Notes under the pieces: generated by a model
Databases searched by the model: none
Told to the model about the DNA's origin: nothing
The model's input: the letters and a program-made list of their open reading frames with translations, nothing else
Translations under genes and position numbers: made by a program
Part shown: positions 1 through 64,000 of the stretch, one piece after another
Numbering within the stretch: position 1 is the first letter of the stretch
Layout of the letters: every line of letters starts with the position of its first letter
Origin: Candidatus Omnitrophota bacterium
Lineage (GTDB): Bacteria > Omnitrophota > Omnitrophia > Omnitrophales > Aquincolibacteriaceae
Direction: 5' to 3'
DNA length: 64,000 bases
Assembly: GCA_903884815.1 (NCBI GenBank)
Contig: CAISGE010000032.1
Location: 5,978 to 69,977, forward strand

Positions 1-66
1 TGCGGAGTTTATCACGTGCGATCTCACGACGAAGTATGTCCTGATTAACGCGGCTTACTCCTAGCC

Positions 67-921
67 ATGAAAGAATATATCGCGAAGGCCCAAGCCCTGG
101 TTGAAGCGCTTCCCTACATCCAGAAATTCCGAGGCAAAGAGATCCTCATCAAATACGGCGGCGCGGCTCTGACCTATCAGGAAGTCCGCGACATGGTGCT
201 TCAGGATATCGTGTTCATGAGTTGTGTCGGGATCCGGCCGATCCTGATCCACGGTGGCGGGAAGTTCATCACGGACGCCATGAAGAAAAAAGGCGTTCAG
301 AGCCAGTTTGTGAACGGTCTTCGCGTGACGGACAAGGCGACGATTGAGGTCGTGAATGAAACCCTGGCGGAACTGAACCGCAGCATCGTGAAGGACATTG
401 AACGCCTCGGCGGCTCCGCGGTCGGGCTTTCGGGCTATGATGCGGAGATCCTGAACGTGGTGAAGCACACGGACAATGGCGACGTAGGATTTGTCGGGGA
501 TGTGTCGTCGGTCAATACGGTGGCGCTCAAGGAACTCACGGAATTTGGCAGGATCCCGGTGATCTTCCCTGTCGGAAAAGGGCCGGACGGGGAAATGTAT
601 AACGTGAACGCGGACGAGGCGGCGGCGAATATCGCGGCGGCGATGCATGTCCCGAAGTTCATGGTGCTCACGAACGTCAAGGGCATTCTCCGGGATCCGG
701 CGAATGAAGAGACGCTGATCCCCTCGCTTCATGTGAGCGACACCCAGCAGTTGATCGATCAGAAGATCATTTCCGGGGGCATGATCCCCAAGGTGAAGGC
801 CTGCATCGACGCGCTTCAGGGCGGCGTCCAGAAGGCCCACATTATCGACGGCCGCATCACGCACGCCCTTTTGCTTGAAATTTTTACCGATCAGGGGATC
901 GGGACGGAAATCACGCTTTAA
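67..921 (+). CDS. argB: acetylglutamate kinase
   Basis: 284 aa amino-acid kinase family protein with KEILIKYGGAAL N-terminal region; clean ATG start; first gene of a contiguous arg gene run. Confidence 0.9.
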   Translation: MKEYIAKAQALVEALPYIQKFRGKEILIKYGGAALTYQEVRDMVLQDIVFMSCVGIRPILIHGGGKFITDAMKKKGVQSQFVNGLRVTDKATIEVVNETLAELNRSIVKDIERLGGSAVGLSGYDAEILNVVKHTDNGDVGFVGDVSSVNTVALKELTEFGRIPVIFPVGKGPDGEMYNVNADEAAANIAAAMHVPKFMVLTNVKGILRDPANEETLIPSLHVSDTQQLIDQKIISGGMIPKVKACIDALQGGVQKAHIIDGRITHALLLEIFTDQGIGTEITL

Positions 922-957
922 GAAAACGGGAAACGTTCACCGGGGAACGGCGAACGC
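922..957 (+). repeat. GNAACGG-heptad repeat, argB-argD junction
   Basis: gaaaacgggaaacgttcaccggggaacggcgaacgc. Confidence 0.5.
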
Positions 958-969
958 TTGCGAAATTCT

Positions 970-2193
970 ATGAAAACCACAGACGTTCAAAAAATCTATA
1001 GCGAATTCGTGCTTCCGACTTACGCGGGGCAACTGCCGATCTGCCTCGTGAAGGGGAAGGGCTCGCGCGTTTGGGACCTTCAGGGGAAAGAGTATCTGGA
1101 TTTTTTCCCGGGTTGGGCGGTCTCCGGGATAGGACACTGCCATCCGATGGTCGTGAACGCGATCCGGGCGCAGGCGGGGAAGATCCTCCACGTCGCGAAC
1201 AATTTTTTGAATGTGAAGCAGGCGGAGCTCGCGAAGACGATCTCCGAGGCGTCGTTCCCCGCGCGGGTGTTCTTCTGCAACAGTGGCGCGGAAGCGAACG
1301 AAGGGGCCATCAAGTTCGCCAAAAAGTACGGGAGCGACACGGGGCGCTTCGAGATCATCACCATGAAGAATTCCTTTCATGGGAGGACGCTCGCGGCGAT
1401 GACCGCGACCGGGCAGGAAAAATTCCATCAAGGCTTTCAGCCGCTCATGGAGAAGTTCCGTTACGCAGATTTCAATGATCTGGAGTCCGTCAAAAAACTG
1501 GTGAACGATAAAACAGTGGCCATCATGCTTGAGCCGATCCAGGGCGAGGGCGGGGTTAACGTGGCGAGCCGGGATTTCCTTCAAGGTCTCCGGAAGCTTT
1601 GTGACGAAAAAGATATGCTTCTGATCCTGGATGAGGTGCAAACCGCCATGGGCCGCACCGGAAAGATGTTCGGATACCAGCATTACGATCTTGAGCCGGA
1701 TATCATGACGCTTGCGAAGACCTTGGGGGGCGGGGCTCCGATCGGGGCTTTTGTCATCAATCGGCGCATCAAAAAAGAAGTGCTCATCGCGGGTATGCAC
1801 GGATCGACCTACGGCGGGAACCCGCTGGTGTGCGCGGCAAGCCTTGCGGTTTTTAAGGCGATCAAAAAAGAAAAACTGATCACGAACACGGTCCGGATGG
1901 GAGAACTCCTGGAGCAGGAAATAGAGAAGCTTAAGGCGAAGTATCCCGTGATCGAAAGTACCCGGGGTTTGGGACTTATGCGGGGACTGAAACTCTGCGA
2001 GCCTGCAGCCCCTTATGCCGCTGAAGCACGGGAGCAGGGGCTGTTGATTAACGCGACGCAAGGGGACATTGTGCGGATCATGCCGCCCCTGACCGTTTCG
2101 TCCAAGGAAATACATCTCGCGATGAAGATTCTGGATAACGTCTTTATGAAACTTTCAAAGAAAAGTGAAGGTTGCGCATGTTCCAATCACTGA
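970..2193 (+). CDS. argD: acetylornithine aminotransferase
   Basis: class III PLP aminotransferase motifs (GKGSRVWD..GKEYLDF, LILDEVQT, STYGGNP). ATG at 970 preferred; the ORF-track start at 958 is a TTG. Confidence 0.88.
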   Translation: MKTTDVQKIYSEFVLPTYAGQLPICLVKGKGSRVWDLQGKEYLDFFPGWAVSGIGHCHPMVVNAIRAQAGKILHVANNFLNVKQAELAKTISEASFPARVFFCNSGAEANEGAIKFAKKYGSDTGRFEIITMKNSFHGRTLAAMTATGQEKFHQGFQPLMEKFRYADFNDLESVKKLVNDKTVAIMLEPIQGEGGVNVASRDFLQGLRKLCDEKDMLLILDEVQTAMGRTGKMFGYQHYDLEPDIMTLAKTLGGGAPIGAFVINRRIKKEVLIAGMHGSTYGGNPLVCAASLAVFKAIKKEKLITNTVRMGELLEQEIEKLKAKYPVIESTRGLGLMRGLKLCEPAAPYAAEAREQGLLINATQGDIVRIMPPLTVSSKEIHLAMKILDNVFMKLSKKSEGCACSNH

Positions 2194-3107
2194 TCTCGAT
2201 CAACGACCTGAGCTCCGAAGAAATACGCAAGATCATGGAGCTCGCGGCCAAGGTCAAGGCTCGGCCGCAGGAAGTCCGGGACGCTCTCGAAGGCCACATC
2301 TTCGGTTTTATTTTTGAGAAGCCGTCGACGCGGACCTGGGTGTCGTTCCAGGCCGGCATCTATTCCATGGGCGGCGGCGCGATCTATCTGGGCCCCGAGG
2401 ACATCAAACTCGGCGTCCGCGAAGAAGTCCGGGATGTGGCGCGTGTGCTTTCGCGTTATTTGTCCGGCGTCGTCATGCGTACCTTTTCACATTGGACCAT
2501 CACCGAATTCCAGGATTATTTTGAGAAGCCTGTCATCAACGGCCTGAGCGATCTCGAGCACCCCTGCCAGGCGCTGGCCGATTACATGACGCTTTATGAA
2601 AAGATTCCGGCCGAGAAAAATCCGGTGCTCGCGTTCGTGGGCGACGGGAACAATGTGCTCCATTCGTTGCTTTTGGTGGCGGCAAAGCTCGGTGCTACGA
2701 TCCGTTACGCGACGCCCAAGAAATACCAGCCCAAGCCAAAGCTCCTTGCTTTGGCCCGGCAGATCGCCAAAAAGACCGGAGCCGTGATCGAGGGGTTCCT
2801 CGATCCCGCTGAAGCGGTGAAAGATGCTGATGCGGTCTATACCGATGTTTGGGTGAGCATGGGCGAAGAAGCGATGCGGCAGAAAAAGCTCAAGGATTTC
2901 AGAGGTATGCAGATCAACAAAGAGCTGCTGAAGCACGCGAAGAAAGACGCGCTGGTGATGCACTGCCTGCCGGCGCATCGTGGCGAAGAGATCACCAATG
3001 ATGTGATGGAAAGCAAAAATTGCGTGGTCTTCGATGAAGCGGAGAACCGCCTCCATATTCAGAAGGCTATTTTACTTTATCTTTTTAACCCGGGAGCGAT
3101 CCAATGA
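2178..3107 (+). CDS. argF: ornithine carbamoyltransferase
   Basis: STRTWVSFQ carbamoyl-phosphate binding motif and HCLPAHRGEE; ATG 2178 with GAAGG about 8 nt upstream; overlaps argD 3' end by 16 nt. Confidence 0.9.
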   Translation: MFQSLISINDLSSEEIRKIMELAAKVKARPQEVRDALEGHIFGFIFEKPSTRTWVSFQAGIYSMGGGAIYLGPEDIKLGVREEVRDVARVLSRYLSGVVMRTFSHWTITEFQDYFEKPVINGLSDLEHPCQALADYMTLYEKIPAEKNPVLAFVGDGNNVLHSLLLVAAKLGATIRYATPKKYQPKPKLLALARQIAKKTGAVIEGFLDPAEAVKDADAVYTDVWVSMGEEAMRQKKLKDFRGMQINKELLKHAKKDALVMHCLPAHRGEEITNDVMESKNCVVFDEAENRLHIQKAILLYLFNPGAIQ

Positions 3108-4294
3108 AGAAAGTCGTACTAGCATATTCTGGAGGTCTTGATACCTCTTGCGCGGTGAAATGGCTCGGCGAACAGCACGAGCTGGACGTGGTCTGTTTCT
3201 GCGCTTTTATCGGGGAAGTGAAAGAGAAAGCCCCGCTCATCAAGAGGGCCAAGGCTGCGGGAGCGATCAAGACCTATATCGTGGATCTCAAGGCGGAATT
3301 TGCTCGGGACTATATTATGCCGGCGCTCTGGGCGCACGCGCGTTACGAAGGCAAGTACCCTCTCGCGACGGCGCTCGGACGGCCCATGATCGCGAAGCAT
3401 CTCGTGGATGTCGCCCACAAGGAAGGTGCCGAGTTCGTGGCGCACGGCTGCACGGGGAAGGGGAATGACCAGGTGCGTCTCGAGGTCGGGGTGCGGACGC
3501 TCGACGCGGATCTGAAGATCATCGCGCCTCTCAGGGACTGGGAATTCAAGACGCGCGAAGAAGAGATCGAATACGCCAAAGACCGGAACATCCCGATCGA
3601 TGTGACGAAGAAGAGCATTTATTCCATCGATAAGAACATCTGGGGCATCGCGATCGAAGCGGGGATCCTGGAAGATCCTATGGTCGAGCCGCCGGAGAAC
3701 GCGTACGTGATGACCTGTGCCCCAGGGAAAGCTCCGAAGAAGCCGCGCTATATCGATATCCAATTTGTGAACGGTGTTCCCGTAAGCTTGAACGGAACGC
3801 GCATGCCGTTTGTGGCACTGATCGAAAAATTGAATCTGGTCGCGGGCGAGTACGGCGTTGGTCGTTTTGACATGATCGAGAATCGCCTTGTGGGGATCAA
3901 GAGCCGCGAGGTTTATGAAGCCCCGGCCGCGGATGTGCTGATCAAGGCGCACGAAGAACTCGAAGGGTTCGTGATGGACCGGGAATTTATCCACTACAAG
4001 AGACTTCTGTCCGAGAAATACGCGGAGCTTGCGTATTTCGGGCTTTGGTTCACGCCGCTTAAGAACGCCCTCGACGCGTTCTTCGCCTCGAACCAGTCCC
4101 GCGTGACCGGCAAGGTCCGGTTCAAGCTGGACCGGGGCCACGCGATCTGCGTGGGAAGGGAATCGAAGTTCGCTCTCTATAAAGAAAAACTCGCCACGTA
4201 TTCCAAAGGCGATCTGTTCGACCGGAAAGCCGCGACGGGGTTCATGAAGCTCTGGGGACTGCCGTACGAGGGAATGTATAAGCGTCAGGCGTAA
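3104..4294 (+). CDS. argG: argininosuccinate synthase
   Basis: AYSGGLDTS PP-loop, 396 aa; ATGA start/stop overlap with argF. Confidence 0.92.
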   Translation: MKKVVLAYSGGLDTSCAVKWLGEQHELDVVCFCAFIGEVKEKAPLIKRAKAAGAIKTYIVDLKAEFARDYIMPALWAHARYEGKYPLATALGRPMIAKHLVDVAHKEGAEFVAHGCTGKGNDQVRLEVGVRTLDADLKIIAPLRDWEFKTREEEIEYAKDRNIPIDVTKKSIYSIDKNIWGIAIEAGILEDPMVEPPENAYVMTCAPGKAPKKPRYIDIQFVNGVPVSLNGTRMPFVALIEKLNLVAGEYGVGRFDMIENRLVGIKSREVYEAPAADVLIKAHEELEGFVMDREFIHYKRLLSEKYAELAYFGLWFTPLKNALDAFFASNQSRVTGKVRFKLDRGHAICVGRESKFALYKEKLATYSKGDLFDRKAATGFMKLWGLPYEGMYKRQA

Positions 4295-4358
4295 AGCGTA
4301 CGGAGTACGGCGAAATGATTTTGCGTTACGCCGCACGCCTTACACCGTACGCCGTGCG
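4289..4358 (+). repeat. GTACGG-heptad hairpin repeat (REP-like), argG-argH junction
   Basis: gcgtacggagtacggcg...ccgtacgccgtgcg imperfect inverted tandem heptads. Confidence 0.6.
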
Positions 4359-4371
4359 AACATGAGGTGAC

Positions 4372-5751
4372 ATGATGGCCAAACAAATGTGGGGCGGTCG
4401 TTTCAAAAAGGAAATGCATCCGGCGCTCAAGTGTTTCAGTTATTCGCTGGAGACGGACAAGGAGCTTTTTGACGCGGAGATACGCGTGAACGAAGCTTAC
4501 GCCAAAATGCTTGGGCGGGTCGGTCTCATCACGGTTGCGGAATCGAAGTCGATCCTGACGGGACTCAAGGCGGTGGCAAAGGCTTTCCAAGACCAGGATC
4601 TTGCCACCTATGCTGACCGGTATGAAGACGTCCACACGCTGATCCAGATGGAGCTTGAGAAGAAAGCCGGCGCGGTGGCCAAGAAGATCCACACCGGCCG
4701 GAGCCGGAATGATCTTGTGATCACCTCGACCCGCATCTATCTCCGGGAGAAGATCGCGGTGATCTGGCATGAGGTCAAAGTTCTTCAAAAAGCATTGGTG
4801 AACGCGGCGGAAAAAGCCGGGGATATTCTTATCCCCGGGATGACGCATCTCCGCAAGGCTCAGCCAGTGTTGCTCGCCCATCATTTGCTGGCGTATGTTG
4901 AAATGCTCGCGGAAGACAACGCTCGACTTGCGGATTCCATGAAGCGCGTGAATATCCTGCCGCTCGGTTCCGCGGCGCTCGCGGGTTCCGCCTTGCCGCT
5001 CAATCAGAAATTCCTCGCCAAGGAGCTTGGCTTTTCCGGGATCGCGAAAAATAGTATGGCCGCGGTAAGCGACCGGGGCTCGCTCGCGGAGTTCCTGAGC
5101 GTCCTTTCCATTCTTTGGGCGCATCTTTCCCGGCTCTCGGAGGATTTTATTCTTTGGAATTCCGAAGCGTTCGGGTATGTGGAGCTCGATGACGCGTTCG
5201 CGACCGGCTCCAGCCTGATGCCGCAGAAGAAAAATCCCGATGTGTTCGAGCTCGTGCGCGGCCGGGCCGGCGTGATCTTCGGGTATCTTCAGGCGATCCT
5301 AACGGTGCAAAAGGGCCTGCCTCTTTCCTACAACCGCGACCTTCAGGAAGACAAACCCGGCGTGTTCGACGCCGTGAAGAAAACCGCGACGGCGCTTGAG
5401 CTTTTGGCGCTTGCCGTGGGTTCTGCGACCTGGCACAAAAAAGCGATCCTCCGTTCTCTGGATGACGACAGCCTTTTCGCGACGGATATTCTGGAATATC
5501 TCGTGCGGAAAAAAGTCCCGTTCAGTGAAGCCCATCAGCTTGTGGGCGCGACCGTCCGGAGCGCGATCGAGTCCGAAAAAAGGCTCCGGGAATGGACGGT
5601 CCAGGAATGGCAGAAGTTCTCGCCCAAGTTTGGTGCGGACATTCACGATCTTTTTGATGCCAAGGAGTCCGTCCGGGGTAAGAAAACGATCGGGAGCACG
5701 CATCCCGCCCGGGTGAAGCAGTCGATCGCCGAGTGGAAGAAGGTTTTGTAG
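4372..5751 (+). CDS. argH: argininosuccinate lyase
   Basis: MWGGRF N-terminus, fumarate-lyase signature GSSLMPQKKNPD; GAGGTGA RBS upstream. Confidence 0.92.
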   Translation: MMAKQMWGGRFKKEMHPALKCFSYSLETDKELFDAEIRVNEAYAKMLGRVGLITVAESKSILTGLKAVAKAFQDQDLATYADRYEDVHTLIQMELEKKAGAVAKKIHTGRSRNDLVITSTRIYLREKIAVIWHEVKVLQKALVNAAEKAGDILIPGMTHLRKAQPVLLAHHLLAYVEMLAEDNARLADSMKRVNILPLGSAALAGSALPLNQKFLAKELGFSGIAKNSMAAVSDRGSLAEFLSVLSILWAHLSRLSEDFILWNSEAFGYVELDDAFATGSSLMPQKKNPDVFELVRGRAGVIFGYLQAILTVQKGLPLSYNRDLQEDKPGVFDAVKKTATALELLALAVGSATWHKKAILRSLDDDSLFATDILEYLVRKKVPFSEAHQLVGATVRSAIESEKRLREWTVQEWQKFSPKFGADIHDLFDAKESVRGKKTIGSTHPARVKQSIAEWKKVL

Positions 5752-5837
5752 AAAGCGGAGACGCTCATTTTTTTGAGAGAAATGATTGTCCCAGTGGCTA
5801 ACGGACTGTAATGACGTTAAATGAGTGAGGTGCTGAG

Positions 5838-7115
5838 ATGCCAAGGACTGATTTCCACGAAGAAAAAATGCATGATTTTTATTTCAAAAAAGGTGAGCTT
5901 TACTGCGAAGGAATACGCGTTAGCAAGATCTTGAGGAAAACCGGAACGCCCGCCTATATTTATAGCCACAAAACCTTCACCGAACATCTCGCCAAGCTTC
6001 AAAAGGCTTTCCGCGCTGCCAAACCGCTTATCTGTTATTCCGTGAAGGCGAATTCCAGCCTTGCGGTCCTTCGCGCTCTGGTCAAAAAAGGTGCGGGTCT
6101 CGACATCGTCTCCGGCGGCGAGCTCTTTCGCGCCCGGAAAGTGAAATGCCTCGGAAAAAAAATAGTCTATGCCGGGGTCGGGAAGACCGCTCAGGAGATC
6201 CGGGATGCGATCAAAGCCAGGATCCTTCTTTTTAATGTGGAATCCATTCCGGAACTCGAGCAGATCAATGCGATCGCCGGGAAGATGCGCAAGAAAGTGA
6301 ATGTGTCGCTCCGGATCAATCCCAATGTGGACCCGCACACGCATGAATACATTACAACGGGGAAAGCCGAGACGAAGTTCGGTATCGATTTCGAGAAGGC
6401 TCGCGAGATCTTTATGGACGCGAAGCGGTTTTCGAACGCGCTTGTCTGCGGGGTGCATGTGCATATCGGGTCCCAGATCGAGAGCGGAGATCCTTTTGTC
6501 GAGGCGTTCGGGAAGATCCTGGAGTTTATCGACGAGCTTGAAGCCGGCGGGATCAAGATCAAATTCCTGAACCTGGGCGGTGGCCTTGGGGCGATCTATG
6601 GTGACGAAAATCCTCAGACCGCGGAGGAATTCGCCAAGAAAATTCTCCCCATCTTCCGGAAAAGGAAATTCCAGCTGATCTTCGAGCCCGGCCGCTTTAT
6701 CGCGGCCAATAGCGGGATCCTCGCGACCCGGGTGATCTATGTGAAAGAGACGGATGTGAAAAAGTTCGCGATCGTGGATGCCGGTATGAACGATTTTATC
6801 CGTCCGGCTTTCTACGGGGCCTTCCACCATATTTGGCCGGTCGTGAAAAACGCGAGTGCCCAGTCCTGGGTCTACGATGTGGTGGGGCCGATCTGTGAGA
6901 GCGGGGATTTCTTTGCCAAGGACCGGGAACTGCCGGAGATGAAGGCGGGCGATCCGCTTGCCATCATGACGACCGGGGCCTATGGCTTCACCATGGCCTC
7001 GAATTACAATTCCCGTCCCCGCGCCTGCGAAGTCATGGTAAAGGGCGGAACCTTCAAAGTCATCCGCAAGCGTGAGACCTACCAGGACCTTGTTCGGGGC
7101 GAAAAGACCGCTTAG
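5838..7115 (+). CDS. lysA: diaminopimelate decarboxylase
   Basis: fold-type III PLP decarboxylase; GTPAYIY, CYSVKAN, HVHIGSQ, EPGRFIAA and CESGD motifs; alternative internal ATG at 5866. Confidence 0.88.
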   Translation: MPRTDFHEEKMHDFYFKKGELYCEGIRVSKILRKTGTPAYIYSHKTFTEHLAKLQKAFRAAKPLICYSVKANSSLAVLRALVKKGAGLDIVSGGELFRARKVKCLGKKIVYAGVGKTAQEIRDAIKARILLFNVESIPELEQINAIAGKMRKKVNVSLRINPNVDPHTHEYITTGKAETKFGIDFEKAREIFMDAKRFSNALVCGVHVHIGSQIESGDPFVEAFGKILEFIDELEAGGIKIKFLNLGGGLGAIYGDENPQTAEEFAKKILPIFRKRKFQLIFEPGRFIAANSGILATRVIYVKETDVKKFAIVDAGMNDFIRPAFYGAFHHIWPVVKNASAQSWVYDVVGPICESGDFFAKDRELPEMKAGDPLAIMTTGAYGFTMASNYNSRPRACEVMVKGGTFKVIRKRETYQDLVRGEKTA

Positions 7116-7194
7116 GCGTGCGGCTCCTTTTGCGTGAGAGAACAGAAAACGATCGGATGGACCGGATCTTAAATTTCCGACAAAGGAGATCAAA

Positions 7195-7971
7195 ATGAAA
7201 GTTGTGATCTTGGCAGGGGGCATGGGCTCCCGTTTAAGCGAAGAGACAGATCTGAAACCGAAGCCGATGCTGGAAATTGGCGGGAAGCCGATCCTCTGGC
7301 ATATTATGAAGCTTTATTCCCACCATGGCTTCCATGAATTCGTTGTCCTTTTGGGGTACAAGGGCCATCTCATCAAAGAATACTTCGCGAATTTTTTTCT
7401 GCATCAATCTGATATCACCATCGATGTCTTGCACAACAAGATCGAATACCATAAAGGCGCGTCCGAGCCCTGGAAGATCACACTGTTGGACACGGGTCTT
7501 GATGCGATGACGGGGTCCCGGATCAAGAAAGCCCAAAGTCATATCGGGGAGGCTCCTTTTATGCTGACCTATGGGGACGGTGTCGCGGACATTAACATCC
7601 CGGAACTTTTAAATTTTCACAAGACGCACAAGAAAGCGATCACCGTCACGGCCGTGAGGCCCGAGGGCCGGTTCGGGTCGCTTAAGATCGCCCAGGGCGG
7701 TCAAGTGGTTCAGTTCCGCGAGAAGGTCGAAGGCGACGAGGGTTGGATCAACGGAGGATTTTTCGTCTGTGAACCCGAGGTTTTTGCGGCGATCGGGGAA
7801 GGCGAGTCTGTTCTCTTCGAAGGGGCGCCCGTGGAAACACTGGTTCGGGAGAAGAAGCTGGTGGCTTACAAGCATCACGGCTTTTGGCGCGGCATCGACA
7901 CGCTTCGCGACAAGAATTATCTAAACGATCTTTGGAGCAAGGACCAGGCGGCATGGAAGGTATGGAAATAG
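7195..7971 (+). CDS. rfbF: glucose-1-phosphate cytidylyltransferase
   Basis: MKVVILAGGMGSRLSEETDLKPKPM nucleotidyltransferase N-terminus typical of CDP-glucose pyrophosphorylase; AAAGGAG RBS. Confidence 0.88.
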   Translation: MKVVILAGGMGSRLSEETDLKPKPMLEIGGKPILWHIMKLYSHHGFHEFVVLLGYKGHLIKEYFANFFLHQSDITIDVLHNKIEYHKGASEPWKITLLDTGLDAMTGSRIKKAQSHIGEAPFMLTYGDGVADINIPELLNFHKTHKKAITVTAVRPEGRFGSLKIAQGGQVVQFREKVEGDEGWINGGFFVCEPEVFAAIGEGESVLFEGAPVETLVREKKLVAYKHHGFWRGIDTLRDKNYLNDLWSKDQAAWKVWK

Positions 7972-9062
7972 AGCGGTTGTTCGGAGGCATTTACAAGGGC
8001 CGGACGGTCCTGATCACGGGCCACACGGGATTCAAGGGATCCTGGCTAGCCTTGTGGCTTCAGCAGTTGGGGGCCCGGGTGGTCGGCTATTCGCTGCGTC
8101 CTCCTACGGTTCCGAGCCATAGCGATTTGTTGCGTCTCCCCATTGTTTCGATCACGGGCGATATTCGCGATCGGGAAAAGCTGGAGAAGGTCTTTCTGAA
8201 GTACCAACCCTCGATCGTCTTCCATCTCGCTGCGCAGGCGCTGGTCCTTTATTCCTACAGAAATCCGCGGGAAACTTTCGAGACGAATGTCCTGGGCACC
8301 GTGAATGTGTTTGAAGCGGCGCGTAAGACAAAAAGCATCCGGGCGATCGTGAATGTTACGAGTGACAAATGTTATGAAAACGCGGACCGGATCCCGGCCT
8401 ATCGCGAAGAGGACCGGCTCGGAGGCTACGATCCGTACAGCGCTTCGAAGGCGTGTTCTGAGATCGTGACCTTTGCGTATGCGCACTCTTTTTTTCAAGG
8501 TTGTTCGAAAAAACCGGCAAGCCGTCTCTTGCTCGCGAGTGCCCGGGCAGGAAATGTTTTGGGCGGGGGGGATTGGGCGGAGGATCGGCTTATTCCGGAT
8601 GTGATGCGCGCCGTTAGCCGGAAGCGGAGCGTGCCGATACGTCATTTTAAGGCGACCCGGCCGTGGCAACATGTCCTTGAGCCTCTTTCGGGTTACCTGC
8701 AACTCGGACAAAGATTACTGGACGGGGAGAGGCGTTACGCCGAAGCCTGGAATTTCGGGCCTTCCGATAAGAAAATCTTCCGGGTGGGGGAGGTCCTCGC
8801 TCTTTTGAAAAAGGAATGGCCGGCAATCGCTTATCATCTTGTTACGGACCGCGTTTATCCGGAGGCGAAGATGCTCCATTTGAATTGTTCCAAGGCTCAC
8901 GCGCGGCTCAAATGGCGGCCGGTGTGGGGGATCAAGCGTTGCCTTCAGAAGACCGCGGCTTGGTATCAACATTACTACACGGCGGGCAAGTTGAACAGCT
9001 ACCGCGATCTGAGCGATTATATCCAAGATGCCGGTAAGAAGAAGCTCGCGTGGACGCGATGA
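7953..9062 (+). CDS. rfbG: CDP-glucose 4,6-dehydratase
   Basis: SDR-family dehydratase with VLITGHTGFKGSWLALWL Rossmann N-terminus and YSASK catalytic region; start taken at the ATG at 7953 within the ORF-track frame; overlaps rfbF end. Confidence 0.85.
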   Translation: MEGMEIERLFGGIYKGRTVLITGHTGFKGSWLALWLQQLGARVVGYSLRPPTVPSHSDLLRLPIVSITGDIRDREKLEKVFLKYQPSIVFHLAAQALVLYSYRNPRETFETNVLGTVNVFEAARKTKSIRAIVNVTSDKCYENADRIPAYREEDRLGGYDPYSASKACSEIVTFAYAHSFFQGCSKKPASRLLLASARAGNVLGGGDWAEDRLIPDVMRAVSRKRSVPIRHFKATRPWQHVLEPLSGYLQLGQRLLDGERRYAEAWNFGPSDKKIFRVGEVLALLKKEWPAIAYHLVTDRVYPEAKMLHLNCSKAHARLKWRPVWGIKRCLQKTAAWYQHYYTAGKLNSYRDLSDYIQDAGKKKLAWTR

Positions 9063-9090
9063 AAAACAGTCAGTGCGGGGCAAGGCGAGT

Positions 9091-10422
9091 ATGAGCCAAA
9101 GCGGCGACCTGCGGGACGAGATCCTCGAAAAGACAAGGGCGTATTATCGGGCCCTTCAGGAAGAGAAAGAAAAAAGCAAGGGCGCTTCCCCGCGCATTCC
9201 TTACGGCGGAAGGGTCCATGACGACCGGGAGATGGTCAATCTGGTCGACAGCAGTCTGGAATTCTGGCTGACCTACGGACGTTACTCCCGGCAATTTGAG
9301 AAGAAACTGGCGGAATTCCTGGGAGTGCGGCACGCGCTGCTTGTGAACTCCGGTTCTTCCGCCAATCTGCTCGCGTTCATGTCTCTCACGTCTCCGTTGC
9401 TGGGACCCCGCGCCATTCGTCGCGGCGATGAGGTGATCACGCTCGCCTGCGGTTTCCCCACGACCGTTACGCCGATCGTCCAGTATGGAGCGATCCCGGT
9501 TTTTGTGGATGTGGACCTTACGTCTTTCAATGTTGATGTGGCTCAGTTGGAAAAAGCTCTTTCGTCCAGGACGCGCGCGGTCATGATGGCGCACACATTG
9601 GGAAATCCTTTCGACGTTGCGGCGGTGAAGGCTTTTTGCGACAGGCACAAACTCTGGCTTATTGAGGATAATTGCGACGCGTTGGGAAGTCGCTACCAGG
9701 GGAAATATACCGGGACCTTTGGAGATATCGGGACGAGCAGCTTTTATCCCCCCCATCACATCACTTTGGGGGAAGGCGGCGCGGTTTACACGAACGATGC
9801 TCTTTTAAAAAAGATCATGACCTCTTTGCGGGATTGGGGGCGGGACTGCACCTGTGAGGGTGGGATGGACGATACCTGCGGGAACCGATTTTCCGGACAA
9901 TTCGGGAAGTTGCCCGAGGGGTATGACCATAAATATGTCTATAGCCATTTTGGTTATAATTTTAAAGTGACCGACATGCAGGCGGCGATCGGCTGCGCCC
10001 AGCTGGAAAAATTGCCGGATTTTATTCAAAAGAGGCGAGAGCATTTTACGAGGCTTTGGGCTGGTCTTGCTGGCATGAAGGATTTTCTTCTTTTGCCCGA
10101 GGCGACACCCGCGGGCGAACCTTCCTGGTTCGGCTTTTCGATGACCTTGAAGGAAGGTTGCTCTTGGACGCGCAATGAAATGACCCAGCATCTCGAATCC
10201 AAGAACATTCAAACGCGCAACGTTTTCGGCGGCAATCTCACAAAACATCCCGCGTTCGACACGTTGGTCCCGGGGAAGGATTACCGGATCATCGGCGACT
10301 TGAAAAATACCGACAAGATCATGCGCGACAGTTTCTGGATCGGGGTTTATCCGGGGTTGACCACGGAAGACGTCGACTATTGCATTGCCACTCTCAAGGA
10401 ATTCATCCAACGCCGTTTGTGA
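9091..10422 (+). CDS. rfbH: CDP-6-deoxy-D-xylo-4-hexulose 3-dehydrase (E1, DegT/DnrJ/EryC1 family)
   Basis: PLP/PMP aminotransferase-like fold (DSSLEFWLTYGRYS, NSGSSANLLAF) with the cysteine-rich insert CTCEGGMDDTCGNRF expected for the [2Fe-2S] E1 dehydrase; start at MSQSGDL with upstream AAGGCGAG. Confidence 0.82.
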   Translation: MSQSGDLRDEILEKTRAYYRALQEEKEKSKGASPRIPYGGRVHDDREMVNLVDSSLEFWLTYGRYSRQFEKKLAEFLGVRHALLVNSGSSANLLAFMSLTSPLLGPRAIRRGDEVITLACGFPTTVTPIVQYGAIPVFVDVDLTSFNVDVAQLEKALSSRTRAVMMAHTLGNPFDVAAVKAFCDRHKLWLIEDNCDALGSRYQGKYTGTFGDIGTSSFYPPHHITLGEGGAVYTNDALLKKIMTSLRDWGRDCTCEGGMDDTCGNRFSGQFGKLPEGYDHKYVYSHFGYNFKVTDMQAAIGCAQLEKLPDFIQKRREHFTRLWAGLAGMKDFLLLPEATPAGEPSWFGFSMTLKEGCSWTRNEMTQHLESKNIQTRNVFGGNLTKHPAFDTLVPGKDYRIIGDLKNTDKIMRDSFWIGVYPGLTTEDVDYCIATLKEFIQRRL

Positions 10423-10591
10423 CGGGTGGGAGATCCCCCCATTCTTGCGGTATTCTTGCCCTCGATCCGGTTCAAGAAACATTGCCGGGCACGGGTATTC
10501 CTTGATGGGAGTTTTCTTTTGTTGTAGTATTCGACCCTCGTTTCCCTAACACCAGGCGATGGCCATTATTCACGGAGAGAGAATCTTTATT

Positions 10592-12094
10592 ATGAGCGGA
10601 TTTAAATACCCGAAAGTCAAAGCACAGATCCCGAAAACAAAGGTGCGGTTCGACGGAAGACTTCTCATCATCGGGTGCGGCGGCGTGTCGCAATGCACCG
10701 TTCCTCTTGTCCTGCGTCACTTTGACATGCCGGCCTCCAAGATCACCATCATGGATTTTGTGGACAATCGGGCGCGCGTCAAGGACGCTCTCAAACGCGG
10801 CGTGAAATACGTTTTCGATCGTGTGACCGAGCAAAATTACAAGAAGCTTCTTGCCAAGTACGCGGGCCCCGGGGACATGATCATCGACCTCGCCTGGAAT
10901 ATCCACTGCTGGGAGATCCTCGACTGGTGTCGCTCGAACGAAGTGCTCTACGTGAATACCTCGATCGAAGAATGGGACCCCTACGGAGACGAGAAGAGGA
11001 CCGATCCCACGAAGTATACCCTTTATGCACGTCACATGATGCTCCGCAAAAAAATGGCGAAGCACTGGAAGGGCGTCAAAGGCACGACCGCGATCGTGGA
11101 CCACGGAGCCAATCCCGGTCTAGTATCCCATTTTACGAAAAAAGCGCTTATCGATATCACGCACAAGATCTTGAAGGAGAAAAGGAATGATCCCCGGCGC
11201 GCGCAGCTTGAAAAGTTCCTCGCGGAGCGCAATTTTCCGAAGTTGGCCCAGCTTACGGGTGTGAAGGTTATCCACATCAGCGAGCGTGACACCCAGATCA
11301 CCGATGTTCCGAAGAAGGTGAATGAATTCGTGAACACCTGGTCGATCGAGGGCTTCTATGAAGAAGGCGTGGCGCCGGCCGAGCTTGGATGGGGGACGCA
11401 TGAGCGTCGCCTGCCGCCCGGAGCGCATTGCCACAAGGAAGGTCCCAAGAACCAGATCTGCATGAGTTCCCTCGGTATGAACACCTGGGTGCGGTCGTGG
11501 GTGCCATGTGGTGAGATCAACGGGATGGTGATCCGCCACGGCGAGGCCTTCAGCATTTCCGACCGTCTGACCGTCTGGAAGAACGGCCAGGCGGCCTATC
11601 GCCCGACCGTTCATTACGCGTATTGTCCTTCGGATGCGGCGATCAATTCTTTGCATGAACTCCGGATGCGTCAGTACCGTATGCAGGAAAAGCAGCGCAT
11701 TCTGGCTGATGACATCACCGAAGGGCGCGACGAACTGGGCGTGCTTCTCATGGGACATGATTTCAAGTCCTGGTGGTGCGGAAGTCTTCTGGACATTCAA
11801 ACGACGCGCAAACTCGTGCCGCATCAGGAGGCGACGACGCTTCAGGTGGCGGTGTCGGTGGTGGCTGCGGCGCTCTGGATGATTCAAAATCCCCGCGAAG
11901 GATTCCTGCTCCCGGATGATATTGACCATGAATTTGTCCTGGATTTCGCGACGCCTTATATTGTTCCCTTCGTGTCCATTCCTTCCGACTGGACGCCACT
12001 GAAGAACTTGAACGGGAAATACCTGAAGTTCGGGACCGTGCCTCCCCGGGAAAAAGACATGTGGCAGTTCACGACATTCCTCATGGAGCGTTAG
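10592..12094 (+). CDS. hss: homospermidine synthase
   Basis: strong collinear similarity to bacterial HSS: IIGCGGVSQCTVPLVLRHF NAD-binding N-terminus, GANPGLVSHF, HISERDTQ, VNTWSIEGF, AELGWGTHER. Start at MSGFKYP (10592) preferred over the ORF-track 10559. Confidence 0.85.
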   Translation: MSGFKYPKVKAQIPKTKVRFDGRLLIIGCGGVSQCTVPLVLRHFDMPASKITIMDFVDNRARVKDALKRGVKYVFDRVTEQNYKKLLAKYAGPGDMIIDLAWNIHCWEILDWCRSNEVLYVNTSIEEWDPYGDEKRTDPTKYTLYARHMMLRKKMAKHWKGVKGTTAIVDHGANPGLVSHFTKKALIDITHKILKEKRNDPRRAQLEKFLAERNFPKLAQLTGVKVIHISERDTQITDVPKKVNEFVNTWSIEGFYEEGVAPAELGWGTHERRLPPGAHCHKEGPKNQICMSSLGMNTWVRSWVPCGEINGMVIRHGEAFSISDRLTVWKNGQAAYRPTVHYAYCPSDAAINSLHELRMRQYRMQEKQRILADDITEGRDELGVLLMGHDFKSWWCGSLLDIQTTRKLVPHQEATTLQVAVSVVAAALWMIQNPREGFLLPDDIDHEFVLDFATPYIVPFVSIPSDWTPLKNLNGKYLKFGTVPPREKDMWQFTTFLMER

Positions 12095-12104
12095 ACCCGA
12101 TTCG

Positions 12105-13283
12105 ATGAAAGATCCCGCCTTAAATGGCAGTCTTCAGATCCCTTCGCTAAAGCCCAAGCCGGCCGACATCTCCGGGGTGGAGAATCTCATCCGGACCATG
12201 CTGAAGAAGCACAAGACCCCCTTCATGCTGATACGCAAAAGCGTGCTTGAAAAGCAATTTACCCGCTTTACGAAGGCTTTTCCGGAAGTCACTCCCTATT
12301 ACGCGATCAAGGCCAACCCGCATCCGAAGATCGTGAAGACTTTCGCGGAGCTTGGCGCGAGCTTCGACGTGGCCAGCGCGGCGGAGATGAAATCGGTTCT
12401 GAAACATGATGTTGCCCCAAGCCGCATTATTTTCGCCAACACGATCAAATCCAAAGAGGACCTTATCACGGCCCGTCGGCGCGGCGTCAAACTCATGACG
12501 TTCGATAACGAAGCCGAGCTTTACAAAATCGCGGAGAATTTCCCGAAAGCGCATGTGATCTGCCGCATCAAGGTCGCAAACCGGGGGAGCGTGGTGCAGC
12601 TGTCGCTCAAGTTCGGCGCGGAGCCGGATCAGGCTTTTTATCTTCTCCGGAAAGCGAAGAGCCTCGGGCTTGTGCCCAAGGGCGTGAGTTTTCATGTCGG
12701 GTCACAGTCCACGAATGTGGAGAATTACCTCCAGGCGCTCGAGCTGACGGCGAATATTTTCCGGGAAGCCCGGGAGAACGACATGCCGCTTAAGATCGTG
12801 GACATCGGTGGCGGGTTCCCGATCCAGCATTTTGAAAATGAGATCGGCATCAATTTTGAACGCATGGCCGCCCAGATCCGCAAGCAGATGAAGGCGCTTT
12901 TTTCGAAGCAGACTGAATTTATCGCCGAACCGGGACGCTTCTTTGCCGGCCCCGCCGGGATCCTTGTGACGCAGGTGATCGGCCGCGCGTTCCGCGACAA
13001 TCAGAATTTCTATTATTTAAATGACGGGGTTTATCAGGATTTTTCAGGGATGGTCTTTGATCATTGCAAATATGAATTCAAAACCCTGCGGCGGGGGCCC
13101 AAGTACAAGAGCACCTTAGCCGGGCCCACTTGCGACTCTTTGGATATTCTCTCCAACGGCGAAGAACTTCCCGAGCTTTATGCCGGCGATGTGGTCTACG
13201 CCAAAAGCATCGGCGCCTATTCCTCCGCCAGCGCCGTCTCCAATTTCAACGGATTCGAGCCCGCCAAGATCATCCTCGTATAG
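12105..13283 (+). CDS. eukaryotic-type (alanine-racemase fold) ornithine/lysine decarboxylase
   Basis: YAIKANPHP and FDVASAAE motifs, HVGSQ, EPGRFF, and a C-terminal region (TLAGPTCDSLD...AGDVVY) typical of ODC/LDC/DapDC fold-type III enzymes; sits immediately after hss, consistent with putrescine supply. Confidence 0.8.
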   Translation: MKDPALNGSLQIPSLKPKPADISGVENLIRTMLKKHKTPFMLIRKSVLEKQFTRFTKAFPEVTPYYAIKANPHPKIVKTFAELGASFDVASAAEMKSVLKHDVAPSRIIFANTIKSKEDLITARRRGVKLMTFDNEAELYKIAENFPKAHVICRIKVANRGSVVQLSLKFGAEPDQAFYLLRKAKSLGLVPKGVSFHVGSQSTNVENYLQALELTANIFREARENDMPLKIVDIGGGFPIQHFENEIGINFERMAAQIRKQMKALFSKQTEFIAEPGRFFAGPAGILVTQVIGRAFRDNQNFYYLNDGVYQDFSGMVFDHCKYEFKTLRRGPKYKSTLAGPTCDSLDILSNGEELPELYAGDVVYAKSIGAYSSASAVSNFNGFEPAKIILV

Positions 13284-13406
13284 CCGGGAGCGCCAGTCGA
13301 GAACTTTTCTTTGTCCCTTAGTCCCCGCTCCCCATATTTCTTTTACGTTTCCCGGTTCTTTGATACAATACGCCCGCTGTAACTGGAATTCCCATAAGGA
13401 CTTAGT

Positions 13407-14219
13407 ATGAGACATTCGATCTCTTTTTATAAGATGGTGGCTTCGGGCAACGATTTCGTGGTGGTGGATAACCGCCGCGGGATCGTGAAGGACGCGGTCG
13501 CGTTCACCCGGAAAGTTTGCCAGCCCCACCAAGGCGTCGGTGCCGATGGCGTGCTGCTTTTTGAATCTTCGAAAAAAGCGAATTTCAGGATGCGTATTTT
13601 GAATCTGGACGGGTCGGAGGCTGCGGCCTGCGGGAACGGTTTCCGCTGTATCGCGCTTTACGCGCATGACGTTCTGAAATATTCTTCCCGCATGAATTTT
13701 GAGTCCGGCTCTGGGCTGATCGAGGCCCAGGTCGGGCAGAAGAATAGTGTGAAGGTGCAGCTTGTGAAACCACGCGTCTTTGAACTCGACGCGGTCATCG
13801 AAATTCGCAAGCACAAGCTCCATTACATGTTCCTCGATACCGGCGTGCCGCACGTGGTGATCTTCGTGAAGGATCTTGAAAAGGCCGAGGTTTTTGAAGC
13901 CGGGCGGGCGATCCGTAATCATTCGCACTTTCAGCCGTTCGGCACGAATGTGAATTTTGTGGAAGTACGTGGCAAAAAAGAGATTGCGGTGCGGACGTAT
14001 GAACGCGGCGTGGAGAATGAAACGCTCGCCTGCGGGACAGGTTCCACGGCGGCGGCGGTCGTGAGCGTTCTGAAAGGTTCTGTCGAGGCGCCGGTCAAGG
14101 TGCTGACGCGGGGCGGGGAATCGCTCCAGATCGATATGCAGATGACGGGAGCCGAGATCACCAAGGTTTTTCTGGAAGGCCAAGCCCAATTCGTTTACAA
14201 GGGGGAGTATTTGCAATGA
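13407..14219 (+). CDS. dapF: diaminopimelate epimerase
   Basis: MVASGNDFVVVDN start and both catalytic Cys regions (AACGNG, LACGTGSTA); AAGGA RBS. Confidence 0.9.
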   Translation: MRHSISFYKMVASGNDFVVVDNRRGIVKDAVAFTRKVCQPHQGVGADGVLLFESSKKANFRMRILNLDGSEAAACGNGFRCIALYAHDVLKYSSRMNFESGSGLIEAQVGQKNSVKVQLVKPRVFELDAVIEIRKHKLHYMFLDTGVPHVVIFVKDLEKAEVFEAGRAIRNHSHFQPFGTNVNFVEVRGKKEIAVRTYERGVENETLACGTGSTAAAVVSVLKGSVEAPVKVLTRGGESLQIDMQMTGAEITKVFLEGQAQFVYKGEYLQ

Positions 14220-15100
14220 GAAAAAAGAAATCCATGTTTGAAGGTTCGATGGTCGCGTTGGTCACCCCGTTCCGTAACGGGAAAGTGGATGAGAAGGCGC
14301 TCCGGGGTCTTATCGACTTCCATCTGAAAGAAGGCACGGACGTGATCATTCCCTGTGGGACGACGGGGGAGTCCGCCACGATGTCGCACACGGAGCACCG
14401 GGACACGATGACCTTCGTGGTGGAATATGTCCATCACCGGATCCCCGTCATTTGCGGCTGCGGTTCGAACAATACTACGGAAGCGCTCGAACTTGTCCGC
14501 CATGCGAAAAAGATCAAGGCGGACGGTGTGCTCGTAGTGACTCCTTACTACAACAAGCCGACGCAGGAAGGCCTTTACCGCCACTATGAATATCTCGCGA
14601 CCCGCGTGGATATCCCGATCGTTCTTTACAACGTGCCAGGACGCACCGGCGTTTCCATTGCACCTGAGACCGTGGCCCGGCTTTCCAAGATCGACACCAT
14701 TGTGGCGATCAAGGAAGCAAGCGGCAGCATGGACCAGGCGGAGCAGATCATGCAGTTGTGTGACCTGCCGGTTCTTTCGGGCGAGGACTCCCTGAACTTT
14801 CCGCTGATCGCGATCGGCGCGCGCGGCGTGATCTCGGTTGTCGCGAATATCGCCCCTCGGCTCGTGAAGGGGCTGGTGAGTGCGGCGCTTAACGGGAACA
14901 TGGATGAGGCGCGTTCGATCCATAAGATCCTCTACCCGCTTTCCAAGGCTGTTTTTATCGAAACGAATCCGATCCCCGTGAAGACCGCGCTCGGGAAAAT
15001 GGGCATGATCAAGCCGGAACTCCGGATGCCGCTTTGCGAGATGCGGCCGGAAAATGAAAAGAAATTCGTCGAAGTTCTAAAAAAACTCAGGGTTATTTAA
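14216..15100 (+). CDS. dapA: 4-hydroxy-tetrahydrodipicolinate synthase
   Basis: GSMVALVTPF, IIPCGTTGES, YNVPGRTG motifs; ATGA overlap with dapF. Confidence 0.9.
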   Translation: MRKKKSMFEGSMVALVTPFRNGKVDEKALRGLIDFHLKEGTDVIIPCGTTGESATMSHTEHRDTMTFVVEYVHHRIPVICGCGSNNTTEALELVRHAKKIKADGVLVVTPYYNKPTQEGLYRHYEYLATRVDIPIVLYNVPGRTGVSIAPETVARLSKIDTIVAIKEASGSMDQAEQIMQLCDLPVLSGEDSLNFPLIAIGARGVISVVANIAPRLVKGLVSAALNGNMDEARSIHKILYPLSKAVFIETNPIPVKTALGKMGMIKPELRMPLCEMRPENEKKFVEVLKKLRVI

Positions 15101-15140
15101 CCCTTTCAACTGCGTAGGTTGAAAAGGTCAGGGAGAGCCA

Positions 15141-15944
15141 ATGATTAAATTAGTGATGGCCGGCGCCGCGGGGCGAATGGGGAAAACGATACTTCAACTC
15201 GCGAGCCGCGACAAAACCTTTAAAATCGTAGGCGGATTGGAGCAGCGCGGCCATGCCGCTCTGGATCAGGATCTCGGACCGATCATGGGTTCTGATCTGA
15301 TGGGCGTGAAAGTCACGCAAGACGCGACAGCTACGCTTAAAGGCGCGGATGTCTTGATCGATTTTAGCCATTTTTCGGCGCTTCCGGAAAACCTCAAGGC
15401 CGCCGTCAAGACCCGGACCGCTTGCGTGATCGGCACTACGGGAATTCCGGCTGCCACGCTGCGTCAAATCCGGGTCGCTTCCCGAAAGATCCCGATCCTT
15501 CAGTCGCCCAACATGAGTGTGGGTGTGAATCTGCTCTTTACCCTGGCCGCATTAGCGGGAAAGGTGCTGGATGAGAGCTATGACCTGGAGATCATGGAGA
15601 TCCATCACCGGATGAAGAAGGACGCGCCAAGCGGTACGGCACTGAAGCTCTTGGAGATCCTCCTCGCGGCTCGCGGCCGTGATATGAGAAAGGATGTTAT
15701 TTATGGTCGCGCCGGAGAAACCGGAGCCCGTGGAAAAGGTAAGATCGGGGTGTTCGCGCTCCGTGGCGGCGATGTGGTGGGCGATCACACGGTGTCCTTT
15801 TTCGGGGACGGAGAGCGGGTCGAACTGGTCCACAAGGCCTCCTCGCGCGAAGCTTTTGCCCGCGGGGCACTTTTAGCGGCAAAATTCCTTGCGAAAAAGA
15901 AGCAAGGTCTTTATCATATGCCTCAAGTGCTGGGAATGGCTTAG
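15141..15944 (+). CDS. dapB: 4-hydroxy-tetrahydrodipicolinate reductase
   Basis: MIKLVMAGAAGRMGK N-terminus, EIHHRMKKDAPSGTA motif. Confidence 0.9.
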   Translation: MIKLVMAGAAGRMGKTILQLASRDKTFKIVGGLEQRGHAALDQDLGPIMGSDLMGVKVTQDATATLKGADVLIDFSHFSALPENLKAAVKTRTACVIGTTGIPAATLRQIRVASRKIPILQSPNMSVGVNLLFTLAALAGKVLDESYDLEIMEIHHRMKKDAPSGTALKLLEILLAARGRDMRKDVIYGRAGETGARGKGKIGVFALRGGDVVGDHTVSFFGDGERVELVHKASSREAFARGALLAAKFLAKKKQGLYHMPQVLGMA

Positions 15945-15958
15945 ACTTTTCTTCAACG

Positions 15959-15976
15959 AAGGTTTTTTAACCTTTT
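15959..15976 (+). terminator. rho-independent terminator after dapB
   Basis: aaggtt-tttt-aacctt followed by T-run. Confidence 0.5.
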
Positions 15977-16003
15977 ACAACTAAAAGAAAAATCTTATTG
16001 CCG

Positions 16004-17569
16004 ATGAAAATTAAAAGCTTTTTAATTTTTTTCATCGCGATCTTTCTGTCCGCAGCTTTTTTAGCCTTTTCCCAGGAAACTCCCCAAGCCCCTGAAGCAA
16101 AGCCCACTCCGAACCTGTTCGCTGAATATTTCTTCACTCCTTCTGCCCAAAAATTCGATAACAAGATCAGCGAAGTTCGTGGTTTCCAGGTGATCAAGGC
16201 TCATTCCCGTGAGCAGGACTCTGAATATTCCGTCGTGACCGATTTCGGCGGAGGTGTTGTGAAGTTCCGTGCTCTTCCGGGGCTCAAGGACATGAAGGCG
16301 ATTGACGGCTATATTAAGGCGAACCTCAAGACCGCCAATTATGACGGCGTGGAGATCCGCCAGCTTTCTCTTCCTGACGCAAAGGGTGGGCCGGCCAAGG
16401 ATCTTTTCTGGGTGGGAGATAAATCGTTTGCCTCACCCGAGGCCGCCACGGCTGAGATCAACTCGGTCAAATCCCGGGTCGTTTCCGGAGGCGGCGATTT
16501 CGCGAAGAACGTGCGCGAAGCCCCTGTCTATATTCCGCCTGAAGAACCGCCGCCGGTTGCGGTCAAGACTCCCGCTCAGTTCAAAAAAGAAGAAGATCTC
16601 ATTCTCCGTTTTACGGATCAGATGGGCATCGGCGAGAAAATGTACGGGGTCTTTCAAGGAGAGCCCGTCGGCACGCCGATCACCTGGCAATCCTTTGGCG
16701 CGACCGAGTGGCGTCAGACCAATCTTGCGGCGAATCACTTCGACACCCAGGTGGGATACTGGACCAACCGGTTGGTTTTCAGCGGGATCCGCTTTCCGCT
16801 GCATAACATTGATCCTTTCGTCGAAGAAACGGTTTCTCTGGCCTCCGACAACACAGATTACACGAACAATCTCCAGCTTTGGGCCGGCTTGGAATGGCGA
16901 CCCCTCGCGCGGAATCCCTGGCTTCTTAATTTCCAGCCCTTCGGGGGCATTCCCATTCTGGAGTGGATGCGCAATTATCGCTTCTATATCAAGTACGGCG
17001 ATGTTTACAACATCAAGGGTCAGGGGCAGGGCGCCAGGGACACCGATCTTATCTGGGGCATTCAGTGCTATTACGAATGGGGCACCGAGCTTCCTCCGCT
17101 CGATGAAGCGCGCCCCGTCAAATTCACGGATTATCTCCGCCAGTATGTTTGGGGGGAATACTTTGGCAATTACTACGTCTCCAAGACCGGTTTCAACAGC
17201 GAAAAAGCTTTCAATGCCTTTATCGCGAATTCTACGGTCACGGTGGGCATCAAGCTTCCCGGGATCCCTCTGCCGCATAATTACATTAATGACGAACTGG
17301 TTCTGATGCCCTACCTGCGTTTTGAGCATGTGAATAACGCGGAATACTCGTTCTGGTACCAGAACCAGTACTATATGGCCGCGGGCCTCCGGATCATGCC
17401 GTTCAGGACTTACCGTTGGAAAGAGAATGAATGGCTTTCAAAATTGGCGATCTTCGGTGAGTTTGACGGTCTCGGCGGGGCTCAGCGCGTCAAGCAGAAC
17501 GGGGAAGTCCCTGATATCCCGAACTACGACCTTCGCTTCGGCGTCAAATTCTCCAGCAGGCGGTTTTAA
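16004..17569 (+). CDS. hypothetical secreted/outer-membrane protein (signal peptide, aromatic-rich C-terminal half ending in Phe)
   Basis: MKIKSFLIFFIAIFLSAAFLAFSQE signal peptide; Y/W/G-rich alternating C-terminal half ending ...RRF suggests a beta-barrel; ATG 16004 preferred over TTG 15998. Confidence 0.55.
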   Translation: MKIKSFLIFFIAIFLSAAFLAFSQETPQAPEAKPTPNLFAEYFFTPSAQKFDNKISEVRGFQVIKAHSREQDSEYSVVTDFGGGVVKFRALPGLKDMKAIDGYIKANLKTANYDGVEIRQLSLPDAKGGPAKDLFWVGDKSFASPEAATAEINSVKSRVVSGGGDFAKNVREAPVYIPPEEPPPVAVKTPAQFKKEEDLILRFTDQMGIGEKMYGVFQGEPVGTPITWQSFGATEWRQTNLAANHFDTQVGYWTNRLVFSGIRFPLHNIDPFVEETVSLASDNTDYTNNLQLWAGLEWRPLARNPWLLNFQPFGGIPILEWMRNYRFYIKYGDVYNIKGQGQGARDTDLIWGIQCYYEWGTELPPLDEARPVKFTDYLRQYVWGEYFGNYYVSKTGFNSEKAFNAFIANSTVTVGIKLPGIPLPHNYINDELVLMPYLRFEHVNNAEYSFWYQNQYYMAAGLRIMPFRTYRWKENEWLSKLAIFGEFDGLGGAQRVKQNGEVPDIPNYDLRFGVKFSSRRF

Positions 17570-17620
17570 TTCATGGCGAGCCCCGGCATGATTAAAAAAT
17601 CCGAAAAGCAGAGCGGGTCC

Positions 17621-17683
17621 GTCATCCTGAGGCCCAAGGCCGAAGGATCTCGAGCGGGATCCTTCGCTCTGCTCAGGATGACG
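17621..17683 (+). promoter_or_regulatory. nested perfect palindromes (gtcatcctgag...ctcaggatgac outer, cgaaggatc...gatccttcg inner) overlapping the start codon of the giant OMP gene
   Basis: 11-bp and 9-bp perfect inverted repeats nested; outer right arm contains ATG 17678. Confidence 0.5.
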
Positions 17684-20600
17684 ACAGTCTTGTTAAGTTG
17701 TTTCTGTCTCGTGCTGCTCTTTACCCCCACTGCTTTTGCGAATATCCTAGGCAATTCCACTTTTGAGCAGCCTCTGGGAGGCTCAAACCAAACGAACTGG
17801 AATGATACCCAAAATGCGACGCGCTACACCAATGCGGTTCTGGTGGGCGCCGGTTTTTCGGCGGATCCTGACGGGAATTATGCTTTGGTCCTTCCGGATA
17901 CCATGCCGCAGACTTTTACTTTTCAGGAAAATAGCAATATTAAACCCGGAGATTTTGTTGTCTTCAATGCTAATGCTGAATCCAATTTTAATATTGGCGG
18001 AAGCGGCACGTATGGAGATCTGAAAATTGAGTTTCGGCATAAAAATAGTGACGGCTCCACCACATTGATACGTGCGGATACATTGAGCGGCGAAACGGGT
18101 CAGGGGATGGATTGGTGGCAGGCACCTCCGGGCGGCGGGTATGTGGCATTCTCCGTGGCCGGAACAGCGCCCGAGGGAACCAACCTGGTGGTTTTTACCA
18201 TCGTTGCTGAAAATCCGACGGGTGCTGGTGAGATATTGGCTGTGACGAGTGCGAATGCCGAGATCAATCCCGCGAAATTATCCGTCGTCGCTTCGAAACG
18301 CAACGTGGCTCCCGGGGATCCCGTCGGGATTAACGCCCATTTTCTGAATTCCTCTGCGGATAGTTATCAAAATGTGAAAATGCTTTTCAATATCCCGCGC
18401 GGCTTTGACTATGCCCCCAAGTCTGTCAAAGTGAATGGCCACACGGCCACCTATAAGGATGGCTCGATCCTGGTGGATGTCGGGAATATGGTGCCCAATG
18501 ACGAGATCAGCGTCAGCTTTGTGACGCTTGTCTCAAACGGTGTTCAATTGGGACATGAGTATTCCCTGGACGCGACCCTGAGCGGCGATGCCGTGCTGCC
18601 TGTTCCCGGCGGAGTGGATGTTCTATTTCCCGGGCAACTCTCCCAAAAAGTGGCTGTGAAGTTTTTTGTTGAGGGCGATCCCGTGTTTGAACAGAGCACC
18701 GTGATCGGCAAGGTCTTCAACGATTTGAACCAGAACACGGTCCAGGATGCCGGCGAACCCGGTATCCCCTTTGTCCGGCTTTACACGGAAGAAGGTATCG
18801 GCATTGTGACCGACGAGAACGGCATGTATCACATCCCCGGCGTGAAACCCGGCCGGCATGTCGTCAAGATCGACGGCCACTCCCTGCCGGAGGGCACGAA
18901 ATTTATTTCGGAGGAAGCGTTTCTTATCAAGGCCACGGCCGGGGTCATGAGCAAAGCCAATTTTGCTGTTCTCTTGCCGCCTTCGGGGATCCCTGAGAAT
19001 TTCCAGAAGGATCTGATGGTGATGGTCACGCAGGGGGTCGATGTTTCCCGGCCGACGCTTGATGTCAAGATCACGCCGGATGTTGTGAAACTTGGCGTCG
19101 GGGTGCTTGAGAAAGAGCCGGTTTTCACGTTCGACAACAATTACGCGAAGTTCATTAAGAAATGGACGCTCGAGGTCCGTGATGCCATGGGACAGCCTGT
19201 CTGGACCGGCTACGGCGTCGGGCAGCCGCCGCCCGAAGTAACATGGACCGGTATCGAGGAATCGGGGCTTTTGGTCAAGCCCGGCACGTATTCCTATCAG
19301 CTGAAGGTCCGTGATGCGAAGAACCGTGAGGACTGGACGCCGCTGCAATTTTTCGAGGTCATGACCAAACAGGATCCGAAAGGGAAGTCAAACTATCATC
19401 CCGAGATCCCGCCCGTGGGGGACTTCAATCTTTTTAAGGACGGGAAGCGCAGCATCCCGCTCAACGCGAAGCCGGTCGTCCGCGTTCAGGGAAAGACCAA
19501 GCCCAAGAACAAGATCGAGATCAACGGCACGCCGGTCTCCGTGGACGGGGCGGACGGAATGTTCCAGAAAGAATTTTTCGTGGAGCCGGGTGAATATATG
19601 GTGAATATTTCTGCGACGACGCCCGAGGGAGAGACCACCAGCTTTAACAAGTCGATCAAGGTGAAGGACAGCCAGTTTTTCATGGTGGCATTGGGCGAGG
19701 AGCAGCTCGGGGAGAATTTTAACGGCGGCAACAAGGACGCCGCGGCATCGGGCGGTTTCCGCGACGGTTTTAGCGAGGACGGCCGCGCGGCTTTCTTTTT
19801 GAAAGGAAAGCTCAAGGGGAAATTCCTTGTGAAGGCCAAGTATGACACCTCCGACAAGCGCTCCGCGCTTTTCACGAATCTTAATCCCGATGACTATTAT
19901 CCGATCTACGGCGATAACTCGACGCTCGATCGCGAGGCCCAGGATACCGCGCAGCGGCTTTATGTCCTCGTGGAAATGGACCGCTCTTACGCCAAGTGGG
20001 GAAGCTTCAAGACGGAGTTCACGGACACGGAACTTGCCACCTACAACCGCACGCTCTCCGGGCTCAAGGTCAATTTCGATACGGTAGAGAGCACGGTCTA
20101 CGGCGACCCCAAGCGCGGGTTCAAGGTGTTTTCCGCGAAGTCGGACCACTTGGCCGATCACAACGAACTTTACGCGACCGGCGGCTCGCTTTTCTACACG
20201 CGGAACCGCAACATCGTCGAGGGCAGCGAAAAGATCCGCGTCGATATCCGCGACAAGATCCAGAACATGACGGTCGCGAGCTATGATCTTGTGGAGGGCA
20301 CCGATTACGAGATCAATTATAACGACGGGCGTATCCTTCTCTCCCGCTCGCTGTCTTCAGTCGCCGCGGCCGACACCATGACTTCGACGGATATCCTCGA
20401 TGGCGATCCCGTGTATTTGATCGTAGATTATGAATATGATCCCAGTGCCACCCCGACCTCCGTCCCGGATCAGGGCATACGGGGCTACACCTGGTTGGGG
20501 GATCACGTGAGGGTTGGAGCGACTGCCGTTCAGGAGAAGCGTCCGGGTTCGGATTATGACATGAATGGCGTCGATGCCATGTTCAAGTTCGGGCGGAACA

Positions 20601-22402
20601 CCAAGATCACCGCCGAATACGCCGAAACGATCAACCAGCAGATGGGAAGCTCATTCTCTTACGACGGCGGACTCAGCTACTTGGATGCGGACTCTATGAT
20701 CGGAGCGGGCCGGCATGCGAAGCCCCAGAACAGCGCGTATCTGATACGAGCTTCTTCCGAACCCGTCAAGGGGCTTGAAACGACGGGGTATGTGCAGGGC
20801 GTGGACCCGGGTTTTTCGAACGGTTACATGCGGGACCAAGAGGCCCTCGAAAAATACGGCTTGGCCGCGCGCTATAAGTTTACGGACAGTTTGTCTGCCC
20901 GGTATCGCTTCGATCACAATGCCGTTCTCGATAACTTGAAGCCGTTCAACGAGACGGGCGTTTACGGGCCTTACGAATCCCAAGAAACCCAGACCGCTCA
21001 GATCGTTTATGATGATGGGCAGTACCTCGCGGAACTCGAATACCAGCACCGCAATCTGGGACAGGTCACTCCTCTCAGCAACCAGACGGCGGATCTTACG
21101 AATCAAGTTCCCTTTAATGATGGCGTGACGGTCAAGGCGGGCTATCACATCAACGACCGGTTGCTTCCTTACGTGAAGGCGCAGTCGACGATGGACGGGA
21201 AGAACGACTGTCAGTTCGGCGGAGGCGTTCGTTACGAAGTGGTGAAGAGCCTCTTTGCCTACCTGGAAGAAATGGTCGGACCTCTCGGGGATTCGACCTA
21301 TTTCGGGTTTGAGCGACAGCACGAGAATGGCGCGCGCAGTTACGCGAACATCCGCTCCGTCGACCGCGGGATCGGCGACCAGACGCTCGGGACGGCGATC
21401 GGGAACTCTTTCGCGCTCACCGAAAAATCGCGCATGTATTCCGAACGCGAATATTCTTCCTACAAGGGAAGCGACGGCTACGCGGACATTTTGGGCTATG
21501 AGGGCAAGGCGGGTGACCATTGGGACTATGGCGCGAAGTATGAACGCCGGCGCCTGGTCGATTCCAGGGTCAGCGAGCTTCATCCGAGCAGTGTCATGAC
21601 AGTTATGCCCAACACGGCCTTTAACACCGCGGGTGCGAGCCTTGCGTATGCCGACGGGAAAAAATTCCGGGTGCGGACCTATCAGGAAGTCCGTGTCGCG
21701 CAGTCGCCTCCCAAGGCGAACCAGTACGTTACCCGGAACTCCCTGCAGTACCAGATCAATGAAGATCTGGGATTTCTCTCTTATCTGAATTACGGGGCGT
21801 CGTATCTCGTGGATGCCGTTCCCCAGAATTCTCAAGTGAACCTGACCAATTTCGCGGAGTTCAGCGCCGGGTTTGCTTACCGCCCGGTAAAGCTGGATAA
21901 GCTGAATATCCTGGCCCGCTACAATTATCTCCGGAATATCGCCAACGATTGGCAGTACCAGACCTACACTCCGACGGGGATGATGTTCAATGAGATCGCC
22001 AACATTTTTTCCACAGACATCGGCTATGATGTGAACCGCTATTTCGGCTTGGTGGAAAAATTGGCCTGGAAGAATTCCGCGCTGCAATCCCAGTTCCGCG
22101 ACCAGGTCACTCTTTCCCGGGACACGGTGGACACCACGAGCGTCAACACGTTCCTGACCGCGAACCGCATCAATTTCCATGTGACGCGAAAGTGGGATCT
22201 GGCTCTGGAATACCGGATCCTGATGCAGACCTACACCGCGGACAGTTTAAAGCAAGGCGCCCTGGTCGAAGTGGACCGCGAATTTTATGAATACGTGCGG
22301 CTCGGAGTGGGGTATAATTTTACCGATTTCAGCGATGACCTGCGCAACCCGAACAGTTTCAGCAATCACGGGCCGTTCGTGCGCATGACCGGTAAATTTT
22401 AA
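17678..22402 (+). CDS. giant (about 1575 aa) surface/outer-membrane protein: N-terminal repeat/Ig-like and SdrD-B/CarboxypepD_reg-like domains plus about 900 aa C-terminal beta-barrel-like region ending in Phe
   Basis: signal peptide MTTVLLSCFCLVLLFTPTAFA; segments resembling conserved-repeat (DUF11-like) and SdrD B-like domains (GKVFNDLNQNTVQDAGEPGIPFVRLYTEEG); C-terminal FVRMTGKF. The ORF track starts at 17573, but that N-terminal extension overlaps a nested palindrome. Confidence 0.65.
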   Translation: MTTVLLSCFCLVLLFTPTAFANILGNSTFEQPLGGSNQTNWNDTQNATRYTNAVLVGAGFSADPDGNYALVLPDTMPQTFTFQENSNIKPGDFVVFNANAESNFNIGGSGTYGDLKIEFRHKNSDGSTTLIRADTLSGETGQGMDWWQAPPGGGYVAFSVAGTAPEGTNLVVFTIVAENPTGAGEILAVTSANAEINPAKLSVVASKRNVAPGDPVGINAHFLNSSADSYQNVKMLFNIPRGFDYAPKSVKVNGHTATYKDGSILVDVGNMVPNDEISVSFVTLVSNGVQLGHEYSLDATLSGDAVLPVPGGVDVLFPGQLSQKVAVKFFVEGDPVFEQSTVIGKVFNDLNQNTVQDAGEPGIPFVRLYTEEGIGIVTDENGMYHIPGVKPGRHVVKIDGHSLPEGTKFISEEAFLIKATAGVMSKANFAVLLPPSGIPENFQKDLMVMVTQGVDVSRPTLDVKITPDVVKLGVGVLEKEPVFTFDNNYAKFIKKWTLEVRDAMGQPVWTGYGVGQPPPEVTWTGIEESGLLVKPGTYSYQLKVRDAKNREDWTPLQFFEVMTKQDPKGKSNYHPEIPPVGDFNLFKDGKRSIPLNAKPVVRVQGKTKPKNKIEINGTPVSVDGADGMFQKEFFVEPGEYMVNISATTPEGETTSFNKSIKVKDSQFFMVALGEEQLGENFNGGNKDAAASGGFRDGFSEDGRAAFFLKGKLKGKFLVKAKYDTSDKRSALFTNLNPDDYYPIYGDNSTLDREAQDTAQRLYVLVEMDRSYAKWGSFKTEFTDTELATYNRTLSGLKVNFDTVESTVYGDPKRGFKVFSAKSDHLADHNELYATGGSLFYTRNRNIVEGSEKIRVDIRDKIQNMTVASYDLVEGTDYEINYNDGRILLSRSLSSVAAADTMTSTDILDGDPVYLIVDYEYDPSATPTSVPDQGIRGYTWLGDHVRVGATAVQEKRPGSDYDMNGVDAMFKFGRNTKITAEYAETINQQMGSSFSYDGGLSYLDADSMIGAGRHAKPQNSAYLIRASSEPVKGLETTGYVQGVDPGFSNGYMRDQEALEKYGLAARYKFTDSLSARYRFDHNAVLDNLKPFNETGVYGPYESQETQTAQIVYDDGQYLAELEYQHRNLGQVTPLSNQTADLTNQVPFNDGVTVKAGYHINDRLLPYVKAQSTMDGKNDCQFGGGVRYEVVKSLFAYLEEMVGPLGDSTYFGFERQHENGARSYANIRSVDRGIGDQTLGTAIGNSFALTEKSRMYSEREYSSYKGSDGYADILGYEGKAGDHWDYGAKYERRRLVDSRVSELHPSSVMTVMPNTAFNTAGASLAYADGKKFRVRTYQEVRVAQSPPKANQYVTRNSLQYQINEDLGFLSYLNYGASYLVDAVPQNSQVNLTNFAEFSAGFAYRPVKLDKLNILARYNYLRNIANDWQYQTYTPTGMMFNEIANIFSTDIGYDVNRYFGLVEKLAWKNSALQSQFRDQVTLSRDTVDTTSVNTFLTANRINFHVTRKWDLALEYRILMQTYTADSLKQGALVEVDREFYEYVRLGVGYNFTDFSDDLRNPNSFSNHGPFVRMTGKF

Positions 22403-22412
22403 GGAGATCTCC

Positions 22413-22805
22413 ATGAAACGTTTTATTTCGATCGCTCTTATGTTGGTGCTGAGTATTGGATTGGCCGCCTGTAACACCGTCGGGAAAGTTTTGCCGCCGA
22501 ACGATGAAGTGCTCGTTTATCCGCTTTCCTATGATCTGACCTATCTGCGTACCATGGAAGCTGTCGATGGTCGGGAGACTTGGAAGCTTGAGGAGACGGA
22601 TAAGGAAAAAGGCATCATTACCGTCCGCGATACCAATTACAGCAGTCTGAATGATTCCGATAAGAGGGTCATCACATTTCAGGTTAAACGCCTGGATCGC
22701 GGAATGTCCTCTGTCTCCATTGCCCCGGACAGCCAAAAGGTTTTTGGCGGCGCCGATCTTATGAAGGCGGTCGCTGCGGCACTTGGTCGCGAGACTCACT
22801 CCTGA
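22413..22805 (+). CDS. small lipoprotein, hypothetical
   Basis: MKRFISIALMLVLSIGLAAC lipobox; AAGGAG RBS; immediately after the giant OMP gene. Confidence 0.55.
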   Translation: MKRFISIALMLVLSIGLAACNTVGKVLPPNDEVLVYPLSYDLTYLRTMEAVDGRETWKLEETDKEKGIITVRDTNYSSLNDSDKRVITFQVKRLDRGMSSVSIAPDSQKVFGGADLMKAVAAALGRETHS

Positions 22806-25593
22806 TCTTCCCTTGGATTCGATCCTGCTGCGTGGGGTCAAGACCCACAATCTCAAAGATCTCGATTTAGAACTTCCGCATCGCAAGCTCTACGTTATTA
22901 CCGGAGTATCCGGTTCCGGCAAGTCCTCCCTGGCTTTTGATACGCTCTATGCCGAGGGTCAACGCCGCTATATTGAATCCGTTTCCGCCTACGCGCGGCA
23001 GTTCCTTGAACGCATGGCGAAGCCCGATGTGGCCTCGGCGTCCGGGATTCCTCCCGCTCTTGCCATTCAGGCCAAGAATGCCATCACGAATGCCCGATCC
23101 ACGGTCGGGACCCAAACTGAGATCAATGAATACCTCCGGGTCCTTTTCGCGCGGATCGGTCGGCCCCGGTGTCCCGATTGCCGCGAGCAAGTCGAAAAGT
23201 ATGATCCCGCGAAAGTCGCGGCGCGTCTTGCAGCGAAGTTTCCCGGTGAGGAAGCGCGCATCGCTTTTCAGATGGCGGTGGGGAAAAGCACCGCGAAATA
23301 TCTGCGCGAGAATCTGGAAGAGCTGGAGCGTCAGGGGTTCGGCTCGTTTTTCTATGACGGGGCCTGGATCGACGCGGCATCTTTGATCAGGAAAAAAGCT
23401 ATTTTGAAAACACTGCGCGTGAGCGTGGACCTTGTGAAGATCACCCCGGCGAATAAGGAACGTCTTACGGATTCTCTGGAGCAGGCCTTTCGCCTTGGCC
23501 GCAATGAGGCCCAAGTGGGGGTGGCTGGTAAAGATCTGGAATTTTCCGAGACGCTCCGGTGCGCCTCCTGCGGGCGTTCATTCCCTGAGCCGACGCCCAA
23601 TCTTTTTTCCTTCAACAGCCCCCTCGGCGCGTGTTCTACCTGCCAGGGATTTGGCCGCGTCATCACGATCGATTGGGATCTCGTCGTGCCGGATCCGGAG
23701 AAGTCGATCCGGGAGGGCGTGATCGAGCCGTGGACCAAAGCCAGCACCCGCTGGGAACAGGGACAGCTCCTTGATTTTTGCGAACGCAAGCGGATCTCTG
23801 TACGCCTGCCTTGGAAGGATCTGAAGGCCCAGCATCGGAAGTGGATCCTGGAAGGTTATGAAGGCGACGAGTTCGCGAGCGTTCGCGACTTTTTTGAGTA
23901 CATGAATAAAAAGGCCTACCGGATGCATGTGAGGATCTTCCTCAATCGTTATCGCGGCTACGCGCCTTGCGGGACTTGCCACATGACCCGGCTTAAGCCT
24001 GAAGCGATGGATTTCCTGGTGCGCGAAAAAAATATCGCGCAGGCGCAGGCCCTTAGCATTGAGGAGCTTTATCCGTTCCTTGAGACGCTGGAACCCACCG
24101 CAGAGGAAAAGGAAAAAGTCGAGCCCGTTCTCGAGGAGCTGCTTGCGCGCGTGCGGTTCTTGAAGGACGTCGGCCTGGGTTATCTCACGCTTGACCGCAT
24201 GTCGCGCACGCTTTCGGGCGGGGAGGTGGAGCGGATCCATCTGGCGAGTTCCCTGGGGTCCGCGCTCGTGGACACGCTTTACGTGCTGGATGAACCGAGT
24301 ATCGGACTTCATGAGCGCGATAACCAGATGCTGATCGCCCTTCTCCGGAAATTGCGAGATCTCGGGAACACGGTCGTGGTCGTGGAGCATGACCGGACCA
24401 TGATCATGGCCGCGGACAGCGTGATCGATTTGGGGCCCGCGGGCGGCGCGAAAGGCGGAGAGCTTATCTTTCAGGGAAGTCCGGAAGATCTCAAAAAATA
24501 TCCGGGTTCCGTGACGGGGGAATATCTGGCCGGCAAACGCGCCATTACCCGGAGGGTTCGCCCTGCTGCTGATGAATCGCGGAGGATCACGGTCCGCGGG
24601 GCGACGGCGCATAATTTAAAAGAGATCGATGTCGATATTCCCCTTGGCCGCTTTACGGTCCTGACGGGCGTGTCCGGATCCGGGAAAAGTACGTTCCTTT
24701 ACGAGATCCTCTATAATCATTTTCTTAAGTTCAAAGGTCGTCCGGTGTCGCAGGAGGAACTGGGGACGGTGAAAAAGATCCGCGGTTTTGAGCCTCTGTC
24801 GGATATGGTGCTGATCGACCAATCACCGCTCGGTCGTTCGCCACGTTCCAATCCCGCCACTTATATGAAGGCGTTCGAGGATATCCGCAAGATCTTCGCG
24901 GCGACGCCTGAGGCCCGGCGTGAAGGGTTCGACGCGGGGCATTTTTCTTTCAATGTCGAAAAGGGCCGCTGCCCGGTTTGCGAAGGGGACGGCGCGGTGA
25001 AAGTCGAGATGCATTTCCTGGCGGATATTTTTGTGCCCTGCGAAGAATGCCATGGGAAGCGTTTCAAGCCTGAAGTGCTCGAGATTCGGTATCAGGGAAA
25101 AAACATCGATCAAGTTCTTGCGATGACGGTTGAGGAGGTCTTGGATTTTCTGGGTCATCACCGGGGGCTCGTCGAGAAACTTTCCATTCTCAAGAAGATC
25201 GGCCTTGGTTATTTACGGCTCGGGCAACCGACACTCACCCTTTCGGGAGGGGAGGCCCAGCGCCTGAAGCTTGCGTTCGAACTATTGAGTGGGACTTCCG
25301 GACCGTCCCTTTATCTCCTCGATGAACCGACGACAGGGCTCCATGAGGACGATGTCCAGCATCTCGTCCGTGCTTTTGAAGAGCTTCTCGATCGGGGGCA
25401 TTCCCTCCTTGTGATCGAGCATCATTTGGGGCTGATCGGCCTCGCCGATCATGTGATCGATCTCGGGCCGGAAGGCGGGGACAAGGGAGGGCAAGTCGTT
25501 TATCAAGGGGATATTGCCGGTCTGGTGGCGTGTGAGGCCTCGTATACAGGGAAATATCTTAAAAGATATTTCCGGGAAACGGGTAACGGGTAA
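22783..25593 (+). CDS. uvrA: excinuclease ABC subunit A
   Basis: 936 aa with duplicated ABC ATPase modules (GVSGSGKSS twice), zinc-finger cysteines and ABC signature LSGGE; the annotated start codon is TTG overlapping the upstream gene, so the start is uncertain. Confidence 0.88.
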   Translation: MVARLTPDLPLDSILLRGVKTHNLKDLDLELPHRKLYVITGVSGSGKSSLAFDTLYAEGQRRYIESVSAYARQFLERMAKPDVASASGIPPALAIQAKNAITNARSTVGTQTEINEYLRVLFARIGRPRCPDCREQVEKYDPAKVAARLAAKFPGEEARIAFQMAVGKSTAKYLRENLEELERQGFGSFFYDGAWIDAASLIRKKAILKTLRVSVDLVKITPANKERLTDSLEQAFRLGRNEAQVGVAGKDLEFSETLRCASCGRSFPEPTPNLFSFNSPLGACSTCQGFGRVITIDWDLVVPDPEKSIREGVIEPWTKASTRWEQGQLLDFCERKRISVRLPWKDLKAQHRKWILEGYEGDEFASVRDFFEYMNKKAYRMHVRIFLNRYRGYAPCGTCHMTRLKPEAMDFLVREKNIAQAQALSIEELYPFLETLEPTAEEKEKVEPVLEELLARVRFLKDVGLGYLTLDRMSRTLSGGEVERIHLASSLGSALVDTLYVLDEPSIGLHERDNQMLIALLRKLRDLGNTVVVVEHDRTMIMAADSVIDLGPAGGAKGGELIFQGSPEDLKKYPGSVTGEYLAGKRAITRRVRPAADESRRITVRGATAHNLKEIDVDIPLGRFTVLTGVSGSGKSTFLYEILYNHFLKFKGRPVSQEELGTVKKIRGFEPLSDMVLIDQSPLGRSPRSNPATYMKAFEDIRKIFAATPEARREGFDAGHFSFNVEKGRCPVCEGDGAVKVEMHFLADIFVPCEECHGKRFKPEVLEIRYQGKNIDQVLAMTVEEVLDFLGHHRGLVEKLSILKKIGLGYLRLGQPTLTLSGGEAQRLKLAFELLSGTSGPSLYLLDEPTTGLHEDDVQHLVRAFEELLDRGHSLLVIEHHLGLIGLADHVIDLGPEGGDKGGQVVYQGDIAGLVACEASYTGKYLKRYFRETGNG

Positions 25594-25626
25594 CGGATGT
25601 CGAGTGCGTTCGGCGTTCCACGTTCT
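25575..25626 (+). repeat. GNAACGG-heptad repeat plus inverted CGTTC units, overlapping the uvrA stop
   Basis: gaaacgggtaacgggtaacgg ... gcgttcggcgttccacgttc. Confidence 0.55.
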
Positions 25627-25686
25627 CCGAGGAGACGCGCGAAGCGCCTATTTGCACTCCCTTCCTTTATAGGGTATTCTTAAGGC

Positions 25687-26175
25687 ATGAATAAAAAAGC
25701 CTGGTTTCTTCTATTTATAGGAGTGCTCGCCAGCTTGAACCTTGCCTCGGTCCGGAAGTCTGAGGATCCGATAAGGGATACGCAGACGAATCCCATTCTT
25801 TACGAGCAGAAGAAGGAAGAGGAAAAGGATGGGAAAAAAGGTCCTCTGATGTATCACGTCAAAAACGATCCCCACGAGACCTTTTTTATCGATCCTCCGA
25901 TCCAAGCGGAACCCAAGACGCCGGAGAAGGTTGCTACTGAAACGGTTCTTCCGACCTCCACCGATACCGCGGGATGGTGGGAGGAGCAGTCTACGGGTTC
26001 CGCCGAGGCCGTGGCTCCCGCTAAGGAAGTTGTTCCGACATCCCTGTCGGAACCCATCCCGGGAGAGGAACAAGTTCAAGAAGTCAAGGGTACGGAGAAG
26101 GATTCCGAGCCCCCTGTCGCTGAGGCGGACGCCGTGAAGGCTTCCGGGGCCAAGGGCGAAGACTATTGGTGGTAA
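25687..26175 (+). CDS. hypothetical secreted acidic protein
   Basis: signal peptide MNKKAWFLLFIGVLASLNLAS; Glu/Pro-rich low-complexity body; bracketed by inverted GNAACGG-repeat elements. Confidence 0.5.
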   Translation: MNKKAWFLLFIGVLASLNLASVRKSEDPIRDTQTNPILYEQKKEEEKDGKKGPLMYHVKNDPHETFFIDPPIQAEPKTPEKVATETVLPTSTDTAGWWEEQSTGSAEAVAPAKEVVPTSLSEPIPGEEQVQEVKGTEKDSEPPVAEADAVKASGAKGEDYWW

Positions 26176-26186
26176 TTAGATTCTCG

Positions 26187-26258
26187 GGGAACGTGGAACG
26201 GGCAACGAGAAATGAAAAAAGATATTTCGTTCAACGTTCCCCGTTAGCCGTTACCCCT
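26187..26258 (+). repeat. GNAACGG-heptad hairpin (ggggaacgtggaacg / cgttcaacgttcccc) plus ccgttagccgttaccc, inverted relative to 25581-25596
   Basis: 15/16-bp stem; terminal 16-mer is the reverse complement (14/16) of gggtaacgggtaacgg at 25581-25596. Confidence 0.55.
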
Positions 26259-26357
26259 ACTATAAATGCGTGTATTTTGCTCTTCAAGCAGGTATAATTC
26301 TCGCTGTTTTCCTGGGGATGCTCCCCATAACCTATCTTCAAAAAAGGTGGTTTTTTT

Positions 26358-28016
26358 ATGAATAAGTGGCGTCGTTTAAGATTGTTTTGGATGGATCATT
26401 GGTTCAAGATCACGATTATTCTCGCCTCGGTCATCCTGGTCGGTCTCTCTTGGTGGGGGATGGCTTCGCTTGAAAGCTATTACCGGAACATTACCCTCGC
26501 CCAATTGCCCCTGCAAATGATCATCATGGTCATTAATGCTGTGGTGTTCGCCTACATCTATATGCTGCTTTTCCGGGGGGGCCTCGGAAAAATGGATGAT
26601 AAAAAGAGCATCAAGGCTAAAAACGTCCAGGTCAAGTTCTCGGATGTGATCGGGATCGATGAAGCGAAGGACGAGTGCTGGGAAGTGGTGGAGCTTATCA
26701 AAGACCACGCGCGCCTCAAAAAGATCGGCGGCAGGATCCTTCGCGGCATTCTGATGATGGGGCCTCCGGGATGCGGGAAAACGTATCTTGCCAAGGCGAT
26801 CGCCACAGAAGCGGGTCTGCCGTTTCTCTCTATGGCCGCCAGCGAATTCAACGAGATCTTTGTGGGGGTGGGGGCGAGCCGCGTGCGCCAGCTTTTCAAG
26901 AAAGCAACAAGGCTCGCGTATGGTTTCGGCGGCTGCATCGTTTTCATCGACGAACTGGACGCGATGGGACAGAAAAGGACGTTCAATCAATTCGGCAGCG
27001 GCGAAGGAAATACGACGCAGAACCAGTTGCTCGTGGCAATGGACGGACTAAGCGACAAAGCTGAGAATATCATCGTGATCGGCGCGACGAATGCTTCGGA
27101 GGATATCCTGGATCCGGCGCTTCTCAGGCCCGGACGTTTCGACCGCAAAGTCTATATCAAGAAACCGAATCTGGAAGGCCGCGAATCGCTCTTCCGTTAT
27201 TATTTGAGCAAGGTCAAATACGAGGCGGCGATCGATTGCAAACGCCTGGCGCGCAAGGCGGTCGATAAATCGCCGGCGGATATTGAGAATATCGTCAAGG
27301 AATCCGCGCTGATCGCGACGCGCAACAAAAAGGATGTGGTGGGGTTGCGTGATCTTTCCGAGGCGATCGAGCGGATCGAACTCGGGATGAAGCAAAAATT
27401 GACGATCAATGCCCGCGAGCGGGAGATGACCGCGTATCATGAGACCGGCCATTTGATCGTGACGTATCTGTCGCATCCCCGCGATGACGTATTCAAGGCT
27501 TCGATCATACCGAGGAAGTCTTCGCTCGGAGTCGTTCACCCGACTTCGATCGAAGAATGGCATGGCCGTGACCGCGAAACCATGTTTGCCGATATCAAGA
27601 TCTGTCTGGCAGGGTATGTGGCGGAGAAGATCAAATTCAATACCACGACTACCGGCGTGACCTCGGATTTCAAGCAGGCGATGAACGTCGCCCATTTCAT
27701 GGTATGGGTGCTTGGCATGGGGTCTTCCGGAATGATCGGCGACTATACGATCTACAAGGACAGCAATGCCCTTTTCCTTTCCGAAGACGTGAAGATGCGG
27801 CTGAACCAGGATGTGGACAAGATCCTCAGAGAGTGTATGACCGAAGTCGATGCGCTGCTCCGGAAGGAAAAAGATCTTTTTGAGCGTTTTGCGCACGAGC
27901 TTCTGACCAAGCAAGAGCTCGACTACGATGAGATCGAGGCGATCTTTGCTGAGTTCGGGAAGGTGAATCCGCGCCGGTCTTATCTGACGCAGGGCACGGA
28001 ACTGCCGAAGGTTTAA
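26358..28016 (+). CDS. FtsH-like AAA+ ATPase / M41 zinc metalloprotease (short form)
   Basis: Walker A GPPGCGKT, SRH region, HETGH zinc motif; two N-terminal TM helices with almost no periplasmic loop; 552 aa. Confidence 0.8.
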   Translation: MNKWRRLRLFWMDHWFKITIILASVILVGLSWWGMASLESYYRNITLAQLPLQMIIMVINAVVFAYIYMLLFRGGLGKMDDKKSIKAKNVQVKFSDVIGIDEAKDECWEVVELIKDHARLKKIGGRILRGILMMGPPGCGKTYLAKAIATEAGLPFLSMAASEFNEIFVGVGASRVRQLFKKATRLAYGFGGCIVFIDELDAMGQKRTFNQFGSGEGNTTQNQLLVAMDGLSDKAENIIVIGATNASEDILDPALLRPGRFDRKVYIKKPNLEGRESLFRYYLSKVKYEAAIDCKRLARKAVDKSPADIENIVKESALIATRNKKDVVGLRDLSEAIERIELGMKQKLTINAREREMTAYHETGHLIVTYLSHPRDDVFKASIIPRKSSLGVVHPTSIEEWHGRDRETMFADIKICLAGYVAEKIKFNTTTTGVTSDFKQAMNVAHFMVWVLGMGSSGMIGDYTIYKDSNALFLSEDVKMRLNQDVDKILRECMTEVDALLRKEKDLFERFAHELLTKQELDYDEIEAIFAEFGKVNPRRSYLTQGTELPKV

Positions 28017-28020
28017 GGTC

Positions 28021-29484
28021 TTGGACTCGAAAGCTGTTTTTTCACGAAAAGGGGACAGTCCCTCTAAGGTTTTCAAGGGACTGTCCCCTTTGCTTTTCCT
28101 GTTATGCCTTCTGCTGCTCTCCGGCTGCAGTCCCGTCACATATCCGGAAGCCAAAGTCAAGCAAGCCCTTCAGGATATTGCCCTCAAGGAGTACAAGATC
28201 CCGCATATTGATGTGGAGTTTGCCGGGACGACCCTCGGCGTTTTCCTGCCGCTCGACCGCTTGTTCGCCGCGGACCTCAAGGCGGCCCTTTTGAGCGGAA
28301 AGGTCACGGACATGGAAAGTCTTTTCCAGCCGACGGATGAGGTGATCGATAAAGTCGAGAATATTCTGTTTTCTATGTCGCGCGTTATGCTGAGCACGGA
28401 CAAAAAGATCGATTTCTATTATCTCCAGGCCACGGATGTCGAGAAAAGCGGCATGGATCTGACCTTTATCGGGCAGATCGACGATCTCAAGCGAGTCCGG
28501 TTCTTGGACATTCCGCGCAGCGAATATCGCAAACGTATTATCCACGACCTTCAGATGAACCGCGCCGCGCTTTGGCACCGCCCGGTCCGGCATTTTTTCA
28601 AGGACCTGAACGAAGGCAAGACGGAGGAGGTCCAGAAATCCTATTTCCCCAATACCGCGCAGGCGAAGTGGGCGCGGGAATTCTTTTTTACGGATGCCGC
28701 AGGCGCGGTCTTGCCGCAAGGCCGCGCGCAGTGGACTCTCCTCGATTTACGAAGTATTCCGATACAGGATAACGACATTGTCGTCTATGCCAAGGCCCAG
28801 GTCGCTCCCAAGGTTCCGTCGGATAAAAGCATCCGGTCCGGGACGATGGAATATTTGTTTCAGATCTCCACAGCGGGGGACACGGAAAAAATCCGGCGTA
28901 TCATCCCCCTGGCTTATCTGGATGACAAGGTCACCAACCTGGGTTTTACGTTCACCCGGGCGATGGTGGCTCAAAGCCTTCCGAACTGGGAGAAGGAGTT
29001 CACGACGCCGGACCTGACCATGGGGGATTTTCTTGCGCGCCAATTCACGCGGCGATTTCAGCAGCTGGCCGGGGAGGATGAACGGCTTTTCAATACCTTC
29101 AAGAGCGTTAAACTTGCCGTCCGATTCGAAGAGATGCCCGACAGACATTTTCTTTTCAGCGCCGCGGCACCGCTCAAAGGGGTCGGGCAGGTCGCCTATC
29201 ATCCTGAAAAAGGGCTTCATGAAGACGTGCTTTATTTTTGGGAACGCGTGGCCCGGGAATTCGTCCAAGTGCTTCGCAGTTACAGCTTCCAGGATTATCA
29301 GTCTCTTCAGTTTCAAATATATGAGAACGGGAAGCTCCTAACCTGGACCGCAAGCCGGGAAGATCTCGAGCTTTTCAGGCGGCACAAAATGAAATTTTCC
29401 TCAATACTCCATCTTTCTGAAAGCGTTTCCGAGGCCGTTGAAGTCCCTGAAGAAGCGGAGCCGGCGAACTCAGCTGTTTCATAG
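28021..29484 (+). CDS. hypothetical lipoprotein
   Basis: LLFLLCLLLLSGC lipobox; the ORF-track TTG start at 28021 precedes a perfect 15-bp palindrome, so the true start may be downstream (for example TTG near 28084). Confidence 0.45.
   Translation: MDSKAVFSRKGDSPSKVFKGLSPLLFLLCLLLLSGCSPVTYPEAKVKQALQDIALKEYKIPHIDVEFAGTTLGVFLPLDRLFAADLKAALLSGKVTDMESLFQPTDEVIDKVENILFSMSRVMLSTDKKIDFYYLQATDVEKSGMDLTFIGQIDDLKRVRFLDIPRSEYRKRIIHDLQMNRAALWHRPVRHFFKDLNEGKTEEVQKSYFPNTAQAKWAREFFFTDAAGAVLPQGRAQWTLLDLRSIPIQDNDIVVYAKAQVAPKVPSDKSIRSGTMEYLFQISTAGDTEKIRRIIPLAYLDDKVTNLGFTFTRAMVAQSLPNWEKEFTTPDLTMGDFLARQFTRRFQQLAGEDERLFNTFKSVKLAVRFEEMPDRHFLFSAAAPLKGVGQVAYHPEKGLHEDVLYFWERVAREFVQVLRSYSFQDYQSLQFQIYENGKLLTWTASREDLELFRRHKMKFSSILHLSESVSEAVEVPEEAEPANSAVS
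28047..28091 (+). terminator. perfect 15-bp palindrome after the ftsH-like gene (putative terminator, inside the annotated N-terminus of the next ORF)
   Basis: aaaaggggacagtccc-tctaaggttttca-gggactgtcccctttt then T-rich. Confidence 0.5.
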
Positions 29485-29490
29485 CTTTTT

Positions 29491-29518
29491 CTTTACCCTC
29501 CTGCGCGCGGTGGTATAA
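29491..29518 (+). promoter_or_regulatory. putative sigma70-type promoter (TTTACC -35, 16-nt spacer, extended -10 TGgTATAAT) for rubrerythrin
   Basis: sequence inspection only. Confidence 0.4.
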
Positions 29519-29585
29519 TAACGCCTTGTTTCGGAAGGAATCCCCCCATCCGTGTCTTCCATTCTTTTAATTAATGGTGACAGGG

Positions 29586-29714
29586 ACGGTCCTGACTTTT
29601 ATTTTCTTTTTCGAAATGGTAGTCAGGACCGCCCCAATCTCAGCTTTGCTGAGATTGATTGGGATTGGGAAGGCCCCAATTTCCACGGCGTGGAAGTTGA
29701 TAGGTATTGGGGCT
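29586..29714 (+). promoter_or_regulatory. candidate structured RNA leader (copy A): four hairpins P1-P4 upstream of rubrerythrin
   Basis: P1 ggtcctgac/gtcaggacc with U-rich loop; P2 aatctcagc/gctgagatt; P3 gccccaat/attggggc enclosing P4 ttcca/tggaa; about 80% identical to the copy at 48390-48518 with compensatory changes in P1 and P4. Confidence 0.6.
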
Positions 29715-29758
29715 GGTCCTATTCCGGTGGCAATTCACTTCAACATCAGGAGGCTTGT

Positions 29759-30346
29759 ATGGCAGAATTTAAAGGAAGCAAAACGGCCGAAAATCTTATG
29801 AAGGCGTTCGCCGGGGAATCCCAGGCGCGCAATCGGTACTCCTATTATTCCAAGATTGCCTACAAGGAAGGTTACCGCCAGATCTCGAACATTTTCCAGG
29901 AGACCGCTGATAACGAAAAAGAACATGCCAAGCTTTTTTATAGTCAACTGATCAAGCATGGCTTGAACGAGAATCCCGTTGAGATCCACGCGACCTATCC
30001 TGTGGCGATGGGCGATACGCTTCATAATCTCGGCTATGCCGCCGCAGGGGAGAAGGAAGAATGGACGGATCTTTATCCGTCCTTCGCGGCAGTCGCGGAT
30101 CAGGAAGGTTTTTCTGATGTGGCGCGGACCTTCAAGCAGGTGGCGATGGTCGAAAAACGCCATGAAGAGCGGTACAGCAAGCTTCACAATGTCCTGGAAC
30201 AGCATAAACTTTTCGTCAAAGACGGAAAGGTTTACTGGAAATGCCTCGAATGCGGGTATATCGTTGAAGCCTCCAAGGCCCCCGAGCGTTGCCCTGTCTG
30301 TGATCATCCTCAGGGGCATTTTGAGATCTGGATCGAGAACTATTAA
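29759..30346 (+). CDS. rbr: rubrerythrin
   Basis: ferritin-like diiron four-helix region ([23 protein letters not shown]) plus C-terminal rubredoxin-like CxxC...CPVC; AGGAGG RBS before ATG 29759. The ORF-track N-terminal extension from 29552 covers a non-coding structured element. Confidence 0.85.
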
Positions 30347-30403
30347 CACAACAGATTGCGGTCGATAGACTGCAGTCCTCAGTCTAATCAAAGGAGAATC
30401 AAA

Positions 30404-31411
30404 ATGACATCGTATAAGGAATTAGGATTTGTCAATACGCGCGAAATGTTCCAGAAGGCCGTCAAAGGCGGATACGCGATCCCGGCCTACAATTTTAATA
30501 ACATGGAGCAGATCCAGGCGATCGTCATGGCTTGCGTGGAATCTCAGTCCCCGGTGATCCTTCAGGTTTCAAGCGGCGCGCGCAAGTATGCCAACCAGAC
30601 ACTTCTCCAGTACATGGGCAAGGGCGCGATCGAGATGATGAAGGCCTACGCTAAAGAAAAAGGTCTCAAACCGATCCCGATGGCGCTTCACTTGGATCAC
30701 GGAGATAGTCTGGAACTTGTCAAATCCTGCATCGAATCGGGATTTTCTTCCGTAATGATCGATGGATCGCATCTCCCTTTTGAGAAGAATATTGAACTGA
30801 CCAAACAGGTTGTGGAGTTCGCGCATAAGAACGACGTGACCGTGGAAGGCGAACTCGGCGTGTTGGCCGGTATTGAGGACGAAGTGAGCGCGGAACATTC
30901 CACCTACACGGATCCAAAGGATGTGATCAAGTTCGTCAAGGAAACCGGTGTGGATTCTCTCGCGATCTCGATCGGGACCTCTCACGGGGCCAACAAATTC
31001 AAGCCTTCCCAGTGCACCCGGAATGCCGACGGGGTTTTGATCCCGCCGATGCTCCGTTTTGATATTCTCAAAGACATCGAGAAAGAGATCCCCGGTTTTC
31101 CGATCGTCATGCACGGTTCATCCTCCGTGCCTGTGGAAGCCGTGAAGATCATCAATGAAAACGGCGGTGCTATGAAGGACACCATTGGGATCCCTGAGGA
31201 ATGGATCCGCGAGGCGACAAAATCGGCTGTTTGCAAAGTCAATATAGATTCTGACGGCCGTCTCTGGATGACCGCGGTGATCCGCAAGATTTTCAAAGAG
31301 AAACCCGCGGAATTCGATCCGCGCAAGTATCTCGGGCCCGCCCGCGACGCGCTTGTGGCAATGTATAAGCATAAGAACCAGAATGTATTGGGTTCAGCCG
31401 GGAAAGCATAA
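30404..31411 (+). CDS. fba: fructose-bisphosphate aldolase, class II
   Basis: AYNFNNMEQ, LHLDHG and zinc-binding His regions typical of class II FBA. Confidence 0.88.
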   Translation: MTSYKELGFVNTREMFQKAVKGGYAIPAYNFNNMEQIQAIVMACVESQSPVILQVSSGARKYANQTLLQYMGKGAIEMMKAYAKEKGLKPIPMALHLDHGDSLELVKSCIESGFSSVMIDGSHLPFEKNIELTKQVVEFAHKNDVTVEGELGVLAGIEDEVSAEHSTYTDPKDVIKFVKETGVDSLAISIGTSHGANKFKPSQCTRNADGVLIPPMLRFDILKDIEKEIPGFPIVMHGSSSVPVEAVKIINENGGAMKDTIGIPEEWIREATKSAVCKVNIDSDGRLWMTAVIRKIFKEKPAEFDPRKYLGPARDALVAMYKHKNQNVLGSAGKA

Positions 31412-31415
31412 AAAC

Positions 31416-31481
31416 AGTACGAGGTACGGAGTACGGGGTAAGGCGTGAAATTTTTTACTTCGTACGCCGTACTCCGTACAC
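31416..31481 (+). repeat. GTACGG-heptad hairpin repeat, fba downstream junction
   Basis: 13-bp perfect inverted repeat gtacggagtacgg / ccgtactccgtac with about 29-nt loop. Confidence 0.65.
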
Positions 31482-31504
31482 AATGCCCTAAGGAGGGAAT
31501 TGAT

Positions 31505-31882
31505 ATGAAGAAAATATTTCCGTTAGTGATGGTGTTGTCGCTTTTGGTTTCGTGCCCTGCGTTCGCGGGAGAGGCGAAAAAGGATGAAATGCCGGGCATG
31601 GGAATGCCGCATGGCATGGGGATGGGCATGGGGATGGGCATGGGAATGATGCCTGGAATGGGACAGAAGGATTGCGCCATGTGCAAGACCCAAATGGTCG
31701 CGACGGATGAGGGCGGCGTTTTCGTTCTTGCCGGCACCAAGCTCACGAAGTATGACGCGGATCTCAATGTTGTCAAAGAGATCGAGATTAAAATGCCGAT
31801 GCCGGGCATGGGCGGAAAACAGTGCCCCATGATGGGGAAGACAACGGACCAAGGTCCCGCTGAATCCCAGGCAAAACAATAA
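31505..31882 (+). CDS. small secreted Met/Gly-rich protein, putative Cu/Ag-binding
   Basis: signal peptide with LVSC lipobox-like end; MPGMGMPHGMGMGMGMGMGMMPGMG tandem Met-Gly repeats plus CAMC and CPMM motifs. Confidence 0.5.
   Translation: MKKIFPLVMVLSLLVSCPAFAGEAKKDEMPGMGMPHGMGMGMGMGMGMMPGMGQKDCAMCKTQMVATDEGGVFVLAGTKLTKYDADLNVVKEIEIKMPMPGMGGKQCPMMGKTTDQGPAESQAKQ
31598..31660 (+). repeat. coding tandem hexanucleotide repeat (ATGGGN)n encoding MGMGMG
   Basis: atgggaatgccgcatggcatggggatgggcatggggatgggcatgggaatgatgcctggaatggga. Confidence 0.7.
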
Positions 31883-31903
31883 GAATCCACCGAAAGGGCT
31901 TCT

Positions 31904-33133
31904 ATGAAAAAAAAGATCAGTCTGCTCGTCCTCCTGTGTCTGATCCTTTCACAGACGCTCTCCTTCGGAGCTGTCACACTGGAAGACCTGCGACTTCCGA
32001 AGGATTTCTTTCCCGGGAAGTCGCCTTACGCCAAGATCGTGTCCATTCAGGAGAATCCACAGTTCCCGGGTTTTCTGACATTCTCGGTCACCGCTCCTCA
32101 CGGGAGTTACACGGTCCACGGTTTGACGAATTTGAAGAAATGTCTCCTTGAGATCGATGTGATCGAACAGCTCAACCGGAATGAAGATACCGGAAGCGGG
32201 GTCGCGGAGGGCGCGGTCGATTCCCTCAAGGACACCGGGACCGGACTGAAGAACATCGTGGTGCACCCCTTGAATTCCGCTTCGGGGATCGGTAAAGGGG
32301 TCGGGAAATTAGGGGGCAAGATCGGGGGCGTTTTTCGCAAGAAAGAAGCCGGAGAAAAAGGCGACGGATTTTTAGGCTCCAGCAAGCGTCAACTCGCCAA
32401 GAAGCTTGGCGTGGACGTCTATAGCCGTAATCCCAACCTTCAGGCGAAACTGGATTCCATGGCCAAGGCCAACATGGGCGGTCGGGGGATCGTGGCGGTA
32501 GCGACTTTTTTTGTCCCGGTTGGATTCATTGCGTCTGCCGTCATGACCGTCAGCAACATCAATAACGCGGCGGATCAGCTGGTCAATGACAGTGACCGCA
32601 GCGACCTTTTCAAGATGAATCAAAAAGCGCTTTTGACCCTCGGCTTTTCCGGCGAGAAAGTGCTGAAATTTCTCAACCATCCCTATTACACGCCGCGTGA
32701 GTTGACCTATCTCCGTTTTTACCTGGAAAAACTCAAAAAGGTTGAGGGTTTCGAGGTGCTTCTGGACCGCGCGGTTGCGGCTGTTACGGAAATCCCAGCC
32801 GACAAGATCCTTCATGAGATCCAGATCACTGCAGATTCGGTCGGGGATGCCCCGAATGGAATGAAGCTTACTGTGGTCCCGGAAGGGATCATTTTGACGA
32901 CTGCGGACAAGGCGGCACTCATCACAGCCTATGACTTTGTGGATCAGTCCGCGCTCGGGAAGCGTCTTACCGATGTGGCCATTGATTCTCGCAAAAGTCT
33001 CAACAAGAGATCGGCGGAGATCTGGAACGGCGGCGCGATGAGCTCCGCGTTCGGCGGGGCGCTTCTCTCGAAGGGTATTACGGTTCAGCGTATGTGTCTC
33101 TTCGAATCGGCCAGTGCAGCCAAGGCCGTCTAA
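31904..33133 (+). CDS. hypothetical secreted protein
   Basis: signal peptide MKKKISLLVLLCLILSQTLSFGA; no recognisable domain. Confidence 0.5.
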   Translation: MKKKISLLVLLCLILSQTLSFGAVTLEDLRLPKDFFPGKSPYAKIVSIQENPQFPGFLTFSVTAPHGSYTVHGLTNLKKCLLEIDVIEQLNRNEDTGSGVAEGAVDSLKDTGTGLKNIVVHPLNSASGIGKGVGKLGGKIGGVFRKKEAGEKGDGFLGSSKRQLAKKLGVDVYSRNPNLQAKLDSMAKANMGGRGIVAVATFFVPVGFIASAVMTVSNINNAADQLVNDSDRSDLFKMNQKALLTLGFSGEKVLKFLNHPYYTPRELTYLRFYLEKLKKVEGFEVLLDRAVAAVTEIPADKILHEIQITADSVGDAPNGMKLTVVPEGIILTTADKAALITAYDFVDQSALGKRLTDVAIDSRKSLNKRSAEIWNGGAMSSAFGGALLSKGITVQRMCLFESASAAKAV

Positions 33134-33158
33134 GCGGATCGAGAAAGCCTTTTCTTTT

Positions 33159-34115
33159 ATGAAAAAAAAGCCCCTTTGTCTTGTGACCGGCGGCGCCGGC
33201 TTTATCGGGTCGAATATTGTGGACGGCCTTATTTCCCAAGGGTGCCGGGTCCGGGTCCTGGATAATCTCTCGACCGGAAAACGCGAGAACCTGGCGCATC
33301 TAGGCTCCCGGGTCAAGTTGATCAAAGGCGATCTCCGTAGCGAGTGCGATCTGAAAAGGGCCGTTCGCGGGGTCGACTATGTTTTTCACTTGGCGGCGAT
33401 CGCCTCGGTACCGCAGTCCGTGGCCCAACCTGTCGAAACGCATGACGTGAACGTGACAGGAACGTTCCGTCTTTTGCGCGAAAGCGCCAAGGCGGGAGCG
33501 AAGCGTCTGATTTTTACGTCCTCCTCGGCGATCTACGGTGAGACGGACCATTTTCCTTCTAAAGAGACCGACCTGCCGCAGCCCGAGTCTCCGTATGCCG
33601 CCTCCAAGATCATGGGGGAGTATTATTGCCGGAATTTCGCGCAGTTCTTTGGCCTCGAAACGGTGGCGCTCCGTTATTTCAACGTCTATGGTCCGCGGCA
33701 GAACCCGAAGTCGCGCTACGCGAACGTGGTGCCCATTTTCCTTAAGTGCATCCTGGACGGCGTCACGCCGGAAGTCCACTGGGATGGAAAGCAGTCCCGC
33801 GATTTTGTCTATGTCGACGACGTGGTGGCCGCCAACCTTCTGGCCATGAAAAAATCGGGGATCTCCGGTGAGTCCTTCAATATCGGGTCTCAATCGGAGG
33901 CTCGCGTGATTGATTGCCTGCGGGGGATTCAGAAGGTTCTCGGGCTGAAGACTTTGAAGATGGTTTATAAGCCTAAACGGGAGGGGGATGTCCGCAGGAC
34001 GTCGGCGGATATCGGAAAAGCCCGTAGGCTTTTGGGATACCAGCCCCGCGTGAATTTCGATAATGGGATCCGCGAAACCGTTCACTGGTTCCTGAAAAAC
34101 GCCGACCGTTTGTAA
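33159..34115 (+). CDS. NAD-dependent sugar-nucleotide epimerase/dehydratase (GalE/WbpP-like)
   Basis: VTGGAGFIGSN Rossmann motif, YAASK catalytic pair; start at MKKKPL (33159) preferred over the ORF-track 33114. Confidence 0.8.
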   Translation: MKKKPLCLVTGGAGFIGSNIVDGLISQGCRVRVLDNLSTGKRENLAHLGSRVKLIKGDLRSECDLKRAVRGVDYVFHLAAIASVPQSVAQPVETHDVNVTGTFRLLRESAKAGAKRLIFTSSSAIYGETDHFPSKETDLPQPESPYAASKIMGEYYCRNFAQFFGLETVALRYFNVYGPRQNPKSRYANVVPIFLKCILDGVTPEVHWDGKQSRDFVYVDDVVAANLLAMKKSGISGESFNIGSQSEARVIDCLRGIQKVLGLKTLKMVYKPKREGDVRRTSADIGKARRLLGYQPRVNFDNGIRETVHWFLKNADRL

Positions 34116-34197
34116 ACCAGCGCGAACTTTAAGAGGAAGTGTTTTAAAGAAATCTGTTCATTGGATCCGTGAAAATCTATCACAAGGAGATAAACAC

Positions 34198-34786
34198 CAT
34201 GAGACATCTGATCATTTATGCGCATCCCAATCCAGCGAGTTTCAATCACGCGATCAAAGAGACGCTGGTTCGCGTTCTGAAGGAGAAAGGCCAGGAGGTC
34301 CGTGTCCGTGATCTTTACGCCCTCGGGTTTGATCCGGTGCTCAAGGCCAGTGACTTCGTGGCTTTGCTCGCGGGCAAGATGCCTACGGATATCGTGACCG
34401 AACAGGACCATATTCGTTGGGCCGATCAGATCACGTTCCTCTATCCGGTCTGGTGGGGTCGTATGCCTTCGATGGCGATGGGATATATCGACCGCGTGTT
34501 CAGCAAAGGCTTTGCTTATGACTACAGTCCCAACGGTCCCGTGGGATTGCTCCCGGGGAAGAAGGCTTATGCTTTTAGCACGATGGGGGCACCGTTCGCG
34601 TTTGCCGAATCTTCTGGCGGGATCAAGAGCATGGAACAGATCATCGACAACGAGACCTTCCGTTTTTGCGGTATGGAAATGGTGGGGCACAAGTATTTCG
34701 GTTCCGTGCCGACCGTGACGGTCGAAGAACGCAAAAAAATGCTCGAAGAAGTGGCCGCGGTTGCTGCCGCCTGGCCGGTCCGGTAG
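34198..34786 (+). CDS. NAD(P)H dehydrogenase (quinone)-like flavodoxin-fold protein (MdaB/YrkL family)
   Basis: MRHLIIYAHPNPASFNHAI N-terminus typical of FMN-dependent NAD(P)H:quinone reductases. Confidence 0.7.
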
Positions 34787-34796
34787 GGAAGGCCTC

Positions 34797-36572
34797 GTGA
34801 CCCCCTCTTTCGTCGGTTCTTTCAAGATCACCGGAAAAAAGGTTTTTATCCGGCTGAAGAACCAGATCTGCGATTCTTCCGAGGAGTTGCTGCGCAGTGA
34901 GCTCTTTTACGAGATCTTGAAACGTGCCCTGACCGCGCTCGATCGCCGCAAGTCCGTTGTCTTGAAATTCTTCGGCGGCCGGGAGGTGAACGATGCCAAT
35001 ATCAGACTCCTGATCCAAACCTTCGAGTTCGTCGAAAAAATGTCCATCGATCTGGTCGGCCGTGTCGTTCCCGGTTCCGAGGATCTTCTGCGCGACAAGA
35101 ACGCTTTGAATGATTTCGTGGAATATCTTTACAACTACTGGCGCAGTTTCGACAGGTTTATCATCTGCGAATCAGAGGACGAGAGGTACGACAAGCGTCC
35201 GTTCCGAACTTTTAATGACACGATCGAGGATCTGACGGACCTTGTTCGTCGGACCTACCGTGAGATCCAGGAAAATATTACCGGGACGCATCCGCGCATT
35301 TACCGTCAAGTGGCCGCCGGTGCCGAGATGGCTGCCATCGCGTGCTCCGTCCGCGTGCCTTATCCCGCGGAACTTTATGAGAAACTGAACGCGATCCCCG
35401 TCATACGCCAGGTCCTTTTCTATCCGCCCCTTGTTCTCAATCAGCTGAATAACACGCGCGAGGGCAAGTTTGAGAAAATCCCGGAGAATCCGCTCGGGCG
35501 CTTTGATCTTAAGCGTGATGAATGGTTGTGTTATCCACTGAAGGCAGGGAATCTTCTCATCCTGGTTTATTTTAAAGAGAAGTTCTTCGAAATGGGGCTT
35601 TCGCTTTGCAACCTTTTTGAGCTGGCCTCGGATGAAGATTTGCAGCGCAAGCCGGACGCGGTTTTTGTTTATGGTGCTGAGGAGAAATCCCTTGAGTGGC
35701 CGGGCGTTTTTCCGACGGTGTTCTTCGACGATGAGAAGAACGACATGCTGGTGGGGGCTGTTCCGGAGTCTGACCGGTTCGGCTATTTTGGATATCTCAA
35801 AAAAATGATCCTGACGCTCCACAACATCAAGCGCATCAAGACGGGCCGCATGCCGTTCCACGGTGCTTTTATGAAGATCTATCTCAAAGGTAAAAAGCCG
35901 GCCACCCTCCTTTTGATCGGAGATACCGGAGCCGGAAAATCGGAGACGCTTGAGGCGATGCGCGGTTTTGGGGTCGAGGAGATCCAGGATATTATCGTGA
36001 TCGCCGATGATATGGGTTCTCTTGAGCTACGGCCCGACGGGAGTGTCGCAGGATACGGCACAGAGACTGGGGCGTTTCTCCGGCTTGATGATCTGAAGCC
36101 CGGCTACGCGCTCGGGCAGATCGATCGTGCCATCATCATGAGTCCGGCCAAGACCAATGCCCGTATCGCGTTGCCGATCACGACCTACGCCAATATCACG
36201 ATGCCTCACCAGGTGGATTTTGTGCTCTATGCGAATAATTTCGAAGATCTTGATGAGGACCATCCCGTGATCGAGGAGTTTAAAACGGCCGAGGAAGCTC
36301 TCAAGACCTTCCGTGAGGGGGCGGTGATGAGCAAGGGGACCACGAAGACCACGGGACTCGTGCACACCTATTTTTCGAATGTCTTTGGTCCCGTCCAGTA
36401 CAAGGCCGAGCATGATATTCTTGCCAAGAAGTTCTTCGAGGCTTTTTTTGCGAAGGGACTTTTTGTCGGACAGATGCGCACCCGTCTCGGTGTTCCGGGT
36501 TGGGAGCAAAAAGGACCGGAGGCGTCAGCCCTGGAACTTCTTAAGCTGATCCGGAGTGACGCCCGCTACTGA
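34797..36572 (+). CDS. large protein with C-terminal HPr kinase/phosphorylase-like P-loop domain
   Basis: FHGAFMKIY...LLLIGDTGAGKSETLEAM matches the HprK Walker-A consensus (HG..V....G.LI.G.SG.GKSE), followed by an ADD motif as in HprK_C; the roughly 380 aa N-terminal region is unrecognised; GTG 34797 with AGGGAAGG RBS, or ORF-track TTG 34761. Confidence 0.6.
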   Translation: MTPSFVGSFKITGKKVFIRLKNQICDSSEELLRSELFYEILKRALTALDRRKSVVLKFFGGREVNDANIRLLIQTFEFVEKMSIDLVGRVVPGSEDLLRDKNALNDFVEYLYNYWRSFDRFIICESEDERYDKRPFRTFNDTIEDLTDLVRRTYREIQENITGTHPRIYRQVAAGAEMAAIACSVRVPYPAELYEKLNAIPVIRQVLFYPPLVLNQLNNTREGKFEKIPENPLGRFDLKRDEWLCYPLKAGNLLILVYFKEKFFEMGLSLCNLFELASDEDLQRKPDAVFVYGAEEKSLEWPGVFPTVFFDDEKNDMLVGAVPESDRFGYFGYLKKMILTLHNIKRIKTGRMPFHGAFMKIYLKGKKPATLLLIGDTGAGKSETLEAMRGFGVEEIQDIIVIADDMGSLELRPDGSVAGYGTETGAFLRLDDLKPGYALGQIDRAIIMSPAKTNARIALPITTYANITMPHQVDFVLYANNFEDLDEDHPVIEEFKTAEEALKTFREGAVMSKGTTKTTGLVHTYFSNVFGPVQYKAEHDILAKKFFEAFFAKGLFVGQMRTRLGVPGWEQKGPEASALELLKLIRSDARY

Positions 36573-36649
36573 TCTCGTCTAACCCCGTACACACCCGGTG
36601 TGCGCAGGGGAGATCCTTTAAAATGGGTCACGGCCTCGCCCCTCTCCTG

Positions 36650-36658
36650 TGATATAAT
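36650..36658 (+). promoter_or_regulatory. putative extended -10 (TGaTATAAT) promoter for the GH57 gene
   Basis: sequence inspection; no convincing -35. Confidence 0.35.
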
Positions 36659-36731
36659 TTCCCGACAAATTTGAAGGGCTTTTTTTATCCGTAGCCCTGA
36701 TATTTATTAAGCTATTTGGGAAATCAGGATA

Positions 36732-36766
36732 GCCTTGACTGCCGTTTATGCTTTTAAAGTCAGGGC
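36732..36766 (+). promoter_or_regulatory. P1-like hairpin (gccttgac...U-rich loop...gtcagggc) in GH57 5' UTR
   Basis: same stem sequence class and U-rich loop as P1 of the two full elements; 18 nt upstream of the GH57 start codon. Confidence 0.4.
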
Positions 36767-36783
36767 CAAGAGGAATTTTTCTT

Positions 36784-39285
36784 ATGGCCAAAGAAGTCTG
36801 CATTTGTCTCCACGGGCATTTCTATCAGCCGCCCCGCGAGAATCCTTGGATCGAAGAGATCGAGCAGCAGGATAGCGCCGCGCCCTTCCATGATTGGAAC
36901 GAGCGCATCCATTACGAATGTTATCACCCCAATTCCCGCGCCCGGGCGCTCGATGCCAAAGGCAAAATCGTCGAGATCGTCAATAATTTCGAGCGCACCA
37001 GCTTCAATTTTGGGCCCACACTCCTTTCCTGGCTTGAGGCGAAACACGCCGATACCTATCAAAGCCTTCTTCATGCGGACCACGCCAGCTGCGAGGCCCA
37101 TCGCGGTCACGGGAATGCCATCGCCCAGGTCTATAATCACATGATCATGCCGCTCGCGAATCTTCGGGATAAAAAGACCCAGGTGCGGTGGGGGATCGAG
37201 GACTTTCGTTCCCGGTTCGGCAGGTTTCCCGAAAGCATCTGGCTTTCCGAAACAGCCTGCAATGAGGAAACGCTCGAGGTGTTGGTTTCAGAGCGCATGA
37301 AGTACCTTATCTTGTCACCGCATCAGGCCCGGGCTGTCCGGCCGCTTGAAGGCGGGGCTTGGCAGGATGTGACCGGAGGACGCATCGACCCTAAGGAGCC
37401 TTACCGTTATTTTCTCAAGAACAATCCTTCTCTTTATATTGACATCTTTTTTTATGACGGGCCGATCTCCAAGGCTGTCGGGTTTGACAATCTTCTCTTC
37501 GAAGCGAAGCACTTTATGAAGCGGCTCGAGAGCGCGGTCGTGGATCACGAACGTTCCCAGCTCATTCACATCGCGACGGACGGCGAAACTTATGGCCACC
37601 ACAAGGCTTACGGTGACCGGGTGCTCGCGTATCTCACCTATGTCGAGATCCCGCGTCACGGGTACCGGCTTGTGAACTATGGGGAATATCTCGAGGAGAA
37701 TCCTCCGAGGCAGGAAGTGCGGCTGATCGAAGGGGAGAATAATGAAGGGACTTCCTGGAGCTGCGCGCATGGCGTTGCGCGATGGAAGGATCACTGCGGC
37801 TGCCGGGGTGACGGGCCGGCCAGTTGGACCCAGCATTGGCGCAAGCCGCTGCGTTGGGCGCTTGACTGGCTTCGCGACGAGTTGGCGCAGATCTATGAAA
37901 AAGAAGGCGCCAAGTATCTCCGGGATGTCTGGGCGGCTCGTGACGATTATATTCATGTGGTGCTCAAGCGGAACCCTGCGACCCTGCGCGAATTTTTCGA
38001 TCGCCAGGCTCTGCGCGAATTTTCCAAGGAGGAGGTTACCACGTGCCTCAAGCTTCTTGAGATGCAGCGCAATCTCATGCTCATGTACACGAGCTGCGGC
38101 TGGTTTTTCTCCGAACTTTCAGGGATCGAGACGGTCCAGATTCTCCAGTACGCGTCGCGTGCGATCCATCTCGGGCGGGAAGTGAGCGGCATGAATCTTG
38201 AACGTGATTTCCTGGAGCATCTCGCGCTCGCGAAAAGCAATATTGAATCGATCAAAGACGGACAAGGGGTTTATGAGAAGTACGTCAAACCCGCCGTGGC
38301 TACGCTTCACCATATCGTGAGCTATTACGCCATCGGGTCGATCTTTGAGAATTTTTACGCGTCGGATCCCAAAACGGATTTGGTCAAGATCTTCAACTTC
38401 GATCTTCATATCCTGCATCAGCGCAAGGAGTTCTTCGGGACGGTGACCATGAACTTCGGCCGCGTTCGTGTCATTTCCCAGACCACCCTCGAAGAACAGG
38501 AACTGGTGTTCGTGGTGATCCAGATCGGGTTTTATGATTTCCGGTGTTCCGTCAAACCCTACACGACCGAGGAGGAATTTGAAAAACTGGAGAGAGACCT
38601 TTTCGAGGCGCTCTACCAGCTTCCGATCCTCGACCTTTCCAAGAAGATCGATACCTTTTTCGGTGAGACGTATTATGCCTTAAAAGATCTGCGGCTCGGG
38701 GATCGCGCGAAGATCATCAGCATCCTGACGCATGAGACGATCACCAAGGTCAGCCATTTTTACGAACAGATCTACGAAGAGAATCTGCGCATGAACGAGA
38801 TCTACCGGTCGATCAACGTGCCGATCCCCGTCGAACTCCGGTACGCCGCGGAGCATACCCTGAGCAAACGTATGATGGAGGCGGTGAGGGACTGGGGCGA
38901 ACGTGGATTTCCGGCCAAGCGAATGCTTTCCATTTACCGCATCATGGATTCGGCGAAGGCGCTTGATGTTCATATTCATAAGGAGCCGCTGGCCCAATAC
39001 CTGAGCGAGCAGCTTTGCATGGGGCTTCGGGAGTTTATCGCCAAACTGGATCCTGAGATCATCCAACGGCTTCTTTCCATCGCCCGGCTTGCCAAGAAGA
39101 TCGATGTTTTTCTGGATCGCCGAGAAGCTCAGGACGATCTTTTTGCCCTTTTCCGTTCCTGGAAGGGAAGTCCCCAGGCCATCCCGCAGGTGATCCGGGA
39201 TCAGGAATCCCATCTCCATCAGCTGATGGATGAGCTCGACCTTTCTTCTGAGAAGCTCAAGAAGATTTTGGCCACCGGAGCCTAA
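36784..39285 (+). CDS. glycoside hydrolase family 57 protein (alpha-glucan acting) with long C-terminal extension
   Basis: hallmark GH57 N-terminal motif CLHGHFYQPPREN and downstream GH57 catalytic region; 834 aa. Confidence 0.85.
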   Translation: MAKEVCICLHGHFYQPPRENPWIEEIEQQDSAAPFHDWNERIHYECYHPNSRARALDAKGKIVEIVNNFERTSFNFGPTLLSWLEAKHADTYQSLLHADHASCEAHRGHGNAIAQVYNHMIMPLANLRDKKTQVRWGIEDFRSRFGRFPESIWLSETACNEETLEVLVSERMKYLILSPHQARAVRPLEGGAWQDVTGGRIDPKEPYRYFLKNNPSLYIDIFFYDGPISKAVGFDNLLFEAKHFMKRLESAVVDHERSQLIHIATDGETYGHHKAYGDRVLAYLTYVEIPRHGYRLVNYGEYLEENPPRQEVRLIEGENNEGTSWSCAHGVARWKDHCGCRGDGPASWTQHWRKPLRWALDWLRDELAQIYEKEGAKYLRDVWAARDDYIHVVLKRNPATLREFFDRQALREFSKEEVTTCLKLLEMQRNLMLMYTSCGWFFSELSGIETVQILQYASRAIHLGREVSGMNLERDFLEHLALAKSNIESIKDGQGVYEKYVKPAVATLHHIVSYYAIGSIFENFYASDPKTDLVKIFNFDLHILHQRKEFFGTVTMNFGRVRVISQTTLEEQELVFVVIQIGFYDFRCSVKPYTTEEEFEKLERDLFEALYQLPILDLSKKIDTFFGETYYALKDLRLGDRAKIISILTHETITKVSHFYEQIYEENLRMNEIYRSINVPIPVELRYAAEHTLSKRMMEAVRDWGERGFPAKRMLSIYRIMDSAKALDVHIHKEPLAQYLSEQLCMGLREFIAKLDPEIIQRLLSIARLAKKIDVFLDRREAQDDLFALFRSWKGSPQAIPQVIRDQESHLHQLMDELDLSSEKLKKILATGA

Positions 39286-39412
39286 TTTTTGCTTGCCTCT
39301 CGCACGTTCCACGAATAATATAACGCATCCGCAACCAAAGGGTTTGGTCCTATAATCCACAGCCCCGGATTTGATCTCATAGCCCAACATCAATCGAAAG
39401 GAATCAACATCC

Positions 39413-41494
39413 ATGAGTACAGTTAATTCTGAAAAACGAGCTTTAATGAGCACGCTTCCGGGGGACGATGTCCGCCAGATCATGTGGCGGTTTACCGATC
39501 GCTACGACCTTCAAATGGTGATCCAGTCGACTCGTGCGGTGGCGCGCAGTGTGGTCGCCCGTATGGTGGCCGATAAGCAGCGTGATACTCATGAATGGAC
39601 GCCTGAAAAAGCGGCCATGCTCCTGGCGTTCGATGAGGCCGGTATCACGGCGGCTTTCATGGAGCCGGAAGAGGGGGGCTATATCTCGGGTCCCAAGAAC
39701 TTGGTGCTTGCCATGATCGCTTTCGAGCTTTGCTGGGTGGATGCCGGCGCTGCGACGGCGAGTTTGGCCAATAACCTCGCGCTTGAGCCGATCCATGAAA
39801 AAGGGACTCCCGAGCAGAAGCACAAATACATGGGGGGCTGTGTTCCGCCGAAAGCAGGCGAGAACCGGAAAATCATCCGCGGCTCTTTCGCGCTTACCGA
39901 ACCTCTTCCTTATGTCGGCGTGGACGCCGGCATGCTTTCCGGACGCATCCGTGTCGCGGAATGGAAGGAAGGGCAGGAACCGATCCTTCAGGTCGAAAAA
40001 CGCGGCCGCTTTATCACCAATATGGGCTACGCGAATTTCGTGACGGCCTCGGTCGATACCGATGACCCGCGCATTAAGTCCAGTTGCATGATCATCCTCG
40101 AGGAAAACGATCCCGGCCTTTATGACCGCGGTGCCCCGACCCTGAAGCTGGTGCATCAGCTTTCCAGCACGCATGATCCGATCTTCAGCCTGAAGGTCCC
40201 GGCCCACCGTATCATCGGCGGCTACACCATCAAGGACGGCGTGATCATCCCCAATTTCAACAATAGTGAAGTGATCGAGGCGGTGTTCCGCAGGACGCGC
40301 GTCACCGTGGGCATCATGACCACGGCGAAGCTGCTTTCCGCGATCGAACCCGTGATCCGTTATCAGCGCACGCGTTTCCGCGGCGGGAGCTCGGTTTCTG
40401 CCGGAACCCCGCGTTATGATCTGGGTATCCAGCAGAAGGAAGATCCGTGCCACCGCTTGGTCGATGTGTGGGCTACGGGCGAGGCGGGTGCCGCGCTCGG
40501 GTTTGAAGGAGCCCGCCTTTTCGATGCTTTCGACGTCATGGAGCATGAAAAGGACAAGCTCTTTACTGCGCAGGGGATCAAAGGCGCCCGGGCGCAAATG
40601 AAGGCGTTCGCGGAGCCTCGGAAGAGAGCTCTTGAATATATTGAGATGATGGCCAAGCCTGAAGCGCAGCGTAACGCGAAGCGCGTCGCGGAGCTCCAAG
40701 GCGATCTTTTGGTCCAGTATCTCATCAAGGAGTCGCTCGCCGATGTGTATTGCCCCGCCGGCAAGCTCTGGAACACGGGCTACGGCGCGACGATGATGCG
40801 CGAAGCCGTCAGTTTGATGGGCGGCTACGGGATCACGGAAGATTGTCCGGGATTTCTCACGCAGAAATGGTCGGACGCTCAGCTCGAAGCGACTTACGAA
40901 GGGCCTGAGTGTGTGCAGCGTCTCCAGATGAGCCGAACGATGGAAAATGATCTTTTCCTCGCTCAGTTCAAGATCTGGATCAAGGAACTTCGCGAACTCG
41001 CGAAGCGCAAGTCCGAAATGGGCGCCGAAGTTCTCGCGAATGCGATGGATCTTTGGCTCTGGTCACTTGTTTTTCTCCAGGCGAACAAGGACGCAAACGG
41101 GAAAACGCTTTACGGCGGCCAACGCCAGGGCGTGATGTTTCCGCTGGCGGACGCGCTCGCGTGGATCCTCGGGGCGCGTCAGCTCATCCTGGATACGATC
41201 GAACTTGAGACCAAAGGTCCCGAGAATCCGTCGCTGGCTGAAGGCCTTGCCGGCGTGGTGAATTTTTATTCAGATCTGAGCGGTGTTCAGGCCGCCCGTA
41301 CGGCGGGAGAAGTGGGCAGGATCTGCGCCGAGCTTGTCTACGGTTATCAAGCGCCGGGGACCGATTTCAAGGCGTTCGCGGAACTTCGCGCGAAGACGGA
41401 TGCGAGCCTCGTCGGTGTCCGTTTTTCAAAGGATCGTGCCGCCGAAGCCGTGGCGCATGTGATGATCCCGGAAGCGCTCGATTATCCGCTTTAA
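39413..41494 (+). CDS. acyl-CoA dehydrogenase family protein (long form)
   Basis: ACAD-like ALTEP...G motif region and overall architecture; immediately upstream of ETF-QO; AAAGGAA RBS. Confidence 0.7.
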   Translation: MSTVNSEKRALMSTLPGDDVRQIMWRFTDRYDLQMVIQSTRAVARSVVARMVADKQRDTHEWTPEKAAMLLAFDEAGITAAFMEPEEGGYISGPKNLVLAMIAFELCWVDAGAATASLANNLALEPIHEKGTPEQKHKYMGGCVPPKAGENRKIIRGSFALTEPLPYVGVDAGMLSGRIRVAEWKEGQEPILQVEKRGRFITNMGYANFVTASVDTDDPRIKSSCMIILEENDPGLYDRGAPTLKLVHQLSSTHDPIFSLKVPAHRIIGGYTIKDGVIIPNFNNSEVIEAVFRRTRVTVGIMTTAKLLSAIEPVIRYQRTRFRGGSSVSAGTPRYDLGIQQKEDPCHRLVDVWATGEAGAALGFEGARLFDAFDVMEHEKDKLFTAQGIKGARAQMKAFAEPRKRALEYIEMMAKPEAQRNAKRVAELQGDLLVQYLIKESLADVYCPAGKLWNTGYGATMMREAVSLMGGYGITEDCPGFLTQKWSDAQLEATYEGPECVQRLQMSRTMENDLFLAQFKIWIKELRELAKRKSEMGAEVLANAMDLWLWSLVFLQANKDANGKTLYGGQRQGVMFPLADALAWILGARQLILDTIELETKGPENPSLAEGLAGVVNFYSDLSGVQAARTAGEVGRICAELVYGYQAPGTDFKAFAELRAKTDASLVGVRFSKDRAAEAVAHVMIPEALDYPL

Positions 41495-41498
41495 AAAC

Positions 41499-41572
41499 CA
41501 GTAAGGCGTACGGTGTACGGAGTAAGGCGAAAAGGCTTTACGCTGTACGCAAGACGCCTTACCCCGTACGGA
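41499..41572 (+). repeat. GTACGG/GTAAGG-heptad hairpin repeat, ACAD to ETF-QO junction
   Basis: gtaaggcgtacggtgtacggagtaaggcg ... acgccttaccccgtacgg. Confidence 0.65.
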
Positions 41573-41582
41573 GAGGTTCTTC

Positions 41583-43436
41583 ATGACCACTGAACGTCAG
41601 AAAATGGATGTTGATATTGTTTGTGCCGGATTCGGGCCTGCCACAGCGGGATTCCTGACTACGCTCAACCGCGCGATGGCGGCCGATCCTTTGGCGGAGC
41701 ATTTCCAGAGCAAGACCATGCCGGGGATGCCGCTTCAGGTGATCTGTTATGAACGCGCGGATGATATCGGGTTTGGCGTTTCGGGCATCGTTTCCGAAGC
41801 CAAAGGCATCCAGCAGGCGTTCACGGCCGAAGAACTTTCACAGATCCCGATGGCGAGTCCCGTGAAGCACGAGGAGGTCTATTACCTTCTCGATCCCGTG
41901 GGCGCAAGCCGCCGCTCCTGGCTTCTCAAGATCGTCGACTGGCTTTTCCGCACATTGGGTTTTATCCTTCCCTGGTACAAAGATCAGTCGTTCAAGCTTC
42001 CGTTCATCCCGCCTTTCATGGCGAAACACGGGGGATGGGTTCTTTCGATGGGGCAGTTCACTCAGTGGCTGGGTTCCAACATCATGGGCGGCGGTATGGT
42101 TCAGATCTGGCCGGGGATGCCCGTGAAGGAGCCTCTCTTTGATTCCAATCGCGTCGCCGGTGTCCGGCTCGCGGATCAGGGCGTTGAAAAGTCCGGAAAA
42201 CCCACGGCTGCATTCATGCCCGGTATGGATATTCATGCGCCGCTGACAGTGGTGGGGGATGGGCCGTACGGACAAGTGGGACAGAAATTGGACGACAAAT
42301 TCGGGCTTCCCGAAGGCAATCACCAGCGCGAGTGGGCCCTTGGCATGAAAGCCGTGGTGGAGTTGCCTGAGAACACCACGCTTCAGCCTGGGACCGTGCT
42401 TCATACCTTCGGTTATCCCGAGCCTGAGATCTTCGGCTTTCTCTATGTTTATCCCAACCGTGTCGCATCCCTCGGTATTTTTATCCCTTCTTGGCTGGAT
42501 CATCCGATGCGCACCGGCTACCGCTACCTCCAGCACTGGATGCAACACCCCGTGCTTTGGAAACACTTGAATGGCGCCACTTTGAAATCCTGGGGCGGTA
42601 AGAGCCTTCAGGAAGCCGGTATGCAGGGAGAGCCGTTTATTGTAGGCGATGGTTTTGCCCGTATCGGCGAAGGTTCCGGGAGCACGAACATGCTCAAGGG
42701 CTCCGGCGTCGATGAAGCGTGGACGACGGGCGTTCAGCTCGCAGAAGGCGTGATCGAGCTTTTGAAGGCCGGAAAGCCTTTCACCAAGGATAATCTGGAA
42801 CTAACCTATCTGGCGAAGCGCCGATCCAGTTGGGTCGAGAAGGATAACAAGATCGCGAAAAAGGCTCGTGACGGGTTCAGCACTTGCTTTGAGCTCGGGA
42901 TGATGGGGATGGGGCTTGCCGGGTTCACGAATGGCGCTCTGAATATTCCCGGGAAGCTCAAACCGACTTACGCCCGCATTCCCTCGCTTGAAAAATATTA
43001 TAAGGGGAAGGTTTCCAAGGAGACGATCGACGGCGCGTTCAAAGAAATGAATGCGACGAATTCCTCCATGCATGATGCGATGATGGACGCGGCAGGTTGG
43101 CCGGAGATTCAGTATGACGGCAAGCTCCTCATTTCCCATCAGGACGCGTTACTTCTCGGCGGCAAGGTCCAGGCCGCGGAAGGCTACGCCGACCATGTGA
43201 TCTTTATGGATGCCGGGAAATGTCAGAAATGTCACACCAAGGTTTGTATCGAGATGTGTTCCGGACAGGCGATCACCGCGGGTTCCGATGGCGGCGTTCC
43301 TCTTTTTGACCGTGAAAAATGCATCCACTGCGCGGCTTGTCTCTGGAATTGCGCATATGCCCGCGAAGAGGGAAGTGACCTGACGAATGTCGATTTCCGC
43401 GCGGGTTCCGGCGGTTTGCACTCAAACATCAACTAA
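41583..43436 (+). CDS. electron-transfer flavoprotein:quinone oxidoreductase (FixC-like) with C-terminal 4Fe-4S ferredoxin module
   Basis: N-terminal FAD Rossmann fold (DIVCAGFGPATAG) and C-terminal CQKC...CIHCAAC cluster. Confidence 0.82.
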   Translation: MTTERQKMDVDIVCAGFGPATAGFLTTLNRAMAADPLAEHFQSKTMPGMPLQVICYERADDIGFGVSGIVSEAKGIQQAFTAEELSQIPMASPVKHEEVYYLLDPVGASRRSWLLKIVDWLFRTLGFILPWYKDQSFKLPFIPPFMAKHGGWVLSMGQFTQWLGSNIMGGGMVQIWPGMPVKEPLFDSNRVAGVRLADQGVEKSGKPTAAFMPGMDIHAPLTVVGDGPYGQVGQKLDDKFGLPEGNHQREWALGMKAVVELPENTTLQPGTVLHTFGYPEPEIFGFLYVYPNRVASLGIFIPSWLDHPMRTGYRYLQHWMQHPVLWKHLNGATLKSWGGKSLQEAGMQGEPFIVGDGFARIGEGSGSTNMLKGSGVDEAWTTGVQLAEGVIELLKAGKPFTKDNLELTYLAKRRSSWVEKDNKIAKKARDGFSTCFELGMMGMGLAGFTNGALNIPGKLKPTYARIPSLEKYYKGKVSKETIDGAFKEMNATNSSMHDAMMDAAGWPEIQYDGKLLISHQDALLLGGKVQAAEGYADHVIFMDAGKCQKCHTKVCIEMCSGQAITAGSDGGVPLFDREKCIHCAACLWNCAYAREEGSDLTNVDFRAGSGGLHSNIN

Positions 43437-43464
43437 ACTTCCACTCAACTTCCAGGAGAGACCC

Positions 43465-43845
43465 ATGGACCTTTGCGAATACTTCGAAAAGAAAAAAGGC
43501 ACCGGCGTGCTTGCCACTTCGGACAGCTCCGGCAAAGTGGACGCGGCGCTTTACGCCCGCCCGCACATTCTTGATGACGGGACGATCGCTTTTATTATGG
43601 CGGACCGCCTGACGCATCACAACCTCCAGTCCAACCCTCACGCGGCCTACCTCTTTGTTGAATCCCAGGGGATGTACGAGGGGAAGAGGCTTTTTCTAAA
43701 GAAGATCTCGGAAGAGAAGAATTCCGAACGCATCAAGACGATGCGCCGCAGTTGCCTCTGTAATGAAGAAAAAGAATCAGACGGCAAGGATCGCTACCTT
43801 GTCATCTTCAAGCTGGAAAAGGAACTGCCACTGGTAGGTGCTTGA
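43465..43845 (+). CDS. pyridoxamine 5'-phosphate oxidase-like FMN-binding protein
   Basis: small split-barrel-like protein starting MDLCEYFEKKKGTGVLATSDSSGKVDAALYARP; AGGAGAG RBS. Confidence 0.5.
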   Translation: MDLCEYFEKKKGTGVLATSDSSGKVDAALYARPHILDDGTIAFIMADRLTHHNLQSNPHAAYLFVESQGMYEGKRLFLKKISEEKNSERIKTMRRSCLCNEEKESDGKDRYLVIFKLEKELPLVGA

Positions 43846-44623
43846 GCTTGCTTTTGTGAAAAGAAGCGCCCTGCTCCTTATTCTTCTGTTCTTGCCGGCT
43901 TGTGCCCACACCCCGTATCAAAAAGATGTAGTCTTCCAGAATGCCCCCATTCAGGCCCTCCTTGCCGGATGCTACAGCGGGACGATGAGCATTCATGATC
44001 TCGGAAAGCACGGCGATTTTGGTTTTGGGACCGTGGATGCCTTGGATGGGGAAATGGTCGCCCTCGATCATGCTTTCTACCAAATAAAGCCGGACGGAAA
44101 AGTGCGCCGTTTGAAGGATCAGGATACGATCCCGTATGCAACGGTGACATTCTTTGGATCAGGGCAGGTTTTAGCCCCGGAACAGGCAATGACTTACACG
44201 GAGCTGACGGGATTTCTGGACAAAAATCTTTCTTCGGAGAACCTGATCTATGCGATCAAAGTTGAGGGAAGATTCTCTTGGCTGAAAGTTCGCAGTGCGG
44301 CCCGCCAAAACAAGCCTTACCCAGTTCTAACCGAGGCGATCAAGGAGCAGAAGATCTTTGAATTGAAGGACCAGGAAGGAACGCTGGTGGGATTCCGTTT
44401 CCCGTCCTATGCCGAGGGCGTTAATGTTCCGGGATATCATTTCCATTTCATCAACAAAGATAAGACGCTGGGCGGGCATGTGCTGGATCTTCGCAGTGAA
44501 GGGGTCCGCGTTCAGCTCGATCAAAGCCGCAAGTTTTCGATGGAACTTCCGAAGAGCGAAGAATTCCTGAAATTCCGTTTTGACTCCGATGCTAAGGAAG
44601 CGATACAAAAGGTTGAGAAATAG
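43838..44623 (+). CDS. alpha-acetolactate decarboxylase-like protein with lipoprotein signal
   Basis: QNAPIQALLAGCYSGTMSIHDLGKHGDFGFGTVDALDGEMVALDHAFYQ matches the AlsD/BudA core; N-terminal LFLPAC lipobox. Confidence 0.65.
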   Translation: MLELAFVKRSALLLILLFLPACAHTPYQKDVVFQNAPIQALLAGCYSGTMSIHDLGKHGDFGFGTVDALDGEMVALDHAFYQIKPDGKVRRLKDQDTIPYATVTFFGSGQVLAPEQAMTYTELTGFLDKNLSSENLIYAIKVEGRFSWLKVRSAARQNKPYPVLTEAIKEQKIFELKDQEGTLVGFRFPSYAEGVNVPGYHFHFINKDKTLGGHVLDLRSEGVRVQLDQSRKFSMELPKSEEFLKFRFDSDAKEAIQKVEK

Positions 44624-44655
44624 ATCCTGCCGGGAGGGGACTCTGCCCTCTCTGA

Positions 44656-45393
44656 CTATGCCACGATATTTTTTTTGATTTGTTCCAGCAAATCCCTCGA
44701 ATCCGCGTAAGGCAGGATGATCGGAAGCGGGAGAACCTTTTTGGCCTCGGCGAGCATGCTTTCGGGACAATAAATACAAAAACGGACTTTATCGACGACC
44801 GATCCATATTTCACCTTTTTATAGATCGACGCGGCGTCCAGGACGGTCGGATCCTCCCAGAATTGGCAGAAAAAAAACTTCGGAGCAAGCATTTCACATT
44901 TTTGAACAGCCTCATATTCATTCAAAGGGATCGTGACTTTATAACCCTTCGCGATGAACAATTCCTTGAGCTTATTGGCCACGAACTCCTGAACCCCGAA
45001 AATCAGGACATCCTTGCTCTCCCTCTTCGATTGAAGCGTGAGTGCCTGATCGATCTGCTTCAGGAGGGCTTCGATCTCGAGGGGCTTACTGACGAATGTG
45101 ATCAAGTCGGATGGAGGGAAAAGCTCTGCCATGTTTTTTCGAGCAGAGATCACGAACACGGGAATGTGTTTGGCGTGCGGGTCGGCCTGAAGTTTTTCAA
45201 AGACCTGATAACCTTCAAGACCCGGCATGATAACATCGAGAAGGATCAGATCCGGTTTTTCCCGGAGGGCTTTGGCCAAGGCCTCGGTCCCGTTAAAGGC
45301 GGTGAGGACCTCGAAGCCTTGTATTTCCATGGCGATTTTTACGAGCTCCACTAAGGCCGGATCATCGTCAGCAATGAGAATTTTTTTAGGCAT
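44656..45393 (-). CDS. response regulator, receiver domain plus degenerate second receiver-like domain
   Basis: canonical REC (DDD..D..S..K) N-terminal half; C-terminal half REC-like without the phospho-acceptor; FCQFWED motif shared with paralog at 58328. Confidence 0.75.
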   Translation of the reverse strand: MPKKILIADDDPALVELVKIAMEIQGFEVLTAFNGTEALAKALREKPDLILLDVIMPGLEGYQVFEKLQADPHAKHIPVFVISARKNMAELFPPSDLITFVSKPLEIEALLKQIDQALTLQSKRESKDVLIFGVQEFVANKLKELFIAKGYKVTIPLNEYEAVQKCEMLAPKFFFCQFWEDPTVLDAASIYKKVKYGSVVDKVRFCIYCPESMLAEAKKVLPLPIILPYADSRDLLEQIKKNIVA

Positions 45394-45692
45394 CGGATTC
45401 TTTCTCTAACTGTCTTATATTCACCGTTATTGGTTTGGCGCCTCACACGCGATGAAGCCACCTGGATATATAACGAGTTTTTTGGGGATTCCTTGAATGG
45501 CTTTGTGCTGTCAGCCTATAAAAATAAATAAAAAACGGTGCTGGCTGAAAACAAATCGCCTTATTATAATATGCGCCTTCTATGCCGCACCTTCATAGCA
45601 CTTAACATATTTGCGGCATGGTACTGTTTTCCCGTAAATGCTTATATAAAAAAGTGTTGCGAACTCTTTTCACCCAATCAGGGAGGAACGTT

Positions 45693-46502
45693 ATGACGAC
45701 AGCTTATAATATCATCGTATGCGGGAGCCTGGTGCCTGACCCTCTTCAGACGCTGGAACCGATCCAGGGCCCGACGGGGCCCGCTCTCAAAAATGAAATG
45801 ATGCTGCCTTCCGTGCTCGATCCGTGGGCCGGACACTCCCTTTTTGAGGCTGCCAATCTCGCGAAACAGCATCCTGGAAGCAAGGTGACACTCCTGAGCA
45901 TCGGTCCCAAAGCCAAGCTCCAGCAGCTTATGATGATCATTGCCCAGAAGGTGCCCTTTGAACTTGTGTGTTTGGATGGCTCGGCGAGCGGTTTTATGGA
46001 CTCCCGCGAGGTCGCTGCGGCGCTGGCCGGAGCGATCGAGAAGATCCCGGGACTTGATAAGACGAAGCTTTTGGTGTTCGGAGGCTGCTCTTCGGCTTCC
46101 CGTGACTCGGGGACTACGATGCAGATGATCGCCGAGCAATTGGGGATCACGGACGTGTTTCTTGCCGTCGATGAACTCAAATTCCAGGCGGATGGCTCCT
46201 TCCGTCTCCTGGAACGTGTCGAAGGCGGACAGTATCAGGTTTCCACCTGCACTGGCGCACCGGTCGTGATCGGCTGGGCCACGGGGAATCTTCCCGAACC
46301 GCCGAACAACCCTCAGGTGGGTATGGCGAACATGCGCACCATCATGCCTTCGCTCCAGAAGGCGCAGCCGGCCGGACTCAAGACCGATGCCATCAAATTC
46401 GCGAGCGTCCAGCTTCCCGGGCAGCAGCGCCAGACCCGGATCGTCAAGGATACCCCTATCGACGAGATCGCCAAAGAAATCGTAACCTGGATAAAGGGCT
46501 AG
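45693..46502 (+). CDS. etfB: electron transfer flavoprotein beta subunit-like (FixA-like)
   Basis: ETF-beta fold pattern; GGGAGGA RBS before ATG 45693; the ORF-track start at 45618 lies in AT-rich promoter DNA. Confidence 0.72.
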   Translation: MTTAYNIIVCGSLVPDPLQTLEPIQGPTGPALKNEMMLPSVLDPWAGHSLFEAANLAKQHPGSKVTLLSIGPKAKLQQLMMIIAQKVPFELVCLDGSASGFMDSREVAAALAGAIEKIPGLDKTKLLVFGGCSSASRDSGTTMQMIAEQLGITDVFLAVDELKFQADGSFRLLERVEGGQYQVSTCTGAPVVIGWATGNLPEPPNNPQVGMANMRTIMPSLQKAQPAGLKTDAIKFASVQLPGQQRQTRIVKDTPIDEIAKEIVTWIKG

Positions 46503-46505
46503 ACC

Positions 46506-47540
46506 ATGGAAAAAATACTCTTTTTAGCGCATACGGATTCAAACGGCCAGCTTCCCAAAGTCGCGCTCGAAACTTTGAACGCGGCGCTTCAGATCAAGCA
46601 AGGTCTCGCGGGCTCCACGCTCACAATCGGTCTCGTCGGAGAAAATGTTCAGGCCGCTGCGGATCAGATCGCGTCTTGTGGCATGGAGAAAGCTTTGGGA
46701 GTCAGCGGTGCTGATTTCGGCATGTCGCGCTATGCCACGGACGTAAAAGCCGCGGCAGCGCTTGGGACCGCATCCGGAGCGACGATTATCATCGCCCCGG
46801 CCACTTCGCGTTTTTCACGGGCGCTCCCCGGAGCGGCGTTCCGTCTGAAGGCGACCATCGATACTCATGTGAGCGGCATTCAGTTCACCGAGGGTGTGTT
46901 GCAGATCCAGCGCTGGTATTACCGTCAGCGCATGATGGCAACGCTTACTCGCGTTGCGCGGCCCTGGATCATTGCGATTGATTCCGGCGTGTTCCCGCCT
47001 TGGCAGGGCACCAAAGGCTCGGCGAAAGTTGAGGCTGTTTCGGTCGCGGTAGCAGATCAGGAGAAGCGCACGAAGATGACGGGGATCGAAGCTCCTTCTG
47101 CGGATGCGCAAACGATCCGCCCGGAAGCCCAGATTCTGCTGGTCGCGGGCGCCGGTTGGACCAAGAAGCAGACGGATGGCCAGATCCATGCCAAAGAGGC
47201 CGAAAAACATATTCTGGATTTTCTCAAGCTTGCCAAAGCCTCACTTGGCAGCAGCAAGTCGCTTGTGGACCAGGGGTCGGAAGGGGAAGCCGTGCTGACT
47301 TGCATGAGTCATTTGAACCAGGTCGGGCAGACGGGCTCCACGCCGCGCCACCCGAAAGGGCTTTCTACCTGCTGCCATGGCGAAGAACCTCATGTGGTCG
47401 GTTGGCGCTTCATCAACGAACGCCGTGCGATCAATACGGATGCCAGCTGTGGTTGGGCGCAGGGCAAGGCCGATGTGCTTTATGTGGCCGATGCCTTTGC
47501 CGTCATGTCTAAGGTGAACGAACTTCTTGCCAAAGGCTAA
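46506..47540 (+). CDS. etfA: electron transfer flavoprotein alpha subunit-like (FixB-like, divergent)
   Basis: N-terminal ETF domain and divergent C-terminal FAD-binding region (RAINTDASCGWAQGKADVLYVADAFAV aligning to the ETF-alpha INKD...AD.GIVGD region). Confidence 0.68.
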   Translation: MEKILFLAHTDSNGQLPKVALETLNAALQIKQGLAGSTLTIGLVGENVQAAADQIASCGMEKALGVSGADFGMSRYATDVKAAAALGTASGATIIIAPATSRFSRALPGAAFRLKATIDTHVSGIQFTEGVLQIQRWYYRQRMMATLTRVARPWIIAIDSGVFPPWQGTKGSAKVEAVSVAVADQEKRTKMTGIEAPSADAQTIRPEAQILLVAGAGWTKKQTDGQIHAKEAEKHILDFLKLAKASLGSSKSLVDQGSEGEAVLTCMSHLNQVGQTGSTPRHPKGLSTCCHGEEPHVVGWRFINERRAINTDASCGWAQGKADVLYVADAFAVMSKVNELLAKG

Positions 47541-47553
47541 AATGAGCCCCAAA

Positions 47554-47597
47554 CCAAAGCCAGGCTTTGGAATTTCAAAGCCTGGCTTTTCGTTTTT
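47554..47597 (+). terminator. rho-independent terminator after etfA (tandem ccaaagccaggctttgg palindromes plus T-run)
   Basis: two mutually complementary near-palindromes followed by cgtttttcc. Confidence 0.6.
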
Positions 47598-47652
47598 CCT
47601 CTGTTCCGGAAATCCCCGGAGAATTCTCCGTGCTGCTTGCTTCATTCTCACA

Positions 47653-48303
47653 ATGACCCTGGTCCAAGGTGTCCTTGTCCCTCTCGTGGCGGCGTCGCCG
47701 GCCAAAGATGAAAATTTCGGGACCTGGAATATTTATGATGTTGAGAAGAAACTGAATCAACAGTGGAAAATGAAGGTGGGGGAGGAGCTTCGGTTCCGGG
47801 ATCATGCGGGGCTTTACTATGCAGAAACCCATCTGGGTGTGGATTATAAGCCGTCCAAATATCTTGCCATGGGCGCCGAGTATCAGGAGATCCGCACCAC
47901 GCGTGTCGTGCAGAAGCACGATAAGTGGTTTTGGGATCAGGTGCCGCGGATCTATTTGACACCTCAATATGTCTATAAAGGTTTTTTGTTAGAAGATCGC
48001 AATATGTTGGAGTTCCGGATCCGGCAGGATGCGCGGTTTAGCCTGCGGTACCGTAATTTGGTCACTCTGACGTCTCCCTGGAAATGGACGCCGCTTCAAT
48101 TCCAGCCCTACACCGCAAATGAGACCTTTTTCGAGACGCAGAGGAACGGATTGGTCGAAGACCGGTACTTCGCCGGGTTTAAGGTCCATTGGTGGGGACC
48201 TATCTCCGGATCGATCTTTTATCTGAGACAATCAAGTAAGAATGCGATCGCGAAGTGGACTTCGCTGAATATTCTCGGGACGAGCCTGAAATACTCTTTT
48301 TGA
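47653..48303 (+). CDS. hypothetical outer-membrane beta-barrel-like protein
   Basis: alternating aromatic pattern ending LKYSF; the ORF-track start at 47527 runs through the etfA terminator hairpins, so an internal ATG was chosen; start uncertain. Confidence 0.4.
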   Translation: MTLVQGVLVPLVAASPAKDENFGTWNIYDVEKKLNQQWKMKVGEELRFRDHAGLYYAETHLGVDYKPSKYLAMGAEYQEIRTTRVVQKHDKWFWDQVPRIYLTPQYVYKGFLLEDRNMLEFRIRQDARFSLRYRNLVTLTSPWKWTPLQFQPYTANETFFETQRNGLVEDRYFAGFKVHWWGPISGSIFYLRQSSKNAIAKWTSLNILGTSLKYSF

Positions 48304-48389
48304 CCGTGGCTTTTCCGAAAAAATCAGGTGGCGCAAATATAGTTTGTGCTATCCTTGTCTCGAGTTCTCTTCTTAAGTGGCGACAAGGA

Positions 48390-48518
48390 CAGCCCTGACT
48401 TATAGTTTCTTTTTTTTGAAGGAGAGTCAGGGCAGCCCCAATCTCAGCTTCGCTTCGATTGATTGGAATTGGGACTGCCCCAATTTCAACATGGTTGAAA
48501 TTGATAAGAATTGGGACT
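48390..48518 (+). promoter_or_regulatory. candidate structured RNA leader (copy B) upstream of ETF-QO #2
   Basis: P1 gccctgac/gtcagggc; P2 and P3 with CCCCAAT/ATTGGG arms; P4 ttcaac/gttgaa. Same order and spacing as copy A; reading frame not conserved between the copies. Confidence 0.6.
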
Positions 48519-48570
48519 AGAATACCGCCTCTGTTTTGGAACTTTTTTACTACCTGAGATTTTTTTCCAT

Positions 48571-50256
48571 ATGTCAAAATCTGAAGTCATTCATACAGAT
48601 ATTCTGATCGTCGGAGGTGGTGTCGCGGGGCTTGCGACGGCCATCCACCTCGCGGATCTTATGGCCGCGGGAAATCCTCAGGAAGCAGGTGCCGCGCTTC
48701 CCTGGAAGATCCTAGTCCTCGAGAAGGGGAGCTCGATTGGAAGCCACACCCTTTCCGGTGCCGTGATCAATCCCGCGATCTTGAAGGAGCTTCTTCCCGA
48801 AGTTGATCCCAAGGATTATCCCTTCGAATCGCCTGTCACAAAAGACGATGTGTATTTCCTGACCCCCAAGCATGCCTTGCGAGCTCCCTTCACGCCTCCC
48901 TTTATGGGGAATCACGGCAATTCCGTGGTCTCGCTCGGGAAAATGACGCGCTGGCTCGCCGAGATCGCCGAAAAGAAAGGCGTTCAGATCTATTCGGGGT
49001 TCAGCGTCTCTGAGATGCTCTATGAGAACGGGCACGTGGTGGGAGCTCGGACCATTGATACGGGTGTGGATAAGCACGGAAAGCCGATGGACAATTTCCA
49101 GGCCGGCGACGAGATCCGCGCGAAGATCACTGTTTTGGCGGAAGGTCCCCGCGGCAGTCTGACCCGGGCACTTTGCCGCAAGCTTAAGTTGGACGAGAAG
49201 AGCAACCCCCAGGTCTATTCGACCGGCGTGAAGGAATTGTGGGATCTCCCGGAAGGAACGTTTGCCGCCGGGCGTGTCATGCATACGCTGGGATATCCTT
49301 TCGAATTCAACCATTTTGGCGGTGGTTTTGTTTATGGCCTGAACGGTCGCCAGGTCGTGGTCGGTATCGCGGCGGGATTGGATTATGTGGATCCCACATT
49401 TGATTCCCACGCGGCACTTCAGATCTATAAAACGCATCCCATGATCGCGAAGATCCTTGCGAAGGGAAAACTCCTGCGTTACGGCGCGAAGACGATCCCT
49501 GAAGGCGGTCTTTACTCCCTGCCGCAGCTTTATCATGACGGCGTGATGATCGTCGGGGATTCCGCCGGATTTCTCAGCATGCCGAGCCTCAAAGGGGTGC
49601 ATCTTGCGATCGAATCCGGGATGATGGCCGCAAAAACAGCGCTTGAAGCGCTTCAGAAAAACGATTTTTCCTCGAAGCAGCTCAGTCTTTACGCCACGCT
49701 TTTCGAAAAGAGCGCCGCTTTCAACACCCTTTCCAAGACCCGCAATTTCAGGGCCGGATTCGGGTATGGCATGATTCTGGGGGTGTTTCACTTCGCGATG
49801 CAGATCCTTACCGGTGGGCGAGGTATCACGCCGTCGGGGCGGATGAAGACGCATGAGGACGCGGCTTGTTATAAAGCGCTTGCGGATGTTCAAAAGCCTT
49901 TCTGTAAAAAATTCGCCAAGGAACTTGTTTTTGACAAGCAACTGACCTTTGATAAAGTCACGGATGTTTATTTTTCCGGCTCTAAGCACGATGAGGAGCA
50001 GCCTTGTCATCTTCGCGTCCTGGATTTTGAATTGTGCCGCAATGTTTGCATCCCGAAATTCGGCGGGCCGTGCCAGTATTTTTGCCCGGCCGAGGTCTAT
50101 GAAATCGTGACGGACCCGAAAACCGGGAAAAAAGATCTTCACCTTCATCCGGCCAATTGCGTGCATTGCAAGACCTGTGATATCAAGGACCCGTTTGGCA
50201 ACATTGAATGGGCCGTGCCATACGGCGGTGACGGGCCGGAGTACGAAAATTTGTAA
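48571..50256 (+). CDS. electron-transfer flavoprotein:quinone oxidoreductase (second paralog)
   Basis: ILIVGGGVAGLATA FAD motif, C-terminal CPAEVYE...CVHCKTCDIKDP 4Fe-4S region typical of ETF-QO. Confidence 0.85.
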   Translation: MSKSEVIHTDILIVGGGVAGLATAIHLADLMAAGNPQEAGAALPWKILVLEKGSSIGSHTLSGAVINPAILKELLPEVDPKDYPFESPVTKDDVYFLTPKHALRAPFTPPFMGNHGNSVVSLGKMTRWLAEIAEKKGVQIYSGFSVSEMLYENGHVVGARTIDTGVDKHGKPMDNFQAGDEIRAKITVLAEGPRGSLTRALCRKLKLDEKSNPQVYSTGVKELWDLPEGTFAAGRVMHTLGYPFEFNHFGGGFVYGLNGRQVVVGIAAGLDYVDPTFDSHAALQIYKTHPMIAKILAKGKLLRYGAKTIPEGGLYSLPQLYHDGVMIVGDSAGFLSMPSLKGVHLAIESGMMAAKTALEALQKNDFSSKQLSLYATLFEKSAAFNTLSKTRNFRAGFGYGMILGVFHFAMQILTGGRGITPSGRMKTHEDAACYKALADVQKPFCKKFAKELVFDKQLTFDKVTDVYFSGSKHDEEQPCHLRVLDFELCRNVCIPKFGGPCQYFCPAEVYEIVTDPKTGKKDLHLHPANCVHCKTCDIKDPFGNIEWAVPYGGDGPEYENL

Positions 50257-50257
50257 A

Positions 50258-50283
50258 CGAGTACGGAGTACGGTGTGTGGCGA
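50258..50283 (+). repeat. GTACGG-heptad repeat (short copy), ETF-QO2 to etfBA junction
   Basis: cgagtacggagtacggtgtgtggcg. Confidence 0.5.
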
Positions 50284-50339
50284 AAAAGATTTTAGTTGCT
50301 GTGCTCCGCACCTCGCGCGCTGTCCAAAGTAAGGAATCT

Positions 50340-52301
50340 ATGGGACTTAAAATTATAACGATTATGAAGCAAGTGCCGCTTCCTACCGAGATGCGTATGG
50401 GAGCCGACGGTCTTATGGACCGCACCAAGGCAAAATCCTCGATTAATGCGGATTGCACGTTCGGTCTTGAGCAGGGGCTTCAGATCAAAAAGCATGTTCC
50501 CGATGCTGAGCTCATTGTTGTATCGATGGGGCCGACGAGTTTTGAGCAATCGCTTAAAAAAGCTTTGGCGATGGGCTACGATCGTGCGGTCCTTCTTTCC
50601 GACAGGAAACTCGGGGGCTCCGATACCTTTGCCACCGGCTACGCGATCGCCTCCCTTCTCAAGAAGCTCGGGTTCTCGAAGGACAGCAAAGAACCTTTCA
50701 TTATTTTCTCAGGTCGCCAGACGACGGATGGTGACACGGCTCACGTGCCCTCCCAAACTGCCGAGAATCTCGGCATTCCCCAGGCCACTTTTGTTGAAAA
50801 GGTGGAGTACAAGGGCGATCATCTGAAAGTCCGCCGTATTATTGAAGGCGGCTACCAGGTCCTCAAAGTTCCCATACCGTGTCTCATTTCCATAGCTCCG
50901 ACGGCGACGCCGGCCCGCCGGCCTTCTCTCAAAGGTGCCATACGCGCCAGGAGCACGAAAACCGAGATCTGGTCACTGGATCAAACTGGGGCTGATGCGA
51001 GCGTGGTGGGCTTGAGCGGTTCGCCGACTCTCGTCTCAAAAGTCGTGGATATTCAAAAGAACAGGCCTGCTGTGAACATGATTTCGGGTCATGAGCCGAA
51101 GGATCTGGCGGACACCCTCGTTGCCGAGATCGAAAAGATCAAGGATTCGATGGGTGGGGCTCACGGAGGCCATGAAGAATCGGATCAAAAAAACGATGCT
51201 GTGGCGGCCAAGGCGGACGTGGATTTCCCGAGGGTTGATTTCCGGAAAGACGCTCGTGGCGTCCTGACATGGATCGAAATGCACGGCGATACACCGGCAC
51301 GGTCCTCTCTGGAGATCCTAAATCCCGCGCGAAAACTGGCGGACCAGCTTAAGACCCAGGTGACCGCGGTCATTACGGGGCATAACATCAAAGGTGTGGC
51401 TGCCGAGATCATTGCTTATGGAGCGGATGAAGTGGTGGTGGTCGATGACCCCCGCCTTAAGGAATACAGGATCCTTCCCTTGGCCGCAGTCCTGACACAA
51501 TGGATGGAACATAAACGTCCTGAAATCGCACTTTTTGGCGCGACGACTTCGGGTCGGGAACTGGCGCCTCGCATCGCGAGTCGCGTTCACGCGGGCGTGA
51601 CCGCCGATTGCACAAGTCTAAGGATCGGGGAATACGCGCATCGCATGAAGAAAACGATTTTCTATCCTGTGCTGGAGTCCATTCGTCCGACTTACGGAGA
51701 GAGCAAGCTCGCGACGATCATCGGATTTTGGTGCCCGCAAATGGCGACTGCGCGTTCCGGAACCTTCAAGATCCTGCCAAAAGACCTATCGCGGAAGGGG
51801 ACGGTTCGCGAATTCACCCCCACTTTCAGGGACAGCGATTTCTGCGTCGAAGTGCTCGAGACGAAGCGCGAGGCCGGGGGCGGGGATAATCTCTTTGTTG
51901 CCGATATTATTATTTCCGGCGGTCGTCCGGCCGGAGATCATGACGATTTCAAGCTGATCAAGGACCTTGTGCAGGCTCTTCAGGAGCGCGGGATCAACGC
52001 CGATTGGGGCGCGAGCCGCCACGCGGTGGATAACGGATATGCGCCATACGCGCGCCAGATCGGCCAGACAGGAAAGACCGTTCGCCCGAAGCTTTATATC
52101 GCAGTCGCGATCTCCGGGGCGATACAGCATCTTGCGGGGATGAAGGAATCGGGTAAGATCATCGCGATCAATCAAGACCCTCAGGCCGCGATCTTCCGTC
52201 ATGCGGATTTTGGCATCGTCCGCGATTACCGGGAAGTTCTTCCGGAGCTGATCGCCAAGGTTAAGGCGGGTTTCACGTTTGGTTTGGCCGCGGGGAAATA
52301 G
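50340..52301 (+). CDS. fused electron transfer flavoprotein beta-alpha (EtfB-EtfA) protein
   Basis: N-terminal ETF-beta (MGLKIITIMKQVP...) and C-terminal ETF-alpha with ISGAIQHLAGMK FAD signature in one 653 aa ORF; AAGGAA RBS. Confidence 0.8.
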   Translation: MGLKIITIMKQVPLPTEMRMGADGLMDRTKAKSSINADCTFGLEQGLQIKKHVPDAELIVVSMGPTSFEQSLKKALAMGYDRAVLLSDRKLGGSDTFATGYAIASLLKKLGFSKDSKEPFIIFSGRQTTDGDTAHVPSQTAENLGIPQATFVEKVEYKGDHLKVRRIIEGGYQVLKVPIPCLISIAPTATPARRPSLKGAIRARSTKTEIWSLDQTGADASVVGLSGSPTLVSKVVDIQKNRPAVNMISGHEPKDLADTLVAEIEKIKDSMGGAHGGHEESDQKNDAVAAKADVDFPRVDFRKDARGVLTWIEMHGDTPARSSLEILNPARKLADQLKTQVTAVITGHNIKGVAAEIIAYGADEVVVVDDPRLKEYRILPLAAVLTQWMEHKRPEIALFGATTSGRELAPRIASRVHAGVTADCTSLRIGEYAHRMKKTIFYPVLESIRPTYGESKLATIIGFWCPQMATARSGTFKILPKDLSRKGTVREFTPTFRDSDFCVEVLETKREAGGGDNLFVADIIISGGRPAGDHDDFKLIKDLVQALQERGINADWGASRHAVDNGYAPYARQIGQTGKTVRPKLYIAVAISGAIQHLAGMKESGKIIAINQDPQAAIFRHADFGIVRDYREVLPELIAKVKAGFTFGLAAGK

Positions 52302-52401
52302 GCTTCTTTGAAGGGGGAGGATCCCCCATTTTGCGTTAAATTTTTTTGGAATGTGACGATAACTAACGGTGTCCTTTAAAATAAAAAAACAGGAGGGTAA
52401 C

Positions 52402-52776
52402 ATGATTAAAAAGATTCTCAGTTTAGTGATCGTAGCGGCGATGTTCATGGCTGTGACAGGCGTGTCGTATGCCGGGGAAAGCTCGGATAAGAGCCTCACC
52501 CGCGGAGCTGCGTCTTTGCTGTTGCCAGGTTGGGGCCAGTACCTTAATAATGAGATGGATTCCAAAGGTGGGAAGCTCAAGACCGGCGCCATGATCGTGC
52601 TCGAGATCGGCGGCATTGTGACGACGATCCTGCTCGGGACGCTCGTGGGCTATCCCCAGATCTGGATCGGTATCGGGATCCTGATGTTTAACCATCTTTG
52701 GAGCGCGTCGGATGCCTATCTCAAGGTTCCCGTGGGTCCGGAAGTGGCCATGAGTGGTAGTGCGGTCGCCCGTTAA
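52402..52776 (+). CDS. small membrane protein (PGWGQYLN motif)
   Basis: signal/TM segment, TM2-like GxGQxYL motif; GGAGGG RBS; followed by a strong terminator. Confidence 0.5.
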   Translation: MIKKILSLVIVAAMFMAVTGVSYAGESSDKSLTRGAASLLLPGWGQYLNNEMDSKGGKLKTGAMIVLEIGGIVTTILLGTLVGYPQIWIGIGILMFNHLWSASDAYLKVPVGPEVAMSGSAVAR

Positions 52777-52802
52777 TTCATTGAAGCAGGTTTTTCTTTT
52801 CC

Positions 52803-52846
52803 AAAAAAGCAGGCCGTGGCAACTCTGCGGCCTGCTTTTTTTATTT
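52803..52846 (+). terminator. rho-independent terminator (aaaaaagcaggccg-loop-cggcctgcttttttt)
   Basis: 9-bp GC-rich stem flanked by an A-run and a T-run. Confidence 0.7.
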
Positions 52847-52939
52847 CTCATCTCCTCGGGGTTCTCTCTGACCTCTTCCAAGTCCGAGGGCCGTTCGTTC
52901 CCCCTGCCAGGGAATTTCGAAGAAGTTTGGAATGCCACG

Positions 52940-53812
52940 ATGGCGACGCTGGAAGCCGAAAAGATCCCCTTGGCCGTGACGGATAAAAGTCGCGGCTACA
53001 TCCAATCCGCCACATTTCCGCTTTATAAAAAAGAATACAAGGAATGGTCTAAGGCCCCGACGCTTTCTTCGAGCGGTTTTTGCGCGTTGGAGATCGGCGT
53101 CGTCGAGAAGGATTCGACCATGACGGTGGTGGGGATCCGGGCATTTTTTAAAAGGAAATCGGGGCTTTCCTCGCGGGGGATCCGTGCCCAGGACAAGTCT
53201 CGAGGAAGATTCGAGGGATTGCTCAGTCGGAATATCAACGAACGACTTGTGGAGAAAAAATTTCCCGCGATCAAGAGCGTGGTCCTGGGTTGCGACCTTC
53301 ATTTTGATGATGTCACCGCGCATTATTTTATTGCAGGCGCGGATACCCCGACCCTCGCTTATGAGCAGGGTCTTCGCAATGGCGATGTGATCCTGAAGAT
53401 CGACGGCCAACCGGTGACTCCCGGGAATCTTTTTGGATTTTTCCTGAATATCCCGGGTGAGGTGCTTCGGCAGTTTGTGGTCACACGTAAAGAAGGGGAG
53501 GTTTCACTCCCTATCCGGATCTTTTATTTGAGCCCGGATGCTCCGCGTCTGGGGTTCCATGCTGATCGTGATCCCGTGACCTTGAAGTTCAAGATCCTGA
53601 AGGTTTCCTCCGGATCACCGGCTGAAGCCGTGGGATTGCTGCCGGGAGATGTTCTTCTCAAACAGAATGATTTCTTGCTGGATAGCTGGAAAAACTATTA
53701 TCATGCGATTTTGGCTCAAAAGGACGGAGAGCCTCAGGTTTTTCAAATCGCGCGGGGCGGGAAGACCCTGGAGAAAAAGATCACTCCGGCCATTCCACCC
53801 CGCCCTTCATGA
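52940..53812 (+). CDS. PDZ-domain protein
   Basis: two PDZ-like segments (GDVILKIDGQPV; GLLPGDVLLKQNDF); the ORF-track N-terminus from 52754 is the translated terminator hairpin, so the first in-frame ATG after the terminator is used. Confidence 0.5.
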   Translation: MATLEAEKIPLAVTDKSRGYIQSATFPLYKKEYKEWSKAPTLSSSGFCALEIGVVEKDSTMTVVGIRAFFKRKSGLSSRGIRAQDKSRGRFEGLLSRNINERLVEKKFPAIKSVVLGCDLHFDDVTAHYFIAGADTPTLAYEQGLRNGDVILKIDGQPVTPGNLFGFFLNIPGEVLRQFVVTRKEGEVSLPIRIFYLSPDAPRLGFHADRDPVTLKFKILKVSSGSPAEAVGLLPGDVLLKQNDFLLDSWKNYYHAILAQKDGEPQVFQIARGGKTLEKKITPAIPPRPS

Positions 53813-54255
53813 AAAAGCCTTATCTCGTATTTATTTATTCTCTGATCGCTCCCGGTCTAGGGCAGCTCTATCTTGGAGAAAGCGCTAAGGGGTGGACGTT
53901 TCTCTCGATGACCGGTGGCATCGTTGTGAGTCTTATTGTCAGTCATACGATGATCGCCTGGATCTTGATGGGCGGGATTTATCTGGCGATTATGATCCCT
54001 GCCGCTTTAGACGCCTTTCAAACCGCTTCCGGCAGGCCGCGCGTTTTCGCAGGAGATTCCCGGGCTTATGCGATCGGGATGCTTCTTCTGGTCGGGCCTT
54101 TCGCTCTTCCGCTTTTGTGGCAAAGCGGCAGGTTTTCTAAAATAGCAAAGATCGCTTGGACTCTGGTCGTGATCCTGATTGCGTTATTGGGGATCGTGGT
54201 GCTGGCTTTTTCGGCCTCATTCTTGGACCCTTTCATGAAACAAGCTGCCGGGTAG
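53809..54255 (+). CDS. membrane protein (APGLGQLYLG motif, 4 TM)
   Basis: paralogous motif to the 52402 protein; multiple hydrophobic helices. Confidence 0.5.
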   Translation: MKKPYLVFIYSLIAPGLGQLYLGESAKGWTFLSMTGGIVVSLIVSHTMIAWILMGGIYLAIMIPAALDAFQTASGRPRVFAGDSRAYAIGMLLLVGPFALPLLWQSGRFSKIAKIAWTLVVILIALLGIVVLAFSASFLDPFMKQAAG

Positions 54256-54369
54256 CGGAATCCGTTCTATTCGGTTCGAAGACTTGGGCGGCGCATCGTT
54301 TTTTCAAAAGTGATTCTTGCTTTGGAGGAACCGCGTGTTAGAATACCCGAAAATTATCCAGGAGGATTT

Positions 54370-54864
54370 ATGAATTCCGGAAAAATGATCGCGTTTTTTC
54401 TTTTATCTTTTTTGATAGGGTCTGGCTGCTTCGCTGAAGCGCCCTCGCCCTCACAGGCGAAGCCATCCGCACAGGGCGTGACTCCGGCCGTCTCCCAGCC
54501 AGTTGGTCAGTGGTCCGAAGGATGGTATAAGGGCGCCGACGGGTATGAAAAAGCGATCCAGGAGTATCGTCAAACTCAAAAGGCTGTGGCTGTTTATGTC
54601 AACGTGAGTTGGTGCCCCTACTGCCGGAAATTCGAAAAAGGAATTCTCTCTTCACCGATCGTTAAGGATTTTATGAAAGATAAGATCAAGGTTAGTATCG
54701 ATCCGGAGTCTGGGGCACGGGAGAAAGAGATCGTGGCGCAGTATCGGATCCGTGGATTCCCTTCTTTTTTTCTACATTCGTCCAAGACGATGCAGGCGAT
54801 GCAACTTAGCACGAGTGTTTCTCCGGAAGAATTCATTAAGAATTTCGAACAAGCCCAAAAGTGA
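54370..54864 (+). CDS. secreted thioredoxin-fold protein (WCPYC)
   Basis: signal peptide and WCPYC redox motif; GGAGGA RBS. Confidence 0.55.
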   Translation: MNSGKMIAFFLLSFLIGSGCFAEAPSPSQAKPSAQGVTPAVSQPVGQWSEGWYKGADGYEKAIQEYRQTQKAVAVYVNVSWCPYCRKFEKGILSSPIVKDFMKDKIKVSIDPESGAREKEIVAQYRIRGFPSFFLHSSKTMQAMQLSTSVSPEEFIKNFEQAQK

Positions 54865-55634
54865 TCCCAGTCGCGCTTTCGATCGCCGGTTCCGACCCTT
54901 CAGGCGGCGCCGGCCTTCAGGCCGATCTCAAGACTTTTCACCGGTACAAGGTCTATGGGATGGCCGTTGTCACTCTTTTGACCGCGCAAAACACCCAGGG
55001 TGTCCGGGCGGTTTACCCTGTGTCCTCCCTTCAGGTGGCCCGTCAGCTTGAAGTGGTCCTTTCCGATATCCTCCCCGGTGCAGCCAAAATCGGTGCTTTG
55101 GGGAATGAAAAGATCATTCAAGTCGTGGCGGCCTGTGTGCGGAAATTCAGTTTCCCGCTTGTCATCGATCCTGTCATGATCAGCAAACATGGCGCGCGGC
55201 TTCTTCCTCGGTATGCTGTGCATGCTTTTATTAAGAGGCTTCTCCCTCTCGCGACATTGGTTACGCCCAACCTTTGTGAAGCGGAAGCTTTGAGCGGTCT
55301 CCGGGTCCGTGACGTAGAATCGATGGAAAAAGCCGCGCGGATCATTTCCAGGTTTGGCCCTCGGGCCGTGCTTGTCAAAGGCGGTCATCTGGAGGGAGCG
55401 GCCCTGGATCTCTTTTATCAGGATGGCCGGATCCACTGCTTTAAGGCCCCGAGGATCAGGACACAGCACACCCATGGGACGGGCTGCACCTATTCTGCCG
55501 CCATTACCGCCGGGCTTGCCCAAGGCAAGGATCTTTTCGGTGCTATCGCGTCCGCCAAGAGGTTTATCGCGAGGGCCATCCGTACAGCCCCGGGGCTTGG
55601 ACACGGAGTGGGTCCTGTGAACCATTTCGCGTAA
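54861..55634 (+). CDS. thiD: hydroxymethylpyrimidine/phosphomethylpyrimidine kinase
   Basis: LSIAGSDPSGGAGLQADLKTF N-terminus, ribokinase-like fold; GTG start overlapping upstream stop. Confidence 0.85.
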   Translation: MIPVALSIAGSDPSGGAGLQADLKTFHRYKVYGMAVVTLLTAQNTQGVRAVYPVSSLQVARQLEVVLSDILPGAAKIGALGNEKIIQVVAACVRKFSFPLVIDPVMISKHGARLLPRYAVHAFIKRLLPLATLVTPNLCEAEALSGLRVRDVESMEKAARIISRFGPRAVLVKGGHLEGAALDLFYQDGRIHCFKAPRIRTQHTHGTGCTYSAAITAGLAQGKDLFGAIASAKRFIARAIRTAPGLGHGVGPVNHFA

Positions 55635-55716
55635 AGGGACCGCGGCTCAAATTGTTTTTTAAAAAACCTCGCGTTCGGATATAATCCTGCTCATTAATCG
55701 ACCCAAGGGGTGAAAG

Positions 55717-56310
55717 ATGATCTGTTGTCTGGATTTGGAAGGCGTGTTGATCCCAGAGATATGGATCAATGTGGCAAAGAAGACCGGCATAAAAGCACTC
55801 GAAAGGACCACTCGCGATGAGCCGGACTATGACAAGCTGATGCGCTATCGCCTCGCGATCCTGAAAAAAGAGGGGATACTCCTTTGCGATATTCAGGCTG
55901 TGATCTGGAGCATGAACCCGCTTCCGGGTGCGAAAGATTTTCTAAGGAAGCTCCACGAAACCTATCAGGTCATTATCCTTTCTGATACCTATTATGAGTT
56001 TGCCGCTTCGATGATGAAGAAGCTGGGGAATCCGACACTTTTTTGCAATTGGCTTTCGACGGATAAGAAGGGTTTTATTGCGGATTATCATTTGCGCCAG
56101 AGGAGCGGAAAGAAAGAAGCTGTCCGGGCGATCCGGAGTCTCGGCTTCAAAGTCGTCGCGGCGGGGGATTCCTATAACGATATCGCCATGCTCAAGACCG
56201 CAGACCGAGGGATTCTTTTTCGTCCCCCAGCTAAGATCGTAAAGCAGTTCCCCGAATTTCCGGTTACGATGACCTATTCCCAACTTCTCGCGGCCTTCCG
56301 TAAGAAATAA
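55717..56310 (+). CDS. thrH: HAD-family phosphoserine phosphatase / homoserine phosphotransferase ThrH-like
   Basis: near-collinear match to Pseudomonas ThrH (CLDLEGVLIPEIWI..., ILSDTYYEF, AAGDSYNDIAML). Confidence 0.75.
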   Translation: MICCLDLEGVLIPEIWINVAKKTGIKALERTTRDEPDYDKLMRYRLAILKKEGILLCDIQAVIWSMNPLPGAKDFLRKLHETYQVIILSDTYYEFAASMMKKLGNPTLFCNWLSTDKKGFIADYHLRQRSGKKEAVRAIRSLGFKVVAAGDSYNDIAMLKTADRGILFRPPAKIVKQFPEFPVTMTYSQLLAAFRKK

Positions 56311-56393
56311 TCTCGTTGGCGTTCCAGCAAGACTTTCTCTGAAAATGAAGCTCTTCTCCCGCTGAGTCGTTCTCGCGGTTTCTCCGGATTCTT

Positions 56394-56783
56394 TTAGAGG
56401 TTTGTGCGGATCTTCTGCGCGGCTGCGGCAAGCTCTTCCTGTGTTGCCGTCTTAGCCCTGGCGAAGCTGAGATCGCCGACACTATTGATCGGGATTAAAT
56501 GAACATGGGCGTGAGGGACTTCGATCCCGGCGACCATGATCCCGACTTTTTTGCAGGGGAATGCTTTTCCGATCGCCCGGGCGACCTTTTTGGCGAAGAC
56601 CATCAGCCCCTTCAGCAGTTCGTCTTCCATATCAAAGATATAATCGATCTCCTGTTTCGGGATCACAAGCGTGTGACCGGGGTTGACCGGGCGTAGGTCC
56701 AGGAACGCCAGATAGCGGTTGTCTTCGAGAATCTTATGAGCGGGGATCTCGCCTGAAATGATTTTTGTGAATAGGGTTGGCAT
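56394..56783 (-). CDS. HIT family (histidine triad) protein
   Basis: FTKIISGEIPA N-terminus and HAHVHLIP histidine triad. Confidence 0.85.
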   Translation of the reverse strand: MPTLFTKIISGEIPAHKILEDNRYLAFLDLRPVNPGHTLVIPKQEIDYIFDMEDELLKGLMVFAKKVARAIGKAFPCKKVGIMVAGIEVPHAHVHLIPINSVGDLSFARAKTATQEELAAAAQKIRTNL

Positions 56784-56913
56784 GAAAACCTCCTTGAGAA
56801 GGGCTCGGTTTGATTTTTGTTTATTGTAAGGGGCATTTTAAAAGAGGGGTACCCTTTTTTAACGCGAATGCGCTACAATGTAGCGTTAACACTATTCAAT
56901 AGGAGGACGTGCC

Positions 56914-57258
56914 ATGGTGGACGAAAATAAAAATACTGTTTTAGGCGTGAAGGAAAATATCGAGGCGGTTCTTTGCTACGCTCTCGGCTGGATCACGGGG
57001 CTTGTGTTTTTGCTCCTGGAACAAAAAAATGAGTTCGTTCGTTTTCACGCGATGCAGTCCCTTGCGACATTCCTCGGGCTTTTCATTGTTTCATTGGTGC
57101 TCGGGTTTATTCCGTTTCTCGGGATTCTGATCAATCTATTGATCTGGCCCCTCAGTGTGGTTCTCTGGATCGTGCTGATGGTGAAAGCCTACAAGGGGGA
57201 ACGTTATAAATTGCCGGTGGTCGGCGATTTCGTCGAAAAACAGCTCGGCAGTAAATAA
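56914..57258 (+). CDS. DUF4870-family membrane protein
   Basis: YALGWITGLVFLL...FVRFHAMQS pattern; AGGAGG RBS. Confidence 0.6.
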   Translation: MVDENKNTVLGVKENIEAVLCYALGWITGLVFLLLEQKNEFVRFHAMQSLATFLGLFIVSLVLGFIPFLGILINLLIWPLSVVLWIVLMVKAYKGERYKLPVVGDFVEKQLGSK

Positions 57259-57348
57259 CCTCAAAAGAATAGAGGGCTCGTTTCTCGGGACTTGGGACAC
57301 AAAAAATTGTCAAACCGAGATAAATCTGTGGAAACGAGCTCTTTTTTT

Positions 57349-57660
57349 ATGACGGATTTTCAATGCCGCCAGTGTGGCGTCTGTTGCAAACAACCCGGTT
57401 TTGTGTATCTCGCAAGCGGGGACGCTGAGCGTCTTGCCGCGTATCTCAAGATGGATATTTACTCCTTTACGCAGGCTTACTGTCTTCTTCAGGACCGGCG
57501 TTATCTCGCCCTTAAAAAAAATCAGGATGAAAGTTGCCTTTTTTTGAAGTCGAAGGGGTGCTCCGCTTATGACGCGCGGCCCGCGCAGTGCCGCGAATTC
57601 CCCTTGAGATGGAAAACTGAAAAAAGCCTTAAATACTGCGAAGGGTTGAAGCCGCGCTGA
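57349..57660 (+). CDS. YkgJ-family CxxCxxCC zinc/iron cluster protein
   Basis: FQCRQCGVCC motif; start at MTDFQC preferred over the ORF-track 57292. Confidence 0.65.
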   Translation: MTDFQCRQCGVCCKQPGFVYLASGDAERLAAYLKMDIYSFTQAYCLLQDRRYLALKKNQDESCLFLKSKGCSAYDARPAQCREFPLRWKTEKSLKYCEGLKPR

Positions 57661-57859
57661 GAACCGGGACCCTCGGCGGTGGACTTCAAAAATCTGCCTC
57701 ATCTCGCGGCCTGAGATGGCCGATAACCCAGGAGTGCGGTTCAGAGGTTAATCCCAAATAGCACATTTATCTGCGGTGTGCTTAAATGTGGTAAAATCAG
57801 ACCTGCGGTTCTTCCTTAGAACCAAGGACTGATAATTAAGCGGAGGCGAGGCGGCAAAG

Positions 57860-58285
57860 ATGCTTATTAAAGATATTATGACCCGGGATGTCATCACCTT
57901 GAACATCGATGATTCTTTCTGTAAGGTAGCGGACATTTTTCAGAAAAAAAACATTCGTCACTTGCCGGTTGTCAATTCGCAGGGAGAGATCCTGGGGATC
58001 ATTTCCCAAAGCGACTTGAACCGCATTGCTTCTCCCCAAAAAAAGGAGCAGGGAGATTACCTGTACTCTTCGGAGGACCTTTGCAAGTATGTTTTAGGGC
58101 AGCATCTCATTCAGAAAATCCTAACACTTTCTCCCGAGGATTCCCTTGAAACGGCCGTGGAGCTCATGGCTCGGATGAAATTAGGCTGTATCCCGATCGT
58201 AGGCCCAGATGGAAAAGTAGCCGGGATCGTGACTCCGGTGGATATGATGAAGCTTTTTTTAAAGGATCTTCGCGCGTCTCGCTAA
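57860..58285 (+). CDS. CBS-pair domain protein
   Basis: two CBS motifs (IMTRDVITL...; HLPVVN...GIIS). Confidence 0.75.
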   Translation: MLIKDIMTRDVITLNIDDSFCKVADIFQKKNIRHLPVVNSQGEILGIISQSDLNRIASPQKKEQGDYLYSSEDLCKYVLGQHLIQKILTLSPEDSLETAVELMARMKLGCIPIVGPDGKVAGIVTPVDMMKLFLKDLRASR

Positions 58286-58327
58286 CTGTTCTTGTTTCTC
58301 AAAAGGCCTTAATTAGGAATTAATCTT

Positions 58328-59074
58328 ATGAAAAAAAAGATTCTGGTCGTTGATGATGAACCTTTTTTCATCGAAGTCTTCACGTTGAAGCTTGTCGAGG
58401 CTGGTTTTGAGGTTTGTTCTGCCCGGAATGGTGCGGAAGCGGTTGCAAAGGTCAAGGCGGAAAAACCTCATTTGATCATCATGGATGTGATGATGCCTGT
58501 AATGAGTGGTTTTGATGCGACGCAGAAGATACGGGAGGACCCCGCTGCGGCGAATGTCCCGATCATTATTTTTACGGCGAAGGGCTCCATGATGGATTTC
58601 TTTTCTGGCATGCGCGCGATTGAAAGCATGTCCAAAACCGTGGGTGCAGATCATGTGATCGAGCGTGTGGTGGCCCTTATCGGGCAGCCTCCCCCCAGTG
58701 TGGGAGGTTTGAAACGGGCGGTACTTCTTGGTGTGGAAGATGCTCTGGTGGAAAAGGTTCGAGTCCTTCTTAAGGGACTTAAGTACGAAGTTTTTCCGGC
58801 GTTGAATGAAAAAGAAGCGGTGATGATGGCAGAAAATCTTAAACCCGCGGCGATTTTCTGCCAACTCTGGGAGGACAGCAGCGTCCTGGATGCTCCGAAG
58901 ATCGCCCAAGGATTGGCGAAGAACGCCGCGATCGCGGGCATTCCTTTTTATATTTACTGCAAGGAGGCACTTTCGGTGGAGGCCATGAAGCATTTTTCTC
59001 TTGGAAATATCATTACTTACAAGGAAAGTAGCGAGCTTTTGAAGAAGCTGGAAGTGTTGCTCAGTAAAAAATAA
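58328..59074 (+). CDS. response regulator, receiver plus degenerate receiver-like domain (paralog of 44656)
   Basis: canonical REC (VVDDEP, IMDVMMP, FTAKG) followed by pseudo-REC with FCQLWED motif; convergent with the sensor kinase. Confidence 0.75.
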   Translation: MKKKILVVDDEPFFIEVFTLKLVEAGFEVCSARNGAEAVAKVKAEKPHLIIMDVMMPVMSGFDATQKIREDPAAANVPIIIFTAKGSMMDFFSGMRAIESMSKTVGADHVIERVVALIGQPPPSVGGLKRAVLLGVEDALVEKVRVLLKGLKYEVFPALNEKEAVMMAENLKPAAIFCQLWEDSSVLDAPKIAQGLAKNAAIAGIPFYIYCKEALSVEAMKHFSLGNIITYKESSELLKKLEVLLSKK

Positions 59075-59095
59075 AACCAAGCCAGACATTTCTCC
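59065..59095. terminator. convergent-gene terminator hairpin between the response regulator and the histidine kinase
   Basis: aaccaagcc-13 nt-ggcttggtt. Confidence 0.5.
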
Positions 59096-59126
59096 GGGCT
59101 TGGTTCCGCGATGCCGTTGTCCCGAA

Positions 59127-60515
59127 CTAAAGAATCTTTCCCTCAGTTTCTGCCCTGTCGGGTTTGTCCATTTTTAACAAGGGGCGCGGAGGAAGTGTGA
59201 GGACGAACTGCGAGCCTTTGCCGGGCTGGCTTTCAACCCAGATCTTTCCGCCATGCATTTTGACAAACTTTTGGCTGATCGCGAGCCCTAACCCCGTTCC
59301 TTTGAGATTGGCCGCCGTCGCGCGCCCGGCCAGCTCGTAGGGCCTGAAGATCGAAGTCTGGTTTTCCGGGGCGATCCCGGGCCCAGAATCCTCGACGGTG
59401 ATCCTTGCTCCGCCGTCCGGTTCCTTGGATAAGCGGGCATGGACAAAACCGTGTCCTGTGAATTTGATGGCGTTTGAAAGAAGGTTGTAAAGCACCTGGC
59501 GCAGTTTGAGCTCATCGCCGGTGATCTTGAGGCTCGCGGGGGTCTCGATGAATTTGAGGGTTAGACTCTTTTGGGACGCCTCTTCATAAAAAAGGTCGAG
59601 CGCGTTGCGGATGATGCCCACGAGTTCAATCTCCCGGGGGAGTAGCTGCATTCTTTTAGACTCGATCTTGGAAAGTTCGAGCACGTCCGTGACGAGGTCG
59701 CGAAGGTGCTTGGCTCCAAGTTCGATGCGTGTCAGAAAATCCTTCTGTTTTTCTGTCGGGGGCTCTGTCGGGCTCTCAAGGAGCAATTGTGAAAAGCCGA
59801 GCATGGAATTGAGCGGTGCGCGGATATCATGACTCATGTGGGAGAAGTATTCGGTTTGCAGATGATAAGCGTATTTGACCTTCTCGTTTGTTTCCCGGAG
59901 CTCGTGGAGGAGCTGTTCCAGGCGCTCTTCCTGTTTCACAAGGGGCGTTGCGAGGGACCTGACCAGGATTGCGATCAAATAAAAGAAGGCAATGTGGCGG
60001 ACGATAATGGCTGTTTCCTGGATCCGGCTCAGGCCAACCCCGAAAGAAACCGTGGGAGGGATGATGTGGAGATGGCCGAGAATGGTCAGTGCCGCGTAGA
60101 GAGCTGCCGCCAAGGTGGTCATTTGCAGGACCAGAAAAAGGGGAAGATTCAGGGCGCAGTAGACGATCGAGATGCAGAGGCAGGAGGTATAAAGAAACAG
60201 GTCGACGCTCCCGAAAAGGTGCAGGGTGGAGACCGCGGCCAGAAAATCAATCACAACAGAGCCGACCAGGGCATTGAAACCGGATGCCGCACTTTTAAAG
60301 AAAACCTTGTAGGGACGGTTCAGGAAGAGCTCGATCAGGATGACCAGATAAAGGGGCCAGAGATTTTCGATAGTGAAATTGCCCCATTTGCAGGTAAGGA
60401 TGTAAGCAGGGAGGAGAAAAAGAATGGTGAGGATGCGGCGCCGATAGAGTTTCCGGGCTTTTTTGTAAATCGCGTCAGCCGGGGTCTTGGGGGTGATTCT
60501 CATAGAGCACCTCAT
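59127..60515 (-). CDS. membrane sensor histidine kinase
   Basis: multi-TM N-terminus, HisKA H-box SHMSHDIRAPLNS, HATPase_c N/G1/G2 boxes. Confidence 0.8.
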   Translation of the reverse strand: MRCSMRITPKTPADAIYKKARKLYRRRILTILFLLPAYILTCKWGNFTIENLWPLYLVILIELFLNRPYKVFFKSAASGFNALVGSVVIDFLAAVSTLHLFGSVDLFLYTSCLCISIVYCALNLPLFLVLQMTTLAAALYAALTILGHLHIIPPTVSFGVGLSRIQETAIIVRHIAFFYLIAILVRSLATPLVKQEERLEQLLHELRETNEKVKYAYHLQTEYFSHMSHDIRAPLNSMLGFSQLLLESPTEPPTEKQKDFLTRIELGAKHLRDLVTDVLELSKIESKRMQLLPREIELVGIIRNALDLFYEEASQKSLTLKFIETPASLKITGDELKLRQVLYNLLSNAIKFTGHGFVHARLSKEPDGGARITVEDSGPGIAPENQTSIFRPYELAGRATAANLKGTGLGLAISQKFVKMHGGKIWVESQPGKGSQFVLTLPPRPLLKMDKPDRAETEGKIL

Positions 60516-60679
60516 GTTTTTGACCCGAATCCTGTAAACGAGTCTTTATCATAACGAAGCATGCAGCAAAAAGGAACTCCGATTTTTTAAAAAAATGTTA
60601 TAGGCTTGTTGTGGCGGACTTTCTCCGCTGGTAGAATGATATAGCGTTTTCCAGCACACGACTGACTGAAAGGACGTTT

Positions 60680-61789
60680 ATGGATACCAATGCATATTTA
60701 AGGTCTTGTCTCTCGATGGTCATCGAACAGAAGGGACAGGACGTTTTTCTAAAAGCAGGATCTGCTCCCCGCATGCGTCTTGGCGGGCAGGTCAACCCTA
60801 TGCCTTTGAAGCCGATCGCGGCGGAGGAACTCGCAGAGCTTGTGGAAGAGCTTCTTGATTCGCGGCAGAAAGATCTACTGCTGACGAATAAAGGCGTGGA
60901 TTTTGGCTTTTCTTATCGGGAGAGAGATTGCCGCTTTCGAGCGAATGCTTTTTATCAGCAGGGGAATATCTCGCTTGTTTTTCGTTTGTTGTGGAAGGGG
61001 ATTCCGAACTTTGAGGATCTCCGGCTCCCGCCCGTCCTGGAAAAGATCGCCCTTGAAAAATCGGGCATTATTCTTGTTGGGGGGACGGTCTCCTCAGGAA
61101 AAACATCAACGGTGGCCGCGATGCTCCGGACGATGAACGAGAATGTAGAAAAACATATTATTACGATCGAAGATCCCGTGGAGTATCTGCACCCAGACGG
61201 GAAGTGCCTTATTCAGCAGCGCGAAATCGGACAGGACGCGGAAAGTTTTCCCTCAGCGCTGAAATCCATGGTTCGTCAGTCCCCGGACGTGATCGTGATC
61301 GGTGAGATGCGTGATGCGGAGTCTTTCAATTTTGCGCTTGCAGCGGCGGAAGTCGGACGGCTTGTCATCGCGACGATCCACGCGCAATCCGCCCCGCAGA
61401 TCTTTGAGCGCATTCTCGGTTTTTTTCGTCGGGAGGGTGAGCGGGACACTGTCCTGCACCATTTTGCCCAGAACATGACCTGCATGGCGGTCCAAAAGCT
61501 TCTCCCGGATAAAGAAGGCACCGGCCTGGTTCCCTCTGTTGAGATCATGCTCGGGAACTACACGATCAAGCAGCTGATCATCGAAAAGAAAATGGAAAAA
61601 CTTCCGCAGGCGATCCGTAACGCCCACCAGGAAGGCATGCAGACCATGGATCAATCTCTTCTGGATCTTTGGAAAGCCGGGCACATCGAACAGGAGACAG
61701 CGGTCAGTGCGAGCGCTTCCCCGGAAGATCTGATCGCTCTGATGAAGGGATTTCGGATCGGTCAGGACACGAAGATTCTCGGAGGTTAG
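60680..61789 (+). CDS. pilT: PilT/PilU-family twitching-motility ATPase
   Basis: GGTVSSGKTST Walker A, VIVIGEMRD Asp box, His box IATIHAQS; no adjacent pilB/pilC. Confidence 0.82.
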   Translation: MDTNAYLRSCLSMVIEQKGQDVFLKAGSAPRMRLGGQVNPMPLKPIAAEELAELVEELLDSRQKDLLLTNKGVDFGFSYRERDCRFRANAFYQQGNISLVFRLLWKGIPNFEDLRLPPVLEKIALEKSGIILVGGTVSSGKTSTVAAMLRTMNENVEKHIITIEDPVEYLHPDGKCLIQQREIGQDAESFPSALKSMVRQSPDVIVIGEMRDAESFNFALAAAEVGRLVIATIHAQSAPQIFERILGFFRREGERDTVLHHFAQNMTCMAVQKLLPDKEGTGLVPSVEIMLGNYTIKQLIIEKKMEKLPQAIRNAHQEGMQTMDQSLLDLWKAGHIEQETAVSASASPEDLIALMKGFRIGQDTKILGG

Positions 61790-61821
61790 GACCCAGGAAG
61801 GGATTCGGATTTTCTGTAGAG

Positions 61822-61863
61822 AAAAGGGGACGGGCATCCGCTGATTGCCCGTCCCCTTTTTTG
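61822..61863. terminator. bidirectional rho-independent terminator between pilT and the AI-2E transporter gene
   Basis: aaaaggggacgggca-tccgctgat-tgcccgtcccctttttt. Confidence 0.7.
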
Positions 61864-62925
61864 TTAACTTGGTTCCGAGTACTTCGTCCGGTAGATCTTG
61901 ATGAGAGCGAAGAAGAGAGAGAGCACCACGGGTGCCAGGAAAATGCCCATCAGGCCATAGAGCTTCATCCCGCCCATGATTCCGAAGAAAAGCAGGAAGT
62001 AGGGCAGCTTGGTCTTCTCCCCGATGACCGCCGGCTTGATGATATTGTCGAGCAGGCTGATTACGAAAAATCCTACCAGGAAAAGGATGATCGCCTTTTT
62101 GAAAAGATGCATCAGCAGAAAATAGATCGCCATGGGAGCCCAGATGCTTGCGGCACCGAGGATTGGGACCAGGGAGGTCAGGAAGATCAGGAAGGTGAAA
62201 AAAAGCGGGAGTGGGACGCCAAGCGCTGTGAACAGGATTCCCGCCACTGTCGCCTGGGAGACGCTTGTCAAAAGCTGGCCGCGGATGACAGCCACAAACG
62301 TTTCATGAATCTGCGTGAAAAGGGCTTTTTTTGTTTCTTCCTCGAAGGGGGCGATCTCATAAATGAAGCGGTAGATCTTCTCCCCGTGCCGAAAAAAAAT
62401 AAAGGTGAGGAATGACATGAAAAAAACGTTCAAGAGGACAAAGAAAATATTCTTGGTGAAGGTGCCTGCCTGGGAAGCGGCGAGGTTCCCGAGCGTTTTA
62501 GCTGTTCCGAGAAGCCATGAGGATAGGGCGTTTTTGACGTCCGCGGACGCGACGAGACGCGCCTGTACCGCCTGGAACCAGGGGATATCCCGGACCTTCT
62601 CGATCAGCAGTTCCAGCTTTCCTTCCCGGACATAGTGGAAGGACCATTGGGAGAACTCAATGATCTGGGTGGCCATATTGATCAAGATCATGATGAGCGG
62701 GGGAACGACGATGAGGAAGACCACGACCGTCATCAGGAGCGCGATGGAATTGTTCCTCTTTGGAAAAATCCGCCGCAGTTTCGCGTAGACCGGATAAAAA
62801 GCAAAAGCGAGAATCGCCGCCCAAAAGATCGCCGTGAGGAATGGCGCAAAGATCTGAAAAACTTCGTAGACGATGAAAGCCAGGACTGCGATGAAGAAAA
62901 AGGATATGAATTGATCGCGTTTCAT
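61864..62925 (-). CDS. AI-2E family transporter (PerM/YhhT-like)
   Basis: 8-TM protein with characteristic N-terminal FWAAILAFAFYP region. Confidence 0.78.
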   Translation of the reverse strand: MKRDQFISFFFIAVLAFIVYEVFQIFAPFLTAIFWAAILAFAFYPVYAKLRRIFPKRNNSIALLMTVVVFLIVVPPLIMILINMATQIIEFSQWSFHYVREGKLELLIEKVRDIPWFQAVQARLVASADVKNALSSWLLGTAKTLGNLAASQAGTFTKNIFFVLLNVFFMSFLTFIFFRHGEKIYRFIYEIAPFEEETKKALFTQIHETFVAVIRGQLLTSVSQATVAGILFTALGVPLPLFFTFLIFLTSLVPILGAASIWAPMAIYFLLMHLFKKAIILFLVGFFVISLLDNIIKPAVIGEKTKLPYFLLFFGIMGGMKLYGLMGIFLAPVVLSLFFALIKIYRTKYSEPS

Positions 62926-62968
62926 GCTTCTAGTCTAGCGGATTCCATATTTTTAGCAAGAGGGGAGC

Positions 62969-63901
62969 TTATTTCTTGATGAGGTAATTCCGGACGTAGT
63001 CGAGGATGCCTTTGCGCGTGGTGTATTCGCAACGAAAGCCGGTCATTTGCTCATGATGGCTCATGTCCGCCTGTGTGAAGTTCTGGTAGAAGGCCGTGTA
63101 GGGATTGTCGAAGTAATCGGGCTTCAGGTTCGTCCCGAGGGCTTCATTCAGGGCATCGACGATCTCGTTGAAGGCCGTGGGCTGGCCTGTTCCGAGGTTC
63201 ATCACGGTGGAGATCTTGGCTTTATGGGCCATGAGGATGGCGGTGACGACATCTTTGACGTAAATGTGATCGCGCTTCTGCTCGCCCCACTTGAAGATGC
63301 GGGGGCGGTGCCCTTCCATCATCTTGAGCGCGAGCTGATAGATCATGCTAGAGGCATGGCCTTTGAAGTTTTCCCGGGGGCCGAAGACGTTGAAAAAGCG
63401 TAGTCCCACGACCTTGATCTTGTCGTAATAGGAGGGTGCGAGCTGGTCCATGATCCACTTGGAGTACCCGTAGATGTTGTTTGGCTGACCCGCGTCCGAT
63501 TCCTTGATCGGTCGGTCGATCGAGCCATAGGTCGCGGCAGAAGAGGCGTAGACCACGGTGGCTTTCTTGTCCACGGCCAGGTCGAGGACATTTCGGAATC
63601 CTTCGACGTTATCGTACATCATCTTTTGCTCGTCGAGGATCGTGGTATCGGTGATGGCGGCCATGTGATAAATGATGTCAAGCTTCTTGCCTCCGGCCCA
63701 GTTCATCCAGGCCTTGTCGGCGCAGTCGTAAGCTAGGACGTCGCCTTTGAATCCGAGGATATTCTTGAAACAGGAGCTGCGGAAGTCTTCCAGGATCGTG
63801 ATCCTGGCCTCGGGAAGGCGGGATTGGAGTTCGAGGGCGATATTCGAGCCGATAAAGCCGGCGCCGCCGGTAACAAGGATATTTTTCATAAGAGGTATCA
63901 T
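62969..63901 (-). CDS. hldD: ADP-L-glycero-D-manno-heptose 6-epimerase
   Basis: ILVTGGAGFIGSN, YASSAATYG, FNVFGPRE, GEQKRD and FTQAD motifs collinear with HldD/RfaD; 310 aa. Confidence 0.78.
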   Translation of the reverse strand: MIPLMKNILVTGGAGFIGSNIALELQSRLPEARITILEDFRSSCFKNILGFKGDVLAYDCADKAWMNWAGGKKLDIIYHMAAITDTTILDEQKMMYDNVEGFRNVLDLAVDKKATVVYASSAATYGSIDRPIKESDAGQPNNIYGYSKWIMDQLAPSYYDKIKVVGLRFFNVFGPRENFKGHASSMIYQLALKMMEGHRPRIFKWGEQKRDHIYVKDVVTAILMAHKAKISTVMNLGTGQPTAFNEIVDALNEALGTNLKPDYFDNPYTAFYQNFTQADMSHHEQMTGFRCEYTTRKGILDYVRNYLIKK

Positions 63902-64000
63902 AGCCAGATTTGACGAAAGTTCAAACCTTAAATGCCACAGGGTCCAACAAAGGGGGGGAGTGCCGTATTGTTCTTCGACAGGGGAATGGGAATTTTTTAG

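Follow-up and report, generated by a model that had tools for sequence, protein, structure and literature searches.

The structured element upstream of the ETF-QO gene (copy B) belongs to a dispersed family of short, non-coding, hairpin-forming repeats whose modules are insertions, and it lies upstream of a -10 box that is conserved in orthologous loci. Very probably, copy B is an insertion element that remodelled the ETF-QO promoter, and not an RNA switch. According to the mechanism proposed here, modules made of one X and one Y hairpin would spread as DNA through Candidatus Omnitrophota genomes, each insertion being marked by a direct repeat of 3 nt (C-N-R, usually CTA), and could insert into one another to give the XXYY architecture. 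Copy B would have landed on a CTA overlapping the start of the ETF-QO -10 hexamer, displacing the 'TG' of an ancestral extended -10 by 168 bp upstream (165-nt insert plus one CTA) and placing its own TTGAAA at the -35 position. The most likely local effect of copy B would be conversion of the promoter from the extended -10 type to a -35/-10 hybrid; the mobilising enzyme was presumably supplied in trans. Promoter activity and the direction of any effect on expression are predicted from the sequence. Coordinates refer to the window (i.e. the whole 64,000-nt stretch of DNA that was analysed), and the loci used for comparison carry L numbers.

Copy B and the ETF-QO promoter

The original prediction described a second copy of the element in the window, and this was confirmed: 29602-29714 and 48406-48518 form a direct repeat of 113 nt with 78% identity, and pairwise alignment of copies A and B gave 79% identity over ~170 nt, after which the similarity is lost entirely. 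The nhmmer E-values for copies A and B were 2.5e-53 and 3.4e-51, with a profile made from these same two copies. The span first assigned to copy B (48385-48570) missed both of its ends: an extra upstream hairpin, X0, occupies 48351-48390, so the true start is 48351, and the true end is 48517. The features of the region, all on the + strand, are as follows:

48347-48351, +: left junction TGCTA, with the putatively displaced extended -10 'TG' and the left CTA direct repeat (48349-48351)
48351-48517, +: copy B, a 167-nt composite X0-X1-Y1-Y2, upstream of ETF-QO
48351-48390, +: X0 hairpin, arms ATCCTTGTC and GACAAGGAC, T-rich loop; belongs to the outer XY module
48392-48433, +: X1 hairpin (formerly P1), arms GCCCTGACT and AGTCAGGGC, loop TATAGTTTCTTTTTTTTGAAGGAG
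48436-48475, +: Y1 unit, CCCCAAT, imperfect inner hairpin, then TTGATTGGAATTGGGAC
48478-48517, +: Y2 unit, CCCCAAT, TTTCAAC/GTTGAAA hairpin with a covarying inner helix, then TTGATAAGAATTGGGAC
48495-48523, +: predicted hybrid sigma-70-like promoter, TTGAAA (48495-48500), 17 bp, TAGAAT (48518-48523)
48524-48570, +: native ETF-QO 5' UTR, ACCGCCTC..TTTTGGAA.., outside the repeat and unalignable to copy A
48571-50256, +: ETF-QO coding sequence, 561 aa, starting MSKSEV

Four covarying hairpins were found, as in the P1-P4 scheme proposed earlier, with a different extent: 48518-48570, which presumably corresponds to P4 and the leader (P4 had been given no coordinates), is not shared with copy A. Judged by its retention in element-free orthologues, this stretch is the native ETF-QO -10 box and 5' UTR. 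In the family alignment, six of the eight pairs of the X0 stem (helix 1) are changed on both sides. The Y1 unit scored 70.9 bits on the + strand and 17.9 bits on the - strand with covariance model R1. Both copies fold well as RNA, with a z-score of -5.7 for copy A and one of -2.6 for copy B, whose minus strand also folds well (-3.4).

As had been noted, the mechanically called ORF of ETF-QO starts inside the element, at TTG 48511; this TTG is part of the ATTGGGAC box in the last hairpin (Y2). The alternative start proposed at that time, ATG 48571, was borne out: public calls are 561 aa long, homologues (many of them named Candidatus Omnitrophota ETF-QO) have 547-569 aa, and orthologues align from this ATG only. 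The 581-aa ETF-QO ORF is thus a spurious annotation, explained by repeat copy B. The gene has no canonical Shine-Dalgarno sequence, again as stated before, and only a weak GAGA is present ~14-17 nt upstream of the ATG. A fused ETF beta-alpha gene (674 aa, 50277-52301) lies downstream of ETF-QO, and separate ETF-like genes lie upstream (45618-47540). The order DUF2490, ETF-QO, fused ETF is kept in the Omnitrophota loci L204, L205 and L207; L206 and L208 are without DUF2490.

Five orthologous loci (DUF2490, ETF-QO, fused ETF) were compared with the window. The element is present in L057, and X/Y units are absent from the other four (ETF-QO protein identity 86% for L204, 74% for L205, 70% for L206 and 65% for L207); in the three element-free loci that retain the DUF2490 gene the spacer is only ~100-120 nt. 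An extended -10 is common to the orthologous loci (TGgTAAAAT, TGtTAAAAT, TGtTACAAT, TGaTAAAAT) and is followed by an (A/G)CCGCC... leader. The -10 and the sequence downstream of it are conserved in L057, L204, L205, L206 and L207, and the ETF-QO 5' UTR is conserved among orthologues both with and without the element. The window junctions read ...tttgTGCTA(TCCTTGTC...ATTGGGACTA)GAATACCGCC..., and deletion of the element together with one CTA (48352-48519) restores TGcTAGAAT. This restored sequence and its match to the orthologues show that copy B is an insertion at a CTA overlapping the start of the -10 hexamer.

The promoter scan returned TTGAAA-17-TAGAAT (10 of 12 matches), in which the -35 lies inside Y2, the -10 is native and the first two bases of the -10 belong to the right CTA repeat (48517-48519). 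L057 (with TAAAAT) has the same TTGAAA-17-(-10) arrangement, as do unrelated copies of the element from L066 and L122. As copy B ends just before the conserved -10, no transcript started at this predicted promoter would contain it, which argues against the earlier proposal that its structure controls translation; read-through from the upstream ETF genes would put copy B inside an mRNA. The more distant orthologue L057 is filled and the closer L204 is empty, so loss, recombination or repeated insertion is needed to account for the distribution.

The repeat family and its insertion sites

With one genome taken for each species, a search for a pattern of two tandem units returned 75 loci, with ~30 true copies and the rest chance matches. 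The true copies came from 14 genome assemblies (11 titled Candidatus Omnitrophota or Omnitrophica, three 'uncultured bacterium'), with several copies per genome. When metagenomes were scanned with a single-Y pattern, matches were obtained on at least 116 contigs, and the basic unit was found to be one X plus one Y, ~84 nt long. In total, >180 elements were collected in ~145 loci; they are non-coding, multi-copy and dispersed, with units of 84-167 nt, a size and copy number typical of MITEs.

The X hairpin has a 9-bp stem, variable yet complementary, around a conserved T-rich loop of ~25 nt (..TTTTATTTTCTTTTCCTAAATGGTA..). It is joined by a 2-nt linker to Y, which consists of CCCCAAT, a variable 6-7-bp hairpin and TTGA-N5-ATTGGGAC. 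An alignment of 17 full-length members supports the four hairpins, with 91% pairing and 11 pairs changed on both sides (26-45% pairing in slid controls), and the Y inner helix covaries in four of its six pairs. Among 74 distinct modules, 28 different 9-nt X arms occur and are 98% Watson-Crick paired, as against 77% with shuffled partners; this set had been selected for pairing, so its informative part is the diversity of pair types. RNAalifold proposed an alternative with long-range Y1/Y2 pairing, which is indistinguishable from the four-hairpin model because it rests only on the invariant boxes. With the Y covariance model, sense units scored 50-71 bits and the opposite strand 18 bits at most, and the only matches in the window were the units of copies A and B. 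Searches of Rfam 15 at gathering and E-value thresholds returned noise only (maximum 17 bits), and tRNA and tmRNA searches gave no match. The sequences of the loops and Y boxes have stayed conserved between genomes whose coding DNA is only ~77% identical; they may be recognition sites for a trans-acting enzyme, or may serve a host function.

Tandem X/Y arrays with an 84-nt period and a variable number of units, up to XYXYYXY, are found in L045 (7721-7999, - strand) and L051 (3904-4164, - strand). L074 has degenerate Y-like hairpins (CCCAATT...AATTGGG) at 190-290, upstream of a full element, and these resemble old copies that have decayed. In L079 (1681-1853, +) and L064 (7614-7789, +), two minus-strand genes flank a full XXYY element in antisense, whose GGGACTAG end overlaps the TAG stop codon of an 823-aa gene.

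Insertion was evident from clean comparisons of filled and empty sites in three protein-coding genes. The aconitase gene of L066 is longer by exactly 84 nt (28 aa), in frame, than those of L087 and L122; the histidine kinase of L167 has 28 aa more than that of L090; and the UvrA of L108 has 56 aa (168 nt) more than the window's own UvrA, to which it is 83% identical. The window UvrA (22813-25596) is the empty allele, with the site near 23535, and the insertion is present in L108, L111 and L194. Seven module-bearing ORFs (AddA, AddB, three UvrA, a histidine kinase and a Nuo51-like protein) were confirmed with Pfam and an eighth host gene, aconitase, by PDB matches. With a crude ORF-based gene caller, ~10% of the elements (19 of 188) were placed inside long ORFs.

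The terminal direct repeat was assessed in 55 genomically flanked modules by setting the trinucleotide at the left junction (two flank bases, then the first base of the stem) against the one that begins with the C of GGGAC. A 3-nt C-N-R repeat (usually CTA) matched in 41 modules, a number reached in none of 2000 permutations, and this is consistent with a target duplication of a few bases or with a repeated cleavage site. Filled and empty sites, and a duplication within the 2-10 bp of classical MITEs, are therefore both present, while the terminal inverted repeat is only ~4 nt (RTCC...GGAY), short of the classical 10-15 bp or more, and the palindromes are internal. A longer target duplication of 8-9 bp, or an X arm derived from the target (L141, L107, L147, L142), was considered and rejected, as adjacent degenerate units explain these cases better. 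No transposase or autonomous partner was found; the loci covered were 1-14 kb long.

The nested architecture is best seen at the rubrerythrin locus, with the following features:

29492-29519, +: rubrerythrin promoter-like site, TTTACC-16-TGgTATAAT
29548-29713, +: copy A, X0-X1-Y1-Y2, in the predicted rubrerythrin 5' UTR, downstream of the promoter-like site
29588-29671, +: inner 84-nt module of copy A, exactly at the X/Y junction of an older XY

The orthologous rubrerythrin loci share the promoter-like TTTACC-N16/17-TATAAT and the beginning of the 5' UTR. Two of the three are empty (L209, 89%; L211, 79%), and L210 (88%) carries a single XY at the position of copy A. Alignment with L210 shows 84 extra columns in the window; on this comparison copy A is a nested double insertion, and the XXYY architecture arises by nested insertion of one module into another. 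By analogy with copy A and L210, the X1 of copy B would be part of an inner nested module. Copy A sits in a predicted 5' UTR and copy B upstream of a -10, which argues against a shared regulatory logic. The 75-aa ORF at 29574-29801 (also L004, 222-449) is almost certainly a spurious annotation: called as a gene in some public assemblies, it is copy A running into the rubrerythrin start. The rubrerythrin neighbour in L211 (1-599) is annotated as a protein of 7831 aa, among the giant proteins reported for Omnitrophota.

Neighbouring genes and alternative readings

The genes downstream of family members, named here from their own sequences, encode rubrerythrin, ETF-QO, LipA-like radical SAM, MraY-like, flavin-reductase-like, glycosyltransferase-like, LpxL-like, flippase-like, RecX-like, permease-like, LptF/G-like, inositol-monophosphatase-like and TolC-like proteins and a small basic protein. 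They are functionally unrelated, so the family is no marker of a regulon.

Orientation relative to genes was scored with the crude ORF-based caller. Single XY modules showed no bias (23 sense, 21 antisense), whereas YY-type composites, to which copies A and B belong, lay mostly in sense orientation directly ahead of genes (14 against 3). Thirteen copies, ending in ...TTGA[AT]AGG[TA]ATT[GR]GGAC[TC]ATG, run straight into the start codon of an ORF with 60 codons or more, the AGGT box being 9-10 nt upstream. This abutment is enriched in the YY type (7 of 26, against 5 of 143 single XY; Fisher p = 4e-4), an indication that the last Y provides a Shine-Dalgarno sequence with its purine box, and some copies have probably been co-opted as 5' UTR or ribosome-binding modules.

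These observations, together with the conservation of loops and Y boxes described above, could be taken to mean that modules are kept as 5' UTR cassettes (an mRNA-stabilising 5' hairpin, a platform for S1 or another RNA-binding protein, and a ready-made ribosome-binding site) and that copy B is one such expression module. We consider this unlikely for copy B, as its start codon lies 53 nt beyond the element with the native -10 in between, and the Shine-Dalgarno role of the last Y is inapplicable there. A promoter-like site is likewise found downstream of the element in L045, L061 and L069 (TAGCCA-17-TATAAT), single modules are orientation-neutral and about a tenth of the elements lie apparently inside long ORFs; retention as cassettes would also leave the filled and empty sites unexplained.

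The linker base of XY co-varies with the terminal C-N-R repeat. This could point to a new self-nesting mobile hairpin element with guide-like site recognition, a reading that we regard as rather improbable. The target of XY would then be the junction between its own hairpins (GGAY-NR-YCC), along with genomic sites that resemble it; the co-variation could reflect a structure-specific recombinase, e.g. of the HUH or serine type; and the AGGT-N9-ATG subfamily would have been domesticated as a portable leader or ribosome-binding cassette for dozens of Omnitrophota genes. A strand bias as in IS200/IS605 was also looked for: relative to neighbouring modules, 17 are on the same strand and 18 on the opposite one, and relative to GC skew the counts are 70 against 60, i.e. 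there is no bias. The analogy with integron attC sites was rejected, since the copies lie scattered among housekeeping genes and their arms do not represent conserved core sites.

It is very unlikely that the palindromes (ATTGGGAC-NG-CCCCAAT etc.) form a DNA operator array bound by a dimeric transcription factor or a nucleoid protein. The invariant CCCCAAT and ATTGGG boxes do form palindromes across unit junctions, and copy B overlaps a promoter; however, the stems vary freely yet stay complementary (as the 28 X arms illustrate), unlike evolving operators, copies occur inside coding genes and 5' UTRs, and no common regulon is apparent. Two promoter candidates were also discarded: a sigma-54 promoter considered by eye for the tail, whose GG/GC spacing misfits in both copies, and an internal TTGACA-17-TATTTT promoter across X0/X1 as a general feature, which is confined to one subfamily and would destroy the covarying X1 hairpin.

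The model first put forward, in which a riboswitch-like or protein-bound leader RNA controls ETF-QO translation and coordinates redox or electron-acceptor responses with the rubrerythrin copy, is extremely improbable: the covarying hairpins, the strong strand-specificity of the Y model, the position of copy A within the rubrerythrin 5' UTR and the lack of a canonical Shine-Dalgarno sequence in ETF-QO agree with it, but copy B lies upstream of the -10, the element is missing from most orthologous loci of both genes, its neighbours are unrelated, it occurs in both orientations and within coding sequences with no conserved 5' UTR position, no Rfam family matches, and the stems tolerate both G.T and A.C mismatches (G.U against A.C, 8 to 3 in X stems and mixed in Y stems), with no clear RNA-strand signature.

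Relation to known repeats

The hairpin repeats, read as insertion elements, are a new family of a known kind of selfish palindromic repeat (MITE-, RPE- or BOX-like repeats), closest in behaviour to RPE, BOX and Correia elements, and here they probably affect both the promoter of ETF-QO and the leader of rubrerythrin. Nothing relevant to such elements was found in the literature on Omnitrophota repeats or RNA motifs; the family is abundant in this uncultured phylum, was apparently previously undescribed and is apparently documented here for the first time.

RPE are short palindromic repeats that lie between genes and, in frame, within unrelated housekeeping genes, whose reading frame is preserved (review PMC10969869). 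The 28-aa and 56-aa in-frame segments in aconitase, UvrA, histidine kinase, AddA, AddB and the Nuo51-like protein are of the same kind. The likeness is one of behaviour; the host phylum is another one (Omnitrophota), the unit is smaller (84 nt, against ~100-150) and the module is built of two distinct hairpin types and is self-nesting.

Correia elements, the MITEs of Neisseria, are multi-copy, often lie just upstream of genes, have a TA-containing duplication and can donate promoter hexamers (PMC10969869). The Omnitrophota modules are likewise multi-copy, frequently upstream of genes and associated with a TA-containing duplication, and copy B supplies a predicted -35 to the ETF-QO -10. The terminal inverted repeats of Correia elements are 26 bp long and an IHF site is present, whereas the Omnitrophota modules have a terminal inverted repeat of ~4 nt and consist of internal hairpins.

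Pneumococcal BOX elements are made of ~45-60-nt boxes in variable number, form stable hairpins and are intergenic, clustering and inserting into one another (PMC10969869). The XY, XXYY and XYXYYXY arrays are similarly modular with a variable number of units; the sequences and the host are unrelated. BOX elements are not known to make in-frame genic insertions. With REP/REPIN sequences the family shares short palindromes, covarying stems and tens to hundreds of copies; in contrast to these, it has no 5' GTAG head, is not confined to extragenic DNA and does not form inverted doublets (17 same-strand and 18 opposite-strand neighbours).

Recognition of the family removes a false riboswitch or redox-regulon candidate and explains two spurious annotations, the 581-aa ETF-QO ORF and the 75-aa 'gene'. 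The repeat would rewire promoters and 5' UTRs, and enzymes of housekeeping and DNA repair (UvrA, AddAB, aconitase) gain 28-aa segments from it. In Omnitrophota MAGs, repeats of this sort interfere with gene calling, with assembly and with the discovery of RNA motifs; they are also natural markers for insertion polymorphism at the strain level.

A second small repeat, made of tandem heptamers (GTACGGAGTACGGGGTAAGGCG-like), occurs in the window at 4291-4327, 31424-31460, 41508-41544 and 50261-50297. For at least two of the four copies, a start codon (GTG 31445 and GTG 50277) directly follows the repeat or is overlapped by it; the heptamers may represent a second repeat family or a conserved context for ribosome binding.
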